Below are positions 1-64,000 of a stretch of DNA of 64,000 bases, one piece after another (positions within the stretch are counted from its first letter, which is position 1; each line of letters begins with the position of its first letter). Below the pieces are notes generated by a model. It did no database searches, was not told where the DNA came from, and saw nothing but the letters and a program-made list of their open reading frames with translations. The stretch is from a bacterium. Lineage in GTDB: Bacteria; Patescibacteriota; Minisyncoccia; Phycocordibacterales; UBA12088. The stretch is taken from NCBI GenBank assembly GCA_003252295.1, contig QKEV01000007.1, positions 80,139-144,138 of the forward strand, in the 5' to 3' direction. Made by a program: the position numbers and the translations under genes.

Positions 1-289
1 GTAGATACCTCGTCTGCGTAGTTCTGGTGTAAGTTCACTTTCAATTTCTAAACTGTTAGGTAAAACAAAAGAAGTTCGGTCATTGCTATTTGCAACAAGT
101 ATTGGACCGAGTACTGTTTGGTCAGTGCCCCATGTTGCACCTATCTCATCTTGCACCTCATTATGTCTACTCTCACGTTCAAAGGTAACACCCTGCACCA
201 CGAAGCTTGCAATGAGACATAGTGCGGCAATTGCACCAATAAGTAAAAGTTTTAGTGTAATGTTTTCCTTATGCATAGTTACGATTTGT
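1..289 (-). CDS. CreD-like inner-membrane protein, N-terminal fragment. The gene runs off the window start.
   Basis: Minus-strand ATG at 289 gives MHKENITLKLLLIGAIAALCLIASFVVQGVTFERESRHNEVQDEIGATWGTDQTVLGPILVAN.... This is a TM helix followed by an ER..R..EV.D.I....G..Q.L.GP pattern, as at the CreD N-terminus. It is not in the ORF table because it is partial. Confidence 0.4.
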
Positions 290-354
290 AACACATATAC
301 TGTATAAAAAGTTACAGTATTTACAAGCAATAAAGTTAAAGTGCTTTGTTGCAA

Positions 355-1263
355 CTAATCGTGCACTGTTACTGTTGTACCAAGATTAGCCCATGAGTAG
401 ATCAGTCTTGCCGTATCAGGTGGCAGATTGACGCAACCATGTGAGTACGGTGACCCAAAACTTTCATGCCAGTAGGCACCGTGTATGACAGCACCTCCCT
501 CTGTAAAGTACAAGTTCCATGGTACACCAGGTAGGTCATAGTACTGCTTGTCAGAAAGGTATGGCAATGGCCCTTGCATGTACCTACTTGGTGTTTTTTT
601 GTATATCTTAAAGGTGCCTGCAGGTGTTGGTGTAAGCGCTAAGCCAGTGGAAATTTTAGCTGTCATAAATATGTTGTCACCTTCATATGCTGTGAGTTCC
701 TGTTTAGTGCGATCAACAATGATTCGTTTATTTGTTTCAGGTACTACTGTGCCGTCTAGTTCCTTATCACCTTCATCCAGGAGCACGTCGACATAGTCAG
801 CAATAACATACCAGTCACTCGTAATACGTTCTGGGTAACGCAACCATTCGTCAAAAATGATCTTGTACCAAGTTTGTCCGTCACGTTCAACCTTGCCACC
901 TACTTTTAAAACCATGCCGTTTCTGAGACGTGACACAACAGGAAAGTCAGTACCTGGACCACCGCGTACACGTAAACATTCACCTTCAAAGTGTGGACCA
1001 CAACCATCTTTCACCTCAACATATTCAAAGAGTACTTTTTCGACTGGTAGTGGTACTTCAACTTCTTTATCATCGATAGTTTCTTTTACATACACGACTT
1101 CTTCTACATGCAGGTATGGTTGCTCTGTTTGATTCTTTACTGTTCCAAAGATAGGAGGAAGTGTGCCACCGTGTTTTTCTGTGGTGATGAGTACATATAC
1201 AAAAACGAGCTGTATCAGTAAGACAAACAGCCCTAGTGTTTTGCCAACCTTGCTAACCTTCAT
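355..1263 (-). CDS. L,D-transpeptidase (YkuD/ErfK catalytic domain) with an N-terminal membrane anchor
   Basis: The C-terminal motif HGAYWHESFGSPYSHGCVNL is the L,D-transpeptidase His/Cys active-site signature. There is an N-terminal TM helix. Confidence 0.8.
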   Translation of the reverse strand: MKVSKVGKTLGLFVLLIQLVFVYVLITTEKHGGTLPPIFGTVKNQTEQPYLHVEEVVYVKETIDDKEVEVPLPVEKVLFEYVEVKDGCGPHFEGECLRVRGGPGTDFPVVSRLRNGMVLKVGGKVERDGQTWYKIIFDEWLRYPERITSDWYVIADYVDVLLDEGDKELDGTVVPETNKRIIVDRTKQELTAYEGDNIFMTAKISTGLALTPTPAGTFKIYKKTPSRYMQGPLPYLSDKQYYDLPGVPWNLYFTEGGAVIHGAYWHESFGSPYSHGCVNLPPDTARLIYSWANLGTTVTVHD

Positions 1264-1316
1264 CTAGTTAGTATATAAGCGGTTGTGTAGTTGAACCAAA
1301 CACTTTTTATGAAAAA

Positions 1317-1715
1317 CTATTTTTCTTTTTTACGTGCAGCACGACGCTCTTGTTCACGTGCTCGTACCTCTCTTTCATTGAGTCCAAAGTGGTGTCCTAT
1401 CTCATGCCATACTGTTTCTGCAACCTCTTCACGCACCCGCTCAGGTATGTTCTGTGCTGCATGGAGGATCGGTTTCTTAAAGATAGTTATCTTGTCAGGA
1501 AGCACCATGTAGTAGTGCACTCCGCGTCTTGTTTGTGGTACCCCTTCGTAGAGTCCAAGGAGTGTGTGGTGACTATCAAGTTTCATCTTTTCTCGTTGCG
1601 CTCTGCTTGGTTCATCTTCAATAATAAAGGCAACGTTTTGTATTTTGTCACGGAATGGTTCTGGAATTTCACCAATACCCTCCCAAACTAATTTTTCAAA
1701 TGCAGCATCGTCCAT
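1317..1715 (-). CDS. Small predicted Zn-dependent metallopeptidase of the minimal MMP-like family
   Basis: HEIGHHFGL is an HExxHxxG zinc-binding motif near the C-terminus of a 132-aa protein. Confidence 0.6.
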   Translation of the reverse strand: MDDAAFEKLVWEGIGEIPEPFRDKIQNVAFIIEDEPSRAQREKMKLDSHHTLLGLYEGVPQTRRGVHYYMVLPDKITIFKKPILHAAQNIPERVREEVAETVWHEIGHHFGLNEREVRAREQERRAARKKEK

Positions 1716-1738
1716 ATCCTTAATTGTATACTTTTTTG

Positions 1739-3463
1739 CTACAGTGTCTTCACCATGTAGGTATGGTCGAGTTTGTACCCAAGTTTGTTCTTATAGTACT
1801 CACGTACCCCAACACCTGAGATAACTGCTAGTTTTTTACAACCGGATTCACGTGCAATACGTTCTGCTTCCTGCATGAGTCGCATACCTAAACCACGATG
1901 CTGACCCTGGTCACCCTTATTCTTGATTTTCATGAGCTGTCCGTAGGTATGCAGTTCCCGTACAATAGCAGCGTCACGTAAGACTTCTAAGTTACCTGTG
2001 AATGTAGTGGTAGCATCTTTGTCAGGTAAACGTAGTCTACAGAATGCTGCACACTTGTTTTCAGATGTGTGTTCAAAGCTAAGAAAAATCTCTTTTCCAG
2101 TAACGGTGTTGTACTCAATAGTTTGCAGTTCGTAATCATCCAGTTGTACTTGGTTGTTGCGGATCTCACGACAGCGTATACACTCACATTGCCAGTTGTG
2201 CTTTTTCTGATCTTCGAGTATCACTTGTCGAAGGTTAGAAACCTTGCTTCCTGCAATGATGTAACTTGCCGGAATATCACGTATGACTCGCAGGATACGA
2301 ACGTACCTTGGTACCTGTTTTTTCGCCTCACGAAGTACATGTATCAATTCATCGTCAGTGTATGGTTTGAACTCACCTCGCTCCCACATGGTGTAGAGCA
2401 CGCTTCCTTTCAGTACGACACAAGGATACATTTTGAGCATATCCGGATGGTACTTGTTGCCATTAAAAAGATCACCAAACATTTGTATATCCATCTCGGG
2501 TGTGCTGCCGGGTAAATTTGGCATCATGTGGTACACCACCTTGAAACCAGCGTTTCTCATGAGCTCAGTTGCATCAGAAATTTCTTTTGCCGTCATGTCA
2601 CGTTGATTGAATGACAAAACACTATCCTGTAAGTGCTGTACACCAATTTCTATCTTCGTGACACCGAGCCATCGAAGTCTATTCAACTCCTCTTCGTTTA
2701 TATGATCAGGTCGCGTTTCAATAGAGAGACCTATGATTCGAGCACCAGCAGTCTCATTCTCCTGTTGCAGCTCTTCAAGTGATAGTTCAGTGCCAGTCTC
2801 ATACTCATCATCACCCTTAGTAAAGTTGTTGGCAGCACGAAATATTTCAGAGATAAACTCTTCCTGGTAGTCCTTCTCGTATGCACTCCACGTTCCACCT
2901 ATGACAATAACTTCAAGCTTATCTATAGGGTGTCCATTTGCCACGAGTGCTCGCATTCTGTTTTGTACCTGTGCATAGGGATCAAAGTTGTTGGCAAGTG
3001 CTCGTGCAGCAGCAGGTTCTTTCGATAGGTAGCTTTTCGGCATTTCCTTCTCAAAGGGGCAGTAGATACATCTTCCGGGACATTGGTACGGTTTTGTTAA
3101 GAGCGAAACAACAGCAACACCGGAATTACTGCGCACTTTTATTTTCCGTAAAATTTGCTCAACTTCTTTTGATGGCTTTTGCTCACCCTTTTTTACCAAG
3201 TCTTTGTAGTAGGCAACCATCTCAGAGTTTGATGGCATCCTCCTCTCATCGTTTGGATTGCTAGCATGTTTCAAGTCAGGTCCATACGTTGTTGCGGTCT
3301 TTTTTCGAATATCCATAAAGTGTGCGTGCAAATTCTTATCACGCATTATGTTGCACTTAAGCAGTTCTAGGTCTTTTTCTGTTTTTATGTCGTCGAAAAG
3401 CATCGCTGTATCTTTAATGGAATTCAATGATAGTATGTTTGAGTGAAAAAGGAAACAGCGCAA
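1739..3463 (-). CDS. elp3: Elp3-like tRNA uridine(34) modification enzyme: radical SAM domain plus C-terminal GNAT acetyltransferase domain
   Basis: Radical SAM cluster CPGRCIYCP. The length is 574 aa. The C-terminal acetyl-CoA-binding motif is QHRGLGMRLMQEAERIA. The true start is possibly ATG at 3403 (MLFDDIK...), 22 nt downstream of a TACTAT -10-like box. Confidence 0.85.
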   Translation of the reverse strand: MRCFLFHSNILSLNSIKDTAMLFDDIKTEKDLELLKCNIMRDKNLHAHFMDIRKKTATTYGPDLKHASNPNDERRMPSNSEMVAYYKDLVKKGEQKPSKEVEQILRKIKVRSNSGVAVVSLLTKPYQCPGRCIYCPFEKEMPKSYLSKEPAAARALANNFDPYAQVQNRMRALVANGHPIDKLEVIVIGGTWSAYEKDYQEEFISEIFRAANNFTKGDDEYETGTELSLEELQQENETAGARIIGLSIETRPDHINEEELNRLRWLGVTKIEIGVQHLQDSVLSFNQRDMTAKEISDATELMRNAGFKVVYHMMPNLPGSTPEMDIQMFGDLFNGNKYHPDMLKMYPCVVLKGSVLYTMWERGEFKPYTDDELIHVLREAKKQVPRYVRILRVIRDIPASYIIAGSKVSNLRQVILEDQKKHNWQCECIRCREIRNNQVQLDDYELQTIEYNTVTGKEIFLSFEHTSENKCAAFCRLRLPDKDATTTFTGNLEVLRDAAIVRELHTYGQLMKIKNKGDQGQHRGLGMRLMQEAERIARESGCKKLAVISGVGVREYYKNKLGYKLDHTYMVKTL

Positions 3464-4135
3464 GCGCTTCTGAAACTTTCAAGAGACGAGTACGACACAT
3501 ATGCATCTGAGTTTTCTGGTACGAGAAAGTTTTTTTGGCGTGAGCTTGAGTTTCTAAAAGAGTATGTGACACCAGGTTCTAAGATACTTGATATTGGCTG
3601 CGGTAACGGTCGCCTCCTTGATCTCTTTGAGGGTCTAGATATTGAGTACACAGGTATAGACTCTTCAAAAGAGCTTATCGCAATAGCACAAAAAGAAAGA
3701 GGATCACGAGGTGCTTTTATTCATGCTGACGCACTCTCGCTTCCCTTTGAGGATGGTACTTTTGATGTTGTGTTTTCGGTAGCTATGCTACATCATGTGC
3801 CTGATCATAAAAATAGGATGCAGTGTGTTTCTGAGGCGCAGCGTGTTTTGAAGCATGGAGGTACTTGTGTGTTTACTGTCTGGAACACCTTACAGTGGCG
3901 GTTTTTTAAGCAACATCTAGTACAAACAGGTAGAAAACTTTGTGGTCTCTCAGACTTAGATCTTGGTGACATGATCATCACCTTTGGAAAAAAGAAGAGA
4001 AAGCGCTTCGTGCATTCTTTATCAAAGAGAGCACTTCAATCACTCTTTGAGAAAAATAGTTTTTTGGATACTATGGTGAGAGAGGTAAAACGTAAAAGTG
4101 GTTTTGCAAACTTTATAGTAACTGCAAAAAAATAA
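3443..4135 (+). CDS. Class I SAM-dependent methyltransferase, Trm9-like
   Basis: Motif I ILDIGCGNGRLL and motif LHHV. GTG start 6 nt after a TAGTAT box. It is divergent from elp3. Confidence 0.7.
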   Translation: MKKETAQALLKLSRDEYDTYASEFSGTRKFFWRELEFLKEYVTPGSKILDIGCGNGRLLDLFEGLDIEYTGIDSSKELIAIAQKERGSRGAFIHADALSLPFEDGTFDVVFSVAMLHHVPDHKNRMQCVSEAQRVLKHGGTCVFTVWNTLQWRFFKQHLVQTGRKLCGLSDLDLGDMIITFGKKKRKRFVHSLSKRALQSLFEKNSFLDTMVREVKRKSGFANFIVTAKK

Positions 4136-4140
4136 ACATA

Positions 4141-4545
4141 TTGCTTATGGATACAAAAATAATTATTGCTTCAGGTCCGGTGATTGTCGAAGATGGTAAG
4201 GTTCTTCTTGACGAGCACGGTGATACTGATTACTGGAAATTTTGTGGTGGTGAGGTGCAGGACTTTACTCATGACCTCATCGAAAATGCTAAAAACAGAG
4301 CGAAAGAAGAGATTGGTGTTGATGTTGAGATACTTGATGAGACGCCGTTTATTTTTCATACAACAAAGGTAAAAGAGTATGGTAGAGTTGACTACCTTGT
4401 AGTGCATTTTTTGGCAAAGCGAATTGGAGAGGTGGTACCCGGAAGTGACATACGAGAATGGGCATGGATACCCCTTAATGAGCTTCGTGCACACAAACTT
4501 GCTCCAAGTATTATGCCAGCACTCAAACACTTCAAGTTTCAGTAA
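4141..4545 (+). CDS. NUDIX-family hydrolase (probable)
   Basis: GGEVQDF...RAKEEIGV resembles the Nudix box GX5EX7REUXEEXGU, with partial matches. 134 aa. Confidence 0.5.
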   Translation: MLMDTKIIIASGPVIVEDGKVLLDEHGDTDYWKFCGGEVQDFTHDLIENAKNRAKEEIGVDVEILDETPFIFHTTKVKEYGRVDYLVVHFLAKRIGEVVPGSDIREWAWIPLNELRAHKLAPSIMPALKHFKFQ

Positions 4546-4550
4546 AAAAA

Positions 4551-4580
4551 CAAAACGGAGGTGAATTCACCCCCGTTTCA
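4551..4580. terminator. Bidirectional rho-independent terminator hairpin
   Basis: aacggaggtgaattcacccccgtt palindrome flanked by A and T runs. Confidence 0.5.
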
Positions 4581-4601
4581 AACTGTATAGCGCCATAATC
4601 A

Positions 4602-5135
4602 TTACACGGTCGCCATATTTGTACTTATTTTTTTTGCCCACATGAGGGCTCTTCCCTTCACACCATATCTTCTTCCTGGTATGTGCCGTGAAGACCTTGA
4701 GAAACTACAAGGTTTAGCCACGGTACGCCTGATGATTTGTTCATTTTCAGCGTCATCAGATGGACTGAAAATCTCTAAATCATCCGAATCATCTGACATC
4801 AACCAGAAATCGTCAACAATTGGATTTCCTTCAATGTCAGCAATCCCACCTTTAACTTTGCCAATCGAAGATGGGATGCGTGTCTCTCCATCAGGACATC
4901 CTTGAGGTGTGAATCCTTCCTCCCCCCAAATGTGTGGTTTGGTGGTCGAAAGTGCTGTGTGGTTTGTGTGGATACCTTGAACGAATCCAGGCGATTCACA
5001 CCGTGACTCTTCGACTCCAAGACCACGCTGCAAACGCAGTTCAAGTGAAAACGGAACAAAATATTTTTGTCCGCCGATGTTCCTGATGTCTCGTCCGTCT
5101 TTAAATCGATCTTCCAACTCTTGAATTCTTCCCAT
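4602..5135 (-). CDS. Hypothetical protein
   Basis: 177-aa ORF with no recognisable motif. Acidic D/S-rich central segment. Confidence 0.4.
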   Translation of the reverse strand: MGRIQELEDRFKDGRDIRNIGGQKYFVPFSLELRLQRGLGVEESRCESPGFVQGIHTNHTALSTTKPHIWGEEGFTPQGCPDGETRIPSSIGKVKGGIADIEGNPIVDDFWLMSDDSDDLEIFSPSDDAENEQIIRRTVAKPCSFSRSSRHIPGRRYGVKGRALMWAKKISTNMATV

Positions 5136-5295
5136 GACTACCCCCTTTTTCTTAAGTTTTGTTAAATACCTACTCTTTATATTATAACATAGTATATATA
5201 TAAGTCAAGTTACGTGTTGCAAAAATAGCCATTATTTACCATGTATTTTTCACATATATCTTTGCAACAAGTCACAACAAGTCTACAATGTAATC

Positions 5296-5964
5296 ATGAG
5301 GAACATAAACACTATTCCCTATATTCGTTACATTTACTTTGCCGCACTTACAGTCCTCCTCCTCTTGGTACTTTTTACACCAACACTCATCCATGATGGC
5401 TTTTCCGTTGTTACTGAGGAGATGCTTGAAGGTATTTGTCTCCTCATTATTACCATTGCAGGTTTTATTATTTACTCTTCCCTTGAACGACATCTTCGTG
5501 AGACGCGAAGCAAGTATGATGATTTGGCGCGTCATGTTGGTGCACTCAACCTACAGACTGTGCAGGTAGAAGCGCTCTTTGATGAGATAACAAAACTCCC
5601 TGAGAACAAACGTGACATTAAAAAAATACTCAAATCGATAGCACTCAATGTACTTTCTGTTATCACCGAGGAATGGGTGCTCGTACGTATCATTGATAAG
5701 GCAAGTGGAAGGACACTCACTGAACATATAGAGGTAAAAGATGGTAGTGATACACAGGCAAATGTGATTCCGACCATAAGCAATAAAGCTATTCTGACCG
5801 ACGAGCGTGCAAAGGAGTACTCGGTCTACACATCACGACCTGAAAATACGCGCGTGATTGCTTGTTGTGTCTTCCCTACTCATTCACTCAACAAACACCA
5901 AGAAGTGGTTATCAAAGCGGCTGTAAATAGCCTAGCGATCATTTACCTCGTGTTTGAAAAGTAA
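5296..5964 (+). CDS. Hypothetical membrane protein: two N-terminal TM helices plus a soluble domain
   Basis: Hydrophobic N-terminus. ATG sits 6 nt after a TACAAT box. Confidence 0.5.
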   Translation: MRNINTIPYIRYIYFAALTVLLLLVLFTPTLIHDGFSVVTEEMLEGICLLIITIAGFIIYSSLERHLRETRSKYDDLARHVGALNLQTVQVEALFDEITKLPENKRDIKKILKSIALNVLSVITEEWVLVRIIDKASGRTLTEHIEVKDGSDTQANVIPTISNKAILTDERAKEYSVYTSRPENTRVIACCVFPTHSLNKHQEVVIKAAVNSLAIIYLVFEK

Positions 5965-6024
5965 CACCACTACTACAAAAACACACCTTAGAAAACCAAA
6001 GTGTGTTTTTGTGAAATGTGCTGT

Positions 6025-6432
6025 TTAACTAGCTCTTGATTGACGACTTTGTGTCTGTGCACTTACTGTACTTGATTGTGTCGTATCTTCGTCAGTAGAG
6101 ACAGTACTTGTGTCTTCATCATCAGTAGCCAAGAAAGCACTTGTGTCAGATGTTGTAACCTCTGTTACATATGTTGCCTCGCTACTTTGAGTTGTATCTA
6201 CAGCTTGTTTATTGTACATAAACACTCCGCCTAAAGCAGCCGTAATCACCAAAAGTATTGCAATTAGCGTACTTTTTTCGTTATTTTTCATAAACTTTTT
6301 ATGTTTATAAGCCAATAATTGCGAAATGTAGGTAGGTGAAAAGTGTTTTGAAATTTCTACAACACGAATTGCGTAATAGATTCTGTTAACGGTGAATGAC
6401 CTACTTACATCTGCGCCACCGTTAGTACGCAT
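6025..6432 (-). CDS. Hypothetical membrane-anchored protein with a Thr/Ser/Asp-rich low-complexity tail
   Basis: TM helix LIAILLVITAALGGVF followed by T/S/D/E-rich sequence. Confidence 0.4.
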   Translation of the reverse strand: MRTNGGADVSRSFTVNRIYYAIRVVEISKHFSPTYISQLLAYKHKKFMKNNEKSTLIAILLVITAALGGVFMYNKQAVDTTQSSEATYVTEVTTSDTSAFLATDDEDTSTVSTDEDTTQSSTVSAQTQSRQSRAS

Positions 6433-6461
6433 GTAAGAACAATTTTCTTTTACTTAAAAAC

Positions 6462-7358
6462 ATGAAAGAGTATTCATACAACGAACGACATATGGGAACA
6501 GAAGTATCTGTTTCTTTGGTATGTACGGATGAGCAAATGGCACAAAACATAGCATCAAGTATGTTTCAAATGATACATAATTATGAACTACGTTTCTCAC
6601 GCTTTTTGGAAGAGAGTGAACTTTCGTTACTCAACAAGCAAGGAACTGCTGTGGTGAGTGATGAGTTTATGCAAGTGCTTACTCGTAGCTTGGAGCTCAA
6701 TAAGTTCACGAAGAACGTCTTTAACCCACTCGTGCAGGTATCACGTCTCGGGTATACAACCACGTTTACAAAGATAAAGGGTACACTTAGAGAACAGGAT
6801 ACTGATGTGTACAGTACAGCCACTGGCAGAGTGCAAATAGATAAAGATGTAAACCGTATCAGAATCGGTAAAGATCAACAGCTTGATTTTGGTGGCATGC
6901 TCAAGGGATACCTCTCTACCAAACTTGCAGATGTTGTCATGGAAACATATGGAGAGAAATGTGCAGGTCTCGTGATCAACCTAGGTGGTGACCTCACTAC
7001 ACGAGGTTACGACGAGTTTCAGCGGGCGTTCATCTTTCAACTGTACAATCCTGTGAGTGACAAAGAAACTTCTGTCACACTCACCAACACTGCTCTTGCA
7101 ACAAGTGGTACATACGCTCGTACGTGGCAAACAAAAGAAGGAAGTGTAAACCACATTGTCGATGCACGTGTGCAGAGAAACCCAGTATCAGGAGTAGTGT
7201 CGGCAAGTATCATCCACACAGATGGTGCGGTATGCGAAGCAGTTGCAAAGCTGTTTCTCATACAAGGTGTTGAAAAGGCACAGGAAATAGCACCTAGTTC
7301 TAATTATCAGTTTTTTGCAGTTTTGCAGAATGGAAAAGAAGTAACAAACATTACATGA
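6462..7358 (+). CDS. apbE: FAD:protein FMN transferase (ApbE/Ftp family)
   Basis: MGT near the N-terminus, GGMLKGY, INLGGD, ALATSGTYAR, NHIVDAR and DGAVCEA match the ApbE family signature blocks. Confidence 0.8.
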   Translation: MKEYSYNERHMGTEVSVSLVCTDEQMAQNIASSMFQMIHNYELRFSRFLEESELSLLNKQGTAVVSDEFMQVLTRSLELNKFTKNVFNPLVQVSRLGYTTTFTKIKGTLREQDTDVYSTATGRVQIDKDVNRIRIGKDQQLDFGGMLKGYLSTKLADVVMETYGEKCAGLVINLGGDLTTRGYDEFQRAFIFQLYNPVSDKETSVTLTNTALATSGTYARTWQTKEGSVNHIVDARVQRNPVSGVVSASIIHTDGAVCEAVAKLFLIQGVEKAQEIAPSSNYQFFAVLQNGKEVTNIT

Positions 7359-7966
7359 AAACGTACATAACATGGATCACACGAGTACAAACAGCACTTC
7401 TTGTGGTTTCGATCGTACTACTCGCAACTCTTCCTACCACACTTGCGCTCAAACCAGCTATCTTTACCGATGCTGTGTATTTTTGGTTGTATCTCATTGT
7501 GCATGTTGCTTTGTTTTTGGTAATGATGGTGCGTCCACTTGCTGATATTTTTACAAAGGTAAAATGGATCAGACCACTCGTCATACTACGAAAAGGTATG
7601 GGTGTACTCTCTGCGTCGATTATTGTTTCGTTCATTATTGCAAAACTCATCACCAACGCAGGTGGATACCTGTCAGGTTTTCTCACTTCCGCGTACTGGT
7701 CACTTAACAACTTTGCACTCTTTGTTCACGTTGCAGATATTGCAGCCGTACTGTTGCTTGTTACGTCAAACAACTTTTCAAAGCGTTTGCTTGGTAAAAA
7801 TTGGAAACGCGTTCAGCGATTGTCGTATGTGTACTTCTATGCGAGTGCTGTGTATGTTTTCTGTATTCTCAATGAAGCATATATGGCGTACTTCATCATT
7901 GCCGTAACCCTTGTTACTGTACTTGTTTGGTTTAAGAATCACGGTGTTATTGCAGTGAAGAACTAA
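7355..7966 (+). CDS. Polytopic membrane protein with a ferric-reductase-like / MsrQ(YedZ)-like transmembrane domain
   Basis: About 6 TM helices. Two intramembrane His (LIVHVALF, FVHVADI). WKRVQRLSYVYF resembles the MsrQ W+RLHRLxY motif. The start overlaps the apbE stop (ATGA). Confidence 0.45.
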   Translation: MKTYITWITRVQTALLVVSIVLLATLPTTLALKPAIFTDAVYFWLYLIVHVALFLVMMVRPLADIFTKVKWIRPLVILRKGMGVLSASIIVSFIIAKLITNAGGYLSGFLTSAYWSLNNFALFVHVADIAAVLLLVTSNNFSKRLLGKNWKRVQRLSYVYFYASAVYVFCILNEAYMAYFIIAVTLVTVLVWFKNHGVIAVKN

Positions 7967-8038
7967 CATTCTGCTGGAAGAAATGCATGACCATGTGCGT
8001 ACTAATCATTACAAGCAATTATCAATTAAATTACTCGT

Positions 8039-8416
8039 ATGAAAAAAACATTTACACTACTTGCTTCTGCTCTTGTACTTGTTTTAAGTGGTGCCTACTT
8101 TGTGCACGCACAAACAAGCATGATGGACGGATACGGGTGGGAGCCAAACATTACTAGGTATAACGATCATTACGGTATGATGAACTATGGACTCGGAGGT
8201 TACGGCCTCTTTGGTGGTGGTATAGTCGCCCTCATCTTCTGGCTATTGCTTATTGGTAGTATTGTTGCGCTTGTTCGCTACTTCTCACACGACAGTAAGA
8301 TGCACAGCACACCATCAAGGTCAGACAATGCGATGAATATCTTGAAAGAACGGTACGCTAAGGGTGAAATAGGTAAGGAGGAGTTTGACGCAAAGAAAGA
8401 GGATCTAGAAAACTAA
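8039..8416 (+). CDS. SHOCT-domain membrane protein
   Basis: Signal/TM helices. The C-terminal LKERYAKGEIGKEEFDAKKEDL is the SHOCT motif. Confidence 0.7.
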   Translation: MKKTFTLLASALVLVLSGAYFVHAQTSMMDGYGWEPNITRYNDHYGMMNYGLGGYGLFGGGIVALIFWLLLIGSIVALVRYFSHDSKMHSTPSRSDNAMNILKERYAKGEIGKEEFDAKKEDLEN

Positions 8417-8440
8417 GGTTGATGTAGTGAGATAAAAAAA

Positions 8441-8472
8441 CAGCACACCAGACATAACAAGGTGTGCTGTTT
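8441..8472 (+). terminator. Rho-independent terminator
   Basis: cagcacacc..ggtgtgctg hairpin followed by ttt. Confidence 0.5.
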
Positions 8473-8748
8473 AAGCAAATCAAATAATTATTAAAAGTGA
8501 AACAAGTTTCTAATTGTTGACCCAAGTTTGGTGCACCATATACTCAAGTGCCCACGTACACCAAGCTTGGGTGTGAGCCAGGGAAATTCGCTAACCTCGT
8601 TCTGTGCTTTCATGTATGTTTCCTTTAGGTAAAGTTGTCTGGTTTACTACTGTCCGTGAAGTATGATACTGCTTCTTTATAACGTGTCAAACAAATCAAT
8701 TGTTAATAATTTTTAACTTTTTAGGTATTTCAAGTAGAATATAGATAT

Positions 8749-9180
8749 ATGGAAACCATTAAAAATAAAAAGATTATTATCGCTGTGTTGGTAGTAGGTG
8801 TAGTCGTGTTGTACTACGTTTTGTCATCAAGTGGTAATGGTGGCAACGCTAACAAAGTTGTGCTTGATGAAAAGTTTGCAAGTAGAGTGGAAGCAAGTGA
8901 TACCACGTTTAATTGCTCTGACATCACTTCGATTCAAATCGCTGGTGACAGAGATGTGAAGAAGATTACCGTTAATGTCGACGATGATTCTGTGCGATCA
9001 CAGTTGTTTGCTGAACTTGATAAGGAGAGTGGTACCTTTACCTGGTATCCAGAGATCACTCCAGAGCAACCTGAGAACCAGGAAAAAGCTGACCAGAACA
9101 AAGATGAACTTAAGAACTGCAAAAATGCAGATGGAAAAACATTTTTTGAACTCTACAAAGAGGCAGTACCTGAAAACTAA
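8749..9180 (+). CDS. Hypothetical membrane-anchored / secreted protein
   Basis: N-terminal TM IIIAVLVVGVVVLYYVL. No domain recognised. Confidence 0.45.
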   Translation: METIKNKKIIIAVLVVGVVVLYYVLSSSGNGGNANKVVLDEKFASRVEASDTTFNCSDITSIQIAGDRDVKKITVNVDDDSVRSQLFAELDKESGTFTWYPEITPEQPENQEKADQNKDELKNCKNADGKTFFELYKEAVPEN

Positions 9181-9202
9181 TTAAGTGAGGAACTGTTTAA
9201 AC

Positions 9203-9595
9203 CTAGCTACTCTTGTAGTAGCTAGGTTTTTTGGGTTCTTCAAGTGTGTTGTAATCAATCAATATCTCTTCACCCTCTGCAATATCTCTTTTTGCGTACC
9301 AGTTATAGTCTTTATGTTCAGCATTAGCATTTTGTGAGTGGTTTAAGTACCATCCAACTGGCATGTTTCCAAAATCTTCAGGACATACAAGTGTGTCACT
9401 TCTATCCATACAGTACTCGTCAAATGGTTTTGGTACATCGTTTGTGCTAAGTATTCGTATGCGGTTTTCAAGTAGTTTTTCATCTCCAAATAACCTCAAA
9501 AAAGTTCCTTTTACTATTCCATGAGTAGCAAAAACACCCACACCATACTCTGATGGTTTTAAGATAAATGAAAATTCATTAGTGCTATTTTTCAT
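9203..9595 (-). CDS. SET-domain protein (putative protein lysine methyltransferase), minimal ~130 aa form
   Basis: GVGVFATHGIVKGTFL (SET N-region), YLNHSQNANAE (NHSCxPN-like) and IAEGEEILIDY (ELxxDY). Confidence 0.75.
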   Translation of the reverse strand: MKNSTNEFSFILKPSEYGVGVFATHGIVKGTFLRLFGDEKLLENRIRILSTNDVPKPFDEYCMDRSDTLVCPEDFGNMPVGWYLNHSQNANAEHKDYNWYAKRDIAEGEEILIDYNTLEEPKKPSYYKSS

Positions 9596-10106
9596 GATTA
9601 TTGTTGTTTACAGTATCAAAAGATATACGTAGTTCAGGGAAAATCGTGCTTGGTTTTGCATAAGTGACATCTGTTTCTGGTAACACAACACTACCGTCAA
9701 GGGCAAAGTTGTGTGTTCCTTCATTGTACGGTTCTGGTGCATCAGGACCACAAGCATCTCGTATCTCTATCGTAACAGGAACTTTGTCTATACCGTGTTC
9801 TTTGAGGACTTGGATACGATGGTTCCCTGCTTCTAATCGAAGTGTTCTTGATGTGCGTCCCATACGTACAATGAGCGGGTCAAAGAGACCGTTTTCTTTG
9901 ATGTCGTTCCAGAGGTCATCAAGACTGCACAGATTTCCATTTTTTAGGTCAGCTGTTGTGGAAACATCAGTGCCTCGATACTTAAAAACCCAGTCTACAG
10001 GTACGAGTTCCACATACCCCTGCTTACAGAGTTCATGCTCTCTCCATATTTCCTTTACCTGCATTACAAATATAGTAACATTTTTACTCTCCATATGATA
10101 AATCAT
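9585..10106 (-). CDS. ParB/Sulfiredoxin-fold (ParB N-terminal-like nuclease/NTP-binding) domain protein
   Basis: GLFDPLIVRMG...LRLEAGNHRIQVLKEHGIDKVPV matches the ParB-box-like GxHR core. It overlaps the downstream SET gene by 11 nt. Confidence 0.55.
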   Translation of the reverse strand: MIYHMESKNVTIFVMQVKEIWREHELCKQGYVELVPVDWVFKYRGTDVSTTADLKNGNLCSLDDLWNDIKENGLFDPLIVRMGRTSRTLRLEAGNHRIQVLKEHGIDKVPVTIEIRDACGPDAPEPYNEGTHNFALDGSVVLPETDVTYAKPSTIFPELRISFDTVNNNNHEK

Positions 10107-10145
10107 ATGGATGCAAATGATCTACAACACAGGGACATTTCTGGA

Positions 10146-10859
10146 TTATTTCAGTTTTTCAAAAACAACAGGAATTTCAAATGACGCGTCGTTCTCTGGA
10201 AGACCAGATGGGTTATCGTTACGGAAAATGATAGCACCGTTACTGCTTGGTGTATCGGTTGCGAAAGTGTAACCAATGCTACCGCTAAATGGGACAAACT
10301 CTTCGGTCATCCAGTCGCCTTCTGCTGTGATGTATCCTTCACCGATAATGAGTCCATCCCAGTCAACAACGGTAACAGGAGCAGTACCTTCAAAGAACCA
10401 ATACCCACGTGCGCTGCCATATAGTTGTATTGGGTTTGCTACTACACCATCTTCTTGTGGTACATCTACCATGATCTGTTCAGTTGAGGTTGCATCCTTT
10501 GTATCAACAACTAGAACGCAATCAGTGTACTCAACACCCTGAATGGTGATGTTTGCAGTATCCTGATGCTCCCAGAAGCTCACTGTACCATCCTCACTTT
10601 CATAACGTGCCCCAGAAGCAGTCATACTCCTGTTGAGAATGTATGTGTCATCGTTATGTACCAATCTTGCAGCATCAGCGTTTTCGCTGTACTGAATACT
10701 AAAAATATCATTCTGATGAGTGAACTGGTAAACATCCTCTCGATACTGAATCGTGTCTATCACACTTTCCTCAGTCACTACTGTACGTGTACCACTCCAG
10801 TAAAAGTAAGCAACCAAGATCACAAGTAGACCAAGAACTAGTACTACTGCATTTTTCAT
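10146..10859 (-). CDS. Hypothetical secreted / membrane-anchored protein
   Basis: N-terminal TM AVVLVLGLLVILVAYFYW. No motif recognised. Confidence 0.45.
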   Translation of the reverse strand: MKNAVVLVLGLLVILVAYFYWSGTRTVVTEESVIDTIQYREDVYQFTHQNDIFSIQYSENADAARLVHNDDTYILNRSMTASGARYESEDGTVSFWEHQDTANITIQGVEYTDCVLVVDTKDATSTEQIMVDVPQEDGVVANPIQLYGSARGYWFFEGTAPVTVVDWDGLIIGEGYITAEGDWMTEEFVPFSGSIGYTFATDTPSSNGAIIFRNDNPSGLPENDASFEIPVVFEKLK

Positions 10860-10886
10860 ACAATAATGTTCTCACTTTTGCAGTAA

Positions 10887-11357
10887 ATGTCAATCATACA
10901 TACCTATTCCTCACATGGTCGTGCTTGGTATACTTTGAGTATGCAACTTTGGATCATATATGCACTCCTGTCAGCTGTTTTTGCATCGCTTGTAGCTATT
11001 TTAGGTAAAGTTGGCTTAAAAGATATTGATAGTACGCTCGCAACCACGGTACGTGCCTGCATTATGGCAGGTTTCCTGGTACTTCTTACTTTTGTACTAG
11101 GAAAATGGAATGGCTTATCTGAGATACAGAACAAGTCACTCGTTTTCATTTTACTTTCTGGTGTAGCTGGTGCTCTCTCGTGGCTTGCATACTTTGCAGC
11201 GTTGAAAACAGGACCTACGTCAGATGTCAGCGCACTCGATCGCCTTTCGATTGTTTTTGTCTTTGTGTTTGCGGTACTATTTCTTGGAGAAGCGTTCACA
11301 TGGAAAGCAGCACTTGGTGTTGGTCTGATAGTAAGTGGTGCATTTCTGATGCTGTAG
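10887..11357 (+). CDS. EamA/DMT-family small membrane transporter (single EamA domain)
   Basis: 4-5 TM helices. GKVGLKD...TVRACIMAGF is typical EamA sequence. The likely true start is ATG 10941 (MQLWIIY...), 6 nt after TATACT. Confidence 0.6.
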   Translation: MSIIHTYSSHGRAWYTLSMQLWIIYALLSAVFASLVAILGKVGLKDIDSTLATTVRACIMAGFLVLLTFVLGKWNGLSEIQNKSLVFILLSGVAGALSWLAYFAALKTGPTSDVSALDRLSIVFVFVFAVLFLGEAFTWKAALGVGLIVSGAFLML

Positions 11358-11471
11358 CACTTGTGTGCAATACATAAAATTATATAAAGCTGTGTAAAGA
11401 TTTCCATTGTGTGTTTTTAGGGAAAAAATCAGTTATACTTTACCTAACATTTACTCACTAAATTTATAACT

Positions 11472-11885
11472 ATGAAAAAGACACTTTTCACCCTTTCGCT
11501 TCTTGGGCTTGCATTCTCAGGATATCTAGGAGGGGTAAAACTATTTTCAGGTACCTGTGCATTTAACCAGTCATGCCCTTACTTTTTAGGCTACCCGGCA
11601 TGTTTCTACGGTTTCTTCATGTACGTTATTATCACCTTAGCTGCAACGAAGCTCGTATTCTGTAAACGAGGCAATCCTCTTACTGCACTTCCAGTACTCT
11701 ACTGGACCTCGCTTGTGGGCATGATCTTCTCAGGATACTTTGTTGCAGGAGAGTTGCCTGATATCACGACGTGTACCCTTGGTTTTGTGATGTACATTGT
11801 CATCTTTGTAATGACCATCATGATCAAGAAAAATGCATCACAGAGCGACAGTACGCCAGAAATTTCTGATGAAGTAACTGAGTAG
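11472..11885 (+). CDS. Hypothetical polytopic membrane protein, Cys-rich N-terminal loop
   Basis: 4 TM helices with CAFNQSC and CFYG. No confident family. Confidence 0.4.
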   Translation: MKKTLFTLSLLGLAFSGYLGGVKLFSGTCAFNQSCPYFLGYPACFYGFFMYVIITLAATKLVFCKRGNPLTALPVLYWTSLVGMIFSGYFVAGELPDITTCTLGFVMYIVIFVMTIMIKKNASQSDSTPEISDEVTE

Positions 11886-11902
11886 TCTCACTGTATCTGC
11901 AC

Positions 11903-11939
11903 AAAACACCTCGAACGAGTTATGTTCGAGGTGTTTTTT
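11903..11939. terminator. Bidirectional rho-independent terminator
   Basis: aaaacacctcgaac-gagttat-gttcgaggtgtttttt. Confidence 0.6.
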
Positions 11940-11950
11940 ATGTATTACCA

Positions 11951-11974
11951 ATGAACATACCATGGTATGTTCAT
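11951..11974. repeat. Perfect 24-nt palindrome atgaacatacca|tggtatgttcat
   Basis: Exact inverted repeat in the intergenic region downstream of the ABC-F gene. Confidence 0.6.
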
Positions 11975-12153
11975 TCATCGTAACAATTTTTTGCACCGCA
12001 CCATGGGCAGTGCCACTCTTTTCGTGTCTTGGGTGCATCACCAATAGACCACCACTTGTTGCACTCCTTGCATGTGAAATGGTAAATGACTTCCATACTT
12101 TTTGTACCTTTCTCTGCTTTTTTGGTTTTAGGGTCTGTTGTCACGTTGTATTT

Positions 12154-13632
12154 TTAAGCTTTACCAAGCTCTAGTGTTTCGTTGAGACGTATCTGTGAAG
12201 TGAACTCAGGTACATGGGAGACTAAGAGCATCGCGCCTTCAAACTTGTCGAGTGCGCGTGCAATGACCGGTATGTGCCTGAAGTTGATATGGTTCGTTGG
12301 TTCATCAAGTATCAAGAGTCCCGGCTTTAGGAGTACCAGACGAGCAAATGCAACCAAACCTTTCTGTCCTTCGGAAAGTAAGCCGATCTTTGTATGTATC
12401 ACATCACTCGTGAGAAGAAACCCTGCAGCAACTGAACGCATCTCCTCTTGCAACTGCACATCCATAACTTCAAGCAAGCAATCATAGACTGTTTGATCAA
12501 AGTCCAAGTTTGAAAAGTCCTGTCGGTAGTACCCAATACGCACACCCTGTTCTACCAGCTCACCATCAGCATGACCTGATGCAAGTGACTCAAGAAGCGT
12601 CGTCTTTCCGATACCATTTGGACCAACAATGTGTACATGATCGTTTCGTTTAACTGAAAAGTCACACGTAACCTTCTTAGGTACGTGGTCACGTATCACC
12701 TTGTATGAGGTGAGGTGCAGCACTTTTGCAGGTAAGTCTTTTTGTGTGGGAATAGTAAAGTCACGGATTGTTTTGTCATCTCTTCGGACATCAACCTTGT
12801 TTGCTTCGTGCTCTTCAACTTTTTCACGCATGCGTTTAGCAACCAAGCGCAGCTTTCCTCCCTTGTGTGCAAAGTAGTTCGCCTTCTCCTTGTTTGCGAG
12901 AATATCCTTTTCAAGTTGCGCATTCTTCCGCCTCTCCTTTTCCACCTGTGCCGCTATCTCCTTTACCACATCATGATAGTCACCTGTGTATCGTTCAATG
13001 TTCCTTGTTTGTACATTCAAGTAGAGCACGCCTTCGGTAAAAGCATTGAGAAAATCAGCATCATGAGAAATAACGATTACTGTTTTTCGGTACTCCTTGA
13101 GAAACTTAGTGAGATGTTCGATACCTTCACGATCAAGGTTGTTGGTTGGTTCATCTAAGAGTAGTACATCAGGGTTTTGTATGAGCGCAGAAGCAAGAAG
13201 CAGTCGCGCCTGCTGTCCACCAGAGAAACTACCGACAATGCGATCCTTGAACTCACTCGCTACACTCGCCTTTTTAGGAGCAAGATTCACCACCTCAAGT
13301 ATTTCGTCGATCTTTACATCAATGTTGTACATCTTTTCTGTAAAGCATTTCTCAAAATACGCTCGCAAAGTAAGGTCAAGATCACTGCGCGGTATCACCT
13401 GCTTTGCTGTTGCAATACTTGTACGTGGAGCAATAGAAATTTTCCCAGTATCTGGTTTGAGCACACCTGTGATGAGCCCAAAGAGTGTGCTTTTTCCAGC
13501 ACCGTTTTGCCCCATAAGTGTGAGCTTAGCACCACGACGAACTGAAAAACTCGCCTCATGCAAGATGGGTTTTAGGTCAACATGCTCAAATGAGACGTTG
13601 TTAAAATTTATAAATCCTTCACGTTGTGACAT
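12154..13632 (-). CDS. ABC-F family ATPase (two tandem ABC nucleotide-binding domains, no TM domain)
   Basis: Two Walker A motifs (GQNGAGKST, GPNGIGKTT). Two signature motifs (FSGGQQARL, LSEGQKGLV). Two Walker B motifs (LLLDEPTN, LILDEPTN). Confidence 0.85.
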   Translation of the reverse strand: MSQREGFINFNNVSFEHVDLKPILHEASFSVRRGAKLTLMGQNGAGKSTLFGLITGVLKPDTGKISIAPRTSIATAKQVIPRSDLDLTLRAYFEKCFTEKMYNIDVKIDEILEVVNLAPKKASVASEFKDRIVGSFSGGQQARLLLASALIQNPDVLLLDEPTNNLDREGIEHLTKFLKEYRKTVIVISHDADFLNAFTEGVLYLNVQTRNIERYTGDYHDVVKEIAAQVEKERRKNAQLEKDILANKEKANYFAHKGGKLRLVAKRMREKVEEHEANKVDVRRDDKTIRDFTIPTQKDLPAKVLHLTSYKVIRDHVPKKVTCDFSVKRNDHVHIVGPNGIGKTTLLESLASGHADGELVEQGVRIGYYRQDFSNLDFDQTVYDCLLEVMDVQLQEEMRSVAAGFLLTSDVIHTKIGLLSEGQKGLVAFARLVLLKPGLLILDEPTNHINFRHIPVIARALDKFEGAMLLVSHVPEFTSQIRLNETLELGKA

Positions 13633-13775
13633 AGTGCCAAAGGATACACTAGACGGTACATAGAATCAATTAAGTTATATGTAGTTTACATAAGAAAGAA
13701 TCCTGTACATTTCTGCACAGGATTTTTCTTGTACTCTTATTCGTTTGCTATAGGTAACCTTGTAACAGGTACTTT

Positions 13776-15956
13776 CTATATTCCATCTGTAATAGTGTTA
13801 CCGTGTGCATCGATACTGCAACCGATTTGGTTATATCCTTCAAAGATATCTTTCAAGGCATTGTAGTCTTGCTTGGTACCATCAGGATAGATATCATTGA
13901 ATGCATTGATGATCTCGTCAGTTGACATTGGGTACGGTACATCAGTATGAGCCGCATTTAGGAGTGCTGCTACTGTATGACGTCCAAGCGCAATGAGTCC
14001 TCCTCCACCTTGTCCTAGTACATCCAGAAGAGTGCTACCTGGGAATGCGTCCTCAAAGTAGGTTGCAAAAAGATCATCCGACATATACGGGTTAGCCCAG
14101 AGTTCAGTGTGGTTTTTCCAGAAACCTGGTGTACAACCAGCAAACTCAAGTGTCTCAATACTGATCGTGTGTGCATCATCATCCATAATCTCATTTGGGA
14201 ATCCTTCTGGGTTGTAGAGCACATCTACAATGTTAACAAGTGGATTTGGGTCTGACCCTTGTATCGTGTAATCAACTGTAAAGTTACAGCTATCACCAAA
14301 ACCAAGTGTGTCACAACCTGCATTTGTTGCTTCAGTAGTGATGTCACCTATCACATCATCAAGCACACTCACCAGTATAAGATCTGGCGCATCACTAGAA
14401 CTCATATTCTCTATGGTGTAGTCGTACGTAACCGTGTCACCTACCGCTGCCGTACTTGGACCATTCTTGGTGACCATAACTGATGGCTGGAAGAGGTTAA
14501 GTGAGTGCGTATCACTACTTGAAACCTCGGCACCATCAAGACCTTCCATGGTGTTGTAGAGTACTGTAACCTCGTTCTCTAGAGGATCATTTGCACCTTC
14601 AGGAACGGTAAACAGCACGTCAAACTGACAGCTTTCACCTGCCGCAAGAAATGCACATCCTGCGTCTGTGGCATCTGAGGTTAGGTCTCCGATAACATCA
14701 TCATCTACACTCTCCATAAAGAGATCAGTATCACCCTGGTTTGTAATGGTGAAGCTGTAGGTGGTGTCATCTCCGATTTTTGATAGGTTGTCACCCGTCT
14801 TTTCAACGAGAATAGACGGGTTTGAACAGGTAACGGTTACCAACGCATCATCACTCTGACCGGTTTCTGTGATCGTAGCAATGTTTGGACGCTCACCTTC
14901 ATCTCTATCACAAGCAAACTCAACATCGTAGTTATACGTTGTGTCATCATTAGTCATTACAGGGTCACCACCATTCTGTGCCGCAAACTCACCATTGGTA
15001 TCAGTAATGGTCACTTCATCGAAACCAATAATGTTTGGGTTCACGCCTGCAAAATCAATGTCTGCCGTACCTGAACCACCAGAGACCAAACTTCCATTTG
15101 TTACCTCTACGGTAGCGGTGTTCGTGCGTGTTGTGTCATCTGGCAGCATAGATGTGTACTCACATTCAAGGGTCTCACCTGGAGCTAGTTCGAACGGAAA
15201 GTCTACACCACAAGTAACCTCATCTGCATCACCATAACCATCTATCACATCAGACACACTTTCGATGTAGGCAACTTCTGAATCATTCGGATTGTAAATA
15301 GTAATGGTTCCAGTCACGGCATAGTTGTCATCAACTGTCGTTTTGTCTACGCCGATGGTGTACGTTGAAGTGTCACTTTGTCCTGTTAGAAGGTTGTGCG
15401 TGTCTACATCAACATCTTTTGTTATATCCCACGTAAAAGTGCGGTCAAAGCTTGGTACCGCATCTTTTGAAACTTCCAAGCTAATCACCTCATTCACTGA
15501 TGCGTTCTTAGAACCACTTGAATTAAGGTCAGTAATCGCTTTGAGTGTTCCATCCCATGTTACATTTGCTGTCCAAAGCCCCCCTACCATGTCTGCTGCA
15601 TCAGCAATGTACGGTACACTACCGATAGCTGCGGTTGGTGTTGGGTTTGGGTAGTTTGCAGGACCAAAGTCTGTGGTACTACCATCAGGAAGTGTAACGG
15701 TTACGGTACGGTTCTCAATATCACAACCATCAAGACTTGCCGGGTTTCCAGCACTTACGGTAAAGGTAATTGTTTCTCCTTCTTCAGCGACAATTTTATC
15801 TGAAGAAATATTGACAACACTGTTGTCAGCACTACAGCCAGTTGGAGATTCTGCTAGTGCCACTTGTGCAAAGCCAAATGATAAAACAGCAAAAACAAGT
15901 CCAGTGACTGCCATGCTGAGTCTTAAAAGCTTTGCCGATATACTCGGTAAATACAT
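13776..15956 (-). CDS. Large secreted surface protein with internal DUF11-like repeats
   Basis: Signal peptide/TM. Repeated blocks (...TITNQGDTDL..., VLYNTMEGLD / VLYNPEGFPNE, ATDAGC / ATNAGC). T/D/G-rich beta-repeat composition. Confidence 0.6.
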   Translation of the reverse strand: MYLPSISAKLLRLSMAVTGLVFAVLSFGFAQVALAESPTGCSADNSVVNISSDKIVAEEGETITFTVSAGNPASLDGCDIENRTVTVTLPDGSTTDFGPANYPNPTPTAAIGSVPYIADAADMVGGLWTANVTWDGTLKAITDLNSSGSKNASVNEVISLEVSKDAVPSFDRTFTWDITKDVDVDTHNLLTGQSDTSTYTIGVDKTTVDDNYAVTGTITIYNPNDSEVAYIESVSDVIDGYGDADEVTCGVDFPFELAPGETLECEYTSMLPDDTTRTNTATVEVTNGSLVSGGSGTADIDFAGVNPNIIGFDEVTITDTNGEFAAQNGGDPVMTNDDTTYNYDVEFACDRDEGERPNIATITETGQSDDALVTVTCSNPSILVEKTGDNLSKIGDDTTYSFTITNQGDTDLFMESVDDDVIGDLTSDATDAGCAFLAAGESCQFDVLFTVPEGANDPLENEVTVLYNTMEGLDGAEVSSSDTHSLNLFQPSVMVTKNGPSTAAVGDTVTYDYTIENMSSSDAPDLILVSVLDDVIGDITTEATNAGCDTLGFGDSCNFTVDYTIQGSDPNPLVNIVDVLYNPEGFPNEIMDDDAHTISIETLEFAGCTPGFWKNHTELWANPYMSDDLFATYFEDAFPGSTLLDVLGQGGGGLIALGRHTVAALLNAAHTDVPYPMSTDEIINAFNDIYPDGTKQDYNALKDIFEGYNQIGCSIDAHGNTITDGI

Positions 15957-16248
15957 AAGCCAAAGTATTATCTAATAATGCTACTAATAACGAATAAGAG
16001 ACATTATCAATAACATGCTTTCGTAATGGTGATGGTCTGAAGTGAAGTCAAATACGCACTATCATAGTGTCGTGCGAAGAGCGGTCACTCGTCCTAAAAC
16101 TTTCACAACTGAGGTAGAGGTTCTGTTACTTCTCAGTCTATGCTAATAAAGGAAACCGTCTAGTTGACAAATATTTCTATAATGACACAGTCGGAAAATT
16201 TATAGTTTATACAGAACACAAACTAACCACGAAGCATGTTGTACATCA

Positions 16249-16707
16249 CTACTTCGTTTCTACAATAAGTTTTCCCACCATTCCCATCTGACGATGCTGT
16301 CCTACAGAACAGTAGTACTCATACTCACCTGCCTTGTCAGCAACAAACGTTACTGACGTCACAGTACCGGGGTTGACCTGTAGGGTTGATGCATTGAACT
16401 CATCAACCACCCAATCATGAAACCCGTCTTTCGACTCAAAGTTGATAGTGACCGTATCACCCTCTTGTACAGTGATTTCAGTTACATCAAAGGCAAAGTT
16501 GGTTCCAGAAACATTAAAAATAACGTTTCCAGTATCATCTTCTACCATTGTTTCAGGTACAGCTTGCTGCTCGACCGTTGTCGTAGTAGCCGGCACCTGC
16601 TCATCCTTTGAAGACGTGAATACAAATACACCTGCCAAGAGAACCAAAATGATTCCGACAATAATGTATGTAGACCTCATAGTACTAATGATTAATCTAA
16701 TAATCAC
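16249..16707 (-). CDS. Membrane-anchored cupredoxin (plastocyanin/azurin-like type-1 blue copper protein)
   Basis: N-terminal TM. Cu ligands FHDW (His) and YEYYCSVGQHRQMGM (Cys-x4-His-x2-Met). Confidence 0.7.
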   Translation of the reverse strand: MIIRLIISTMRSTYIIVGIILVLLAGVFVFTSSKDEQVPATTTTVEQQAVPETMVEDDTGNVIFNVSGTNFAFDVTEITVQEGDTVTINFESKDGFHDWVVDEFNASTLQVNPGTVTSVTFVADKAGEYEYYCSVGQHRQMGMVGKLIVETK

Positions 16708-16796
16708 GTTCCCTTGTCCTAATGCACCACTAGGAGTGAATGTGTTACCTGTAGTATATCAAAAGTGTTAAAAAAGAAAAATCACCTGATTATTTT

Positions 16797-17684
16797 TTAA
16801 TTAAGGAAGTTGGCAAGTTTTCTTGTTGCTCCTTTCCCAAAGGTACTATCTATAAGTCTAACAAAAGGCAGTATGTTACCAGTTACTTGTGCCTTAATAA
16901 AAATATCAATAATCTCTTTCTTATTTGTAAATCGACTTTCGTCCTTAGAAAAAATAAGATCTACAAACTCAAGAAATCTTTTTACTTCTTTTTGTCTGCT
17001 TGTATCAACAGTTTTACCACTCTCGTTAAGTAACTCAAGTTCTTCCTTAAACATCTCGTCATTTTGTATAACTTCGTTAAAAAATCTTTTTGTCATGTAT
17101 CCAGTAAGTGCTTCATCAACTGGTCCAAGAAGTTTATCTTCAGCATTTTGACGACTAAAAATATGTAAACCAGTGCGATAGTTTTGCAACATCCCCTCCT
17201 TTGTTATCTGTAGAGCATTATATGAAGCAAGTCTGTGCCAAAGTTCATGAAAGGTTGTGATTGCTGTCTCAATATCAGATCTACGATCAATTTTCACCTC
17301 ACCAAAAAATGATGAATGACTGCCTTGTAGTAATCTTCCTCCAGAAATCTTTTCTAGTGAACCTTCTTTAAGTAAGTGAATATGTTCATCAGTTATGTTT
17401 ACAAACTCATCTTTACCATACTGTTTCGCATACTCGATTACCGTGTTTTTTACCAGTGCGATCAGTTCCAGATCTTCGGGAGTTTTTTTAAGTTCATATT
17501 TCTTGTACTTACTTGCACCTACTTCTCTATACACCTTTTCAAGAATTACTTCTGGGTCAGTGATCAAAGTCCCATTATCAGAATAGATGCAGTCATGTAA
17601 CCGTGTTTCTAACTCCATATAGTCCATATCATTTTCAGAACCCACTAGTTTTTCGTAGTGTGAATTTAGAAACTTTTCACTCAT
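16797..17684 (-). CDS. HExxH-motif protein, putative zincin-like metallopeptidase. Paralog of the 20211..21149 gene.
   Basis: ITTFHELWHRLAS, then NYRTGLHIFS, then C-terminal TFGKG. These are alignable to LLHEMTHYVS / ARTGYKIVS / SFGKK in the paralog. Leaderless start (TATACT-N7-ATG). Confidence 0.55.
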   Translation of the reverse strand: MSEKFLNSHYEKLVGSENDMDYMELETRLHDCIYSDNGTLITDPEVILEKVYREVGASKYKKYELKKTPEDLELIALVKNTVIEYAKQYGKDEFVNITDEHIHLLKEGSLEKISGGRLLQGSHSSFFGEVKIDRRSDIETAITTFHELWHRLASYNALQITKEGMLQNYRTGLHIFSRQNAEDKLLGPVDEALTGYMTKRFFNEVIQNDEMFKEELELLNESGKTVDTSRQKEVKRFLEFVDLIFSKDESRFTNKKEIIDIFIKAQVTGNILPFVRLIDSTFGKGATRKLANFLN

Positions 17685-17755
17685 TTACAAAGTATACATA
17701 CTACACCTTACTGTTGCCAGGTTGTTGTAGAGTACTAGAATATGTATATAAAAAA

Positions 17756-17786
17756 CAGGGAGAGCTGCTAAACTCTCCCTTTTTTG
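17756..17786. terminator. Bidirectional rho-independent terminator
   Basis: aaaaaa-cagggagag-ctgctaaa-ctctccct-tttttt. Confidence 0.65.
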
Positions 17787-17789
17787 ATT

Positions 17790-18240
17790 CCCAGAACCTA
17801 GGATGTGTTGTTTCCAACAAACACCGTTAAGCGGTCAACTGGGTCCATGTTCCCGTGATGTAGCACCAACCAAACTGGAAAAACTATTCGTTATTCTTAC
17901 CCAAAAAATTCTTCCGTCAGTTGCACCACTCGAAGCTTCGGTACTAGGCTACGCCTTCGCCTTCCTACACTGCCGCACCTCAAAGGTAGGTTGCCAGATT
18001 TAAAGACCTTAGCTGTCGATCTGTATCACCCGCGACTTAGTTTACAAAGTAAACACACTACTACCATAACTCCTGGTTGTCACGTTATAGTGACCTCTCG
18101 TTCCGCAGAACTTAAAACATGGAAAGACCTACTAAACAAGTTATAAGAAATGTTAAATTATTACAAGTTTACAAACAGCAGTAAGTATTATGATTTCATT
18201 TATTTATCAGTTCCCTTCTAATAAAGCTACAAAGAGTTAA
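17790..18240. ncRNA. Candidate structured non-coding RNA of unknown identity and unresolved strand
   Basis: About 450 nt with no credible ORF in a compact genome. It is bracketed by two strong intrinsic terminators (17756-17786, 18241-18271). A degenerate copy of the island leader motif lies at 17805-17825 on the + strand. Confidence 0.3.
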
Positions 18241-18271
18241 GCGCCATACCGTGAAAAGGTGTGGCGCTTTT
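18241..18271 (+). terminator. Rho-independent terminator (+ orientation)
   Basis: gcgccatacc-gtgaaaa-ggtgtggcgc followed by ttttat. Confidence 0.6.
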
Positions 18272-18728
18272 ATAAAAAATACCGTGGAGAAATTCTTCCT
18301 TTAGGGTTTCCGGTACAAAAAATGCACCATTTCACATCTCTAAGAGATGTCGTATCGGAGTGTCGTCCTTCGCGATACAGCTCAAAGTCTGTATCCAACT
18401 TAACTCCGCGATGCTACCGGTTGCTTCCACCCTCCTTTTGGGGAAGATGTACTCTGGATACCACATAGGTAAAAGTTGATCTTGAGACGGTTTTCTCTCG
18501 CGACCGCGTTTAGTCCGTGTTTGTGGTCCAACAACCCCTGGTAAACCAGGTTTGCCCTGTTCCCATTTCAGATTTCCGTGGTCATCTGTCCCGAGAATCG
18601 ATTTTTTCTTTCTTGAAAGAACTCGCTCCATACTTAAAATAGCATATCCAATCATCAATGCAAATCATTTTTAAGTACTGGCTGTCCCCCCTTCGTTGAA
18701 GCTACAGCGGATAAAATCTGGGACAATG

Positions 18729-19151
18729 TTAGAACTTTTTTGCTAACAGATGCAAATGTTTAACAATGTTTGCAATTGACATCCAAATTCCGAGAGTAAT
18801 AAACACAATTAAAAGATAAAAGAAAGTGGTATCAATATCTGAGTATCCTATCATTTCTCCAGAATGTTGAGTATTACTTGATAATGAAAATACAGCACCA
18901 TATGAAATGTAAAAGTAACCTGTAATTATTAACAGCAACACTCTTGAGAGTAAAAAAAGTACCGACATAATATTTTTAGGAATTTTAAGCTGCTTCTTGA
19001 ATATCAATATAATCATCAACATTGGTGATACACCAAAAGACAATACCAAGAACCAAAAGAAATTTCCAAAATATATTACACTACTCAAAAAAAGAACATC
19101 AAAAGTTAAGTACACTTTCGATTTAGTTTGTATTGGTGAAGTATTTTTCAT
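18729..19151 (-). CDS. Small polytopic membrane protein, hypothetical (island gene D)
   Basis: 140 aa, about 4 TM helices. Preceded by the conserved leader ...CAGTTCCGAGTCCTAGGTTGTTTGTGTATATACT-GAGATT-ATG. Confidence 0.5.
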   Translation of the reverse strand: MKNTSPIQTKSKVYLTFDVLFLSSVIYFGNFFWFLVLSFGVSPMLMIILIFKKQLKIPKNIMSVLFLLSRVLLLIITGYFYISYGAVFSLSSNTQHSGEMIGYSDIDTTFFYLLIVFITLGIWMSIANIVKHLHLLAKKF

Positions 19152-19197
19152 AATCTCAGTATATACACAAACAACCTAGGACTCGGAACTGGGTCGA

Positions 19198-19764
19198 TTA
19201 TTTTGTTGGTTCATAGGATAAACCAGGAGTGTCTAAATCGACAAATGGAACACCAATAAAAGTAGCTAACTCATTAGCAACCTCTTTTAATTTTTTTAGC
19301 TTTAAATCAAAAACCTTAACTCCGTTAACACTCATTCCACCAGATGAGGATGTGCTAAGTCTTCTGATGCCACCATCTCTGGTTTTTAAAGCAAGTTTGT
19401 ATTTTCTTGTTCTGTTGTCATTTTTATCTCTGCCATTAATATAATGAATCATGACATGTTCGATTTCAGAAAAATCATAATCAGTCTTCAACTTTTCTTT
19501 TGACCACACATGTTTTTTATAAACAAATACTTTTCTTCCCTGCAAATCTACAACAACCTTTATAGTGCTTGTAAACAGAGTAATAAATAAACCTACAACA
19601 AAAAAAATCCCAATAGGAACAAGGTAACGTATATTTTCATGCCAAGGTATAAAAGCAAGAAGTACTACTGGTGCAATTATAAAAAAGATAAAAATTATTA
19701 TTCTTGCAACTGTATGACTCTCAATTAGTGTTAATGTATTACTAGTTTTTTGTTTTATTTTCAT
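19198..19764 (-). CDS. Membrane protein (2 TM helices plus cytoplasmic domain), hypothetical (island gene C)
   Basis: The ORF table starts at GTG 19779, but ATG 19764 (MKIKQKT...) sits 6 nt after the conserved TATACT of the leader motif. Confidence 0.5.
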   Translation of the reverse strand: MKIKQKTSNTLTLIESHTVARIIIFIFFIIAPVVLLAFIPWHENIRYLVPIGIFFVVGLFITLFTSTIKVVVDLQGRKVFVYKKHVWSKEKLKTDYDFSEIEHVMIHYINGRDKNDNRTRKYKLALKTRDGGIRRLSTSSSGGMSVNGVKVFDLKLKKLKEVANELATFIGVPFVDLDTPGLSYEPTK

Positions 19765-19808
19765 AAATATAGTATACACAAAAACAACCTAGCACTGGAA
19801 CTGCAAAA

Positions 19809-19855
19809 AAGAATCAGGTGAGATGTGCCCATTGGGTAGTAATCACCTGATTCTT
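19809..19855. repeat. Split inverted repeat aagaatcaggtga...tcacctgattctt (13-bp arms, 21-nt spacer), followed by T-run. Bidirectional terminator-like.
   Basis: It shares arms with the perfect palindrome at 21190-21219. Confidence 0.6.
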
Positions 19856-19956
19856 TTTGGTGGCCGTCCTCCTCTACTACAACTAGAGCAGATAAGATTT
19901 AGAACAATACACACTACGTACCGATCAATGCTCAGGTACTAGGGTTAGGACTTTTG

Positions 19957-20184
19957 TTACTGATTCTCAGACTGATTTCGCTCCTCAGCTAATCTAAGTA
20001 TTTCATCCTGATCAACCTTATCAGGAAAGCGAAGCTCAACCTCACCCCACATTATCAGCCCATTCCTATAATCATCCACTATACTTTCAATGGTAGGATA
20101 CCGCTCTCTTGCTTCTTCACCCTGTTCAACATTCAATTCCCTTTCTTATGCAAGTTCATCATTAAAATTTTCTATTTTTTCCAT
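19957..20184 (-). pseudogene. Small ORF (island gene B) interrupted by an in-frame TAA after codon 12. Possible pseudogene or leader-peptide plus downstream ORF.
   Basis: MEKIENFNDELA-TAA-ERELNVEQGEEARERYPTIESIVDDYRNGLIMWGEVELRFPDKVDQDEILRLAEERNQSENQ-TAA. It is preceded by the conserved leader motif (GTGTATACT-N8-ATG). Confidence 0.3.
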
Positions 20185-20210
20185 ACTTAGTAAGTATACA
20201 CAAAAACAAC

Positions 20211-21149
20211 CTAGGATTCACTCTCAATTGGATTGTTTTCAATGTAGGAAAATATTTCACTTTCGGTATTTTCTTTTGTATCCTCATCTTCTTCTGAAAA
20301 ATATTTTTCAATGAGACGAAGGAGTGCTTCTTCCTTATGTGCGTCCACATGAAGGTATGTTCCTAGTAACCCTAGGATCTTTAAAGATTTTTTACCAAAA
20401 GAATCACCAACTTTCTTTAAAACCAGCAAGTTCTGAGTAAATAATCCTTTAAGAAAATCTGTGTAAACTTCACGTTTATTAGCAAGTGTATCAATAGCAA
20501 TTTTTTCTACAATAGGATTTAGTACGTCAATATACTCCGCATACATATACTCATTATTTTCCAAATCATTCTCTGAAATACCGTATTCACTCTCAAGATA
20601 TTCTTGATTTTCATAAAGTGTTTGTGATACAAAAAAATCAACAAGCAATTCATTTAAACCTATAAAAGCTTTTTTTTGCTGTGGTTTCCAGTTTGAAACT
20701 ATCTTATATCCTGTCCTTGCTACATTAATATTGTCTTGTGATGCAAAAAATTTTCTTTTTGATACATAGTGTGTCATTTCATGGAGTAGTGTTGTAATAA
20801 GTGTTAGCTGATCTGAACATTTATCAATATTGATATAGATAGCATCTTCAACTGAATCAAATATCCCTCGAGAATTTGTTTCAAATTTATTTATAAAATC
20901 ATCCGATGAAAGTAGATGGATTTTTGAACTATCTATAGCAACTTGTTCATTAAAACCAAGTTCTTCAAGTTTATTAATCAAAAAATCGTTTAAAAAATCA
21001 ATCAATTCAAGCACCTCATTACTTTTAGTGATCTCATTTTCAATCGGTTGAGTAAACTGCTCTCTATACTTATCTAAATCAGCTTTTAAGGTAGTTTTTT
21101 CATCTTCCTTATACGTTCGTGTGCCTATAAAATTTGATTCTATACTCAT
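20211..21149 (-). CDS. HExxH-motif protein, putative zincin-like metallopeptidase. Paralog of 16797..17684 (island gene A).
   Basis: LLHEMTHYVS...ARTGYKIVS...SFGKK. ATG at 21149 (MSIESN...) is 7 nt after the TATACT of the leader. The ORF table starts at an upstream TTG. Confidence 0.55.
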   Translation of the reverse strand: MSIESNFIGTRTYKEDEKTTLKADLDKYREQFTQPIENEITKSNEVLELIDFLNDFLINKLEELGFNEQVAIDSSKIHLLSSDDFINKFETNSRGIFDSVEDAIYINIDKCSDQLTLITTLLHEMTHYVSKRKFFASQDNINVARTGYKIVSNWKPQQKKAFIGLNELLVDFFVSQTLYENQEYLESEYGISENDLENNEYMYAEYIDVLNPIVEKIAIDTLANKREVYTDFLKGLFTQNLLVLKKVGDSFGKKSLKILGLLGTYLHVDAHKEEALLRLIEKYFSEEDEDTKENTESEIFSYIENNPIESES

Positions 21150-21189
21150 AAACACAAGTATACACAAAACATCCTAAGACTCGAACTGA

Positions 21190-21219
21190 AAGAATCAGGT
21201 GATTAATCACCTGATTCTT
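21190..21219. repeat. Perfect 30-nt palindrome aagaatcaggtgatt|aatcacctgattctt between island gene A and tRNA-Gln
   Basis: Exact inverted repeat. Half-sites also occur at 16780-16792 and 58484-58494. Confidence 0.7.
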
Positions 21220-21224
21220 TATTG

Positions 21225-21295
21225 CTGCCGGACTAGGACTCGAACCTAGATTAACGGGACCAAAACCCGTCGTCCTACCATTAGACGATCCGGCA
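21225..21295 (-). tRNA. tRNA-Gln (anticodon UUG)
   Basis: Minus-strand UGCCGGAUCGUCUAAUGGUAGGACGACGGGUUUUGGUCCCGUUAAUCUAGGUUCGAGUCCUAGUCCGGCAG. 7-bp acceptor stem, D-loop AAUGGUAG, anticodon loop UUUUGGU, T-loop GGUUCGAGUCC. CCA is not encoded. Confidence 0.8.
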
Positions 21296-21386
21296 ATTAT
21301 TTACTACCTATTTTCTTTATCATCTCTTCCTGGCAATAAATGTGCCCTACAGAGTACCTTGAAAAGGGCTTTTACTCAAGGTGTTT

Positions 21387-22037
21387 TTAACATTCTGGGC
21401 AGATGTAGCCCTCCTCTACTTTCCAGGTGCCATCGAGTGTGTCACCGTACTCACCATCCGCTGTCCAAGTGGTTTTAAAGACACAGCCGTTCTTTATTTC
21501 CAAGTTCTTCCAGAGCGCCCTCCTGTACCTACCGAGTGGTGACAAGCCGTCATCCTGCATACTTGAACGCATGTTTGCCATGAGTCCGCGGTGGGTCACA
21601 ACGAGGATGTTTTGCTCTTCTCTCCTTGCAAGGCACTGGAGTGCATTAAAAGCGCGCTTCTGAAACTCACCAAGGTTCTCCTCATCACTGTAGTGCCAGT
21701 CATTGTTTCCTGCACGGAAGTACAACTGCCCCATCACCCAGAGCGACTTTGGCGAGAGCCAGCTCCTTCCCTCGAGCTCTGACGGTTTCCTCAACTCCGT
21801 GAAGAACTCGTTGGTCTCAAGTGGTGCTGAGAACATCCTGTTTACAATCTGTGCTGTTTCGTACGCACGCTCATAGGGACTCGTGATCACCAGTTCTATA
21901 GGAAGATTTTTAATTTTTTGAGCAATTGCCTCTGCCTGCTCACGACCAAGCTTTGAAAGTGGTGTATCAGGAGACTGATGCACCACTTTTTTGTTCAACT
22001 CTGTCTGTCCGTGTCGTAAAAAGTAAATTGTTTTCAT
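21387..22037 (-). CDS. Histidine phosphatase family protein (phosphoglycerate-mutase-like)
   Basis: N-terminal IYFLRHGQTELN (RHG catalytic motif). Confidence 0.7.
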   Translation of the reverse strand: MKTIYFLRHGQTELNKKVVHQSPDTPLSKLGREQAEAIAQKIKNLPIELVITSPYERAYETAQIVNRMFSAPLETNEFFTELRKPSELEGRSWLSPKSLWVMGQLYFRAGNNDWHYSDEENLGEFQKRAFNALQCLARREEQNILVVTHRGLMANMRSSMQDDGLSPLGRYRRALWKNLEIKNGCVFKTTWTADGEYGDTLDGTWKVEEGYICPEC

Positions 22038-22042
22038 AATAG

Positions 22043-22717
22043 CTACTGTAATGTGCGAAGTTCACGTGGCAAATGTGAGTAATCGTTCCAAACCTTAAGT
22101 CGCCACTTATTAGCTATTGTAGCATTCTCATGGTGGTCAATAATACTCACCCCTGTGTTTTCAGAGCGTAGGAAGCGGAAGAGTCGTGTTGCAGAAGTAG
22201 GTGCCAACTCACCCTCGTACATCATGGTGTTCAAAAGAATCGAGATAAAAGCGCCGTGCGAGACGAGCATAATGCGCTTTTCGGTACGCTGTGTGAGCAT
22301 ATCCATGATCTCTTGAGAACGTACATGCAAATCCTTGTAGTTATCCTCGTCAGTGTAGCGCCAGTCTGGGTTGTCTATGTTCTTGTAGAGTTCATCATGA
22401 AAATCAAGACTCTCTTTTGAGTTGTACGGTTTATTTACAAGCGAAGTTGGAAGCATGTACTCACGTAACGCATCACACTTCTCTAGTGGTACCTGTGTTT
22501 CCTTCTGCACAATGGATGCTGTTTCAAGTGCGCGATCCATAGTACTTGTGATGATCACCTCAGGAGCAAGCTCTACCGCATGATGCGCAAAATGTTCCGC
22601 TTGCTCACGTCCGAGGTCTGTGAGCTGGTCAGTGTCATCTTGGAACACCTTTTTTACGTTTGCCTCAGTTTGGCCGTGTCGAACTATGAATATTTTTTTT
22701 GACGGAGTACTGAACAT
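22043..22717 (-). CDS. Histidine phosphatase family protein, tandem paralog
   Basis: N-terminal IFIVRHGQTEAN RHG motif and ...LVSHGAF. Confidence 0.7.
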   Translation of the reverse strand: MFSTPSKKIFIVRHGQTEANVKKVFQDDTDQLTDLGREQAEHFAHHAVELAPEVIITSTMDRALETASIVQKETQVPLEKCDALREYMLPTSLVNKPYNSKESLDFHDELYKNIDNPDWRYTDEDNYKDLHVRSQEIMDMLTQRTEKRIMLVSHGAFISILLNTMMYEGELAPTSATRLFRFLRSENTGVSIIDHHENATIANKWRLKVWNDYSHLPRELRTLQ

Positions 22718-22720
22718 ACG

Positions 22721-23758
22721 CTACTTTGCAGGGTCAAGGTGTTCAATAATAGCGAGCTCGAGTGGTAATTGTGGAATATAGGTGGTACCAAGTCGTGTGT
22801 AGGCATCAAGCAAGTGTAAGAGAAACTTTGAGTTTATAAACTGCTTTGAAACACCTGCGTACTGTTCAATCTTTGCAAAATCCTCAGGACTGAACTCTTG
22901 CTGAAGCTCTTTACGCATAGAAGGTGCACTCCTTAAGAGCAGTACCGCACGCACCAAGCGGAGTAAGAGTGTAAGCAGTGTCTGCATGTCAGCGTTTGCG
23001 TCAGTCACCTTTTTTACCACTAAGAGTGTTTTGTCTGAGCTTCCCTCAGCTACAGCATCGAGTAGCTCAAGCAATAGTATACCTCGTGGTGCACCGGAAA
23101 CAGCTTCTATTTCCTCGAGCGATATCTTCTTGTCACTTGAAACACTCAGTGCCTGCTGCAGGTAACCATGTGCATCTCTGAATGACCCATTTGCTAGAAG
23201 GGCAAGCAGCTCTGCACTTCCTGGTTCAAGTTCAAAACCTTCCTTTTTTGCAACACGGGAGATCATGGTGCTCAGTATCTCAACGGTCGGTTTCTTAAAG
23301 GTAAATGACTGACAACGAGAAATGATAGTGTCCGGCAATTTTTCAACCTCAGTTGTAGCAAGGATAAAGACCACGTGCTTTGGTGGCTCCTCTAGAGTCT
23401 TCAAGAGCGCGTTGAACGCTTCTTTCGTAAGCATGTGCACCTCATCAATGACGTACACCTTGTACGGTGACTCAAACGGCAGTGTATGCACTTCCTCACG
23501 GAGCGCACGCACATCATCAATACCGCGGTTACTCGCAGCATCTATTTCATGCAGATCACGGTTCGTAGTGCCTATCCGATCTGCAAAAATACGAGCAAGC
23601 GAGGTTTTACCGGTACCACGTGTACCAGAGAAAAGGTATGCGTGCCCAATGTTTTCCTGCTCTATCGCTCCTCTGAGCGCCTTCACAACATGGTCTTGTC
23701 CTATGACCTCCTTAAAGTTGTTTGGGCGATACTTTCGATAGAGTACGGTCTGTGACAT
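22721..23758 (-). CDS. dnaX: DNA polymerase III clamp-loader subunit (DnaX gamma/tau-like). Short form lacking the Zn module and C-terminal tau domains.
   Basis: GQDHVVKALRGAIEQENIGHAYLFSGTRGTGKTSLARIFA, Walker B VYVIDEVHML, and sensor LEEPPKHVVFILATTE. It could alternatively be HolB-like. Confidence 0.7.
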   Translation of the reverse strand: MSQTVLYRKYRPNNFKEVIGQDHVVKALRGAIEQENIGHAYLFSGTRGTGKTSLARIFADRIGTTNRDLHEIDAASNRGIDDVRALREEVHTLPFESPYKVYVIDEVHMLTKEAFNALLKTLEEPPKHVVFILATTEVEKLPDTIISRCQSFTFKKPTVEILSTMISRVAKKEGFELEPGSAELLALLANGSFRDAHGYLQQALSVSSDKKISLEEIEAVSGAPRGILLLELLDAVAEGSSDKTLLVVKKVTDANADMQTLLTLLLRLVRAVLLLRSAPSMRKELQQEFSPEDFAKIEQYAGVSKQFINSKFLLHLLDAYTRLGTTYIPQLPLELAIIEHLDPAK

Positions 23759-23765
23759 TGAGACA

Positions 23766-24749
23766 TTATACCCTACTTTTGAGATACTGTTGTACCAAAT
23801 CCTCTACCTCATCCACAGAATTTGTGGCAAAAAGTGCTATACGTAGCTCTTTTGAGCCCTTAAAACCAGTGACGTACGCCTTGAAATGTTTCTTCATGAC
23901 CGCAAAGCTCTTGTGTAAACAGTATGACTCATAGAGACGGCAGTGCTCCAGCATGATACGCAATCGTTCTTCTATAGAGGGTTCTTCACTATCGGCAAAA
24001 AACCACGGCTTCCCAAAGATCCCACGACCTACCATGTAGCCATCTGCGCCTGTTTCCCTACATTTCTCTTCACCCTCTGCCACACTCACTACATCACCGT
24101 TCCCTATAATGCGTACATGTGAGAGTCCCATTCTGTCACGCATTTTTACCAGTTCAGCAACATGTTCCCATCTGGCAGGTACGTTCGACATCTCTTTTCG
24201 TGTACGAGCATGCAGGGTTATCGCACTTGGCTCTTCTCTGAGAATCATAGGAAGCCACTCTTCCAGTTCATTCTTGTTGTATCCTATACGTGTCTTTACT
24301 GAGAGCGGTATCCTACCTGCAAGACCTTTCTTAGCACTCTGTATGAGCTCCACAGCGAGCTCTTTTGTCTTCATAAGTGCTGCACCGGCTCCTTGCTTTT
24401 CTATCGCTGTATGAGGGCACCCCATGTTGATATCCATACCATCGAAACCAAGCTCCACAATGAGGTTTGCAACGTACTCCATCATTTCAGGTTTTGAGGT
24501 AAATACCTGCGCAACGATAGGTCGCTCAATCGAAGAGAAACGCAGGTCTTTCATGAGCGGGTTCTCCTCGTCAGGCATCTTCTGTATCTCACGAGTATGG
24601 TAGAGACCATCAGCAGAGACAAATTCAGTCCACATCACGTCCGGCTTTCCGTACTTCGCAATCATCTCACGAAACGGCGCATCAGTGACATCCGCCATAG
24701 GAGCCAAGCATCCGAAAGGAGTTTCTAAACTATCCCAAAAATTAGTCAT
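23766..24749 (-). CDS. tRNA-dihydrouridine synthase (Dus family)
   Basis: DINMGCP...GAGAALM and TIM-barrel Dus motifs. Confidence 0.8.
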   Translation of the reverse strand: MTNFWDSLETPFGCLAPMADVTDAPFREMIAKYGKPDVMWTEFVSADGLYHTREIQKMPDEENPLMKDLRFSSIERPIVAQVFTSKPEMMEYVANLIVELGFDGMDINMGCPHTAIEKQGAGAALMKTKELAVELIQSAKKGLAGRIPLSVKTRIGYNKNELEEWLPMILREEPSAITLHARTRKEMSNVPARWEHVAELVKMRDRMGLSHVRIIGNGDVVSVAEGEEKCRETGADGYMVGRGIFGKPWFFADSEEPSIEERLRIMLEHCRLYESYCLHKSFAVMKKHFKAYVTGFKGSKELRIALFATNSVDEVEDLVQQYLKSRV

Positions 24750-24784
24750 GAAAGGTAGTGTACCGTTCGTAGCAAAAGATGCAA

Positions 24785-27253
24785 TTACTTGAGTTCACTG
24801 AACGTAAAAGTCTCTCCAGGATGCACATTCCCCTTAAGTATCTCATCAGCGAGTGTCTGCTCTACTATTTCCTGAATAGCGTGCTCAAGCGGACGTCCAC
24901 CAAACTTAGGGTTGTAACCCTTTTGCGCTACGTAGTCTATGAGTGCATCATTTACCTCAATATCAATATTCTTTTCATTCTTAATGCGTTTTGCAAACGC
25001 CTTGAGGTGTATTTCTGCTATCTCACGTACATGTGTTGGCTTGAGTGCATGGAAAACAACAACATCATCAAAACGGTTCAGGAACTCTGGTCTGAAACTC
25101 TGACTTGAAACAAGGTGGTCAATGAGTGCATCCTTCTCATTCTCTACATCCTTACCCTCCTTCTCAAGTTCCCATATGAAATCTGCTCCCGCATTACTCG
25201 TCGCAATAATCACCAGGTTGCGCATGTTCACACTCTTTCCAAAACCATCAGTGAAGTGTCCCTCATCGAGTATCTGTAGGAAGAGGTCATGAATACCCCT
25301 GTCTGATTTCTCAAACTCATCAAGCAAGAGTACGCCATACTGACGCTCACGCATAAGTGCATCAAGTCTTCCTGACTTACCTGTTACTGCAGAACCAATG
25401 AGTTCATCAAGTGCATTCACCGACTGGAACTCTGACATGTCTAGGCGAGTCATTGCTTTTTCATCATTGAAGAGCACCTCTGCAAGTGCTTTTGCTGTCT
25501 CTGTCTTTCCTACTCCTGTAGGTCCAAGAAAAAGGAAGGTACCTATTGGTTTTTTAGCACTTCCAATACCAGAACGTGCTCTTCGCAGTGCACGCGATAT
25601 GACATCAACCGCCTTATCCTGTGCTATAACACGTTTGTGAAGTATCTCTTCAAGGTGCAAAAGTTTGTCACGCTCCTCCTTGTCCGGCTCACCTACTGGC
25701 ACATGTGATTTCCTTGTGACAAGTGTGTCTACATGAGCCGGCAAGACCTGATGTATTGAGCTTGAAAGTGCAACAGGTACTAGCTCCTCTAAAAGGTCAT
25801 ACGCCTTGTCAGGCATAACACCTGTTGGGAAGTAACGATCTGCAAGGTCAGCAATATGTTCCAATGCTGGAATACTAAAGACAATATCTGAAGTGCGTTC
25901 ATGCATCATTGCACGCTGTTCAAGCAGCTCAAGTACACCAGTGTTCTGAACATCCTTCATTTGAATAACATCAAATGCTTGTGCGATCCTGCTGTCTCGA
26001 GCCAAGTGTTCATCATAGTTTTCACTCAGTTCTGCGAATACTATTTGAATATTGAGTGACTCAAAGTATGGTGAAAGCAACTCAACAAGATCTACACCGA
26101 TCTTTTGTGTACTCTCAATGATTGCAGAGATGTTCTCCATGTACAAGATTGTGTTGCCTGAAAATACTGCCTGGTTACAAACATCCATCAGCAACTTTTC
26201 AAAAGATTGTTTTTCACCTGAAGCAATGATTACCGACTCAACATCAATGTAATACATCACCTTATCCTCAATAGGTGGAAGTGCGTGACCTTCACGTATT
26301 TTGTGATACAGCTGTGCTGTGCGTACGCGTGCATTAGAAACATCATGCGCAAGCAGGAGCGCGTTACTTTGACGTGACCGACATAGGATGTTCTCTAGAT
26401 CCTCAACCTCATCTTCCTCTTCATGCCGTGTCATGAGTGCACTCTGCCACATAGGATCCTCTGTTAACTCATGCCCATACCGTCGCAACAGGTACGTCTC
26501 ACCGTAACTCCAATCCTTTCCAAGGCCAGGTATTCTGCCAAGGTTGTCACGTGACCACCAACGCTTCGCTCGTCTCTCACGTCGCTCTATGCTTGTTACC
26601 CATTCAGCAGCATGTATGAGCTGCCGTTCATTGATGTTGCATGTCTGTAGGAAATGACGAAATGCCTCATCATACTTATAGACACTTTTGGTGTAGGTAC
26701 TCAACACAACACCACCATCTCTATCTACAATAAACTCTTGCGCGGTAAGCGTTGGTGTACGTTTCTTTTCAAAATCAGCATACATCGCTTCATCAACACC
26801 TGCCCTAAAGAGAATTTCTTGACCAAAGTCAGAATTCAAGAAACCACCTGTGATATCACTATCTGGTGTGTCAAAAATAATGGTGGCAACCTCCCAGCTG
26901 AGTGCAGGGGTTCCCTCATTGCTTCCCTCTTTCAACACTTCCTGCAGACCAGTGAAGTAGTAGGAACGATGCATTGCCTCAAGCGATGAGAAAATAAATG
27001 TGACAGAGAAAATAAGCAGGAACAACCCCCATATCTTAAAAGAAATGAGAGCAATGATATTCAAACCATACAGTGCACCAGCAGGTGATGTATCTAGCGC
27101 AAAAGCAAAAATAGTAACAAACAACAGGAATATGGAGGCAAAAAATAGATTCTGGTTGATACGTTGTCGCACCTCAGGAGAAACTACAGCACGTAATGCA
27201 AGTGCTCCTCCATATAACTTATACATTACCTTTTTAAGTTGGAAGTACGGCAT
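24785..27253 (-). CDS. Membrane-anchored Clp/Hsp100-family AAA+ ATPase with an inactive first AAA+ domain (D1) and an intact second (D2)
   Basis: N-terminal TM helices. The D2 Walker A/B and sensor motifs are intact, and the D1 catalytic motifs are lost. Residue-level detail is in the finding. Confidence 0.65.
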   Translation of the reverse strand: MPYFQLKKVMYKLYGGALALRAVVSPEVRQRINQNLFFASIFLLFVTIFAFALDTSPAGALYGLNIIALISFKIWGLFLLIFSVTFIFSSLEAMHRSYYFTGLQEVLKEGSNEGTPALSWEVATIIFDTPDSDITGGFLNSDFGQEILFRAGVDEAMYADFEKKRTPTLTAQEFIVDRDGGVVLSTYTKSVYKYDEAFRHFLQTCNINERQLIHAAEWVTSIERRERRAKRWWSRDNLGRIPGLGKDWSYGETYLLRRYGHELTEDPMWQSALMTRHEEEDEVEDLENILCRSRQSNALLLAHDVSNARVRTAQLYHKIREGHALPPIEDKVMYYIDVESVIIASGEKQSFEKLLMDVCNQAVFSGNTILYMENISAIIESTQKIGVDLVELLSPYFESLNIQIVFAELSENYDEHLARDSRIAQAFDVIQMKDVQNTGVLELLEQRAMMHERTSDIVFSIPALEHIADLADRYFPTGVMPDKAYDLLEELVPVALSSSIHQVLPAHVDTLVTRKSHVPVGEPDKEERDKLLHLEEILHKRVIAQDKAVDVISRALRRARSGIGSAKKPIGTFLFLGPTGVGKTETAKALAEVLFNDEKAMTRLDMSEFQSVNALDELIGSAVTGKSGRLDALMRERQYGVLLLDEFEKSDRGIHDLFLQILDEGHFTDGFGKSVNMRNLVIIATSNAGADFIWELEKEGKDVENEKDALIDHLVSSQSFRPEFLNRFDDVVVFHALKPTHVREIAEIHLKAFAKRIKNEKNIDIEVNDALIDYVAQKGYNPKFGGRPLEHAIQEIVEQTLADEILKGNVHPGETFTFSELK

Positions 27254-27256
27254 ACA

Positions 27257-27643
27257 CTATGAAAATGTTATCAGCTCAACACCATAGATAATGAGAAACA
27301 GTAGCAATAATGGTGCAAGCAACCATATGAAAAAGAACAATGTGCCAGCAACGATTGTAAGGAGTATGAATAACAACCCAACAATAATGAGCAATGTTCG
27401 CATCACAAAACCGACCAGGCGCATGAGTGTATTTACGGTGAGAGCAGTAAAAAATGCCTCAAAATGCAAACCTTTTCCTTCGTATGACTCACCTAAACGA
27501 CGAAACGGGGCAAAAAGTGTACGCACCATGAGTGGTAAGGAAAAAAAGTTGTAGAAGAACCACACAAAATTACGAACGATATTGATATAATCAACTATCG
27601 CCTTACCGTAATGCCACCGTACATAGTAAATCAGCAAACGCAT
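27257..27643 (-). CDS. Small polytopic membrane protein, hypothetical
   Basis: 128 aa, 3-4 TM helices. Confidence 0.45.
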   Translation of the reverse strand: MRLLIYYVRWHYGKAIVDYINIVRNFVWFFYNFFSLPLMVRTLFAPFRRLGESYEGKGLHFEAFFTALTVNTLMRLVGFVMRTLLIIVGLLFILLTIVAGTLFFFIWLLAPLLLLFLIIYGVELITFS

Positions 27644-27681
27644 ATTACTTTTGTGCTTCTACTATAGCATGAAGTATATAC

Positions 27682-28572
27682 TCACTCCTCAACGTTATCA
27701 CCGAAATATCTCACAAATGCTTTATTTCCAAAACGCAGATCTATGTACTCGACATCTTTTTCAGCATCAATAGAGTCTGAGCCAAGCAAGGCAAACAATC
27801 GACGAGATATAACCTCGACATCTTCTTCACGTGGTATGAGCAACTTGTAACCGTTAGTGAGATACACCTCAACATCATGTTCATCCACAAACAGCATGGC
27901 ATGCGCTGGAAGGTTATTGTCATTCAGTATCTTGTTAAAGTACTGCCAACGTGTGAAGTTTTCAGTATCTATGTACTGCTGAGCTATTGGCTCTGCTTTT
28001 GTGAGTGACCCATAGTACCGTGGCAACACCGTCCCACTATACTGTGGTGCACGTGCGTAAATGTAACCAGTTTTATCAACAAGGTAGCAGGTACCCCAGA
28101 GATTGTCTGAAGTGTCATCAAGGTCAGATAGCTTTACGTATGCTATCGGTGGCACCACGTCGCCACACCACAACGCAGCAGGTGTTCGTTCATGTACAGC
28201 TACATGTAAGTTGTAGAAATCAGTTCGTGTAATAGCGACATCTTCTATTCTCGGGAATGCCTCTATGAGAGAAGCTTTCAAGTTTTTATGTGAAAAACGA
28301 AACACGGTGTCATGCGGAACAACTCCAAAAAAGGTCCCTGTGACACTTTCTGCAAGCGAGTTAGTAAGCATGTCCTGACCGATAATCCCATCAGTCTCAA
28401 TAGTGAGTTCTGTAAGTCGAAACACATCAAGATGGATAACATATACCATGAGTGCACAAAACAACGCTACACCTACGAGCATGGCACCACTTTTCAAGGC
28501 AACACGAACACGTTCACGTTTTCTTGCTTGTTCTGTTCTAAACTTGCGCTTGGCTATCATGTGGTGGTTCAA
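27682..28572 (-). CDS. ftsQ: Cell division protein FtsQ/DivIB-like (TM plus POTRA)
   Basis: Cytoplasmic basic N-terminus and a single TM. POTRA-like LTIETDG...PRIEDVAITRTDFYNLHVAVHERTPAALW matches the FtsQ V.R..P..L.V.V.ER.P.A.W pattern. Confidence 0.55.
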   Translation of the reverse strand: MNHHMIAKRKFRTEQARKRERVRVALKSGAMLVGVALFCALMVYVIHLDVFRLTELTIETDGIIGQDMLTNSLAESVTGTFFGVVPHDTVFRFSHKNLKASLIEAFPRIEDVAITRTDFYNLHVAVHERTPAALWCGDVVPPIAYVKLSDLDDTSDNLWGTCYLVDKTGYIYARAPQYSGTVLPRYYGSLTKAEPIAQQYIDTENFTRWQYFNKILNDNNLPAHAMLFVDEHDVEVYLTNGYKLLIPREEDVEVISRRLFALLGSDSIDAEKDVEYIDLRFGNKAFVRYFGDNVEE

Positions 28573-29833
28573 TACGATCTTTACCCATGTACGGACGTAG
28601 TACCTCAGGTATCACTATTGAGCCATCAGCTTGCTGATAGTTCTCTACGATCGGTACGAGCGCTCTTGGTGTCGCCAAGGCGGTATTGTTCAAAGAATGG
28701 ACAAACTGCATACGACCATTGTCATCTTTGTAGCGTATATTGAGTCTCCTTGTCTGGAAATCATGGAAGTATGATGCTGAATGAGTCTCTCGATACTTTC
28801 CCTCAGATGGCACCCACGCCTCAATATCATACTTCTTTACCTGACCAAGTCCGATATCGCCACCACAATTCACAACTACATGGTACGGTATCCCAAGTGC
28901 TTGCATGAGCTTCTCTGAGTTTTGTGTGATCTCTTCATGGAACTTCACAGACTCCTCGTGGTTTGCCTCACAGAGCACCACCTGCTCGATCTTGAAGAAC
29001 TCATGTACACGGATAAGACCCTTCGTGTCTTTTCCATGACTTCCAGCTTCTCTTCGGAAGCAAGGTGAAAATGCAATAAACTTCATTGGTAAGTCCTTCT
29101 TCTCAACTACCTCATCCATAAAGTAACTCATCATGGCAACTTCAGCGGTACCTGCAAGGAAATCACCATCCTGTGTCTTATAAAGGTCTTCCTCAGACTG
29201 CGGCAAGTAGCCGGTACCCATAAATGGCTCACGTCGCACCATACTTGGTACGAGCATTTCCTTGTACTCTGGGTGCTCCTTTGCAAACGTGTCAAACACA
29301 AACTGCCAAAGTGCAAATGAAAGCTTCAGGCCATCACCAGTGAGGTAGTATCCGCGAAATCCTGATGTCTTAGTACCGCGCTCAAGGTCAATCATACCTA
29401 GGTTCTGCATGAGCTCTATATGACTCTTTGGTTCAAAATCAAACTTGGTAACTTCACCTACAACGCGCACCTCCTGGTTATCTGCATCACTCTCTCCCTC
29501 AGGCACCGTCATGTCAGGTATGTTTGGTACATGAAGCATCAAGAGCTGCCACTGCTTAATAGTACGCTTCAGGTCAGCTTCGTCCTTTTGTAAACCGTCC
29601 TTTAGGGTTTTCATCTCTGCAATCATTTTTTCACGTTCATCCGACGACGAAGCCTGTGCTATTTTTGTGCTCATCTCATTTTGGGATGCGCGCTTCTCAT
29701 CAAAGGCTTGCTGGAGCTTTTTACGCTTGTCGTCAAGACGCATGAGCTTATCGAGGTCAACATCGATATGCTTTTTCTTGGCGGCAGCTTTCACGAGGCT
29801 CAGATTTTCTCGTATGAACTTAATATCTAACAT
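28538..29833 (-). CDS. serS: Seryl-tRNA synthetase
   Basis: The MLDIKFIRENLSLV start, N-terminal coiled-coil, class II aaRS core and 431-aa length are all typical of SerRS. Confidence 0.9.
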   Translation of the reverse strand: MLDIKFIRENLSLVKAAAKKKHIDVDLDKLMRLDDKRKKLQQAFDEKRASQNEMSTKIAQASSSDEREKMIAEMKTLKDGLQKDEADLKRTIKQWQLLMLHVPNIPDMTVPEGESDADNQEVRVVGEVTKFDFEPKSHIELMQNLGMIDLERGTKTSGFRGYYLTGDGLKLSFALWQFVFDTFAKEHPEYKEMLVPSMVRREPFMGTGYLPQSEEDLYKTQDGDFLAGTAEVAMMSYFMDEVVEKKDLPMKFIAFSPCFRREAGSHGKDTKGLIRVHEFFKIEQVVLCEANHEESVKFHEEITQNSEKLMQALGIPYHVVVNCGGDIGLGQVKKYDIEAWVPSEGKYRETHSASYFHDFQTRRLNIRYKDDNGRMQFVHSLNNTALATPRALVPIVENYQQADGSIVIPEVLRPYMGKDRIEPPHDSQAQV

Positions 29834-29988
29834 ACTCCCTAATTAACTCCGTACGTAACTACGGAGCACTTGTAATGTATTTTAGTGTAGCATGTTAGCG
29901 CCCTTTTGCCAGAATTACGTACCTATTGACTAGGCAACCATTGTGTTCTATAAAATACATAGAGGGTACATTATTCAAAACAATATAG

Positions 29989-30420
29989 ATGGAGGTTGCT
30001 ATGGAAACAAACACGTACATGATACAAGTCAATTTGGAGGTCAATCCTGATACAGAAAACGTACTCACCTTCTCTCACAAGGGTATCGAATTTGGGAGGC
30101 ATGCGCACCAGGAACTTACGTGGTTAGAAGGAGAGACATGTTCAATAGCCATAACATCTATTGTCTGGAAGGATTTTATTAAAAAGACAAATCTTGCCGA
30201 CCTGTTTAAACCTTTACGAGGAAAATTGTCTTCAACATTCATGCGTGCAATGTACGATTACAAGGAACATCTACCTATGCTCGATTGTGATTTAGTTACA
30301 AACTATTGGCGATTCTTTCCTGCAGCAGAACCAGATGACATCATGCTGTGGGCAATAACCAAAGTTGATGACGCTGTGTTCAGAAGCAAAAAAAGGTCGG
30401 ACTTTATAGTCACCAACTAG
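29989..30420 (+). CDS. Hypothetical protein. Likely start ATG 30001, preceded by GGAGG.
   Basis: ORF with canonical SD GATGGAGGTTGCT-ATG. No motif recognised. Confidence 0.4.
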   Translation: MEVAMETNTYMIQVNLEVNPDTENVLTFSHKGIEFGRHAHQELTWLEGETCSIAITSIVWKDFIKKTNLADLFKPLRGKLSSTFMRAMYDYKEHLPMLDCDLVTNYWRFFPAAEPDDIMLWAITKVDDAVFRSKKRSDFIVTN

Positions 30421-30553
30421 ACCACCTGCGCCGTACTTCACTGTTGTGATGTGCGGCGCTTTACCATATACCTCAAGTATCTTCGTAATTGACTTACATA
30501 CAAGAGATTGTACACTTCGTAGAGATAAACAATTACTCACGGAGGGAAGAGAA

Positions 30554-30976
30554 ATGAACGATGTTAATACATACTACATTGAAGGAGAAATTGTCTACGA
30601 AAAACAAAAAGACCTTACCTTGAAAGCAAGACGATCACTCGCTTTTTACTATAGAAAAAGCAAGGGTGAAAAAAAAGAGATCTTTAGAAACAAAAACCTG
30701 ATTTTACAGTTTATTCTTGGTTCAACGGTAGTAAGGGTGTTATATAAGATTCTCTGGAATGAGGTAATTGATTTTACAAGTATCGACCCCAAGCTTTTAG
30801 ATAAAACAGGAGAAAGTTTGTGGTACGCACTAGGAGAATACAAGGATGGACGCCAAAAAAAACTAGAGGAATGGTATTTTGTGCCAGATGACACAACGAG
30901 TGAGAATCCTATGCTTTGGATGCTTACAAATTTGGAGGAAACAGGTAGAATTCCAGAGAACATAGTTACTGAGTAG
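30554..30976 (+). CDS. Hypothetical protein. The ORF table starts at 30446, and the SD-supported start is ATG 30554.
   Basis: ACGGAGGGAAGAGAA-ATG (MNDVNTYYIEGE...). No motif recognised. Confidence 0.4.
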   Translation: MNDVNTYYIEGEIVYEKQKDLTLKARRSLAFYYRKSKGEKKEIFRNKNLILQFILGSTVVRVLYKILWNEVIDFTSIDPKLLDKTGESLWYALGEYKDGRQKKLEEWYFVPDDTTSENPMLWMLTNLEETGRIPENIVTE

Positions 30977-30995
30977 TTCTTCCCTACACCGCATA

Positions 30996-31910
30996 ATGAA
31001 AAACATTGTGCGGTGTAATCTTTCTACACACGCATGCTACTATTACTGCATGGACAAGTATGATATCAAATCACTCACGATCCCTGCACCTTTAACAGAA
31101 ATACCTGATCCACCAAAACAGCTTTTTATTCGCGGCACCTATCCTAAAGGTACTGAACTAAAGTTCCTTACTGTTGTTGGAGCACGCAAGTACACTCCAT
31201 ATGGTAAGCAGGTCTGCGAACATCTCATTCATGAACTGAAAGGATACCCTGTTGTTATCATTTCCGGACTTGCACTCGGCATTGATGGCGTGGCACACAG
31301 AGCGGCACTCGATGCGGGACTCACCACCATAGCAGTACCTGGTTCAGGACTTTCTGACACTGTACTGTACCCACGAACACATCTGCAACTTGCTCACGAC
31401 ATATTGGAACACAATGGTGCACTCATTTCTGAATTTGAACCTGACTGGAAACCACGTCCAGAGAGCTTTCCACAGAGAAATCGCATCATGGCAGGTATGA
31501 GTGATGCTGTGCTCGTCGTAGAGGCGGAACTTCGCTCAGGTACACTTATTACTTCACGACTTGCCACTGAATATAACCGTGATGTACTCGCGATTCCGGG
31601 ACCTGTTCACTCTGAGACATCGAAAGGTCCACACATGCTCATACAAAAAGGTGCTGCTCTTATTACTTCAGGTACTGACATTCTTGAGACACTTGGTATT
31701 GATGCTAAAAAAGAAAAAAATAGCAATTTAGAAATCATGCTTTCATTAAAAGAGCAACGGGTAAAGGACTTTCTTACACACCCCCTACAACGAGACGAAC
31801 TTATTCAAAAACTTTCTCTTCCTGTTTCTGAAGCAAATATCCTACTCTCTGGTCTTGAACTCAAGGGTTACCTTAGAGAAGTACTTGGAAGTATCGAATG
31901 GATACAGTAA
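30996..31910 (+). CDS. dprA: DNA processing protein DprA (Smf)
   Basis: VVGARKYTPYG...VVIISGLALGIDGVAHRAAL...TIAVPGSGL...FPQRNRIMAGMSDAVLVVEA...SGTLITSRLA...VLAIPG are DprA Rossmann-fold signature blocks. The probable start is ATG 31050, 6 nt after TACTAT. Confidence 0.85.
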   Translation: MKNIVRCNLSTHACYYYCMDKYDIKSLTIPAPLTEIPDPPKQLFIRGTYPKGTELKFLTVVGARKYTPYGKQVCEHLIHELKGYPVVIISGLALGIDGVAHRAALDAGLTTIAVPGSGLSDTVLYPRTHLQLAHDILEHNGALISEFEPDWKPRPESFPQRNRIMAGMSDAVLVVEAELRSGTLITSRLATEYNRDVLAIPGPVHSETSKGPHMLIQKGAALITSGTDILETLGIDAKKEKNSNLEIMLSLKEQRVKDFLTHPLQRDELIQKLSLPVSEANILLSGLELKGYLREVLGSIEWIQ

Positions 31911-31965
31911 TACAAAACAACCCCACGCTAGGGGTTGTTTTGTATAAGACTGATTTATGTATTGC

Positions 31966-34900
31966 TTATCGTTTGTAGCCACCGTCAGAAGCTGTCGCCC
32001 TCGGAGTATCTCCAGTACGAGCATCTTCATACTCATCACCAGCATAGAGTGCCTGCTTTGCCTCCTGTTCTTTACGTAGTTCTTCCTGTAGTTCTGTGAC
32101 ACGTTCAAACTTCTTTGAGCCCTTGTAGCCGGTACCAGCAGGGATGATGCGACCAATAATCACATTTTCCTTCAAACCACGAAGTGGGTCTGTGGTACCT
32201 CGTACCGCATTGTTAATAAGAACTCGTGTTGTGTTCTGGAAGCTAGAAGATGATAACCAGCTTTTTCGTGTAAGTGAGACCTCCATGATTCCACAAAGGT
32301 ATGCATCACCAATCGCTTCTTCCTTACCTTCCTCTCGTGCCTTTTCGTTTGCCTCTAGAAGTTCCCAAACTTCAACAACATCACCGACAGCGAGGTGCGT
32401 ATCACCACCATATTTTATCTTACGTCGTGAGAACATCTGACGAATAATAACCTCCATATGCTTTCGGCTAATGCTCACACCCTGTAGTTCGTATATCTTA
32501 CTGGTTGCTGCAATAATGTACTCCTGAGTACGTTCACGTCCACCATACTTGTAGAGTTCGGTAAGGTCAGCTGATCCATCAGTAAGGAAATCTCCCTTTG
32601 TGACACGTTGCCCCTCCTTTACCACAAGTACACGTGGATGATACACAACAAACTCAACATTCTTATCTTTCTTCTTGAGCTGACCTTCATCTGCAAGTAC
32701 GTGCACAATCTTTTGTGAACCAGTATCATTGATTTCAGTAATAAGTCCACTCACGCTTGCAATGACTGCAGGACTCTTCGGACTACGTCGTTCAAACACC
32801 TCTTCCACACGAGGAAGACCTTGCACCACGTCACCTCCGGCTGCTGCCGCACCTCCAGCATGCTTCGTATTCATGGTGAGCTGTGTTCCTGGTTCACCAA
32901 TAGCCTGTGCCGCAACGGTTCCAACTGCTTCACCAAGATCAACGATCTGCCAAGTGGTTACATCAGCACCATAACAGTGTTGACAAATACCATGATGTAA
33001 CTCACAGGTAAGTGGTGAGCGTACCCATACTTCTTCTGCAGTACTTGCTGCGATAGTTTTCGCTTCTTCACGGTTGAGGAAAGTACCCTTCTTCATTATT
33101 ACGTTACCATCAGCGTCATTGACATCCTTTGCAAGGAAGCGACCACGTATACCCTTCGTAATATCAGTTTCAACACCGAGTGCATTCACACGAGTTATCT
33201 TAACGCCGTCCTTTGTTCCACAATCATTATCAGTAATGATAGAATCCTGTGCTACATCAAAGAGTTTTCGTGTAAGGTATCCTGCACGTGCAGTGTTAAG
33301 TGCTGTATCAGCAAGACCAGAACGTGAACCATGTGTCGTCGTAAAGTACTCAATAGGAGTAAGACCTTCTTTGTATGATGCAATAATCGGGAACTCAATA
33401 GTCTCACGCTGCGTGTTCTGAATAAGACCTTTCATACCTGACATCTGTGTAAGCTGCCCCATAGAACCTCGGGCTCCTGAGATCACAAGGTCATGTACTG
33501 GCCCTTCAGGATCGATAGTGTTAGGAATTGCTTCCTCAACATCACTCTTTGCCTTGTGCCACACCTCAATAACAAGACGTCGTTTTTCATCACGTGATAA
33601 CAGACCATCCTTATACTGCTGGTTTATTGTTGCAACCTGTTCACGTGCAGCCTTGATAATACCTTCCTTCTCTGGTGGTGTCTGAATGTCATCGAGTGAC
33701 CAGGTAACACCACTACGAGTAGCGTACTCAAATCCAAAGTTTTTGATCTTATCAACAATTCCTGGTACACGCTCAAGTGAGTAGTGGTCAATGAGTCTGT
33801 TGATGAGCTTCACGAGTGAACTCTTCTTCATGGTCTCGTTGAGGAATGGGTAGTCAGATGGAAGTACTGAGTTAAAGAGGAGTCGTCCTACAGTTGTCTC
33901 AAACACCTTACCTTCAAACTCTTGGTACTTCTGTGAATCAGTTGCAAGCACTTTGATCTTTGCGCGGAAATCTACAACACCGTAATCATAAGCACTAATC
34001 GCTTCGTTTGGACTTGCAAAGTAACGTCCTTCTCCCTTTGCACTCTCAATATCTTTGGTCATCCAGTAACATCCGAGCACGATATCTTGTGTCATAGCAA
34101 CTACTGGCTCACCATTACCTGGCTTCAAGATGTTCTTGTTAGCACTCATGAACATAGCTGCCTCGAGCTGCGCCTCACGTGAAAGTGGCACATGTACTGC
34201 CATTTGGTCACCATCAAAGTCTGCATTAAAAGCAGGACAAACGAGCGGATGAATACGGATAGCGTTACCCTCGATCAAGACTGGTCGAAATGCCTGAATT
34301 CCAAGACGATGAAGTGTCGGTGCACGGTTCAAAAGTACGTGCTTGTCTTTTGTTACCTCCTCAAGAATACCCCACACTTCTGGTGTTGCCTCTTCAATGA
34401 GACGGCCTGCACCACGAATGTTGTATGCGAGTTCTCGTTCGAGTAGTTTTGCAATAATGAATGGTCGGAACAACTCAAGTGCCATATGCTTTGGTAGACC
34501 ACATTGGTCAAGCTTGAGTTCAGGACCAACCACGATCACGCTACGTCCTGAGTAATCAACACGCTTTCCGAGAAGGTTCTGACGGAAGTACCCTTGCTTT
34601 CCCTTAAGGTAATCAGAGAGTGACTTGAGTGGACGTCGTTGTGATATATTCATTGCTCCACTAGAGTTTCCTCGTCGAATAGAGTTATCCATGAGCGCAT
34701 CGACTGCTTCCTGTAGGATTCGTTTTTCATTTCGAAGAATAACCTCAGGTGCCTGAATGTCGATAAGCTTCTTGAGACGGTTGTTTCGGTTAATGACACG
34801 TCGGTAGAGATCGTTCACATCTGAGCTCGCATGTCGTCCACCCTCTAGCGGTACCATTGGTCGAAGTGCAGGAGGAGATACTGGGAGTATAGTAAGGAAC

Positions 34901-35715
34901 ATGTTCTCTGGTCGTTGATTTGATCGAAGAAGTTGCTGTACAAGTGCAATACGCTTGTTGAGCTTTGTTTTTTCAGCAGCTCCAGCCTTCTCACGTGCCT
35001 CTATAAGTGTCTGAAGGAATTTCTCAAGATCAATCTCCTTAAAGAGGTTGTAAATTGCCTCAGCACCAATACCAGCCTCAAAGATGGTGCCGTAACGCAT
35101 TGAGTACACATGATAGGTCTCCTCATCGATAATAGTTCCCTGTGAGATGTTTGCTACCTCCGCCTTTACCTCGTTGAAGCGTTCCTTCAATCGTTTCTTT
35201 TCAGCATCATTACTTGCCGCTTTTGTTTTTGTTTTAAACTCAGTATCAATGTCTGCAAGAACGCGTGTGCGTTCTTTTTCATCAACTGAAGTTACTATGT
35301 AGCTTGCAAAGTACACCACCTTCTCAACCGATGCAGCTGAAATACCAAGTAGTGTTGCAATTCGAGATGGAATACCTCGTAAGAACCAGATGTGTGCTAC
35401 AGGACTTGCAAGTTCAATATGTCCACCACGTTCACGTCGTACAACGTTACGTGTAATCTCAACACCACATCGATCACAAACAATATTCTTGTATCGAATA
35501 CCTTTGTACTTACCACAGAAACACTCAAAGTCACGTGTTGGACCAAAGATCTTTTCGTCGAAAAGACCATTCTTCTCAGCACGCTGTGTTCGGTAGTTAA
35601 TCGTTTCTGGTTTTGTTACTTCTCCAAATGACCAATCTCGTATACGCTCCGGACTTGCTATCCGTATGGATACCGCATCGAAATGGTTTGAAGGATTGTA
35701 GTGATTTTCTTTCAT
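31966..35715 (-). CDS. rpoC: DNA-directed RNA polymerase subunit beta'
   Basis: 1249 aa. The Zn-binding N-terminus CFCGKYKGIRYKNIVCDRCGVE, NADFDGDQM catalytic Asp triad, trigger loop and bridge helix regions are present. Confidence 0.95.
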   Translation of the reverse strand: MKENHYNPSNHFDAVSIRIASPERIRDWSFGEVTKPETINYRTQRAEKNGLFDEKIFGPTRDFECFCGKYKGIRYKNIVCDRCGVEITRNVVRRERGGHIELASPVAHIWFLRGIPSRIATLLGISAASVEKVVYFASYIVTSVDEKERTRVLADIDTEFKTKTKAASNDAEKKRLKERFNEVKAEVANISQGTIIDEETYHVYSMRYGTIFEAGIGAEAIYNLFKEIDLEKFLQTLIEAREKAGAAEKTKLNKRIALVQQLLRSNQRPENMFLTILPVSPPALRPMVPLEGGRHASSDVNDLYRRVINRNNRLKKLIDIQAPEVILRNEKRILQEAVDALMDNSIRRGNSSGAMNISQRRPLKSLSDYLKGKQGYFRQNLLGKRVDYSGRSVIVVGPELKLDQCGLPKHMALELFRPFIIAKLLERELAYNIRGAGRLIEEATPEVWGILEEVTKDKHVLLNRAPTLHRLGIQAFRPVLIEGNAIRIHPLVCPAFNADFDGDQMAVHVPLSREAQLEAAMFMSANKNILKPGNGEPVVAMTQDIVLGCYWMTKDIESAKGEGRYFASPNEAISAYDYGVVDFRAKIKVLATDSQKYQEFEGKVFETTVGRLLFNSVLPSDYPFLNETMKKSSLVKLINRLIDHYSLERVPGIVDKIKNFGFEYATRSGVTWSLDDIQTPPEKEGIIKAAREQVATINQQYKDGLLSRDEKRRLVIEVWHKAKSDVEEAIPNTIDPEGPVHDLVISGARGSMGQLTQMSGMKGLIQNTQRETIEFPIIASYKEGLTPIEYFTTTHGSRSGLADTALNTARAGYLTRKLFDVAQDSIITDNDCGTKDGVKITRVNALGVETDITKGIRGRFLAKDVNDADGNVIMKKGTFLNREEAKTIAASTAEEVWVRSPLTCELHHGICQHCYGADVTTWQIVDLGEAVGTVAAQAIGEPGTQLTMNTKHAGGAAAAGGDVVQGLPRVEEVFERRSPKSPAVIASVSGLITEINDTGSQKIVHVLADEGQLKKKDKNVEFVVYHPRVLVVKEGQRVTKGDFLTDGSADLTELYKYGGRERTQEYIIAATSKIYELQGVSISRKHMEVIIRQMFSRRKIKYGGDTHLAVGDVVEVWELLEANEKAREEGKEEAIGDAYLCGIMEVSLTRKSWLSSSSFQNTTRVLINNAVRGTTDPLRGLKENVIIGRIIPAGTGYKGSKKFERVTELQEELRKEQEAKQALYAGDEYEDARTGDTPRATASDGGYKR

Positions 35716-35735
35716 GTTAGTTTCGCAGAGCGTAA

Positions 35736-38700
35736 TTAGTCGTTAGTAATATCCTTATTCTCCTCAAGTCGAACATCAAGTGCTAGTGCACGTAGATGAT
35801 GTGTGAGTACGTTAAATGCTGCTGGCGTGTTCGTATGGGTAATGAGACCATCGCGCACAATAGCATCAAATGCTGCTGATCGACCTTGTATATCGTCTGA
35901 TTTTACGGTGAGCACCTCACGAAGCGTGTATGCTGCTCCGTATCCAAGAAGTGCCCACACTTCCATCTCTCCAAATCGTTGTCCTCCGTTTTGTGCCTTA
36001 CCTCCAAGTGGCTGTTGTGTAATGAGTGAGTATGGACCAATAGAACGCATATGAATCTTGTCCTCAACCATATGATGCAGCTTCATGATGTACATGTAGC
36101 CAATAGCTACCTTCTGGTTGAAGTCTTCACCGGTGCGACCATCACGTAGCTGTACCTTTCCGTCTTCTGGGTAACCTGATGCTACGAGTTCTGACTTGAT
36201 TTCTTCTTCAGTTGCTCCTGCAAATGGAGGACACACTGCCTGGTAGCCAAGTGTGTGTGCTGCAAGGCCAAGATGTAGCTCAAGGATCTGTCCTAGGTTC
36301 ATACGACTCGGCACACCGAGTGGAGTCAAGATAACATCAATTGGTCGTCCATCCTCAAGGTACGGCATGTCCTCCTCAGGAAGAATACGTGAAATAACAC
36401 CCTTGTTTCCATGTCGTCCAGCAAGCTTGTCACCTACTGAAACACTTCGCACCTGTGCCATGGTCACCTGTACTTTCTTTAAAATACCTGATTCGAGTTG
36501 ATCACCTGCCTCACGTGAGAATATCTGTACACCAACAACTCGTCCTTGTTTTCCACCTTGAAGTCGCAAGCTGGTATCTTTCACATCCTTCGCCTTTTCA
36601 CCGAAGATACTTCGAAGCAGTCGCTCTTCTGGAGTCAACTGACTTTCACCCTTAGGAGTTACCTTACCAACAAGAATGTCACCTGTGCGAACCTCTGCAC
36701 CAATACGAACAATACCTTCCTCATCAAGATTTTTGAGTTTTGCTTCACCAACGTTCGGGATGTCATGTGTCGTTACCTCTGCACCAAGCTTGGTGTCACG
36801 AACAACACACTCAAACACCTCCATGTGAATAGAACTGAACTTAGCATTCTTTACGAGACGCTCTGAAAGAATGATTGCATCCTCGTAGTTTGCTCCTGCC
36901 CATGGCATGAATGCAACGAGTGCATTCTGTCCAAGTGCGAGCTGTCCCTCTACTGTTGAACTGGTATCAGCTAGGAGTTCACCCTTCTTTACCTTCTGAC
37001 CTACCTTCACAACCGGTCGTTGGAAGAAGCAGGACATGTCGTTCGTTCGTGAGAAATCAACAAGTGGGTACTCTATACTCTTTCCTTTCTTGTTCTTGAA
37101 CACAATATGCTTTGCATCAACTGCAGCAATCTCTCCTGCTTCTGGTGCGAGTATGAGACGTCCTGTGTCCTGTGCTGCTCGAGCCTCAATTCCTGTTCCC
37201 ACGAGTGGAATTTCAGGAACGAGACATGGAGTAGCTTGTTTCTGCATGTTTGATCCCATGAGTGCACGGTTAGCATCATCGTTCTCTAGGAACGGGATCA
37301 TGGTTGTTGCAACAGAGAATGGCTGCATGGTTGATACATCCATGTACTCTACGTCGTTACGTGATACCACTGTTGGTTCACCACTGTGACGTACCTCAAT
37401 CTGACTCTCAACGATCGTTTTTTTGTCATTGAGCTTTGTTGCAGCATGGGCAATGTATGCTTTCTCTTCTTCGAGTGCATTGAGGTACACAACCTCCTCA
37501 GTTACCCTACCTTTTTCAACCTTTAAGTATGGAGTCTGAATGAATCCAAAACGGTCAATAACACTAAAGTTTGCAAGGTGGAGAATGAGTCCGATGTTTG
37601 GACCTTCTGGTGTGTGAATAGGACATACACGTCCGTAGTGACTAGGATGTACATCACGTACTTCAAACCCTGCTCGTTCACGTGTTAGACCACCTGGGCC
37701 GAGTGCTGAAAGGGTTCGTAAGTGCTCAAGCTCTGTAAGCATGTTCTGCTGCTGCATGAACTGTGAGAGCTGGTTTGTGTTAAAGAATTCCTTTATTGCA
37801 GCCTGAAGTGGTCGTGGGTTGATGATGGTTACAGGTGAAGATGTCTCCGGCTCAATAGTACTCATACGATCCTGAATGTTTCGCTTCATGCGGCTCACAC
37901 CAACACGAATCTTCTGCATCATCATCTCACCAACAAAACGAACACGGCGGAAACCAAGGTGATCAATATCATCAGCGATTGCATTTGGATCTGCATTCAT
38001 CTCCATAACCTTCGTAAGGATAGTGATAAGGTCATCAAGAGTAATGGTACGTACCGCAATATCTTTTGGTGTCATACCCTTTCCAAAACGCTGATTGAAT
38101 CGATGGCGTCCTACCTCAGAAAGGTCATAACGTTCCTCACCGAGCACTGAAAGCACAAAGTCACGTGCGGTCTCAGGTGTTGCAATATCACCATCACGCA
38201 TACGTCGATACATTTCTATAAACGCATCCTCAGTTGTTTTTGCTGGATCTTTCTCTAGTGTTGTCTGTATCGTATCTTTTCCACCATCAACTGACTTAAA
38301 GAGATCGAGCATATCCTTATCAAAGGCTGCACCAAGGATACGTAGGAAGCTTGTTATTGGAAGCTTTCGTTTTCGGTCGATACGTACGTAAATTGCTCCA
38401 TCCGCCTCACTCTCGATTTCGATCCACACACCTCGTCCTGGAATAATCTTTGCACCAAAATAGGTTTTTCCTTTAAGAAGTTGGCTGGTGAAAAATACAC
38501 CTGAACTTCGTGCAAGCTGTGGTACAACAACGCGCTCGACACCATTAATAATAAAGGTGCCGTGGTCAGTCATCATTGGGAAATCAGCAAGAAAGATTTC
38601 CTGCTCGTTCTCTGTTCCAAGTGTCTTATTCTTAAGTTTTATCCTTGCCTTGATAGGAGCTTCGTATGTACGATTGTTCTTCTTTGCGTAGTATTCATCG

Positions 38701-38915
38701 TTTACTGGCTCACCGATCTCATATCCCTCAAAAGTGAGGTCAAATTTCTTCTCACCGTAATCGCGGATTGGTGAGAACTCTTTAAAGACTTCGCTGATAC
38801 CATCCTCAACGAGCCATTTGAAACTGGTGAGCTGGTGCTCAACCAAGTTTGGCAGATCCTGGTCTGCTGGACGATACCTACTGAAGGTCTTTTGTGTAGT
38901 GGTACTGGTTGACAT
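35736..38915 (-). CDS. rpoB: DNA-directed RNA polymerase subunit beta
   Basis: 1059 aa. Conserved beta-subunit blocks are present (GRHGNKGV, LGGKAQNGGQRFGEME). It lies directly upstream of rpoC. Confidence 0.95.
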   Translation of the reverse strand: MSTSTTTQKTFSRYRPADQDLPNLVEHQLTSFKWLVEDGISEVFKEFSPIRDYGEKKFDLTFEGYEIGEPVNDEYYAKKNNRTYEAPIKARIKLKNKTLGTENEQEIFLADFPMMTDHGTFIINGVERVVVPQLARSSGVFFTSQLLKGKTYFGAKIIPGRGVWIEIESEADGAIYVRIDRKRKLPITSFLRILGAAFDKDMLDLFKSVDGGKDTIQTTLEKDPAKTTEDAFIEMYRRMRDGDIATPETARDFVLSVLGEERYDLSEVGRHRFNQRFGKGMTPKDIAVRTITLDDLITILTKVMEMNADPNAIADDIDHLGFRRVRFVGEMMMQKIRVGVSRMKRNIQDRMSTIEPETSSPVTIINPRPLQAAIKEFFNTNQLSQFMQQQNMLTELEHLRTLSALGPGGLTRERAGFEVRDVHPSHYGRVCPIHTPEGPNIGLILHLANFSVIDRFGFIQTPYLKVEKGRVTEEVVYLNALEEEKAYIAHAATKLNDKKTIVESQIEVRHSGEPTVVSRNDVEYMDVSTMQPFSVATTMIPFLENDDANRALMGSNMQKQATPCLVPEIPLVGTGIEARAAQDTGRLILAPEAGEIAAVDAKHIVFKNKKGKSIEYPLVDFSRTNDMSCFFQRPVVKVGQKVKKGELLADTSSTVEGQLALGQNALVAFMPWAGANYEDAIILSERLVKNAKFSSIHMEVFECVVRDTKLGAEVTTHDIPNVGEAKLKNLDEEGIVRIGAEVRTGDILVGKVTPKGESQLTPEERLLRSIFGEKAKDVKDTSLRLQGGKQGRVVGVQIFSREAGDQLESGILKKVQVTMAQVRSVSVGDKLAGRHGNKGVISRILPEEDMPYLEDGRPIDVILTPLGVPSRMNLGQILELHLGLAAHTLGYQAVCPPFAGATEEEIKSELVASGYPEDGKVQLRDGRTGEDFNQKVAIGYMYIMKLHHMVEDKIHMRSIGPYSLITQQPLGGKAQNGGQRFGEMEVWALLGYGAAYTLREVLTVKSDDIQGRSAAFDAIVRDGLITHTNTPAAFNVLTHHLRALALDVRLEENKDITND

Positions 38916-38987
38916 ATGTATATGGTTAATAATTTTGTATTGATACTCTATTTACATACTGCGAGTAGTTGGCAAGGTCCAGACAGA

Positions 38988-39008
38988 GCAAAAACCCTCA
39001 TAGAGGGC
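38988..39008 (-). terminator. Rho-independent terminator of the rpsP-KH-trmD operon
   Basis: Minus-strand gcgccctc-tat-gagggttttt. Confidence 0.6.
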
Positions 39009-39182
39009 GCACTATCTTAACCACTTAACGCAGTAGCAACACTATCCTTACTTTTACTATTTATAATAGAGGCATCTCCCGCTCCCAAAACTCAATCAAC
39101 CCGCTATATTGTCAAGTAGTATACGCGAGAAAGGTTAAATGTCAACACTAGTCAACCCTACTTTTTATAAAACTGTGGAAAA

Positions 39183-39839
39183 CTAGCGTTTTTGTTTCCA
39201 TTCCTCTATTTTTTTGTGATCACCAGAGAGAAGTACCTTTGGTACACGGTAGTTCTTTTCTTTCCATTTTAATACCTCAGGTCGAGTATACACATCGTGA
39301 CTTGCAGTGCGTCGCTCTTCAAGAGAGTCGTAGTTACCAAGTACACCAGGTACCCTCCTTGCAATAGCGTCAAGCATAACCATCGCTGGCAGCTCACCAC
39401 CAGTAAGTGTATACGGACCTATGGTCACCGCCTCTGCACGAAGTATTTTCTTCACACGCGCATCAATTCCCTCATACCTGCCACATATCATAACCACATG
39501 ATCGTAGCGCTTTGCCACCTTTTCAGCGTAGCCAGTATCAAACTGCGTTCCCTCCGGCTCAAAAAATATTACTTTTACCTGCCTCCTATCCTTTCTGCCG
39601 ATTGCCTTGGAAACCGCCTTCAAGATACTTTCAGCTTCAAGCACCATACCTGGTCCACCACCATACGGCTTTTGATCTACACGTCTATGCTTGTCTTTTG
39701 TAAAGTCACGCGGGTTGTACATCCTCACCTCGATCTTCTTGTCTTCAATAGCTCGCTTCACAATGGATTCCTCAAGGTAAGAATCAAGTGCATGTGGAAA
39801 CAAGGTGATTATGTGAAATGTAATTTTATTTGTTTTCAT
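39183..39839 (-). CDS. trmD: tRNA (guanine37-N1)-methyltransferase
   Basis: SPOUT-fold motifs. RVDQKPYGGGPGMVL and the 218-aa length are typical of TrmD. Confidence 0.85.
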   Translation of the reverse strand: MKTNKITFHIITLFPHALDSYLEESIVKRAIEDKKIEVRMYNPRDFTKDKHRRVDQKPYGGGPGMVLEAESILKAVSKAIGRKDRRQVKVIFFEPEGTQFDTGYAEKVAKRYDHVVMICGRYEGIDARVKKILRAEAVTIGPYTLTGGELPAMVMLDAIARRVPGVLGNYDSLEERRTASHDVYTRPEVLKWKEKNYRVPKVLLSGDHKKIEEWKQKR

Positions 39840-39918
39840 GTTTGTACGATACTACTTCTTACCATTTAATGACAAGGAGCGCTACAAGTGGTATCACTTG
39901 TAGCGCTTCAAAACTTAC

Positions 39919-40074
39919 TCATTCTTCATTTGCTGTTTCCGTCTTAAGAGTAGGAAGTGTATCATCTCCGGTATCATCTTTCACAGCATCCTTCCGTACC
40001 CTGTCTTCATCACACCCCAACTCCCATAACATATTATTTAATATGTCTTCTGGAAACATGTCTTCTGGAAACAT
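39919..40074 (-). CDS. Small acidic protein (51 aa) with N-terminal MFPED-MFPED tandem repeat and a canonical SD
   Basis: AAGGAGGttgct-ATG. The ORF is MFPEDMFPEDILNNMLWELGCDEDRVRKDAVKDDTGDDTLPTLKTETANEE. It is not in the ORF table (<60 aa). Confidence 0.35.
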   Translation of the reverse strand: MFPEDMFPEDILNNMLWELGCDEDRVRKDAVKDDTGDDTLPTLKTETANEE

Positions 40075-40204
40075 AGCAACCTCCTTGAGGATAATTCATA
40101 CACCTTTACGTTGTTTCTAGATTATTTGTACGTGATACCCTCTTACCTGTCAAACACAAAACGCCCAGTGGGCGTTTTGTGTTTAGAAAGTTTAAAATTT
40201 CAAC

Positions 40205-40621
40205 TTAGTCCATTTTAAGGTCAGCCATTGCCTCGTCGAGAGACTTGGTAACCTCAGATGTGTCGCTGTATGATGCATCCTCCTCAGCTGGAGCTGCTGC
40301 TCCTTCCTGTGAACGAAGACCACCTTCAGGTTCATTTATTTTAAGATTTACACGTGAATTGTTTTTCATTCCGACTACACGAAGTAGGGTACGTATTGCC
40401 TTTGCTGTGTTTCCACTGCGGCCAATGATTTTACCCATGTCTGCTGCGTCAACATCAAGAGTAAGAAGCACACCCATTTCATCAACGGTGCGATCTACCT
40501 TTACAGCATCAGGATTATCTACGAGTCCTTTAACAACGTACTCTAAAAATTTCTGATCATCTTCCATATTACTTTTTTTCAGAATTAACTGGTTATCTGT
40601 TAATAAATGTGTCGAATACAC
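40205..40621 (-). CDS. KH-domain RNA-binding protein (KhpA/YlqC-like) with an acidic C-terminal extension
   Basis: GKIIGRSGNTAKAIRTLL is a KH GxxG loop. Position between rpsP and trmD as in the canonical operon. Confidence 0.7.
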   Translation of the reverse strand: MYSTHLLTDNQLILKKSNMEDDQKFLEYVVKGLVDNPDAVKVDRTVDEMGVLLTLDVDAADMGKIIGRSGNTAKAIRTLLRVVGMKNNSRVNLKINEPEGGLRSQEGAAAPAEEDASYSDTSEVTKSLDEAMADLKMD

Positions 40622-40675
40622 TCGACTAGTACTATTGTACCTGCGAGTGCTGTATTCGCAAAATCATAAGTGCTA

Positions 40676-41095
40676 CTACTTTTCTTCAGTAGCTTCAGCG
40701 GGTGTTTCTTCTTTAGTTTCTTCAGGAGCTTCCTCAGTCTTTACCTCCTCAGTGTCGCCTTCCTCTTTCTTTGCTTCAGCAGGAGCTTCCTCTGCTGGTA
40801 CTTCTTCAGTCTCCTTTACTATTGGACTCTTCTTAGGAAGTACATTCTTCTTTTCTCCCTTTATTACACCTTCACGCACGAGAAGGTTGTGAAGCGTATC
40901 TGATACCTGTGCTCCAACACCAATCCAGTGCTGAACACGCTCAGTATCAAGCTTTATCTCATCAGTATGTGGGTTGTAATGCCCTATTAACTCCTTATAG
41001 TTTGAGCTCTTAGCAGCTCTTGTCTTTTCGGTAACAACCACGCGAAATTCAGCATGGTTTCTTCGTCCGACACGTTGCAATCGAATCATTAACAT
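40676..41095 (-). CDS. rpsP: 30S ribosomal protein S16 with a Lys/Glu-rich C-terminal tail
   Basis: MLMIRLQRVGRRNHAEFRVVV...GHYNPH matches the S16 N-terminus. The ORF table begins at an upstream Met (41134). Confidence 0.8.
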   Translation of the reverse strand: MLMIRLQRVGRRNHAEFRVVVTEKTRAAKSSNYKELIGHYNPHTDEIKLDTERVQHWIGVGAQVSDTLHNLLVREGVIKGEKKNVLPKKSPIVKETEEVPAEEAPAEAKKEEGDTEEVKTEEAPEETKEETPAEATEEK

Positions 41096-41179
41096 AGTGG
41101 GGAGTACTGTACCAGACTTACATAAAATGGTCAAGAAAAAAACGAACCCCGTGCAGTACGTACGGGGTTCTCCAAAAGA

Positions 41180-41836
41180 TCATGCAAGCTTTTTAATTAT
41201 TTTGCGTTCTTCTCGGTAACTACCAAGAAGTATACAAAGTATCGCGACACCAACGATGCTGGCAAATACAAATACGGTAAAAAAACAGATAAACGGAAGA
41301 TACTTTATGAGTATTACTCCTTCTGGTAATGCTGGATGCAACATCAGGACATACAAAAAATTTGTAAAGAAAATCAAGACTGCACCAAAAAAAATAAATT
41401 CTGCTTCAATTTCACCGACCACACGATAACATGCAAAAAGTATAATTAGTGCACCTAAAATCGGTGTAATAGTAAGGAGATGTGGTAGATATAACATGTA
41501 TGAGTCAGGTGCAGGAACGAGTGGTAGACTGATTACAATTACTTTTAAGATGATTGCAAACACAACACTTACTACAACCCATACCACGAGTACGAATAGT
41601 AGTCCACTGTAATCATTACCGTTAAAAACTAGGTAATCAACAACTCCTATCACTGTAGGGGTTGCAAACATAACCATTACCGCAATGACATACCAAGGTA
41701 TATGTATATCTAGCGCACTCTTTCCAAGTGGTAACGATAAATCGGTAGGTAATTGCGGTGCTGTAGCATAGAAAGCAAGCATAAAAATAATTAGAACTAA
41801 CCACACACTCAAGATTACTTTAAATTTTACATTCAT
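41180..41836 (-). CDS. Polytopic membrane protein, hypothetical
   Basis: 218 aa, about 6 TM helices. No motif recognised. Confidence 0.45.
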   Translation of the reverse strand: MNVKFKVILSVWLVLIIFMLAFYATAPQLPTDLSLPLGKSALDIHIPWYVIAVMVMFATPTVIGVVDYLVFNGNDYSGLLFVLVVWVVVSVVFAIILKVIVISLPLVPAPDSYMLYLPHLLTITPILGALIILFACYRVVGEIEAEFIFFGAVLIFFTNFLYVLMLHPALPEGVILIKYLPFICFFTVFVFASIVGVAILCILLGSYREERKIIKKLA

Positions 41837-41916
41837 GTTTTCCTCCTATTTCACAGGTTGAGTGGATGAATCTTTTTCTGCTCACAAAATACCACATTTT
41901 ATTGAACTAGCAATAC

Positions 41917-41946
41917 TAAAAAACTAGGTGTTGTACCTAGTTTTTT
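41917..41946. terminator. Bidirectional rho-independent terminator
   Basis: aaaaaa-ctaggt-gttgt-acctag-tttttt. Confidence 0.65.
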
Positions 41947-41970
41947 ATTTTATTTGTATGTGATTCTCTG

Positions 41971-42687
41971 CTATCCCCACCCTTTTGCCTCGAGTGCTGC
42001 CTGAGCTGCCTCCTGCTCTGCCTCCTGCTTACTCCTACCCTTCCCAGTAGCCACCTGCTCATCGTTCAGGAATGCTCCAACAGTGAAATGTTTATCATGG
42101 TCTGGACCCTCTTCCTTCACCACAGCATAGCTTGGTGTGATAGAAACATGCTCCTGTGCCTTTTCTTGGAAGTAGCTCTTGCTGTCCTGCCAGAGGCGTT
42201 TCTTCACCACCTCATCAGCAAGCGGGAAGATATTTTTCGCAATAAAGTCATTTGCCACCTCGTACCCCTGATCAAGATAAATAGCGCCAATCACCGCCTC
42301 AAATGCATCAGCAAGTATGTACTGTCGCGCGCGTCCTGTGTCTCGTGACTCACCCTTTGACAGGAATAGACAGTCGTTCATACCGAGCTTTGTTGCAGCA
42401 CTAGAAATAGTATGTGTGTTTACGAGTGCAGCACGATACGCCGTTAGATCACCCTCATTCTTTTCTTCATACTTATCAAAAAGAAACCGAGTGACCGTGA
42501 GTTCGAGTACCGCATCACCCAAGAACTCGAGTCGCTCGTTGTGTTCAATACTCTCACCACGGTGCTCGTTTACGTAACTCCGATGTGTGAACGCAGTATG
42601 AAGTAATGAAATGGTGTTAAAAGATATACCAATATTATTTGCAAAATTTTGTATGTTGTTCTGTATTGTATCTCGTGACATAGACAT
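41971..42687 (-). CDS. rnc: Ribonuclease III
   Basis: ERLEFLGDAVLE RNase III signature plus C-terminal dsRBD. Confidence 0.9.
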   Translation of the reverse strand: MSMSRDTIQNNIQNFANNIGISFNTISLLHTAFTHRSYVNEHRGESIEHNERLEFLGDAVLELTVTRFLFDKYEEKNEGDLTAYRAALVNTHTISSAATKLGMNDCLFLSKGESRDTGRARQYILADAFEAVIGAIYLDQGYEVANDFIAKNIFPLADEVVKKRLWQDSKSYFQEKAQEHVSITPSYAVVKEEGPDHDKHFTVGAFLNDEQVATGKGRSKQEAEQEAAQAALEAKGWG

Positions 42688-42746
42688 AAATATAACTACA
42701 CGCCCACTTTACCAGAGGCGCGTCTGCATTTCTAGTGTTAGCATTT

Positions 42747-43670
42747 TTATTTCTCGTCCCCAACTGCAAGGAGAACATTTATCGCTTTAGTAATGATCGG
42801 AAGCATGTCATGGTAGAAGTTGAGCTCAAGAATATCAGCAAGCTTAAACCAACGCGCATCATCAAGCCCTCCTTTGTCTTCTAGCACAATATCCTTAAAA
42901 GGTGCTTCAACAAGGAAATAGGTAACATTTTTACGTATCTTTCCTTTTTCCGGATTTGAAGCAACGTACTCATTCTCACCTAGTTTTTCTTTAATCGTTA
43001 CCTCAAGACCCAGTTCCTGTTTGATCTCACGAACCGTACCTTCCTCCTCGGTCTCAGCATCTTCGATGCCACCCTTTGCCAAGGTCCAGTGTCCAAAGAC
43101 ATCATGTACGAGTGCAACATACATATCACCCTCATGTTGGGCATACACCACAGCACCACCTTTTCGCTCAATTGGCATCTTTTCATATGGCACCATTGGC
43201 ATTTTCTTTTTCTTTTTTGATGTCTCGTCCTTACCTGGTTCACCAAGCTCTTTATAAACACCACCAATAACACCATTCACAAATGCACCTGATGAATCAC
43301 CACCAAAATTCTTTGCAAGCTCAATCGCCTCATTAATAGCAACTTTTGCAGGCACCTCAGCGCGATCAGCAAACAAAAGCTCATAGAGTCCTATACGCAA
43401 GATATTTCTATCTACTCGAGCTATCTTGTCGAGTGGCCACTCCGGTGCTGCTTTTGTAATAACAGCATCAAGATCTTCTTGTTTTGTTAGTACACCATCA
43501 AGGAGCCGCTTCATAAACGGCTTGTCTTTTGTAGTATCAGTAAATTCTTTGATGTTGCGGTCAAGAATTACCTCAGGCGTTTCTGCCTCGGTTTTACCTT
43601 CTTCTGTGTTCATGTCCCACTCAAAGAGTGTTTGCAGAACTATTGACCTTGATAGGTGTCTATTCGACAT
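42747..43670 (-). CDS. nusB: NusB-like antitermination domain fused to a C-terminal NUDIX hydrolase domain
   Basis: The N-terminal ~150 aa is a NusB fold. The C-terminal half has the Nudix box GGIEDAETEEEGTVREIKQELGLEV (REx2EExGU). Confidence 0.65.
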   Translation of the reverse strand: MSNRHLSRSIVLQTLFEWDMNTEEGKTEAETPEVILDRNIKEFTDTTKDKPFMKRLLDGVLTKQEDLDAVITKAAPEWPLDKIARVDRNILRIGLYELLFADRAEVPAKVAINEAIELAKNFGGDSSGAFVNGVIGGVYKELGEPGKDETSKKKKKMPMVPYEKMPIERKGGAVVYAQHEGDMYVALVHDVFGHWTLAKGGIEDAETEEEGTVREIKQELGLEVTIKEKLGENEYVASNPEKGKIRKNVTYFLVEAPFKDIVLEDKGGLDDARWFKLADILELNFYHDMLPIITKAINVLLAVGDEK

Positions 43671-43739
43671 GGGTTATAAATGAACGTGCGTAATGTATTG
43701 TAAAGCCCCGTAAGTACTTCGTACCACCGGAACTTCACA

Positions 43740-44012
43740 CTACTTACTCGCCTCCTCTTTCTTCTTTGAAGAAGCTTTTTTCGTGTCAGCAACTTTCTTT
43801 ACAGGTTTTTTCTTAGCTGGTGCCTTTTTAGTAGTAACCTTTTCAGCACCACCTACAGCAATAATCTGCTTACCACGATACATGCCAGTATCTGGATCTG
43901 CAAAGTGACGTCGTCGGACGCCTGTTTTTGTTGCAACAAGACGTGGCGTGCCTTTGTTATGATGGGCACGACGTGAAGCCGTCTTGCTATGGGTCAATTT
44001 CATTCGTACTGA
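43740..44012 (-). CDS. rpmF: 50S ribosomal protein L32 with a Lys/Ala-rich C-terminal extension
   Basis: KTASRRAHHNK...RRRHFADPDTGMYRGKQI matches the L32 pattern (..SRRR..RRSH.AL....D..TG.Y.RG..I). The ORF table starts at an upstream Met. Confidence 0.65.
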   Translation of the reverse strand, partial: SVRMKLTHSKTASRRAHHNKGTPRLVATKTGVRRRHFADPDTGMYRGKQIIAVGGAEKVTTKKAPAKKKPVKKVADTKKASSKKKEEASK

Positions 44013-44187
44013 CATAGCGTCTACTATACTCAACAATTCCAAATATGCAAGCCCTGTTAGAGATTAAAACTGTATAACCATGGCTTTATTAAGCAGGAGG
44101 TTACTTAAAAAACATCACGAAAATCGATCAAAAAACGAACGGACACGACATGTGTTCTATCTCTAACGGGGTAATGGGTTTTCTACA

Positions 44188-44784
44188 CTATTTCTCAACT
44201 GAAATATTTTTACAGAACGAAATTCTGTGAATTGGTGTAAAGCCGTGTGTTGCTATTACCTCACGATGCCGCTTTGTTCCGTACCCCTTATGCCCAGCAA
44301 GTCCATACTCAGGGTACTTTTTGTCGTACTCCACCATGAGTCTGTCGCGCGTCACTTTAGCAACAATAGATGCTGCGGAGATGACAGGTACTGTATCATC
44401 ACCACGAATAACAGTCTCCTGTACCTTATACTCTGCTGGTGCATGTAAACCACCATCAAGAAAGAGCTCACAGTCGTTTGGATCAAGTTGTAATCCTTTC
44501 AGGGCATTTTTAAGTGCCAAACGTATCGAAGATTGTATCCCTGTAGTATCAATGTTTTGTGAGGAAACTGAAACGACAGCATGCTTCGCATGTTCCATTA
44601 CAGTAAGCTTTTGGAACCATGCTTCACGTTTCTTCTCTGAAAGTTTTTTTGAATCACGTACACCTTCAAGAATAGCAAAATCAGAATCTTTCTGTATAGC
44701 AAAAGCTCCAACGGTAACAGGACCAGCTAGTGGACCACGTCCAACCTCATCAATACCAACGATCCACTTTACTTGTTTTTCCAT
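44188..44784 (-). CDS. rnhB: Ribonuclease HII
   Basis: IVGIDEVGRGPLAGPV catalytic motif. Start taken at MEKQVKW (44784). The ORF-table N-terminal extension overlaps divergent dnaE. Confidence 0.8.
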   Translation of the reverse strand: MEKQVKWIVGIDEVGRGPLAGPVTVGAFAIQKDSDFAILEGVRDSKKLSEKKREAWFQKLTVMEHAKHAVVSVSSQNIDTTGIQSSIRLALKNALKGLQLDPNDCELFLDGGLHAPAEYKVQETVIRGDDTVPVISAASIVAKVTRDRLMVEYDKKYPEYGLAGHKGYGTKRHREVIATHGFTPIHRISFCKNISVEK

Positions 44785-44855
44785 AATGACACAGTATACA
44801 ACGACACAACACAATTGTTGAAAAGTGAATTTTAACGTCATGGTATACTTTCGCC

Positions 44856-47800
44856 ATGAAAAGCGGTTTTGTGCATTTACACACCCATAGCCACTATTCA
44901 CTTTTGGGTGCAGTTCCAAAGATAAAACCCCTTGTTGCACGTGCAAAAGAGTACGGGATGGATACACTCGCACTCACTGATAACGGCAACATGTACGGTG
45001 CTATTGAGTTTTACCAAACATGTGAGAAAAATGAGATCAAGCCAATACTTGGTGTTGATGCCTACATCGCTGTGCGTTCACGAAAAGATAAGGAACATGA
45101 TCAAGATCGTACAAGATACCGTTTAGTACTCTTGGCTGAAAATAATACCGGGTACAAGAATCTTATTAAACTCGTAACAGATTCTTACATTGAGGGACTC
45201 TTCTACAAGCCACGTATGGATAAGGAAACACTCGAAAAATGGCACGAAGGGCTCATTGCTATACTCCCAGCATCTAAAGGACCACATGTAAATGCGCTTC
45301 TTGGTAATGATTTTGAAAAAGCAGAAGAGGTTATACAGTGGTACAAACAAGTGTATGGTGACGACAGTACGTTTCTAGAGATTACACATCACCCCGAAAT
45401 TGAGAATCATGAGTTTCTACAGTCTCAGATCAAGAAGCTCGCTGAAAAGACAATGACACCACTCATTGCCGCACACGACACCTACTACCTTGACCCCGAA
45501 GATCGTTCAGCACGCGAAACCATGATACGTATACAGACTGATGGCACCCTGGAAGAAGAAGGGTTTGAGGAGGATGAGAACATGTCGTTTATAAACGGAG
45601 AGGAAGCTGATAAGCTTTTTAAGAATGAGGAAGAGGCGCTTGAAAACACTCGCAAGGTTGCAGATCGCTGCAACGTACATATCACACTCGGTGAGTGGTA
45701 CTTCCCTGACTTTGAAATCGAATCTGGAAGGAATGCAGATGATGAGGTACAACATATTGCAACCACAGGTCTCAAATGGCGCAAAATGCCATATGAGGGT
45801 GCAATTAAAGAACGTCTCGACTACGAGCTCAAGGTTATTCGAGACAAAGGATACAGTGCCTACTTTCTTGCTGTTGCAGACCTGCTCCGTGAGGCACGCG
45901 AAAGAAAGATCCTCACGACCATTCGTGGTTCCGTTGCCGGATCACTTGTCACCTACGCCATGGGTATTACAAACGTAGACCCGCTCCGTCTCAACCTCCC
46001 CTTTGAGCGTTTCTTGAACCCACATCGACCGAGTGCTCCTGATATTGACATGGATTACGCTGATAACCGCAGAGACGAGATGATCGAGTACGCAAAGGAA
46101 AAGTATGGTCATGCAAACGTTGCACAGATTGGTACCTTTGGAACCATGATGGCACGTGCTGCGGTTCGTGATGTTGCACGAGCACTTGGATACTCCTACG
46201 GTATTGGGGACAAGATTGCAAAAGCCATACCATTTGGTTCTCAAGGTTTTCCAATGACTATCGACATAGCTCTCGACACTGAAAAAGAGTTTAGCGATCT
46301 CTACAAGAAAGATGCTGACACACGACGCATTGTTGATCTTGCTAAAAAGATAGAAGGGTGTGCGCGACATGTGGGAGTACATGCCGCTGGTGTCGTCATC
46401 GCCCCTGAACCGCTTTCCGAGTTTGTACCGGTACAACCTGACCCAAAAGGTGGTGGTAAATTTATCACCCAGTACGACATGCATGGTGTTGGTGAAGATG
46501 GTGTGGGACTTCTTAAGTTTGACTTTCTTGGTATCAAGAACCTTTCCATCCTTGCTGACGCTGTTGAGCGAGTTCGCGAACGACATAATGTCGAAATAGA
46601 TATTGAAAATATTGATCTTGAGGACAGAAAGACGTACACCATGCTTGCTCAAGGCGAGACTGGTGGTGTTTTCCAACTCAATGGTGCCGCAATGACACGT
46701 TACCTAAAGGAACTGCGACCTACGAAGATCGAGGACATAAACGCTATGATCGCACTCTATCGACCTGGGCCAATGAAAAACATTCCCGACTACATTGCTC
46801 GTAAACAAGGTCGCGCTCCGATACGATACTTCCATCCAAAAGCAAAGAACTTCTTGGAACCATCATATGGCATTCTCGTGTACCAAGACGACCTTTTGTT
46901 CTGCGCCCTTGAACTTGCAGGATACAACTGGGAAACGGTAGACAAGTTCCGTAAGGCAGTTGGTAAAAAGATCCCAGAAGAAATGGCAAAACAACACGTC
47001 ATATTTGTTGAAGGTTGTCAGAAACATTCTGGAATGAGTGCAGCAGATGCTGAAAAGATATGGGATCTCTTTGAACCATTCCAGGGATACGGTTTCAACA
47101 AAGCGCATGCTGCAAGTTATGGTAAAGTGGCATACCAAACTGCATACATGAAAGCAAACTACCCTGTTGAGTACATGGCCGCAATTCTTACTGCTGACTC
47201 TGGTGACGTCGAAAAGGTGTCTGAAGCGATCAATGAATGCAAGCGAATGAATATCCGCGTCTTGAAACCTGACGTGAATCAAAGTTTTGGAAACTTTACT
47301 GTAGTTGATAAGGATGGTGAAGCAGCTATACGTTTTGGACTGAACTCAATTAAAAACTTCGGTGAAGGTATTGCAAAAGTCATTATTGATGAACGAGAAG
47401 AAAACGGCCCATTTAAAAACCTTAGTGATTTTCTTACACGCATCCAAGACCGTAACCTCAACAAGAAATCACTAGAGGCTCTCATTAAAAGTGGATCACT
47501 CGACACGTTTGAGTACAAGCGTGGTCGTATGTTGCGATACATTGATGAGCTTCTCACCTTTAACAAAGAGCAGTCAGCTGATAAGGCACAGGTTTCCCTT
47601 TTTGCATCATCAGAAGACACAGGAACACTTACACTGCCAGAAGCAGAACAGGCGTCGCAAAGTGACATGTTGCGATGGGAGAAAGAACTCCTTGGTCTTT
47701 ATATTTCAGGACACCCACTTGATGAGTATAAGGAAAGGCTTGAAAAGTTTGGCAGAACAATAACCGATGTAAAACGTGGCTATGTTGGTGCCGATACCAT

Positions 47801-48074
47801 AGCTGCTGGCATTCTCACTGAGGTAAAACCGTTCACCACAAAAAAGGGTGACAAGATGGCATTCATTAAACTTTCAGACTACGGAGACACTATTGAAGCA
47901 GTTGCTTTTCCGAAGATATACAACGAATTTCGCAACATACTAGTACAAGAAAACTGTGTCGCTTTTAAGGGTCGCACAAATGAACGCAACGGCGAACGTA
48001 GTTTTGTGATAGACAAAGTGAAAGCTCTAAGTGATTTTCGCAACAAGAAACCTGAGGAGGTTGCTACTCAATAG
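44856..48074 (+). CDS. dnaE: DNA polymerase III alpha subunit
   Basis: PHP domain FVHLHTHSHYSLL, polymerase core and OB fold in 1072 aa. ATG is 6 nt after TATACT. Confidence 0.95.
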   Translation: MKSGFVHLHTHSHYSLLGAVPKIKPLVARAKEYGMDTLALTDNGNMYGAIEFYQTCEKNEIKPILGVDAYIAVRSRKDKEHDQDRTRYRLVLLAENNTGYKNLIKLVTDSYIEGLFYKPRMDKETLEKWHEGLIAILPASKGPHVNALLGNDFEKAEEVIQWYKQVYGDDSTFLEITHHPEIENHEFLQSQIKKLAEKTMTPLIAAHDTYYLDPEDRSARETMIRIQTDGTLEEEGFEEDENMSFINGEEADKLFKNEEEALENTRKVADRCNVHITLGEWYFPDFEIESGRNADDEVQHIATTGLKWRKMPYEGAIKERLDYELKVIRDKGYSAYFLAVADLLREARERKILTTIRGSVAGSLVTYAMGITNVDPLRLNLPFERFLNPHRPSAPDIDMDYADNRRDEMIEYAKEKYGHANVAQIGTFGTMMARAAVRDVARALGYSYGIGDKIAKAIPFGSQGFPMTIDIALDTEKEFSDLYKKDADTRRIVDLAKKIEGCARHVGVHAAGVVIAPEPLSEFVPVQPDPKGGGKFITQYDMHGVGEDGVGLLKFDFLGIKNLSILADAVERVRERHNVEIDIENIDLEDRKTYTMLAQGETGGVFQLNGAAMTRYLKELRPTKIEDINAMIALYRPGPMKNIPDYIARKQGRAPIRYFHPKAKNFLEPSYGILVYQDDLLFCALELAGYNWETVDKFRKAVGKKIPEEMAKQHVIFVEGCQKHSGMSAADAEKIWDLFEPFQGYGFNKAHAASYGKVAYQTAYMKANYPVEYMAAILTADSGDVEKVSEAINECKRMNIRVLKPDVNQSFGNFTVVDKDGEAAIRFGLNSIKNFGEGIAKVIIDEREENGPFKNLSDFLTRIQDRNLNKKSLEALIKSGSLDTFEYKRGRMLRYIDELLTFNKEQSADKAQVSLFASSEDTGTLTLPEAEQASQSDMLRWEKELLGLYISGHPLDEYKERLEKFGRTITDVKRGYVGADTIAAGILTEVKPFTTKKGDKMAFIKLSDYGDTIEAVAFPKIYNEFRNILVQENCVAFKGRTNERNGERSFVIDKVKALSDFRNKKPEEVATQ

Positions 48075-48687
48075 TCACCTCTTTTGAACCTTTTCCGTAT
48101 TCTGGATACTCGATCTCAAACGTATACGTACCGCTTCGAAGCTGATAGTAATCCTGCTTATGCGTCACCCCAAACATTCGTGTATCTCGTGCTGCAAGCT
48201 TATATGTCACCCGTTCATCTGTAGTACAGCGATCTGTATCTTTACTCGTGTACAACTCAGTTCCCGTTTCGTCATATATCGTGTACACCACCTGACAACC
48301 ACGCTTTGCTTCTAGCATGATAGGTTCATCAGTCTCATTAGTGATCAGTAGTAGTAACCCATCAATATCTTCATACTGATTATAAACCCCATCACTCTCG
48401 CCAATAAATTGACTCACTTTCACAGAAACCTTGTCTGCATTCATTGCCACATCTTTAGTATCATTCTTTACTTCACTCTCATTGAACATTTGCCCTAATT
48501 CACGTGCAGTTTCCTGTTTCTCCGTACTAATGATTCCACGTTCAATGAGCATCTCAATAAAACCAGTCATGCTGTACAGCACAAAACCTTGTGACGACAA
48601 CGCATGCACTGTTTGATTGGTAACAAATGTAAATGTGAGTGCTACAAAGAGCACACAAAGTATCTTTTTCATGTCACTATGATGCAC
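48064..48687 (-). CDS. Hypothetical secreted protein
   Basis: Signal peptide/TM MKKILCVLFVALTFTFV. No motif recognised. Confidence 0.45.
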   Translation of the reverse strand: MHHSDMKKILCVLFVALTFTFVTNQTVHALSSQGFVLYSMTGFIEMLIERGIISTEKQETARELGQMFNESEVKNDTKDVAMNADKVSVKVSQFIGESDGVYNQYEDIDGLLLLITNETDEPIMLEAKRGCQVVYTIYDETGTELYTSKDTDRCTTDERVTYKLAARDTRMFGVTHKQDYYQLRSGTYTFEIEYPEYGKGSKEVTIE

Positions 48688-48913
48688 GCAGAAGGCCTTC
48701 TCTGCAAGCGAACAAACGGTAAACTATTTCAAACATGATACGTAAATACCATACACACGTAGCAGGGTTTACAAAGTTTGCTAATAGGTATAGCATCAAA
48801 CTATGTCATTGACTGGTACAACAACAACGACAACTTCCTAACCCTCACGCGGGCGTCGTTGTAACACTTTGACCCCGCACAAGGGGATTTTTTATTAAAA
48901 CTAGTTCACATGT

Positions 48914-50683
48914 ATGGATACAAAACTTTACAACATTCGTCACACTCTCTCACACCTCCTTGCTGCTGCAGTACTTGAAATATATCCCGAAGCAAAACCA
49001 ACACTCGGACCTCCGGTTGATAACGGTTTCTACTATGATTTTGATTTTGGCAACGGAGAGAAACCAACACCAAAAGAGCTTGGTCGCATAGAACAGAAAA
49101 TGCGAGAGTTTTTGAAGACTTGGGAGGCAGTATCAGCTGAAGAGGTGAGTAAAGATGACGCATTGTCATTCTTTGAAAAAAATCCATACAAAACAGAGCT
49201 CATTAACGAAATTGCAGAGAAAAAAACACCTATCACCTTTTATCATTCTGGACCTACAGGGGTCACGGCTGAGAACGCACTCTTTACTGATCTATGTGAA
49301 GGAGGTCATGTCGATGCACCAAAGAACGAACTAAGGAATGTAGGTTTTAAACTTGACCGTATTGCTGGTGCCTACTGGAGAGGTGATGAAAAGAACACTA
49401 TGCTCACTCGTATTTACGGACTTGCGTTTGAGACAAAGGAGCAACTTGCTGAGTACGAACACAGTATTGAGGAAGCAAAGAAACGGGACCACCGAAAGCT
49501 CGGTAAGGACCTTGACCTCTTTACCTTCTCTGACCTTGTAGGACCCGGACTTCCACTCTGGACACCACAAGGCACTATACTTCGACATGAACTTGATACG
49601 TTTGTATGGGAGCTTAGACAAAAACACGATTATAGCAGGGTTACTATTCCACACATCACAAAGAAGGATCTTTACCAAACAAGTGGTCACTGGGACAAGT
49701 TTTCAGACGAGCTCTTTAAAGTAATGACCCGTGAAGGTAAGGAATATGCTCTAAAGCCAATGAATTGCCCTCACCACACACAAATCTTTGCTCGTCGTCC
49801 ACACAGCTACAAAGAAATGCCACAACGTTATGCGGAAACTACTATGGTGTATCGTGATGAACAATCAGGTGAGCTTGGTGGTCTCACACGTGTACTCTCT
49901 ATTACACAAGATGATAGTCACGTATTTTGCCGTCGCTCACAGATTAAAGACGAGTTTTATAGAATATGGGACATTGTTGACACACTCTACAGTACCTTTG
50001 ATTTTAAACTGAGAGTTCGACTCTCATTCCATGATCCAGAGCAAATGGAGAAATACCTTGGCGATGAAGCAATATGGAAAGAAGCAGAGGAAGCACTCAC
50101 TGAGATAGCACAGGAACGAAATGCTGATTACTTTGAGGGTGTTGGCGAAGCCGCTATGTATGGACCAAAGCTTGATTTTGTCGCAAAGGACTCACTTGGT
50201 CGAGAACATCAGGTTGCAACTATTCAACTCGACTTTAACCTTCCTGAGCGTTTTGATCTCACCTGTATCAATGAAGCAGGAGAAAAAGAACGCATCGTTA
50301 TGGTACATGCCGCTATTATGGGATCAATAGAACGGTTTACCGCTGTACTCATTGAACACCTTGAAGGTAACTTCCCTCTCTGGCTTGCACCAACACAAAT
50401 CAGAATTCTTCCTATTGCCAAAAACCACAATGAGTATGCACAGAAAGCTTTTGATGCATTCAAAGCAGCAGGTGTTCGAGTTGAACTTGATGGCACCTCA
50501 GAATCATTTGGCAAAAAGGTACGTCGAGCAAAGACCGATAAAATACCGTACTTCATATGTATTGGTGATAAAGAAATCGAGGCTGAAACACTCAAGCTGG
50601 AAAACAGAAAAGGTGAAGCTATTGAGAAACCTTTCACAGAAGCTATCACTTTTGTAACTGAGCAGATCAAGAATCGCACATAA
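48914..50683 (+). CDS. thrS: Threonyl-tRNA synthetase, short form lacking the N-terminal TGS region
   Basis: Editing/second-domain HxxxH (RHTLSHLLAAAV), class II core and C-terminal anticodon-binding domain in 589 aa. Confidence 0.85.
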   Translation: MDTKLYNIRHTLSHLLAAAVLEIYPEAKPTLGPPVDNGFYYDFDFGNGEKPTPKELGRIEQKMREFLKTWEAVSAEEVSKDDALSFFEKNPYKTELINEIAEKKTPITFYHSGPTGVTAENALFTDLCEGGHVDAPKNELRNVGFKLDRIAGAYWRGDEKNTMLTRIYGLAFETKEQLAEYEHSIEEAKKRDHRKLGKDLDLFTFSDLVGPGLPLWTPQGTILRHELDTFVWELRQKHDYSRVTIPHITKKDLYQTSGHWDKFSDELFKVMTREGKEYALKPMNCPHHTQIFARRPHSYKEMPQRYAETTMVYRDEQSGELGGLTRVLSITQDDSHVFCRRSQIKDEFYRIWDIVDTLYSTFDFKLRVRLSFHDPEQMEKYLGDEAIWKEAEEALTEIAQERNADYFEGVGEAAMYGPKLDFVAKDSLGREHQVATIQLDFNLPERFDLTCINEAGEKERIVMVHAAIMGSIERFTAVLIEHLEGNFPLWLAPTQIRILPIAKNHNEYAQKAFDAFKAAGVRVELDGTSESFGKKVRRAKTDKIPYFICIGDKEIEAETLKLENRKGEAIEKPFTEAITFVTEQIKNRT

Positions 50684-50750
50684 AAAAAATCAATGTACAA
50701 AAAAAATACACCGCTCATGGCGGTGTATTTTTTAAGTTCCGTAAATGTGA

Positions 50751-53246
50751 TTATTTTGAATCAAAGTGCTCGAATGCTTTTGCAAGAGCAATCTTTGTGC
50801 CGATACGATTACTTGAGTAGCTGTAGTCAATACACTCCACGAGAATACCCAGTACCTTTTCAAAATCCTCATTAGACCAAGATGCTGTCTTGTACACGAG
50901 GTCCTCGTTAGGTGTACGATTCCCCTCAATACGATCCTTGTATACCTCATCAAGTTCTCGAACCACGAGCGTGATGAAAGCAGCCACATCAACACCGCGT
51001 GTTGTAATGCTGCGCATAAGATCGAACGCCTCCTTCTTTTTTACGAGTACGAGGTAGTCGAGGAATGCTGCCACAAGATTTTGTGACGGCGATCCATTAT
51101 TGTTTTTCTTTGGAGCTCTCTCTGCCTGCTCACGGTGAGCAGGTGCTTGAGGTCGCGGCATATCTGCAACAGGTTGGCTAGTACCATTTCTATGGGTAAG
51201 TGTTTCCTTCATTGCCTTTGGTTCAACACGAAATGGTCGTTGTACCTCCTCTTCCTCAGCGTCTTCTGTTCGAGCAGTAGCCTGTGCAACTGGTTCGGTA
51301 TTTGCTACAGAAACTTGTGCCTCAGCAGTACCCTGTTCAGAAAGAAGTAGCTCAGCACGCTCTTTTGAGAGCAGTATCCAACCATCTTCACGTGGATACT
51401 CAGCCTTAGCTTTCTCAATAAGGTGCGACATAAATGTAGCAACACCCTCTCCAGATGCTATAAGTGTAGCTTGAATAAGTCGGAACGCTTCTGGTGAAAG
51501 AAGAATATTCTCACCATGTGACATTTCCTCAATCTCTGATGGTTCATGACTATTCTGGGAGATAGCCGTTGCACTCACATGTGTGACCTGACTTGCAACC
51601 GGCGCCATCATCTCAACAACACGCGTCCCTTTATCTTGTTCATTTTCAGTATGAGCAAAGACCATACGAATACGCTCTGCCACCTGATAACGTGTCGCAA
51701 AGTAAGCAATAAGTACACTCAACGCAAAGACTCCAGTCCAAAACGTTACCGTTAGAAGCGGTCCCGCCTCAAAACCAGTGTATGGTACCTGATCAAGCGT
51801 AATAGTTCCTCCAGACTTTGTTATAGTTTTACCAAGAATGATGGTTGGATTTGGATCATTGTCGTCGTCATCATCGTCATCATCATCGTCACAATTTAAA
51901 CAACTACCTCCTCCTGTCTTAACAGCAACCGTTGCTGAACAGGTAACTGAGTTACCATCAGCATCAGTAAAGGTTCCTGTATAGGTTGTCTTGTCGTTAA
52001 CAATAACGCTCTTGTTCCCATTCAAAGCAACAGAACCTATACCGTTATCGATCACCGCTGTTACGGCTTCATCACTCGTCCAAGTGATCACAGAGGTGTA
52101 TCCCTTGGTATCTTTTGTTGGTGAAGCACTCATCGTACAAGCAAGTTCCGGCTCGTCCGTATGGTGTCGTACCGTCAATGTTGCCTCACAGGTAAGTGGA
52201 TCACTTCCGTCCGTTGTGTAGAACGTTCCTACGTATGTTGTCGTAGTTGCTGGTGATACCAAACTGGAACCAAGGACATCCAAACCTGTACCGATCTCTG
52301 TAATATCTACAGACGATACAAGGTAACTGTCCCAGCTAATGGTTGAGCTGTCACCATCATATATACTTGTTGGATCTGCACTTAGTTCACACCATGGTTC
52401 ATCCGGTTCCTCTTGTCGTTCAAAAGCAACACAGATAGGTACAACTGAGTTTGGTGAAGAGTTATCCGGGTACACGTGATGTACCACTGCAACTGCAGTT
52501 CCATCTTCAGTAAGCGTAAATGCATCAGTAAAGGTGTCCTTCTCCATTGTCTCAACAACAAAGTCATCAAGCTCGGTTGTAGGACCAACAGATGCTAGTA
52601 CGTCACCGTTCCCGTCACGCACCTCTGTGTCCCATTTTTCATTGAACTGCTCAGAGTATATACGATCAGCATACCCATCCCATGATGCAGTGTATACATT
52701 ATATGTACCTGCTAGTAGGGCTGTATTTGAAACAAGCTCGTAAGGACCGGCACCGTTTGAGAAAAGTGTCGTGTCCCAGTTCTTATCACCGGCACTGTTG
52801 AACTCAACAACAATCGTGTCATCAGAAGCGGTAAACGGGCATGCAGGCACCTTTGGCTCCTCTGGAGGACGTACGGTAACCGTTGCTGAACATTCGTAGT
52901 AGTCAGAGGTGCTCGCCATTGTTGCACGTGCTATGTACGTCGTTGTCTCAGTTGGCGAGACGCTAGTGGAACCTGTAAGACCTGGCCATTCCTCACCTGG
53001 TAGCTGATCAATCGTTACCGTGATAGTGTCAGGATCATCTTCAGGACCCTCAAAAAATTGCCATGCAAGTGTTGATGACTCACCCTGATCGATCACCTCG
53101 GGTGTTGCTGTCATGTCAACACAGTGCCATGCAAGCACACTACTTGGTGCTACCGCTAGCACTCCAAAGAATGCCGCTACGGCCACCATGTATACTGCGC
53201 TCTGTTTTATGTATGCAACCATGATACTTTTTTTATAATTATTCAT
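50751..53246 (-). CDS. Large membrane / cell-surface protein: signal, Thr/Ser-rich extracellular beta-rich region, poly-Asp run, internal sorting-signal-like motif, one TM and a ~330-aa cytoplasmic C-terminal domain
   Basis: CLNCDDDDDDDDDDNDPNP, then VPYTG + hydrophobic LLTVTFWTGVFALSVLIAYF + RYQVAERIR, then a soluble domain. Confidence 0.5.
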   Translation of the reverse strand: MNNYKKSIMVAYIKQSAVYMVAVAAFFGVLAVAPSSVLAWHCVDMTATPEVIDQGESSTLAWQFFEGPEDDPDTITVTIDQLPGEEWPGLTGSTSVSPTETTTYIARATMASTSDYYECSATVTVRPPEEPKVPACPFTASDDTIVVEFNSAGDKNWDTTLFSNGAGPYELVSNTALLAGTYNVYTASWDGYADRIYSEQFNEKWDTEVRDGNGDVLASVGPTTELDDFVVETMEKDTFTDAFTLTEDGTAVAVVHHVYPDNSSPNSVVPICVAFERQEEPDEPWCELSADPTSIYDGDSSTISWDSYLVSSVDITEIGTGLDVLGSSLVSPATTTTYVGTFYTTDGSDPLTCEATLTVRHHTDEPELACTMSASPTKDTKGYTSVITWTSDEAVTAVIDNGIGSVALNGNKSVIVNDKTTYTGTFTDADGNSVTCSATVAVKTGGGSCLNCDDDDDDDDDDNDPNPTIILGKTITKSGGTITLDQVPYTGFEAGPLLTVTFWTGVFALSVLIAYFATRYQVAERIRMVFAHTENEQDKGTRVVEMMAPVASQVTHVSATAISQNSHEPSEIEEMSHGENILLSPEAFRLIQATLIASGEGVATFMSHLIEKAKAEYPREDGWILLSKERAELLLSEQGTAEAQVSVANTEPVAQATARTEDAEEEEVQRPFRVEPKAMKETLTHRNGTSQPVADMPRPQAPAHREQAERAPKKNNNGSPSQNLVAAFLDYLVLVKKKEAFDLMRSITTRGVDVAAFITLVVRELDEVYKDRIEGNRTPNEDLVYKTASWSNEDFEKVLGILVECIDYSYSSNRIGTKIALAKAFEHFDSK

Positions 53247-53278
53247 CGATATAACTTGTAAACTGCTATTAGCTCAAA

Positions 53279-54037
53279 CTAAAGTGCATATTTTGATACT
53301 AATGTTGCGATCACTACCCATCGCTCCTCTTTCGCGCCAAAATTATTGCACGTTACGAGCGTTAGTGATGGCTCACTAGCATCAAAAGATACCTCAGCGT
53401 CACCAGCATCTGAAAGGAACACTTCATTTACTGAGTACACGTACCTGTGTGTAGCAGAGTACACATCGATCGTGTCACCCACACTGAGCTTGTTGAGTTC
53501 ATTGAAGGCCTTGTACGCCTTGTTGTAAACAACAGGTAAATGACTTGAGTGTCCAAATATGAGTACATTTGCATTTTGACCAAGCATTCCTGATCCAGGA
53601 TAGTACACAGCACCACTCAAGAGTGCCGTATCAAGTGAAGCAATGTCTGCTTCTTCTGGAGCAAGTACAACAGTATCAATACCAACATCGGTAGCTACTA
53701 TACGCACCGGCAGCTCGGTTTCAGAAGAATAGACAACGTTTCCCGCAACAGTTGTTGCAGTACTATCAGACGCACCGTCAGTAGCAAGTACCACAGCACC
53801 CACAGTGGATACTGTTTCTACTACTTCATTATTTACGACGAGAGTATCTTCTACAGGAGAAGATACCGTAATGGTTGCTTCTGGGTCGCCTTCAGCGCGA
53901 ATTGTCAGCTCGGGAACAAAGTCGATAGCAAATAGAAAAGTGGCAAATAACACAAAAATGCCAAAGGTCTGAAGGTAAAACACCTTGTAACCAGTAGCAA
54001 CTCCATGTGTATTCTTTTGTGTATTTTGCGCTTCCAT
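53279..54037 (-). CDS. Sortase-family transpeptidase
   Basis: N-terminal TM. Catalytic His (LIFGHSSHL), Cys (LTLVTCNNFG) and Arg (EERWVV). Confidence 0.75.
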   Translation of the reverse strand: MEAQNTQKNTHGVATGYKVFYLQTFGIFVLFATFLFAIDFVPELTIRAEGDPEATITVSSPVEDTLVVNNEVVETVSTVGAVVLATDGASDSTATTVAGNVVYSSETELPVRIVATDVGIDTVVLAPEEADIASLDTALLSGAVYYPGSGMLGQNANVLIFGHSSHLPVVYNKAYKAFNELNKLSVGDTIDVYSATHRYVYSVNEVFLSDAGDAEVSFDASEPSLTLVTCNNFGAKEERWVVIATLVSKYAL

Positions 54038-54107
54038 GTCCTAACGGTTATCACAGCACTACACGTAAAAAATGTGGAGTAATCCTGTGAAAACTATATA
54101 AATTTTT

Positions 54108-54854
54108 TTACTTTGTGTCAATAGTACTAAAACCTGTCCCGTGTACCAACTCAGCGTACAAGATTGAGAGAACTTCGCCAAGTGCACCACGTTTCTTTAC
54201 TACGGAATTTTGTGCTGTGTTACGCATTGACCTTACGGTATAGGTTATCGGAATCCTTCGAATAATAGGCGTATATGCAACTTCTAGTTTAGTAACGGAG
54301 ACCCTTTCCTGCATTTTGCGTGCTTCCAAACGTAACGTATGTAATTCAAGTCGTTCCATTCTCTCTGCATTCTGCATGGCACAACGTTCGCGAAACTCTG
54401 TCACACGTTCACCTGTGTACATTTTTAAGTCTTGGTACGCATTGCCCAAAAATGCATCCAATTCAAGCATGAACTGTACACCCTTTGTGCCAATCATCTT
54501 AAACACTGCAACCCCACGTGAGGTATACTTCTTACACTGCTTACCTAACTTTGCATAATCAACGATCGTCGCTTCCGCACCAGCACTCCTGTAACTTCTA
54601 GGAAGTATTGCACCATTTCTGTAAATACGCGCAAAAGCAACATCCTCATCAACAACATTTCCAGATGTGTTATCAAGATCGATGTGCGTGAACTGATTTA
54701 CCACTGAAGCACTGTGATAGGAATACTTATCTACCTTGCTGGTGAGTGAATCAATAATGAGCTGCGTTTCTCGCATTGGGTTTTGTATTTCAAAGGAATT
54801 TTGAAAATTAGTGACTGCTGTAGCCATATTTTTTATCACATGAATAAAGCTCAT
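54108..54854 (-). CDS. Hypothetical protein
   Basis: 248-aa ORF with no motif recognised. Confidence 0.4.
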   Translation of the reverse strand: MSFIHVIKNMATAVTNFQNSFEIQNPMRETQLIIDSLTSKVDKYSYHSASVVNQFTHIDLDNTSGNVVDEDVAFARIYRNGAILPRSYRSAGAEATIVDYAKLGKQCKKYTSRGVAVFKMIGTKGVQFMLELDAFLGNAYQDLKMYTGERVTEFRERCAMQNAERMERLELHTLRLEARKMQERVSVTKLEVAYTPIIRRIPITYTVRSMRNTAQNSVVKKRGALGEVLSILYAELVHGTGFSTIDTK

Positions 54855-55044
54855 GTATATACCCTTATATTACAATATATTTATATATATGTCAAGTTTC
54901 TGCACTTGTTTCTATTGACATATAAAGTTAAATATGATATTTATATGGTATATTACCAAATATTTTTGGTGCCCCCTGTTCATTAACAAACAGTATGAAA
55001 ATTGCTTCATATTGCTTGTTGACTTGTGGTACCAATATAAAATT

Positions 55045-56124
55045 ATGAATGATTCCAATACACAACGAAGTGAAAAGATAGCAGCAAAAATTTTACGTGT
55101 ACTTGCTGTTATTGGTCTTGTTGCAGTTCTTGCACTCGCTTCATGGGTTATAGTTCGTGGTACTCAATCAGTTCCAGCGGTACGTGAAAGTATGAGCGCA
55201 GCAGTCACTGCGATACAGAGTATCTTTACAAGTGCTCCGGAAGAATCTCTTATCTTTGAACTTGAAGAGAGAACAGTTCCAGTCGGTAAAAAAACTACCC
55301 TTGCATGGAACTACACCGGTGAGACAATGCCAGAATCATACTTGTTTAGCTATACTTGTGGCACAGCTGCTGAACTCACCATGGTTGATAATGAAGGTTG
55401 GCACCTTCTCACATGCGGGGAAAAATACAAGACTAGCGATCAGAGTATTACCGTAACAGCAGCAAACACCAAGACACGTTTTGCAGACCTTGAACTCATG
55501 GTTGCAGCAAATGAACTTACAGACACAACAGTTATCAGTATTGTTAACACTGATATTACTGCAGACACAGAAAGCACAGATACTGCTACAGCTTCTTCAA
55601 ACACCACAACAGAAACGGTAGCAAGTAATACAAACACAAACACTGTACCAACAACTGCTGCACCTATCGCAGTTACTACCCCTACTCAGGGCCAGTCAAC
55701 CCAAACAGTAATACAGCGCACGACAGTACCAGTCTACACTGGACCAGCAGACCTTGTGGTAAATATTGAAGAGACTGGTGTCATTCTTGATGTTGATGGT
55801 GAGGACACTTTTTTCCCTGTTGATGAAATACCTACAGACAAAGTTGCTGGAGTTGTCTTTACTGTTACCAACCGTGGTGGTGAGACATCTGAAATATGGA
55901 CATTTGACGCAACACTACCTATCGAAGGTGATGATGAGTACGAGTACACTTCACCAAAGCAAATGCCACTTGCATCAGGTATGGAGATTAGGTTTACACT
56001 CGGCTTCGATGAACTACTCGAAGAAAATGATGGAAAGATTACTATCGAACTTGACCCAAACAATGATGACGATAAAACATCTAATAACGAAGACTCCGTT
56101 GTTATTGATATAGATGTTAAGTAA
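55045..56124 (+). CDS. Secreted / membrane-anchored Thr-rich protein, hypothetical
   Basis: Start taken at MNDSNTQRSEKIAAKILRVLAVIGLVAVLA (signal anchor). T/A/N-rich linker and C-terminal beta-rich domain. Confidence 0.45.
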   Translation: MNDSNTQRSEKIAAKILRVLAVIGLVAVLALASWVIVRGTQSVPAVRESMSAAVTAIQSIFTSAPEESLIFELEERTVPVGKKTTLAWNYTGETMPESYLFSYTCGTAAELTMVDNEGWHLLTCGEKYKTSDQSITVTAANTKTRFADLELMVAANELTDTTVISIVNTDITADTESTDTATASSNTTTETVASNTNTNTVPTTAAPIAVTTPTQGQSTQTVIQRTTVPVYTGPADLVVNIEETGVILDVDGEDTFFPVDEIPTDKVAGVVFTVTNRGGETSEIWTFDATLPIEGDDEYEYTSPKQMPLASGMEIRFTLGFDELLEENDGKITIELDPNNDDDKTSNNEDSVVIDIDVK

Positions 56125-56198
56125 AAGGAATCACACACGCAAAACAAAAGCGACCAGAACGGTCGCTTTTGTTTTTTTAGATAGAATAAAATACAGTG

Positions 56199-58358
<2,160 letters not shown>

Positions 58359-58451
58359 TTAAGCTGTATTTATGGTCAAAATACTAAGTTTATTGCTTGT
58401 TTATACTATATAAAAAATTGACACATTTCAAAAGTATTATATTATTTAACA

Positions 58452-58676
58452 AGGCATCAAAAAAAATTTTTGAAACTCAAGGGGGGAGCTGACCAGTGTT
58501 TTTGTCACAGCGTAGAATCAGGTGAAGATCCCATAGGCGACTCAATACGACGCATCAAGGGCACTTCTGGATCATGTGGTGATAGTGCCACATTTACCTA
58601 CATGAAGGAAAATGGTTGGTTTCAAGATTAACCCACATCAAGACCTGTCTGCTATCATAGCGGCAGGTCTTTTTTA
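58452..58676 (+). ncRNA. Candidate ~220-nt small RNA with its own promoter and intrinsic terminator
   Basis: TTGACA (58418-58423), 16-nt spacer, TATTAT (58440-58445). No ORF. Terminator hairpin agacctg...caggtct + tttttt at 58641-58676. No + strand gene downstream. Confidence 0.4.
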
Positions 58677-58706
58677 ATGCACACCTATATGAAGACACGA
58701 CCACCC

Positions 58707-60629
58707 TTACCGAACCTCCCAACCTTTCTTTCTGTTGAGCGTATTGGTGACATCCTCCATGATAGCACCAATTTCAACATCGGTAAGTGTCTTTTCTTTT
58801 GATTGGAACACTAGGTGCCATGCATACGAGACCTTCCCATCTTTTTCATACTCATCGAACTGATCATATCGCACCAAGAGCCCTGTTCCCTTTCTGATAA
58901 CCTCAGAGAGCACTTCTTCCGGCTTCACCTCACTTGGTACCCATACCGCTATATCACGCAGTACGTATGGGTATGGTGACCACATTTCAAAACGTGCTTC
59001 AGTATCCCACTGATGTCCAACCCCATACAGTTCTGGCACCTCAAGCGAACTGAGCACACCCTCAAGAGAGATCTCAAGTACACCATCCTCCACCTGCAAT
59101 TTTGGCTGCACTTGAAGAGACTTCATAAGCTCAGTTACGTCCTCTTGCATTGCAGTATCAAGCTTGCTCTGCTTTCCTATAAGCGCCTTTACACCAACAG
59201 CAAGATGCAGCTCTTCACCTTTACTCGTAAATACCGTTCCAACTTCAAAGAGTTTTACTGCATCAAGTGCAAGGAGCGGTGCATTCTGCGTATTGAGTTC
59301 AAGCGCCTGTGTCATACCTGTACGCAATGAAGCACGCATGAAGGATTTGTCAGAAGTAAAAGGGTTAGCTAACTCCACCTCACCTCTATCAAGCATGGTA
59401 TAGGTGAGCACTTCAGAGTAGCCATGCTCTGCAAAGAACTGCTGTATCAGAGTACTTAGGTACAAGTTTTTATTGACCGGTGGTTTTGCTTCAGGTACTT
59501 CGGGCAGTTTTGAAACAATGTTTGCGTAACCATACATGCGCCCGATCTCTTCTATGACAGCTTCTTTGGTGGTGAGATCAGTTCTCTCCCATGGACTCGT
59601 GACTGCAAACTCTTCACCATCAAGTGAGAACTCCCATTCAAAACGAACCAGTATTCCCTCAATATCCTCCTGTGATAGCTCTAAACCAAGCAAGGTGTTT
59701 ATCTCAGTAATGGTCACATCAATCGGGGTGTTCTCAACAACATGTTCATACCCATCTACAACCCCGACAACCTTCCCATTTGCAATATCCTCAATGAGTG
59801 TAAGTACCTCACGCATTGCAAAAGCAGGTAGCTGCACTGGCACCTCATTCTGATAACGAAGGGATGCGTCAGTGTGGAGTTTGATTCTGTTTGATGTTTT
59901 ACGGACTGTTACAGGATCAAAGGTGGCAACCTCTACAACAATGTCTGTCGTCTTTACAGTTACCTCTGCTTGCTTACCACCCTTTATTCCCGCAAGTGCT
60001 AAGGGTATATCGGAAACACCGTCAACAATAAGCTGATCTTTTTCGGTGAGCACGTAGCTATCATTGGTAAGCGTTGTTATCTCCTCTTCATCTTTTGCTA
60101 AACGAACAGCAATTCCCTTTTTACCATCTGCATCTGCTGTGAGTAGATCCATATCAAAAGCATGAATTGGTTGCCCCAGAGAGAACATGACAAAGTTGGT
60201 AGCATCAACTACATTGTTTATTGATTTTTGACCAATGGTTTCTAGGAACGTTTTGAGCCACTCAGGAGATGCACCAATTTCGACACCACGAACAACTCCC
60301 GCCATGTACCGTGAACAGAGATGCTCATCCTCAATCCGGACCTGCACGAGATCTGTACTGTCCCAAACAGGTAAGTTCTCACGTAACGGGTCACGCTTCA
60401 TTGGTACACCCATAATGGTTGCAAGCTCACGAGCAATACCTCGATGTGAGAGACAGTCAGATGACCTGTTTGGAAGCACGTCAACATCAATAACCCAATC
60501 GTCAGCAACCTGTTCAAGTCCTTCTACTTCAAACGCATGACCATTAAAAAGGTCGACGAGTTCTTCTGCTTTCGGCAACTCTTTCTCAAAGTATGTCTGT
60601 AGCCATTTTCTTGAAACCAACATATACAC
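58707..60629 (-). CDS. pheT: Phenylalanyl-tRNA synthetase beta subunit (short form)
   Basis: B3/B4, B5 and catalytic-like domains in 640 aa. Immediately downstream of pheS with a 1-nt overlap. Confidence 0.8.
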   Translation of the reverse strand: MYMLVSRKWLQTYFEKELPKAEELVDLFNGHAFEVEGLEQVADDWVIDVDVLPNRSSDCLSHRGIARELATIMGVPMKRDPLRENLPVWDSTDLVQVRIEDEHLCSRYMAGVVRGVEIGASPEWLKTFLETIGQKSINNVVDATNFVMFSLGQPIHAFDMDLLTADADGKKGIAVRLAKDEEEITTLTNDSYVLTEKDQLIVDGVSDIPLALAGIKGGKQAEVTVKTTDIVVEVATFDPVTVRKTSNRIKLHTDASLRYQNEVPVQLPAFAMREVLTLIEDIANGKVVGVVDGYEHVVENTPIDVTITEINTLLGLELSQEDIEGILVRFEWEFSLDGEEFAVTSPWERTDLTTKEAVIEEIGRMYGYANIVSKLPEVPEAKPPVNKNLYLSTLIQQFFAEHGYSEVLTYTMLDRGEVELANPFTSDKSFMRASLRTGMTQALELNTQNAPLLALDAVKLFEVGTVFTSKGEELHLAVGVKALIGKQSKLDTAMQEDVTELMKSLQVQPKLQVEDGVLEISLEGVLSSLEVPELYGVGHQWDTEARFEMWSPYPYVLRDIAVWVPSEVKPEEVLSEVIRKGTGLLVRYDQFDEYEKDGKVSYAWHLVFQSKEKTLTDVEIGAIMEDVTNTLNRKKGWEVR

Positions 60630-61336
60630 TAAACATTAAATTGATGAGTAAAACGTAAATCGCCCGTATGGAAGTACCGAACATCATCAACCTCAGCACC
60701 GATCATAATGAGTCGTTCAAGACCACCACCAAGAGCAAACCCTGAGTACTCTTCGGGATCAACACCACCAGCACGAAGCACGTTTGGATGTATCATACCA
60801 GCACCTAAAACTTCAACCCATTCTTTCGTACCATCTTTTTTGCGGAGGAGCATATCTACCTCAACCCCAGGCTCAACGAAAGGAAAGTAGCCAGGTCGAA
60901 AACGTATCGTAATATCACGCCCATAAAACTCTGAAAAGAAGTGCTCCAGTACACCCTTAAGGTGAGCAAGGGATACTTCCTTATCAATGTACATAGCTTC
61001 AACCTGGTAGAACTGTGCCTCATGTGTCGCATCAGTCGTCTCATTTCTAAACACACGTCCAGCGGTCACCATACGTATCGGCGGAGTATGTTCCTCCATG
61101 TGACGCACTTGCACATTGCTCGTGTGTGTACGCAGTACCGTCTCTTCACGACCCTTTATCCAAAAGGTGTCCTGCATATCACGAGCAGGATGATCACGTG
61201 GCACATTGAGTGCATCAAAGTTGTAGTACTCACTCTCAACAAGTGGTCCATCAACAAACGTAAACCCCAGGTTAGTAAAAATATCTTGTATTCTTGAAAT
61301 TGCTGCTGATATAGGATGTATGTGACCTTTTTTCAT
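60629..61336 (-). CDS. pheS: Phenylalanyl-tRNA synthetase alpha subunit (short form)
   Basis: FDALNVPRDHPARDMQDTFWI, class II motifs 2 and 3. 235 aa. Confidence 0.85.
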   Translation of the reverse strand: MKKGHIHPISAAISRIQDIFTNLGFTFVDGPLVESEYYNFDALNVPRDHPARDMQDTFWIKGREETVLRTHTSNVQVRHMEEHTPPIRMVTAGRVFRNETTDATHEAQFYQVEAMYIDKEVSLAHLKGVLEHFFSEFYGRDITIRFRPGYFPFVEPGVEVDMLLRKKDGTKEWVEVLGAGMIHPNVLRAGGVDPEEYSGFALGGGLERLIMIGAEVDDVRYFHTGDLRFTHQFNV

Positions 61337-61384
61337 ATTTTCGCAGTATACGCCAAAGCTAGGTACTTATAAAGTACCTATACC

Positions 61385-62371
61385 CTACAACTCAGTAACT
61401 CTAAAATGGCTACCGTCAAAAATAGCAAGGGTGTTGATATCAAGTAAACGAAAATCAAGATTCGGTTCTTCTATTATGGTCTGAATATTTCGCTGCGATC
61501 TGTTATCGAGTTCGACAACATACAGTCCACTCCTGGTGAGAACTATCACAACATCATTTCGATTTGGATAAAAATTGTAGCGGAGTATGTCATCTTCCCA
61601 CTGAATAGCAAGTTGATCCTGACACCCTCCTTCAGAGCAGAAGTAGTATGGGACCACGTCGTTTTCCCGTGCCCACACAGCATAGAGATCTCCATGTTCA
61701 AGCCAGGTCACAATACCGTCATGCTCACGAACCATCTCTTTTTCCGCAAGCTTGCTTGAGCTTGCCAGCGTTACAAGCCAGTCAGGGTAACGAATCTCAG
61801 TAACAATGGTCGTACTTGGGTAACGTATACCACGTATATACTCATATGTTGAAGTAGCAACCTCTACCTCAAACTGATCATGATCCTCTTCAAAAAACTC
61901 CACCTTATCTAGGTACTCCGGATTTGTAACCTCAGTTGTCGTACTGATACCTGTTTCAGTATCAAGCATGGTGAGTGTAGAGGTGGCATTAATCATTACC
62001 CATTCAAAAACCTTTGGGAGCATAAATATTTTCGCCTCAGTCACCAGTTTTGGTTCAACACGAAGCACCTTGACCCAGCTCTGATACTCCGGGCGTTCAA
62101 CACGTACCGCATAGTACCTATTTGGAAGCAACCCTTCGATAAACGTATTCCTGAGAAGTGCACCGTTGTTTTCAACAAACTCATCATCAAGATACACTGA
62201 TGTGTATGGTATATCAGAATGAAGATATATACCTCCCGTCTGAATAACACCCAGGGCATCATCAATTCTGTACCCTCTTGAGTACCCTATAAGGACTGGA
62301 GTACAAAGTAAAAATGTAAACAGTAAAAACCATAGTACCCTCCTGCGTATTTTTTTTGATAACGGCTTCAT
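61385..62371 (-). CDS. Hypothetical secreted / membrane-anchored protein
   Basis: N-terminal TM VLWFLLFTFLLCTPVLIGY. No motif recognised. Confidence 0.45.
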   Translation of the reverse strand: MKPLSKKIRRRVLWFLLFTFLLCTPVLIGYSRGYRIDDALGVIQTGGIYLHSDIPYTSVYLDDEFVENNGALLRNTFIEGLLPNRYYAVRVERPEYQSWVKVLRVEPKLVTEAKIFMLPKVFEWVMINATSTLTMLDTETGISTTTEVTNPEYLDKVEFFEEDHDQFEVEVATSTYEYIRGIRYPSTTIVTEIRYPDWLVTLASSSKLAEKEMVREHDGIVTWLEHGDLYAVWARENDVVPYYFCSEGGCQDQLAIQWEDDILRYNFYPNRNDVVIVLTRSGLYVVELDNRSQRNIQTIIEEPNLDFRLLDINTLAIFDGSHFRVTEL

Positions 62372-62374
62372 GGT

Positions 62375-63946
62375 TTATGATTCTTTTCTTTTCTCTTTTG
62401 GTGTCACCCAAAATTCACCCATATATTTACCAAAAGCTAACTTTGTTTGGGCATGCAAACCCGGTACAGCACCAAGGATCACTATGGTAAATGGAACGAG
62501 TAACCATTGTACGCTTGCCCAAAAGTACTTCATGCCGCGTTTTGGATAATCTTTAGGCAGTTTTGGCATAAATGAAAACGCGACACACGCAGCGAGGACA
62601 AGACCAAGCATGGCAACAAGCATGAGATTTCGTGTGATAAATGGAAGACTGTATGATATGACCGTATCCCGAAACGCATCACCTCCGAGCACAATAGGTA
62701 ACCATCCAAGGAGAAAAATAAGAATAGGATGTGTTGCGAGTGACCACCAACCTTCAAGCTGTACCATGGTGTGGTAGATACGCTTTCTAAGTGGTATTGA
62801 TTTGTTTTTCACAAAGCCAAAGAGCATGTATGGAACATTTTCAACACCCCACAACCATCGAAATTGCTGCTTGTATATATTCTTCAACGTTTTCAAGAAT
62901 GTTGGTGCGGTGGTTGCATCCATTGAAACTGGGTAGCTAATGGGTACCGTCGTATAATCACCATCATTTGCTAAAAAGAGGTTCCAAAAGATACGTGAGT
63001 CATCAGACACAACGTTCTTTTGCCAAAAACCGATCTCATTCAAAGCCTTAAAAGAAATTGCATGTGAAGAAAATGTTGTAAGTTTTTCTGAACGTTCCTG
63101 TTGTATCATCTGCCAAAACGTACTTGAAAAAGCAGCAACACGAGAAATAGCCGGTGCATCCCAGATGTTGTTGTTATATAGTGGAACTGGTTGGAAAGAA
63201 GTTTTGTGTGGATACTCAGCAGTTAAAAAATACCAAGTTAAACAGAGGAAGTACTGTGGATACACCACCGTATCAATATCAAACGCAGAAACTATAACAT
63301 CCTCATACGGAATATTATAGGCATCAACCACTTCCTTTTTTGCCATCTCCGCAGCGTACGTAATATTTGGACCCTTACCTTTTATCTCACCAGGTAAGCC
63401 CTCAGGATGCGCAGTAACAACAATATGCTTAAACGTACCAGCATACTTTTTCTTCATTTTGTATGCTATTGCAACTGCCTCCTCACCAGCTCGTTCTTCA
63501 GCAGCTAGACCGAGTATGATCTTTGTTTTGTCGTACTCTGCATTTGCAACAGACTGTATCGCCGCCTCAACTATTTGTTCTGGCTCCTTGTAATACGGAA
63601 GGATAACGTAATGATAGAGTTGCTCGTACTTAAAAGGTCTCATTTTCTCCTTCCAGTCCACCTTGAGGTTATGCTTCAGACGCTTCCAGTTGTACCGTTG
63701 ATGCATGGATAAGTAAAATGTTTTCAATACCCAGTATAAATCGAAGGTAATAATAAGATACGCAGCATAGGTTGGACCATACACAGAAAGAGCCACAATA
63801 GCAATAATTGTGGACCACGAAATGAATGCCGGTATCGCTTCTAAAAAACGATAGAGCGTCTTATCTTTCCCCTCCAAATCCCTCGCATGGGCTACCTTTA
63901 AATATGGTGTTTTTGAAAAGTGTGTTACTTGTCTTTTTTCCTTCAT
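62375..63946 (-). CDS. Membrane-embedded family-2 glycosyltransferase (processive, cellulose/chitin-synthase-like)
   Basis: N- and C-terminal TM helices. DxD-like SAFDIDT and the QQFRWLWG (QxxRW) motif. Confidence 0.6.
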   Translation of the reverse strand: MKEKRQVTHFSKTPYLKVAHARDLEGKDKTLYRFLEAIPAFISWSTIIAIVALSVYGPTYAAYLIITFDLYWVLKTFYLSMHQRYNWKRLKHNLKVDWKEKMRPFKYEQLYHYVILPYYKEPEQIVEAAIQSVANAEYDKTKIILGLAAEERAGEEAVAIAYKMKKKYAGTFKHIVVTAHPEGLPGEIKGKGPNITYAAEMAKKEVVDAYNIPYEDVIVSAFDIDTVVYPQYFLCLTWYFLTAEYPHKTSFQPVPLYNNNIWDAPAISRVAAFSSTFWQMIQQERSEKLTTFSSHAISFKALNEIGFWQKNVVSDDSRIFWNLFLANDGDYTTVPISYPVSMDATTAPTFLKTLKNIYKQQFRWLWGVENVPYMLFGFVKNKSIPLRKRIYHTMVQLEGWWSLATHPILIFLLGWLPIVLGGDAFRDTVISYSLPFITRNLMLVAMLGLVLAACVAFSFMPKLPKDYPKRGMKYFWASVQWLLVPFTIVILGAVPGLHAQTKLAFGKYMGEFWVTPKEKRKES

Positions 63947-64000
63947 TTATCTTTAGTGCATCGTAACTGCATATTGTCTGTACAGCCGAAAGCGAGACTC

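Follow-up and report, generated by a model that had tools for sequence, protein, structure and literature searches.

A conserved NusB-Nudix fusion of Paceibacteria, encoded beside RNase III, whose Ap4A-hydrolase-type domain is probably a binding or sensing module

The 64-kb window (the whole stretch of DNA that was analysed) contains a gene, nusB::nudix, in which the transcription antitermination factor NusB is joined to a Nudix domain; the residues retained in this domain across its family suggest that it is probably a binding or sensing module, and not mainly an enzyme. The gene occupies 42747..43670 on the minus strand, and its open reading frame runs uninterrupted from an ATG at 43670 through 307 codons to a stop at 42747-42749. 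NusB is normally a bare helical protein of 130-150 aa and is among the most conserved and best-studied of bacterial transcription factors. The 307-aa product is about twice that length, as the earlier note had remarked in proposing the fusion, and carries its Nudix domain as a C-terminal tethered extension. Within this one frame, Pfam assigns residues 7-139 to NusB (E 1.6e-35; 122.8 bits against a cut-off of 23.1) and residues 175-293 to NUDIX (PF00293; E 1.9e-13; 51 bits against a cut-off of 21.1). The gene is real and the fusion genuine.

The domain boundaries given by Pfam and AF2 leave a flexible, Lys-rich linker between the two halves (residues 145-166, EPGKDETSKKKKKMPMVPYEKM; 43173..43238, minus strand), recognised by its AF2 pLDDT and low conservation. 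Residues 145-156 were modelled with pLDDT below 50, and the mean pairwise identity of the linker (0.32) was the lowest of the three parts of the protein, the NusB and Nudix domains having values of 0.56 and 0.46, respectively; some linker residues are nonetheless conserved within the close clade. The AF2 model of the fusion consisted of two folded domains with a pTM of 0.49, and confident inter-domain packing was therefore absent. In the public gene call for an identical protein (P0002, 288 aa), translation begins at the residue that is Met20 here. Residues 1-19 are, however, conserved (Arg4 in 99%, Arg8 in 100% and Gln13 in 98%), and 43670 is therefore the real start.

The earlier note had allowed that a frameshift or sequencing error might have created the fusion. 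An artefact in which two separate genes were joined by frameshift, misassembly or read-through has next to no chance of being the explanation: the same continuous two-domain reading frame is present in all of the 120 best database proteins (68-100% identity), which come from independent assemblies, a relative is encoded in at least 567 species-representative GTDB genomes, and the identical protein is present in an independent Logan assembly. No split version, with unfused adjacent genes, was found among 80 related loci, and the conservation of linker residues in the close clade likewise argues against an artefact, which was rejected. The occurrence of both domains in 120 of the 120 best matches therefore places the fusion far beyond chance. 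The named genomes all belong to Paceibacteria/Parcubacteria lineages, and 57 fused clusters were found among 150 representatives, with Nudix identity falling to approximately 31%. Across the sequences sampled, the fusion is conserved throughout the class Paceibacteria (Parcubacteria), a group of bacteria with tiny genomes. These proteins are publicly annotated as plain 'NusB', and literature searches for NusB with Nudix and for NusB in the Candidate Phyla Radiation found no description of a NusB-Nudix fusion. An apparent insertion of approximately 430 bp in the NusB half at one locus (L066) proved to be a masked run of N.

The all-helical N-terminal half (residues 1-144; 43239..43670, minus strand) has the sequence of an orthodox NusB. 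It passed the NCBIfam equivalog model TIGR01951 (124.1 bits, cut-off 88.35), its match to PF01029 spans profile positions 3-132 of 133, and its matches in the PDB were the NusB proteins of T. maritima, Aquifex and E. coli (1e-16 to 4e-19). AF2 modelled seven helices with high pLDDT, and Foldseek aligned them with T. maritima NusB (1tzv) at a TM score of 0.88 on the target and 33% identity. Among 107 diverse family members, no other part of the fusion protein is as well conserved as this half, and the N-terminal Arg residues and the NEAIELAK and FVNGVL motifs are conserved as in NusB. There was no second NusB among the scanned ORFs of the 64-kb window and no rRNA gene in the window, and its boxA-like motifs were at chance level (17 matches, 13.1 expected). 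A precedent for a NusB-like RNA-binding N-terminal domain attached to a catalytic domain acting on rRNA is provided by the 16S rRNA m5C methyltransferase RsmB/Sun, although its C-terminal domain is a methyltransferase and not a Nudix fold; RsmB models matched the NusB half at a sub-threshold 63 bits (cut-off 319).

The C-terminal half (residues 167-300; 42771..43172, minus strand) has the alpha/beta/alpha fold of Nudix proteins, and sequence and predicted structure alike place it in their Ap4A/ApnA-hydrolase group, which includes NUDT2, Aquifex Ap4A hydrolase, Ndx1, CT771 and MutT1. The best PDB sequence matches were CT771, Aquifex Ap4A hydrolase, Rv2985/MutT1 and Ndx1, with the C. elegans and human Ap4A hydrolases also among the top matches, and Foldseek returned a top set from the same group (3i7u, TM 0.87; 1vc8, TM 0.85; both on the target). 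The closest characterised relatives are thus the asymmetric Ap4A/ApnA hydrolases (NUDT2, the C. elegans enzyme, Aquifex aq_158, T. thermophilus Ndx1, Chlamydia CT771 and mycobacterial MutT1/Rv2985), with which the domain shares the HWTxPKG motif and equivalents of Lys36, Lys83, Tyr76, Tyr121 and Trp109; these Lys, Tyr and Trp residues are conserved throughout the Ap4A-hydrolase group, and some of them may be structural and not ligand-binding. The fused domain differs from these enzymes in its attachment to NusB and at three of their glutamates: the E103 equivalent is Gly family-wide, the E55 equivalent is Gln in the window protein, and the E52 equivalent has been lost in most fused lineages. 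RppH, a Nudix enzyme that acts on RNA 5' ends (PMC8833179, PMC7044304), is related through the Nudix domain, and BdRppH (3ees) was among the fold matches; unlike the fusion, RppH occurs on its own and its box is canonical, and the fusion did not pass the NCBIfam RppH equivalog models (15-25 bits, cut-offs 116-241). A domain arrangement shared with Dcp2 and MutY was also considered and rejected, as the full-length Foldseek alignments were loose (rmsd 13-16 Å) and reflected only the architecture of a helical domain plus a Nudix domain.

The Nudix box (residues 200-222, GGIEDAETEEEGTVREIKQELGL; 43005..43073, minus strand) had been described as clean, and it does match the consensus GX5EX7REUXEEXGU at all specified positions, except that Gln218 replaces the first Glu of the EE pair. 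Glu206, Arg214, Glu215 and Glu219 are present. Among 121 close homologs, Gly200, Glu206, Arg214, Glu215 and Glu219 are nearly invariant, while position 218 is Gln in 71, Glu in 27 and Asp in 14. Alignment with C. elegans Ap4A hydrolase pairs Glu215 with Glu52, Glu219 with Glu56 (which we take to be the most critical glutamate) and Gly268 with the position of Glu103. The window protein therefore does not have the full catalytic set of an Ap4A hydrolase (Glu52, Glu56 and Glu103); the E58A substitution of human NUDT2 falls, by alignment, on the 'RE' glutamate. Gly occupies the Glu103-equivalent position in 103 of 107 fused proteins, whereas the stand-alone relatives have a canonical box in 20 of 20 cases and an acidic residue in the Glu103 region in 18 of 20.

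In the alignments, the catalytic glutamates are repeatedly eroded within the fused family. The R-E...E core was found in 117 of 121 proteins of the close clade, in 35 of 78 species-level loci and in 10 of 51 representatives of fused 50% clusters; Glu215 is present in 44 of 107 members of the wider family, and the full catalytic glutamate set in 38 of 107 and 54 of 116 diverse members (36-47%). In one fused subclade, the box has been erased altogether and the second domain is invisible to Pfam, which annotates NusB only in the box-erased member P0246; when modelled, this protein nevertheless gave a confident Nudix fold (pLDDT 90.8; 3i7u, TM 0.83). The ratio of Nudix to NusB identity is 0.83 in lineages that have lost Glu215 and 0.89 in intact ones, and the length of the Nudix domain is steady at 127-139 aa. 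These observations imply that the Nudix domain is not decaying.

The earlier note had suggested that the fusion couples NusB to nucleotide or RNA-cap pyrophosphohydrolysis, and the evidence supports this in part only. In its most explicit form, NusB would bring an active pyrophosphohydrolase to the nascent pre-rRNA, where, in the manner of RppH or NUDT2, it would leave a monophosphate in place of the leader's 5'-triphosphate or Np4 or NAD cap, and so allow RNases that depend on the 5' end to remove the leader once RNase III has cleaved. The Ap4A-hydrolase/NUDT2 type of the domain is consistent with such an activity, as NUDT2 trims PPP-RNA to P-RNA (PMC8616924), and as bacteria have NpnN caps, of which RppH takes off the Np4 type (PMC8833179, PMC7044304). 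The retention of Glu206, Arg214, Glu215 and Glu219 in the window protein, the near-constancy of the R-E...E core in its clade, the flexible tether and the conserved adjacency to rnc would also fit. However, two acidic catalytic positions are replaced in the window protein (Gln218 and Gly268), 53-64% of diverse members lack at least part of the catalytic set, which one subclade has lost entirely, although the domain is still maintained, and the scores against the RppH models were far below their cut-offs. On balance, an active enzyme of this kind is unlikely, albeit a serious candidate.

The closest characterised relatives are hydrolases of free nucleotides (the Ap4A and Ap6A hydrolases and MutT1/Rv2985), which raises the alternative that a housekeeping enzyme, engaged in Ap4A/ApnA clearance or the sanitation of oxidised NTPs, was joined to a constitutively expressed neighbour in a streamlined genome and is mechanistically unconnected with NusB. 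The disordered linker, the lack of a predicted inter-domain interface in the AF2 model and the occurrence of the same Nudix subfamily both alone and in other fusions are compatible with this. A housekeeping enzyme would nonetheless be expected either to retain its catalytic residues, which every one of the 20 stand-alone relatives has done, or to be lost; instead, these residues have eroded, yet the domain persists with its length and binding-type residues preserved. The absence of a split version among the 80 loci also speaks against this alternative, as does, with little weight, the context of the closest stand-alone relatives, which are not beside nusB: the closest (P0195, for which a protein search returned five matches) is encoded on a contig of 993 bp and is not preceded by NusB, and a relative of it (P0273) has an unrelated, Firmicute-like gene context. 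This alternative is accordingly regarded as quite improbable.

The residues that the fused family does retain correspond to those that bind substrate in the C. elegans enzyme. Alignment pairs Lys199 with Lys36, Lys247 with Lys83, His194 with His31, Tyr235 with Tyr76 and Tyr286 with Tyr121. The roles of the substrate-binding residues of C. elegans Ap4A hydrolase were reportedly described by Bailey in 2002 and Abdelghany in 2003; we take Lys36, Lys83 and His31 to bind the P1-phosphate, and Tyr76 and Tyr121 to form the adenosine clamp. Among 107 fused proteins, Lys199 is conserved in 106, Lys or Arg at position 247 in 103, Tyr235 in 105 and Tyr286 in all 107, and the same four positions are 97-100% conserved in a third sample of the family; His194 is variable (His, Tyr, Lys or Arg). 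As the catalytic set is eroded while the binding-type residues are 96-100% retained, hydrolysis is unlikely to be the function conserved family-wide, and the Nudix half is probably a binding or sensing module in preference to an enzyme. Glu219 is kept in 92% of the fused family, and low or altered activity is therefore possible in the 'eroded' members. The presence of Glu215 in 117 of 121 proteins of the window's own clade suggests that catalysis or metal binding matters there, which counts against a role in binding only.

A comparable history has been described for NrtR, which combines a Nudix domain with a regulatory domain that binds nucleic acid. NrtR has a patchy Nudix signature: some members have it unaltered, but in most it is perturbed, and activity goes with an unaltered signature. 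Ligand binding is retained, and the domain acts as a module for binding an effector (PMC2330246). The fused family displays the same pattern of patchy signature loss with retention of the fold and of ligand-site residues, and the NrtR Nudix domain (3gz8) was among the fold matches of the Nudix half; the resemblance is one of evolutionary pattern and not of homology to the NrtR family. NrtR is related to the ADP-ribose pyrophosphatases, has a winged-helix DNA-binding domain and controls NAD genes, whereas the fusion combines a Nudix domain of Ap4A-hydrolase type with an RNA-binding antitermination factor.

A second parallel, offered as an analogy only, is SuhB, an enzyme-fold protein of the rRNA antitermination complex whose role in growth is independent of its IMPase activity (PMC4807359). 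[quoted passage not shown] SuhB differs from the fused domain in being a separate polypeptide that forms a dimer with an inositol-monophosphatase fold and no homology to Nudix. With an enzyme fold thus known to be a structural component of rRNA antitermination irrespective of catalysis, and with catalytic residues eroding in the fused family, the Nudix fold could conceivably be a pure protein scaffold: an interaction or dimerisation surface that stands in for SuhB in the antitermination complex and has no small-molecule or RNA-end ligand. This is improbable, since the best-conserved surface-type residues align with the lysines that bind phosphate and the tyrosines that clamp adenosine in Ap4A hydrolase, which implies a nucleotide-like ligand, and the retention of Glu219 also argues against it.

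The genes surrounding the fusion bear on its likely context. In E. coli, nusB is found in a ribE-nusB arrangement; unlike nusB of model bacteria, the fusion gene adjoins rnc and rpmF. The rnc gene, encoding RNase III (41971..42687, minus strand; Pfam Ribonucleas_3_3, Ribonuclease_3 and dsrm), lies 59 bp downstream, and rpmF, encoding ribosomal protein L32 (43740..44042, minus strand; Pfam Ribosomal_L32p), lies 69 bp upstream. Among the 80 related loci, rnc is directly downstream in essentially all that extend far enough and rpmF is upstream in most, the conserved order being RNase HII - L32 - NusB::Nudix - RNase III. A terminator-like scan found no site between the fusion gene and rnc; just after rnc, it located a palindromic hairpin with A/T-run flanks (41917..41947, no strand assigned), comprising a 14-pair stem followed by a T run, which likely marks the end of an L32-nusB::nudix-rnc transcription unit.

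The reading that we favour, tentatively and at somewhat less than even confidence, is that the protein is a NusB with a permanently attached Nudix accessory domain that mainly binds a nucleoside-oligophosphate moiety, with hydrolysis as an option. A role in rRNA transcription or processing is proposed because of what is known of NusB in model bacteria and because of the gene order. As NusB does elsewhere among bacteria, the NusB half together with S10 would bind boxA in the leader of the nascent pre-rRNA, and the tethered Nudix domain would act mainly as a binding module for the nucleoside-oligophosphate moiety. The candidate ligands are of two kinds: the 5' end of the leader RNA, with its terminal tri- or tetraphosphate or its Np4 cap, and free nucleotide effectors, of which Ap4A and NTPs are examples. 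Once bound, the ligand may stabilise the complex for antitermination and RNA looping, or regulate it, as it offers the 16S-flanking helix to RNase III. Hydrolysis would be an optional extra, perhaps retained in lineages with an intact or almost intact box, such as that of the window, and lost in most others. The evolutionary path would be that of NrtR, in which an enzyme fused to a nucleic-acid-binding factor became an effector or recognition domain.

A more specific and decidedly speculative version of this proposal is that in Paceibacteria the Nudix domain reads, and in some lineages also erases, the 5' end of nascent pre-rRNA or an ApnA-type alarmone. By grasping the leader's 5'-oligophosphate or Np4 cap, or by responding to the levels of Ap4A or NTPs, it would gate or stabilise the complex for antitermination and RNA looping from which RNase III receives the 16S-flanking helix, and it might replace SuhB in these reduced genomes. 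If true, this would represent a previously unknown coupling of nucleotide or stress status, or of RNA 5'-end chemistry, to ribosome synthesis. More generally, an Ap4A-hydrolase-type Nudix domain is permanently attached to NusB, and encoded beside RNase III, in a whole class of bacteria that are ultra-small and for the most part uncultured (at least 567 species-level genomes); their rRNA transcription and processing machinery would therefore include a component without counterpart in model organisms. The combination of eroding catalytic residues and fixed binding residues predicts a binding or sensing module, as in NrtR or SuhB, in place of an enzyme, and connects the fusion to Np4A/ApnA signalling, to non-canonical RNA caps and to the view of the antitermination complex as an rRNA chaperone.

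Two other genes to which the earlier note had drawn attention are present in the window approximately 38 kb away, and no connection of either to the fusion gene was found there. An Elp3-like radical-SAM protein is encoded at 1739-3463, and the second, stand-alone Nudix protein was confirmed at 4141-4545 (Pfam NUDIX, 6.6e-12). The latter was rejected as a paralogue of the fused domain, with which it shares 22% identity over 63 aa only, and its own Nudix box is degenerate.

The nusB::nudix gene is an uninterrupted open reading frame of 307 codons that runs from an ATG start at 43670 to 42747 on the minus strand, exactly where the earlier note had placed it. In public data the identical protein (database entry P0002) is called with 288 residues, beginning at Met20. 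The 19-residue N-terminal stretch upstream of that start (MSNRHLSRSIVLQTLFEWD; 43614-43670, minus strand) forms the beginning of NusB helix 1 and is kept family-wide (R4 in 99%, R8 in 100% and Q13 in 98%); the 307-codon frame is therefore correct and, judged from its sequence, the deposited annotation of P0002 is N-terminally truncated. Both parts of the claimed NusB-Nudix fusion lie in this single frame: Pfam places NusB at residues 7-139 (E 1.6e-35) and NUDIX at residues 175-293 (E 1.9e-13), each far over the curated cut-off, and the N-terminal half scores 124 bits against a cut-off of 88 for TIGR01951, the NCBI equivalog for NusB.

In an AlphaFold2 model built from a 50-sequence alignment, two domains fold confidently (mean pLDDT 85) and are joined by a disordered, Lys-rich linker (pLDDT < 50 at residues 145-156), and the pTM of 0.49 indicated no confident packing of the NusB and Nudix halves against each other. 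The two domain identities are clear, and the tether between them is flexible. In the predicted structure the N-terminal domain superposed on T. maritima NusB (TM 0.88 on the target); by sequence and modelled fold the protein is a NusB family member, for which binding of S10 and boxA is predicted. Its modelled fold also places it in the Nudix superfamily. The best fold match of the Nudix half was the Aquifex Ap4A hydrolase (TM 0.87), followed by the Thermus Ap6A hydrolase Ndx1 (TM 0.85) and then by mycobacterial MutT1/Rv2985, Chlamydia CT771 and the C. elegans and human Ap4A hydrolases. As PDB sequence searches returned the same set of relatives, the Nudix half was assigned to the Ap4A/ApnA-hydrolase (NUDT2-like) type. 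Curated models do not make the fusion protein an RppH, the Nudix half scoring 15-25 bits against equivalog cut-offs above 116.

A frameshift or other artefact, which the earlier note had considered, does not account for the fusion. In a search of 5.8 billion proteins, PF01029 and PF00293 were both present in 120 of the best 120 matches (68-100% identity, 286-334 residues), and those with names were called 'NusB', their sources being Patescibacteria, Parcubacteria or Paceibacteria. When one genome per GTDB species was scanned, at least 567 genomes encoded a relative; the 80 loci kept represent Kaiser-, Nomura-, Zambryski-, Vogel-, Niyogi- and Ryanbacteria and further Paceibacterota/Minisyncoccia lineages. 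The gene order is also conserved: RNase HII, L32, NusB::Nudix and RNase III follow one another on one strand in essentially every sufficiently long locus. The fusion is thus real, and it is conserved across a bacterial class. Hundreds of public database proteins of the fused type are labelled simply 'NusB', and no description of a NusB-Nudix fusion was found in the literature searched. At one related locus (L078, 5001-5497, plus strand) the match to the NusB half is split into 5001-5246 and 5264-5497, possibly because that MAG has a frameshift or a sequencing error there.

Searched by itself against a library clustered at 50% identity, the Nudix half retrieves 204 clusters (E <= 1e-10), a narrow family. 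Among the best 150 clusters, the NusB fusion was detectable in 57, down to ~31% Nudix-half identity, and 23 were full-length stand-alone proteins of ~140 residues, the remainder being fragments or other architectures. A further search, started from a distant fused member, likewise yielded names of the Paceibacteria type only. The same narrow Nudix subfamily recurs in other fusions (P0259, P0210, P0205, P0183 and P0143 in the database), i.e., with Metallophos (ApaH-like fold), with sigma-70 region 4 and a DnaA C-terminal HTH, in a 577-residue protein in which an N-terminal extension (weak cold-shock-domain match) precedes NusB and NUDIX, as a tandem NUDIX-NUDIX, and with Endonuclease V (possibly a chimeric gene call).

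The Nudix box occupies residues 200-222 (43005-43073, minus strand). It had been described as clean, and it agrees with the consensus GX5EX7REUXEEXGU at every specified position but one, the first Glu of the EE pair being replaced by Gln (Q218). Alignment to the C. elegans Ap4A hydrolase equated E206 with E43, R214 with R51, E215 with E52, Q218 with E55 and E219 with E56 in the box, and H194 with H31, K199 with K36, Y235 with Y76, K247 with K83 and Y286 with Y121 outside it, and placed G268 at the E103 position. E215 also corresponds to human NUDT2 E58; PDB sequences of an entry described as the NUDT2 E58A mutant read 'LRATQEE'. In work attributed to Bailey and colleagues in 2002 and Abdelghany and colleagues in 2003, E56, E52 and E103 are said to be the catalytic acids of the C. 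elegans enzyme, Gln at these positions reportedly cutting kcat ~1e5-, 1e3- and 30-fold, respectively; the P1 phosphate is reportedly held by K36, K83 and H31, and one adenosine clamped by Y76 and Y121. Within the Nudix proteins the window protein resembles Ap4A hydrolases, but it was not filed as one because the E103-equivalent acid is missing and Q218 deviates. It may nevertheless bind similar ligands.

In the close clade (121 sequences, at least 68% identity) G200, E206, R214, E215 and E219 hardly vary; at position 218, 71 sequences have Q, 27 have E and 14 have D. The R-E...E core, present in 117 of 121 close homologs, was found in only 35 of 78 species-level loci and 10 of 51 fused representatives. 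Across a diverse sample of 107 full-length fused proteins, the E215 position was Glu in only 44 (K 22, V 16, I 11, A 8), the four acidic positions were all acidic in 38, and the E103 position was Gly in 103; a third, independent sample had the intact acidic set in 54 of 116. Substitutions vary between neighbouring lineages at every identity level, and therefore these sequences indicate repeated, independent loss of catalytic residues. Full-length stand-alone relatives kept every box residue (20 of 20) and an acid in the E103 region (18 of 20). The Nudix half could in principle be a housekeeping nucleotide hydrolase joined to NusB by convenience and functionally unconnected to it; this is disfavoured because housekeeping relatives retain their catalytic residues.

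Other positions are essentially fixed in the diverse sample: K199 (106/107), K247 (K/R, 103/107), Y235 (105/107), Y286 (107/107), W195 (107/107) and W274 (105/107), all 97-100% kept in the third sample. A ligand-free scaffold is disfavoured since phosphate- and adenosine-site residues are fixed. Some conserved aromatic residues may be structural rather than ligand-binding. Constraint on the catalytic residues is relaxed, whereas the fold and ligand-site-type residues are maintained. Simple decay of the domain was also considered. The ratio of Nudix (outside the box) to NusB conservation was 0.83 in lineages without E215 and 0.89 in intact ones, and the Nudix half stays at 127-139 residues in the former. 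A subclade with an erased box (P0246, P0255, P0275-P0280, P0282 and P0309), some members with a 4-residue deletion in it, is reported by precomputed Pfam as NusB only; its proteins are still ~300 residues long and keep the WTLPKG, GENxY, KGLNNxKWF and KYDDM motifs, and the predicted structure of P0246 is a confident Nudix fold (pLDDT 90.8, TM 0.83 to the Aquifex Ap4A hydrolase). The near-equal ratio, steady length and P0246 fold rule out simple decay.

We tentatively propose, at somewhat less than even confidence, that the Nudix half is a NusB-tethered nucleoside-oligophosphate-binding module that gates or stabilises the rRNA transcription and processing complex. It would bind either a free effector of the ApnA/NTP type or, on the nascent leader, the 5'-terminal oligophosphate or Np4 cap; hydrolysis would be optional, and possibly retained in the window organism's clade. 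The earlier note had instead suggested that NusB brings an active RNA-end or nucleotide pyrophosphohydrolase. For the window protein this is conceivable but unlikely: NUDT2 trims PPP-RNA (PMC8616924) and bacterial Np4 caps are removed by Nudix enzymes (PMC8833179, PMC7044304), but such hydrolysis cannot be the function conserved by the family as a whole.

A binding module of the proposed kind would have parallels. NrtR joins a Nudix enzyme to a nucleic-acid-binding regulator; some members have an intact signature but most a perturbed one, activity follows the intact signature, and the Nudix domain serves as an effector-binding module (PMC2330246). The fused family shows the same pattern of a patchy signature in a regulator fusion. 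SuhB, an enzyme-fold protein, is a second analogy in a NusB context: it is an integral subunit of the NusB/NusE/boxA-dependent rRNA antitermination complex (PMC6614797, PMC6614801), and its growth role is independent of phosphatase activity (PMC4807359). Because that complex retains the 5' leader at the polymerase, the RNase III helix can form from its two halves, and co-transcriptional RNase III cleavage is raised (bioRxiv 10.64898/2026.03.17.712431), a role with which the invariant nusB::nudix-rnc adjacency is consistent. In the window rnc begins 59 bp past the fusion gene, and a window scan found no terminator-like site in the intervals that separate L32, the fusion gene and rnc. A strong hairpin, a perfect 14-bp palindrome with A and T runs on either side (41917-41947), between rnc and the downstream membrane-protein gene, looks from its sequence like a bidirectional terminator.

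The other genes named in the earlier note exist, and no link of either to the nusB::nudix locus was found. The second, stand-alone Nudix protein (134 residues; 4141-4545, plus strand) shares only 22% identity with the fused domain over 63 residues. Its own box is degenerate (GGEVQDFTHDLIENAKNRAKEEIGV), in that the Gx5E glutamate is missing and 'RE' has become 'NR'; a class I methyltransferase gene precedes it on the same strand (3443-4135). The Elp3-like radical-SAM protein (574 residues; 1739-3463, minus strand), with Radical_SAM, Radical_SAM_C and a weak GNAT match, is unusual for a bacterium. The customary bacterial order is rpsP-(khpA)-rimM-trmD-rplS; the S16-KhpA-TrmD cluster (39183-41134, minus strand) lacks a recognisable rimM between khpA and trmD, where the gap (39840-40205) holds short ORFs only. 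KhpA (40205-40621) has an acidic C-terminal extension, and long low-complexity C-terminal tails occur in S16 (152 residues; 40676-41134, minus strand; Glu/Ala/Lys-rich) and L32 (100 residues; 43740-44042, minus strand; Lys-rich).

Follow-up and report, generated by a model that had tools for sequence, protein, structure and literature searches.

A candidate orphan transcription unit in the pheT-gyrB spacer of an uncultured member of Patescibacteria

Introduction

The spacer between pheT and gyrB in this genome raises the question of whether it holds a transcription unit of its own and, if so, what kind of RNA would be made from it and where the DNA came from. The spacer measures 435 nt from the pheT stop codon to the gyrB start and contains a promoter-terminator unit. 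All genes around this unit are on the minus strand and the unit itself is on the opposite, plus strand. Positions are those of the window, which is the whole stretch of DNA that was analysed (64 kb). The genes of the locus are:

62375-63946, minus strand: GT2 glycosyltransferase gene
61385-62371, minus strand: gene for a 328-aa protein
60629-61336, minus strand: pheS
58707-60623, minus strand: pheT
56199-58271, minus strand: gyrB (ATG at 58271)

Judging by its pheT gene, the host is an uncultured member of Patescibacteria and is Parcubacteria/Paceibacteria-like. The best species-level pheT matches in the GTDB representatives have 39-46% identity and are all from Patescibacteria, pheT searches of genome and metagenome contigs gave distant relatives only (at most 47% identity), and the named homologues are 'Parcubacteria group bacterium GW2011_GWD2_42_14' and 'Candidatus Paceibacterota'. 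To our knowledge, non-coding regulation has hardly been explored in the tiny genomes of Patescibacteria, and essentially no sRNAs were characterised in them; a full-text literature search for Patescibacteria sRNAs found none.

In this paper we ask what the sequence of the unit, its relatives and its predicted fold can say about its nature. Our best explanation, which we hold tentatively and at slightly below an even chance, is a non-coding, lineage-specific transcription unit, an orphan outside all known families.

Promoter and terminator of the unit

The features of the predicted unit are:

58403..58431, minus strand: weaker promoter-like site TTGAAA-17-TAGTAT, 9/12 consensus matches, directed toward gyrB and back-to-back with the plus-strand promoter
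58418..58445, plus strand: sigma-70-type promoter TTGACA-16-TATTAT, 11/12 consensus matches
58452..58674, plus strand: predicted transcript of ~223 nt, starting, by inference, 7 nt past the -10 box and ending in the U tract
58456..58472, no strand assigned: A/T palindrome TCAAAAA-AAT-TTTTTGA, at +5 to +21 of the predicted RNA
58479..58637, plus strand: GC-rich body of the unit, 46.5% GC
58640..58674, plus strand: intrinsic terminator, made of a hairpin of 14 pairs with a single bulge and of a U6 tract (fold -19.2 kcal/mol, z = -6.2)

The promoter hexamers are TTGACA at 58418-58423 and TATTAT at 58440-58445, 16 nt apart. Promoters with 11/12 matches occur five times in the 64-kb window, compared with 1.4 +/- 1.0 in dinucleotide shuffles, and each of the remaining four lies upstream of a gene or a small ORF:

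4602-5135: gene
35736-38915: gene for a 1059-aa (rpoB-sized) protein
53279-54037: gene
8434-8690, minus strand: unit of promoter, 40-codon ORF with a Shine-Dalgarno sequence and an ATG, and its own terminator

Since these four precede genes or an ORF, the organism uses such a consensus, and the sequence at 58418 probably works as a promoter. Around the start site there are two further repeats. The palindrome at 58456..58472 may form a weak 5' hairpin (-2.6 kcal/mol) or else represent an inverted repeat of the operator type, and the pair formed by TTTCAAAA (58426) and TTTTGAAA (58468) flanks the -10 box and the start site.

The terminator hairpin (58640-58671) has the sequence AAGACCUG-U-CUGCUA/UAGCGGCAGGUCUU and its T6 is found at 58669-58674. 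Read on the minus strand, the hairpin folds with -15.7 kcal/mol and has no U tract; this weaker fold, together with the missing tract, indicates that the terminator is oriented for the plus strand. It lies 30 nt from the pheT stop codon, and no plus-strand gene was found downstream of the unit. The claims of the sequence-only reading on these points, namely a promoter and a strong terminator that delimit about 220 nt on the plus strand with no plus-strand gene beyond them, were borne out: all the features are in place, their arrangement exceeds chance, and both pheT and gyrB are on the minus strand. Based on these elements, a short plus-strand transcription of the predicted unit is likely. The terminator hairpin sits where a terminator of pheT would be expected, which is an observation against the orphan sRNA reading.

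Comparison with relatives

The gene order GT2, 328-aa gene, pheS, pheT, gyrB is conserved in the clade, which allows the spacer to be compared. The comparison covered the pheT and gyrB neighbourhoods of 51 related or candidate loci, which were reached through homologues of these two genes; L050 and L051 were compared by their spacer length. In five syntenic relatives the pheT-gyrB spacer measures 78 nt (L013), 107 nt (L044), 67 nt (L046), 66 nt (L050) and 34 nt (L051), and such spacers are too short for a unit of ~220 nt. In the closest relative (L012/L042, ERZ794998), whose pheT and gyrB are 80% and 85% identical to those of our genome, the two genes are unlinked, and the spacers adjacent to them (100 and 111 nt) show no similarity to the unit.

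Searching for the RNA itself gave a similar picture. An identical copy of the unit is present in a second sample (L011; a 5.7-kb contig of SRR7216773), and blastn and nhmmer searches of 49 related or candidate loci returned only this identical copy and the gyrB leader. No match was obtained when phage and plasmid collections were searched by blastn for distant similarity. Viral contigs, scanned with four patterns that were exact or degenerate, revealed no homologue: three scans were without a match, and the fourth gave a single 16-mer with eight matches at chance level, five of them being copies of one unrelated GC-rich sequence. Conservation in relatives, without which the sequence-only reading would count the proposed RNA as refuted, was thus not seen at the pheT/gyrB neighbourhoods. 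By this standard the sRNA claim fails within that scope, with the caveat that the nearest relative is already distant.

Two features define what is shared with relatives and what is not:

58274..58320, minus strand: conserved gyrB promoter and leader, at the left edge of the insertion
58330..58700, no strand assigned: lineage-specific extra DNA of ~370 nt (approximate extent)

Within the spacer of the window only the 45 nt before gyrB align with relatives. This stretch contains an extended -10 box, TGCTATACT (~58306-58314), a 5-bp hairpin ACGUC-AAAG-GGCGU and a U-rich tract that reaches the ATG. The same motif was found in L013, L042, L043, L044, L046, L047 and L050, with the consensus TGnTAnAAT for the extended -10 box and ACGYC-N4-GGCGY for the hairpin. 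The comparison therefore has a value on the side, as it reveals a conserved promoter-hairpin leader before gyrB in this clade. Given the short spacers of the relatives and the alignment of only the gyrB leader, the ~370 nt are a lineage-specific insertion, with the promoter-terminator unit as its content.

A sixth lineage (L047-L049) carries an AbiEii/AbiEi pair in the same spacer, on the strand opposite pheT and gyrB. From this second case we conclude, on comparative grounds, that the pheT-gyrB spacer of the clade is an insertion hot spot. No signature of a MITE or an IS was detected: terminal inverted repeats and a target-site duplication are not convincingly present, the 64-kb window has no second copy of the unit, and the sole inverted repeat of a terminal type, a pair of A/T runs of 11 nt (58454-58464 and 58670-58680), overlaps the U tract of the terminator.

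Origin of the insertion

One option is that the unit is the relic of an inserted accessory cassette, for example a toxin-antitoxin or defence system, in which the promoter and the terminator survived while the coding part was deleted or decayed, and the transcript would then be a by-product. This reading overlaps with that of an orphan unit. The AbiEii/AbiEi pair of L047-L049, in the same spacer and with the same polarity, gives it a precedent, and the operator-like inverted repeats around the start site would fit it as well. The body has a coding-like GC content (46.5%, compared with a coding average of 42.9% and with 21-27% in the flanking spacer), although high GC fits an RNA gene, foreign DNA or ex-coding sequence equally well. 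The unit region also has a stop-free frame of 69 codons, and the codon scores on the plus strand are intermediate: 0.15 in frame 0, that of a 53-codon ORF described below, and 0.17 in frame +1 despite three stops, where segments of real genes score 0.35 +/- 0.15 and spurious ORFs -0.17 +/- 0.14. Such values are ambiguous and could stem from the composition of the strand or from a remnant with frameshifts. Yet, the AbiE proteins show no similarity above noise to any frame (tblastn, best 20 bits), blastn against the L047 cassette aligns the gyrB leader only, no Pfam match was obtained for six stop-free translations that include the 53-codon ORF, there is no real match among 1.84 billion representative proteins, and a body of 190 nt is very short for a remnant that retains both ends. 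We consider a decayed cassette possible but rather unlikely.

Another explanation is that no dedicated unit exists, and that a promoter-like site happens to stand before a terminator that belongs to pheT or is bidirectional. The hairpin begins 30 nt past the pheT stop codon and still folds, with -15.7 kcal/mol, when read on the minus strand, and AT-rich spacers do yield promoter-like hexamers: with a looser cut-off of at least 9/12 matches, the region has five sites where 4.0 are expected, which is chance level. However, the U tract is found on the plus strand only, sites with 11/12 matches are rare and all others in the window are functionally placed, and the relatives lack the hairpin, with pheT directly followed by the gyrB leader hairpin. 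Such a juxtaposition is unlikely.

Coding potential

The sequence-only reading stated that the unit has no ORF. In fact three small ORFs can be drawn on the plus strand:

58470..58631, plus strand: 53-codon ORF with a TTG start and no Shine-Dalgarno sequence
58612-58677, plus strand: 21-aa ORF MVGFKINPHQDLSAIIAAGLF, with AGGA 2-3 nt from its ATG, passing through the terminator hairpin
GTG at 58496, plus strand: 9-aa ORF behind the Shine-Dalgarno-like motif GGGGGGAG, with GGAG 7 nt upstream

The statement thus has to be corrected as to the existence of the 53-codon ORF and probably holds as to its credibility, as the ORF has neither a Shine-Dalgarno sequence nor homologues. A phmmer search with the 53-aa product gave four matches only, all of them large eukaryotic-type repeat proteins in which weak stretches are summed, and no real homologue. 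The product found no match to itself in the protein library, which indicates that no gene caller recorded this ORF. Based on its sequence, the 53-codon ORF is probably not a gene.

The possibility that one of the three ORFs encodes a small protein nevertheless deserves attention, since a comparable arrangement of promoter, small ORF and terminator is seen at 8434-8690 on the minus strand, there with a good Shine-Dalgarno sequence and an ATG. The 53-codon frame has a codon score that exceeds that of 97% of stop-free shuffles (2.8% reach 0.15), and the GTG at 58496 is preceded by GGAG at 7 nt. Against this stand the TTG start of the 53-aa ORF with the negative searches mentioned above, the AGGA of the 21-aa ORF, which is too close to its ATG, with the course of that ORF across the terminator hairpin, and the tiny size of the 9-aa ORF, which is sequestered within the predicted closing helix of the RNA. 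By analyzing these ORFs together, we regard a small-protein gene as quite unlikely, and a non-coding transcript remains our preferred reading.

Structure and possible targets of the predicted RNA

In the predicted fold, GGGGGGAGCUGACCAGUG (58481-58498) pairs with UGGUUGGUUUC (58613-58623) and, beyond an unpaired stretch, with CCC (58632-58634), which gives a closing helix. Compared with shuffled sequences, the body shows no thermodynamic structure signal on either strand (z = -0.24 on the plus and -0.18 on the minus strand). The full 225-nt RNA has z = -1.76, mostly because of the terminator. A duplex scan of the RNA against the 5' regions of the genes in the window gave no significant target: the best duplex reaches -55.2, where shuffled queries give -49.2 +/- 3.3 with a minimum of -57.0.

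The sequence-only reading had also pointed to an 11-mer that the unit shares with a palindrome of an island elsewhere in the window. The sharing is real. The 11-mer GAATCAGGTGA at 58515-58525 occurs five times in the window, where 0.02 occurrences are expected, and the four further copies are the arms of two palindromes (19806-19858 and 21189-21220) that form terminator-like hairpins and flank a small island adjoining tRNA-Gln. The match can be extended by one nucleotide:

58514..58525, plus strand: 12-mer AGAATCAGGTGA, found unchanged as one arm of the two palindromes (19806-19858 and 21189-21220)

Four of the five copies are palindrome arms, so that the number of copies does not count as an independent argument. 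The 225-nt region has 16 11-mer positions and five 12-mer positions in common with the rest of the window, so that a 12-mer match is at chance level and the sharing amounts to no more than chance; the 11-mer is also absent from the loci of all relatives. The 12-mer is unpaired in ~50% of the predicted ensemble. One could imagine, based on this, a functional, recently acquired trans-acting sRNA whose half-exposed 12-nt segment AGAAUCAGGUGA would pair with the terminator hairpins at 19806-19858 and 21189-21220, which carry the identical arm, and would modulate their termination or processing. If true, it would be among the first regulatory sRNAs described in the ultra-small, host-dependent Patescibacteria; we found nothing in favour of such a link and rate it as improbable.

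It may also be that transcription itself is the function and that the RNA is irrelevant. Gyrase promoters respond to supercoiling in E. coli. A strong promoter that diverges from gyrB and lies ~130-180 bp upstream of that gene's own promoter could, according to the twin-domain model, change the local supercoiling and in this way tune the supercoiling-sensitive gyrB promoter, and the back-to-back layout of the promoters, 58418-58445 on the plus strand and 58431-58403 and ~58306-58314 on the minus strand, is in line with this. The minus-strand site TTGAAA-17-TAGTAT, taken alone, is at chance level. The argument is purely inferential, and the relatives regulate gyrB with spacers of 34-107 nt, which leaves such a role very improbable.

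Known RNA families

The unit could not be assigned to a family by the sequence-only reading, which called for an Rfam search, and this holds. With Rfam 15 at gathering thresholds the whole window yields tRNA-Gln only, and at E<=10 with permissive filters, on 501 nt and then on 166 nt of the region, the output is noise: mir-4041 (on the terminator), rdlD with 14-15 bits, 'Sodium' with 10-12 bits and a TMV pseudoknot. ARAGORN found no tRNA or tmRNA in the region, and the unit was discarded as an SRP RNA, tmRNA or tRNA as neither Rfam nor ARAGORN gave a match. It is also unlikely to be a 6S RNA, as its stability equals that of shuffled sequence (z of the body, -0.24) and Rfam gave no match, or a type I antitoxin RNA of the RdlD kind, as the score is at chance level and no suitable hydrophobic ORF lies opposite.

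The family that deserved the closest look is RNase P RNA, of which the 5' part of the transcript (GGGGGGAGCTGACCAG at 58481-58496) had been said to be reminiscent. On inspection, this likeness is limited to ~12 nt, and neither P4/CR-I nor a covariance-model match goes with it. The 5' GGAGCUGACCAG and its partner UGGUUGGUUUC resemble what we take to be P1/P2 in the M1 RNA of E. coli, which is a lead only. The CR-I/P4 strand is universally conserved in RNase P RNA, and an essential gene would be expected in relatives. In the unit, the strand GAGGAAAGUCC was not found within 58452-58676 with up to two mismatches; by eye, the nearest stretch is GGUGAAGAUCC, with 7/11 matches. No RNase P match (RF00010/RF00011) was reported at E<=10 on 501 or 166 nt, though matches of 10-12 bits were reported in the same searches. 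The body of 155-190 nt is far below the length of any bacterial RNase P RNA that we know of. RNase P RNAs of CPR bacteria have diverged and often score under the thresholds of the models, and are still detectable with the type A model (Lui et al., PMC8172020). We therefore rejected the identity with RNase P RNA because there is no model match and no CR-I motif; the unit is also missing at the syntenic site of relatives.

More generally, a housekeeping RNA (RNase P RNA, 6S, SRP or tmRNA) that is drastically reduced or divergent and was missed by the Rfam models, for which the divergence of CPR RNase P RNAs and the likeness to P1/P2 could be cited, is scarcely credible given the negative searches at E<=10, with ARAGORN also negative, the short body with no CR-I/P4 strand, a fold that is neither rod-like nor unusually stable, and the absence, beside pheT/gyrB in the relatives examined, of the conservation that such an RNA should show.

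Discussion

We infer the transcription of the unit, the non-coding nature of its RNA and any function from sequence features. The mechanism that we propose for an orphan, non-coding transcription unit is as follows. RNA polymerase with the housekeeping sigma factor would start at ~58452, on the strand opposite pheT and gyrB, transcribe ~223 nt and stop at the hairpin with its U6, 30 nt before the pheT stop codon. The product would be a short non-coding RNA of no described family that is not shared with the nearest sequenced relatives, and that may have come with, or arisen from, the DNA inserted at the hot spot. Such an orphan RNA may be either a young sRNA or a relic transcript of the inserted DNA. 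If it is functional, it would most likely act by base pairing with other transcripts or by a local effect, in which convergent transcription together with the hairpin could insulate the expression of gyrB from transcription that reads through pheS-pheT.

Were it both transcribed and functional, the unit would count among the rare stand-alone regulatory RNAs of Patescibacteria, and it would show how new sRNA genes can arise from DNA inserted at a hot spot between essential genes. As a case for regulatory sRNAs in Patescibacteria, it comes without support from conservation or structure and holds nothing surprising for the specialist. It also carries a caution, as a textbook pair of promoter and terminator is not evidence of a conserved RNA.

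Comparison with known systems

Among the known RNAs, RNase P RNA of type A (RF00010) resembles the unit in the pairing of the 5' GGAGCUGACCAG with the 3' UGGUUGGUUUC, as in the P1/P2 closing helix, but the unit has less than half of the normal length, lacks a specificity domain and is not conserved. 6S RNA forms a rod of high stability, opened in its middle by a large two-sided bubble. The unit has the same size class (~180-220 nt), its own promoter and paired 5' and 3' ends, whereas its predicted fold is branched and its loop is asymmetric (3 versus 27 nt). The RdlD antisense RNA of the Ldr type I toxin-antitoxin system (RF01813) shares ~20 nt with the unit, where GGUUGGUUUCAAGAUUAACCC aligns with the 5' end of the model; yet the match reaches 14-15 bits where the gathering score is 50 (E from 1 to 5.5), and the host belongs to another phylum.

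As for the inserted DNA, the closest system is the type IV toxin-antitoxin pair AbiEii/AbiEi of GW2011_GWD2_42_14-like genomes, which was inserted at the same site, between pheT and the gyrB promoter, and with the same polarity. Unlike the ~370 nt found here, which carry no genes, these insertions are of ~1.6 kb and carry genes, and there is no sequence similarity between the two.

The system that the unit resembles most in its layout is the stand-alone or orphan bacterial sRNA gene. It differs from such genes in that it is known from its sequence alone and comes without conservation, a structure signal in its body, a seed or a target. It shares with them its own near-consensus promoter, a Rho-independent terminator, a length of ~220 nt, the probable lack of a credible ORF, and a position between housekeeping genes on the strand opposite to both.

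The pheT–gyrB spacer

The promoter and leader of gyrB are conserved across the clade, and copies were found in the window and in the fetched loci of relatives (L-numbers) as follows.

Copies of the gyrB promoter and leader
window 58274-58320, minus strand
L013, 5950-5996
L042, 1545-1586
L043, 4098-4137
L044, L046, L047 and L050, just 5' of gyrB

In the promoter, the -10 box is of the extended type, TGnTAnAAT; the leader contains a 5-bp hairpin, ACGYC-N4-GGCGY, in which a U-G pair alternates with C-G. The hairpin is followed by a U-rich tract that runs directly up to the ATG, without a Shine-Dalgarno sequence. Hairpin and tract together look like a terminator or attenuator, and may double as the terminator of pheT. 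In one relative, whose gyrB is 83% identical (L043, 3827-4279), the conserved promoter and hairpin lie ~140 nt 5' of the annotated gyrB start, a departure from the usual arrangement, where they directly precede the start codon; either there is a further insertion between leader and gyrB, or the start codon was mis-called.

The pheT–gyrB spacer is an insertion hot spot. In three loci from Parcubacteria GW2011_GWD2_42_14-like genomes (L047, 7968-9269; also L048 and L049) an AbiEii/AbiEi toxin-antitoxin pair lies between the two genes on the opposite strand, and a long palindrome, TATTGTGACTGGAAGGG...CCCTTTCCAGTCACAATA, stands immediately 5' of abiEi. In the window, the spacer's orphan promoter-terminator unit is accompanied by the 12-mer ACCYAYATSAAG in three copies (58596-58607, 58631-58642 and 58683-58694), spaced by 35 and 52 nt, the third of which lies past the unit's terminator and just before the pheT stop codon.

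Other elements of the window

The window also contains a 647-nt stretch without a convincing ORF (17685-18331), whose GC content, up to 49%, is the highest among the non-coding stretches; a bidirectional terminator is found inside it (17757-17780). Searched against Rfam at E<=10, this stretch returned nothing but noise. It may represent a further unclassified RNA, or a pseudogene.

Two palindromic hairpins (19806-19858 and 21189-21220, in the segments 19770-19858 and 21155-21220) share the arms AGAATCAGGTGA/TCACCTGATTCT and differ in their loops (21 vs 4 nt). Each is adjoined by a similar stretch of ~45 nt containing TGTGTATACT, only 7-9 nt ahead of an ATG. Hairpin and stretch look like a duplicated terminator-plus-promoter module, which possibly serves leaderless mRNAs. 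Both copies flank a 312-aa gene of unassigned function that adjoins tRNA-Gln (21224-21295, minus strand); neither its product nor the 188-aa protein has a significant Pfam match.

A second orphan unit occupies 8434-8690 on the minus strand.

Features of the second unit, all minus strand
8690 to 8663, promoter TTGACA-16-TATCAT (11/12 matches)
7 nt 5' of the ATG, Shine-Dalgarno sequence AAAGGAAA
8613 to 8491, 40-aa ORF MKAQNEVSEFPWLTPKLGVRGHLSIWCTKLGSTIRNLFHF
8469 to 8434, terminator (hairpin and U7), 3' of the ORF

The ORF has no Pfam match, and the unit looks like an unannotated small-protein gene.
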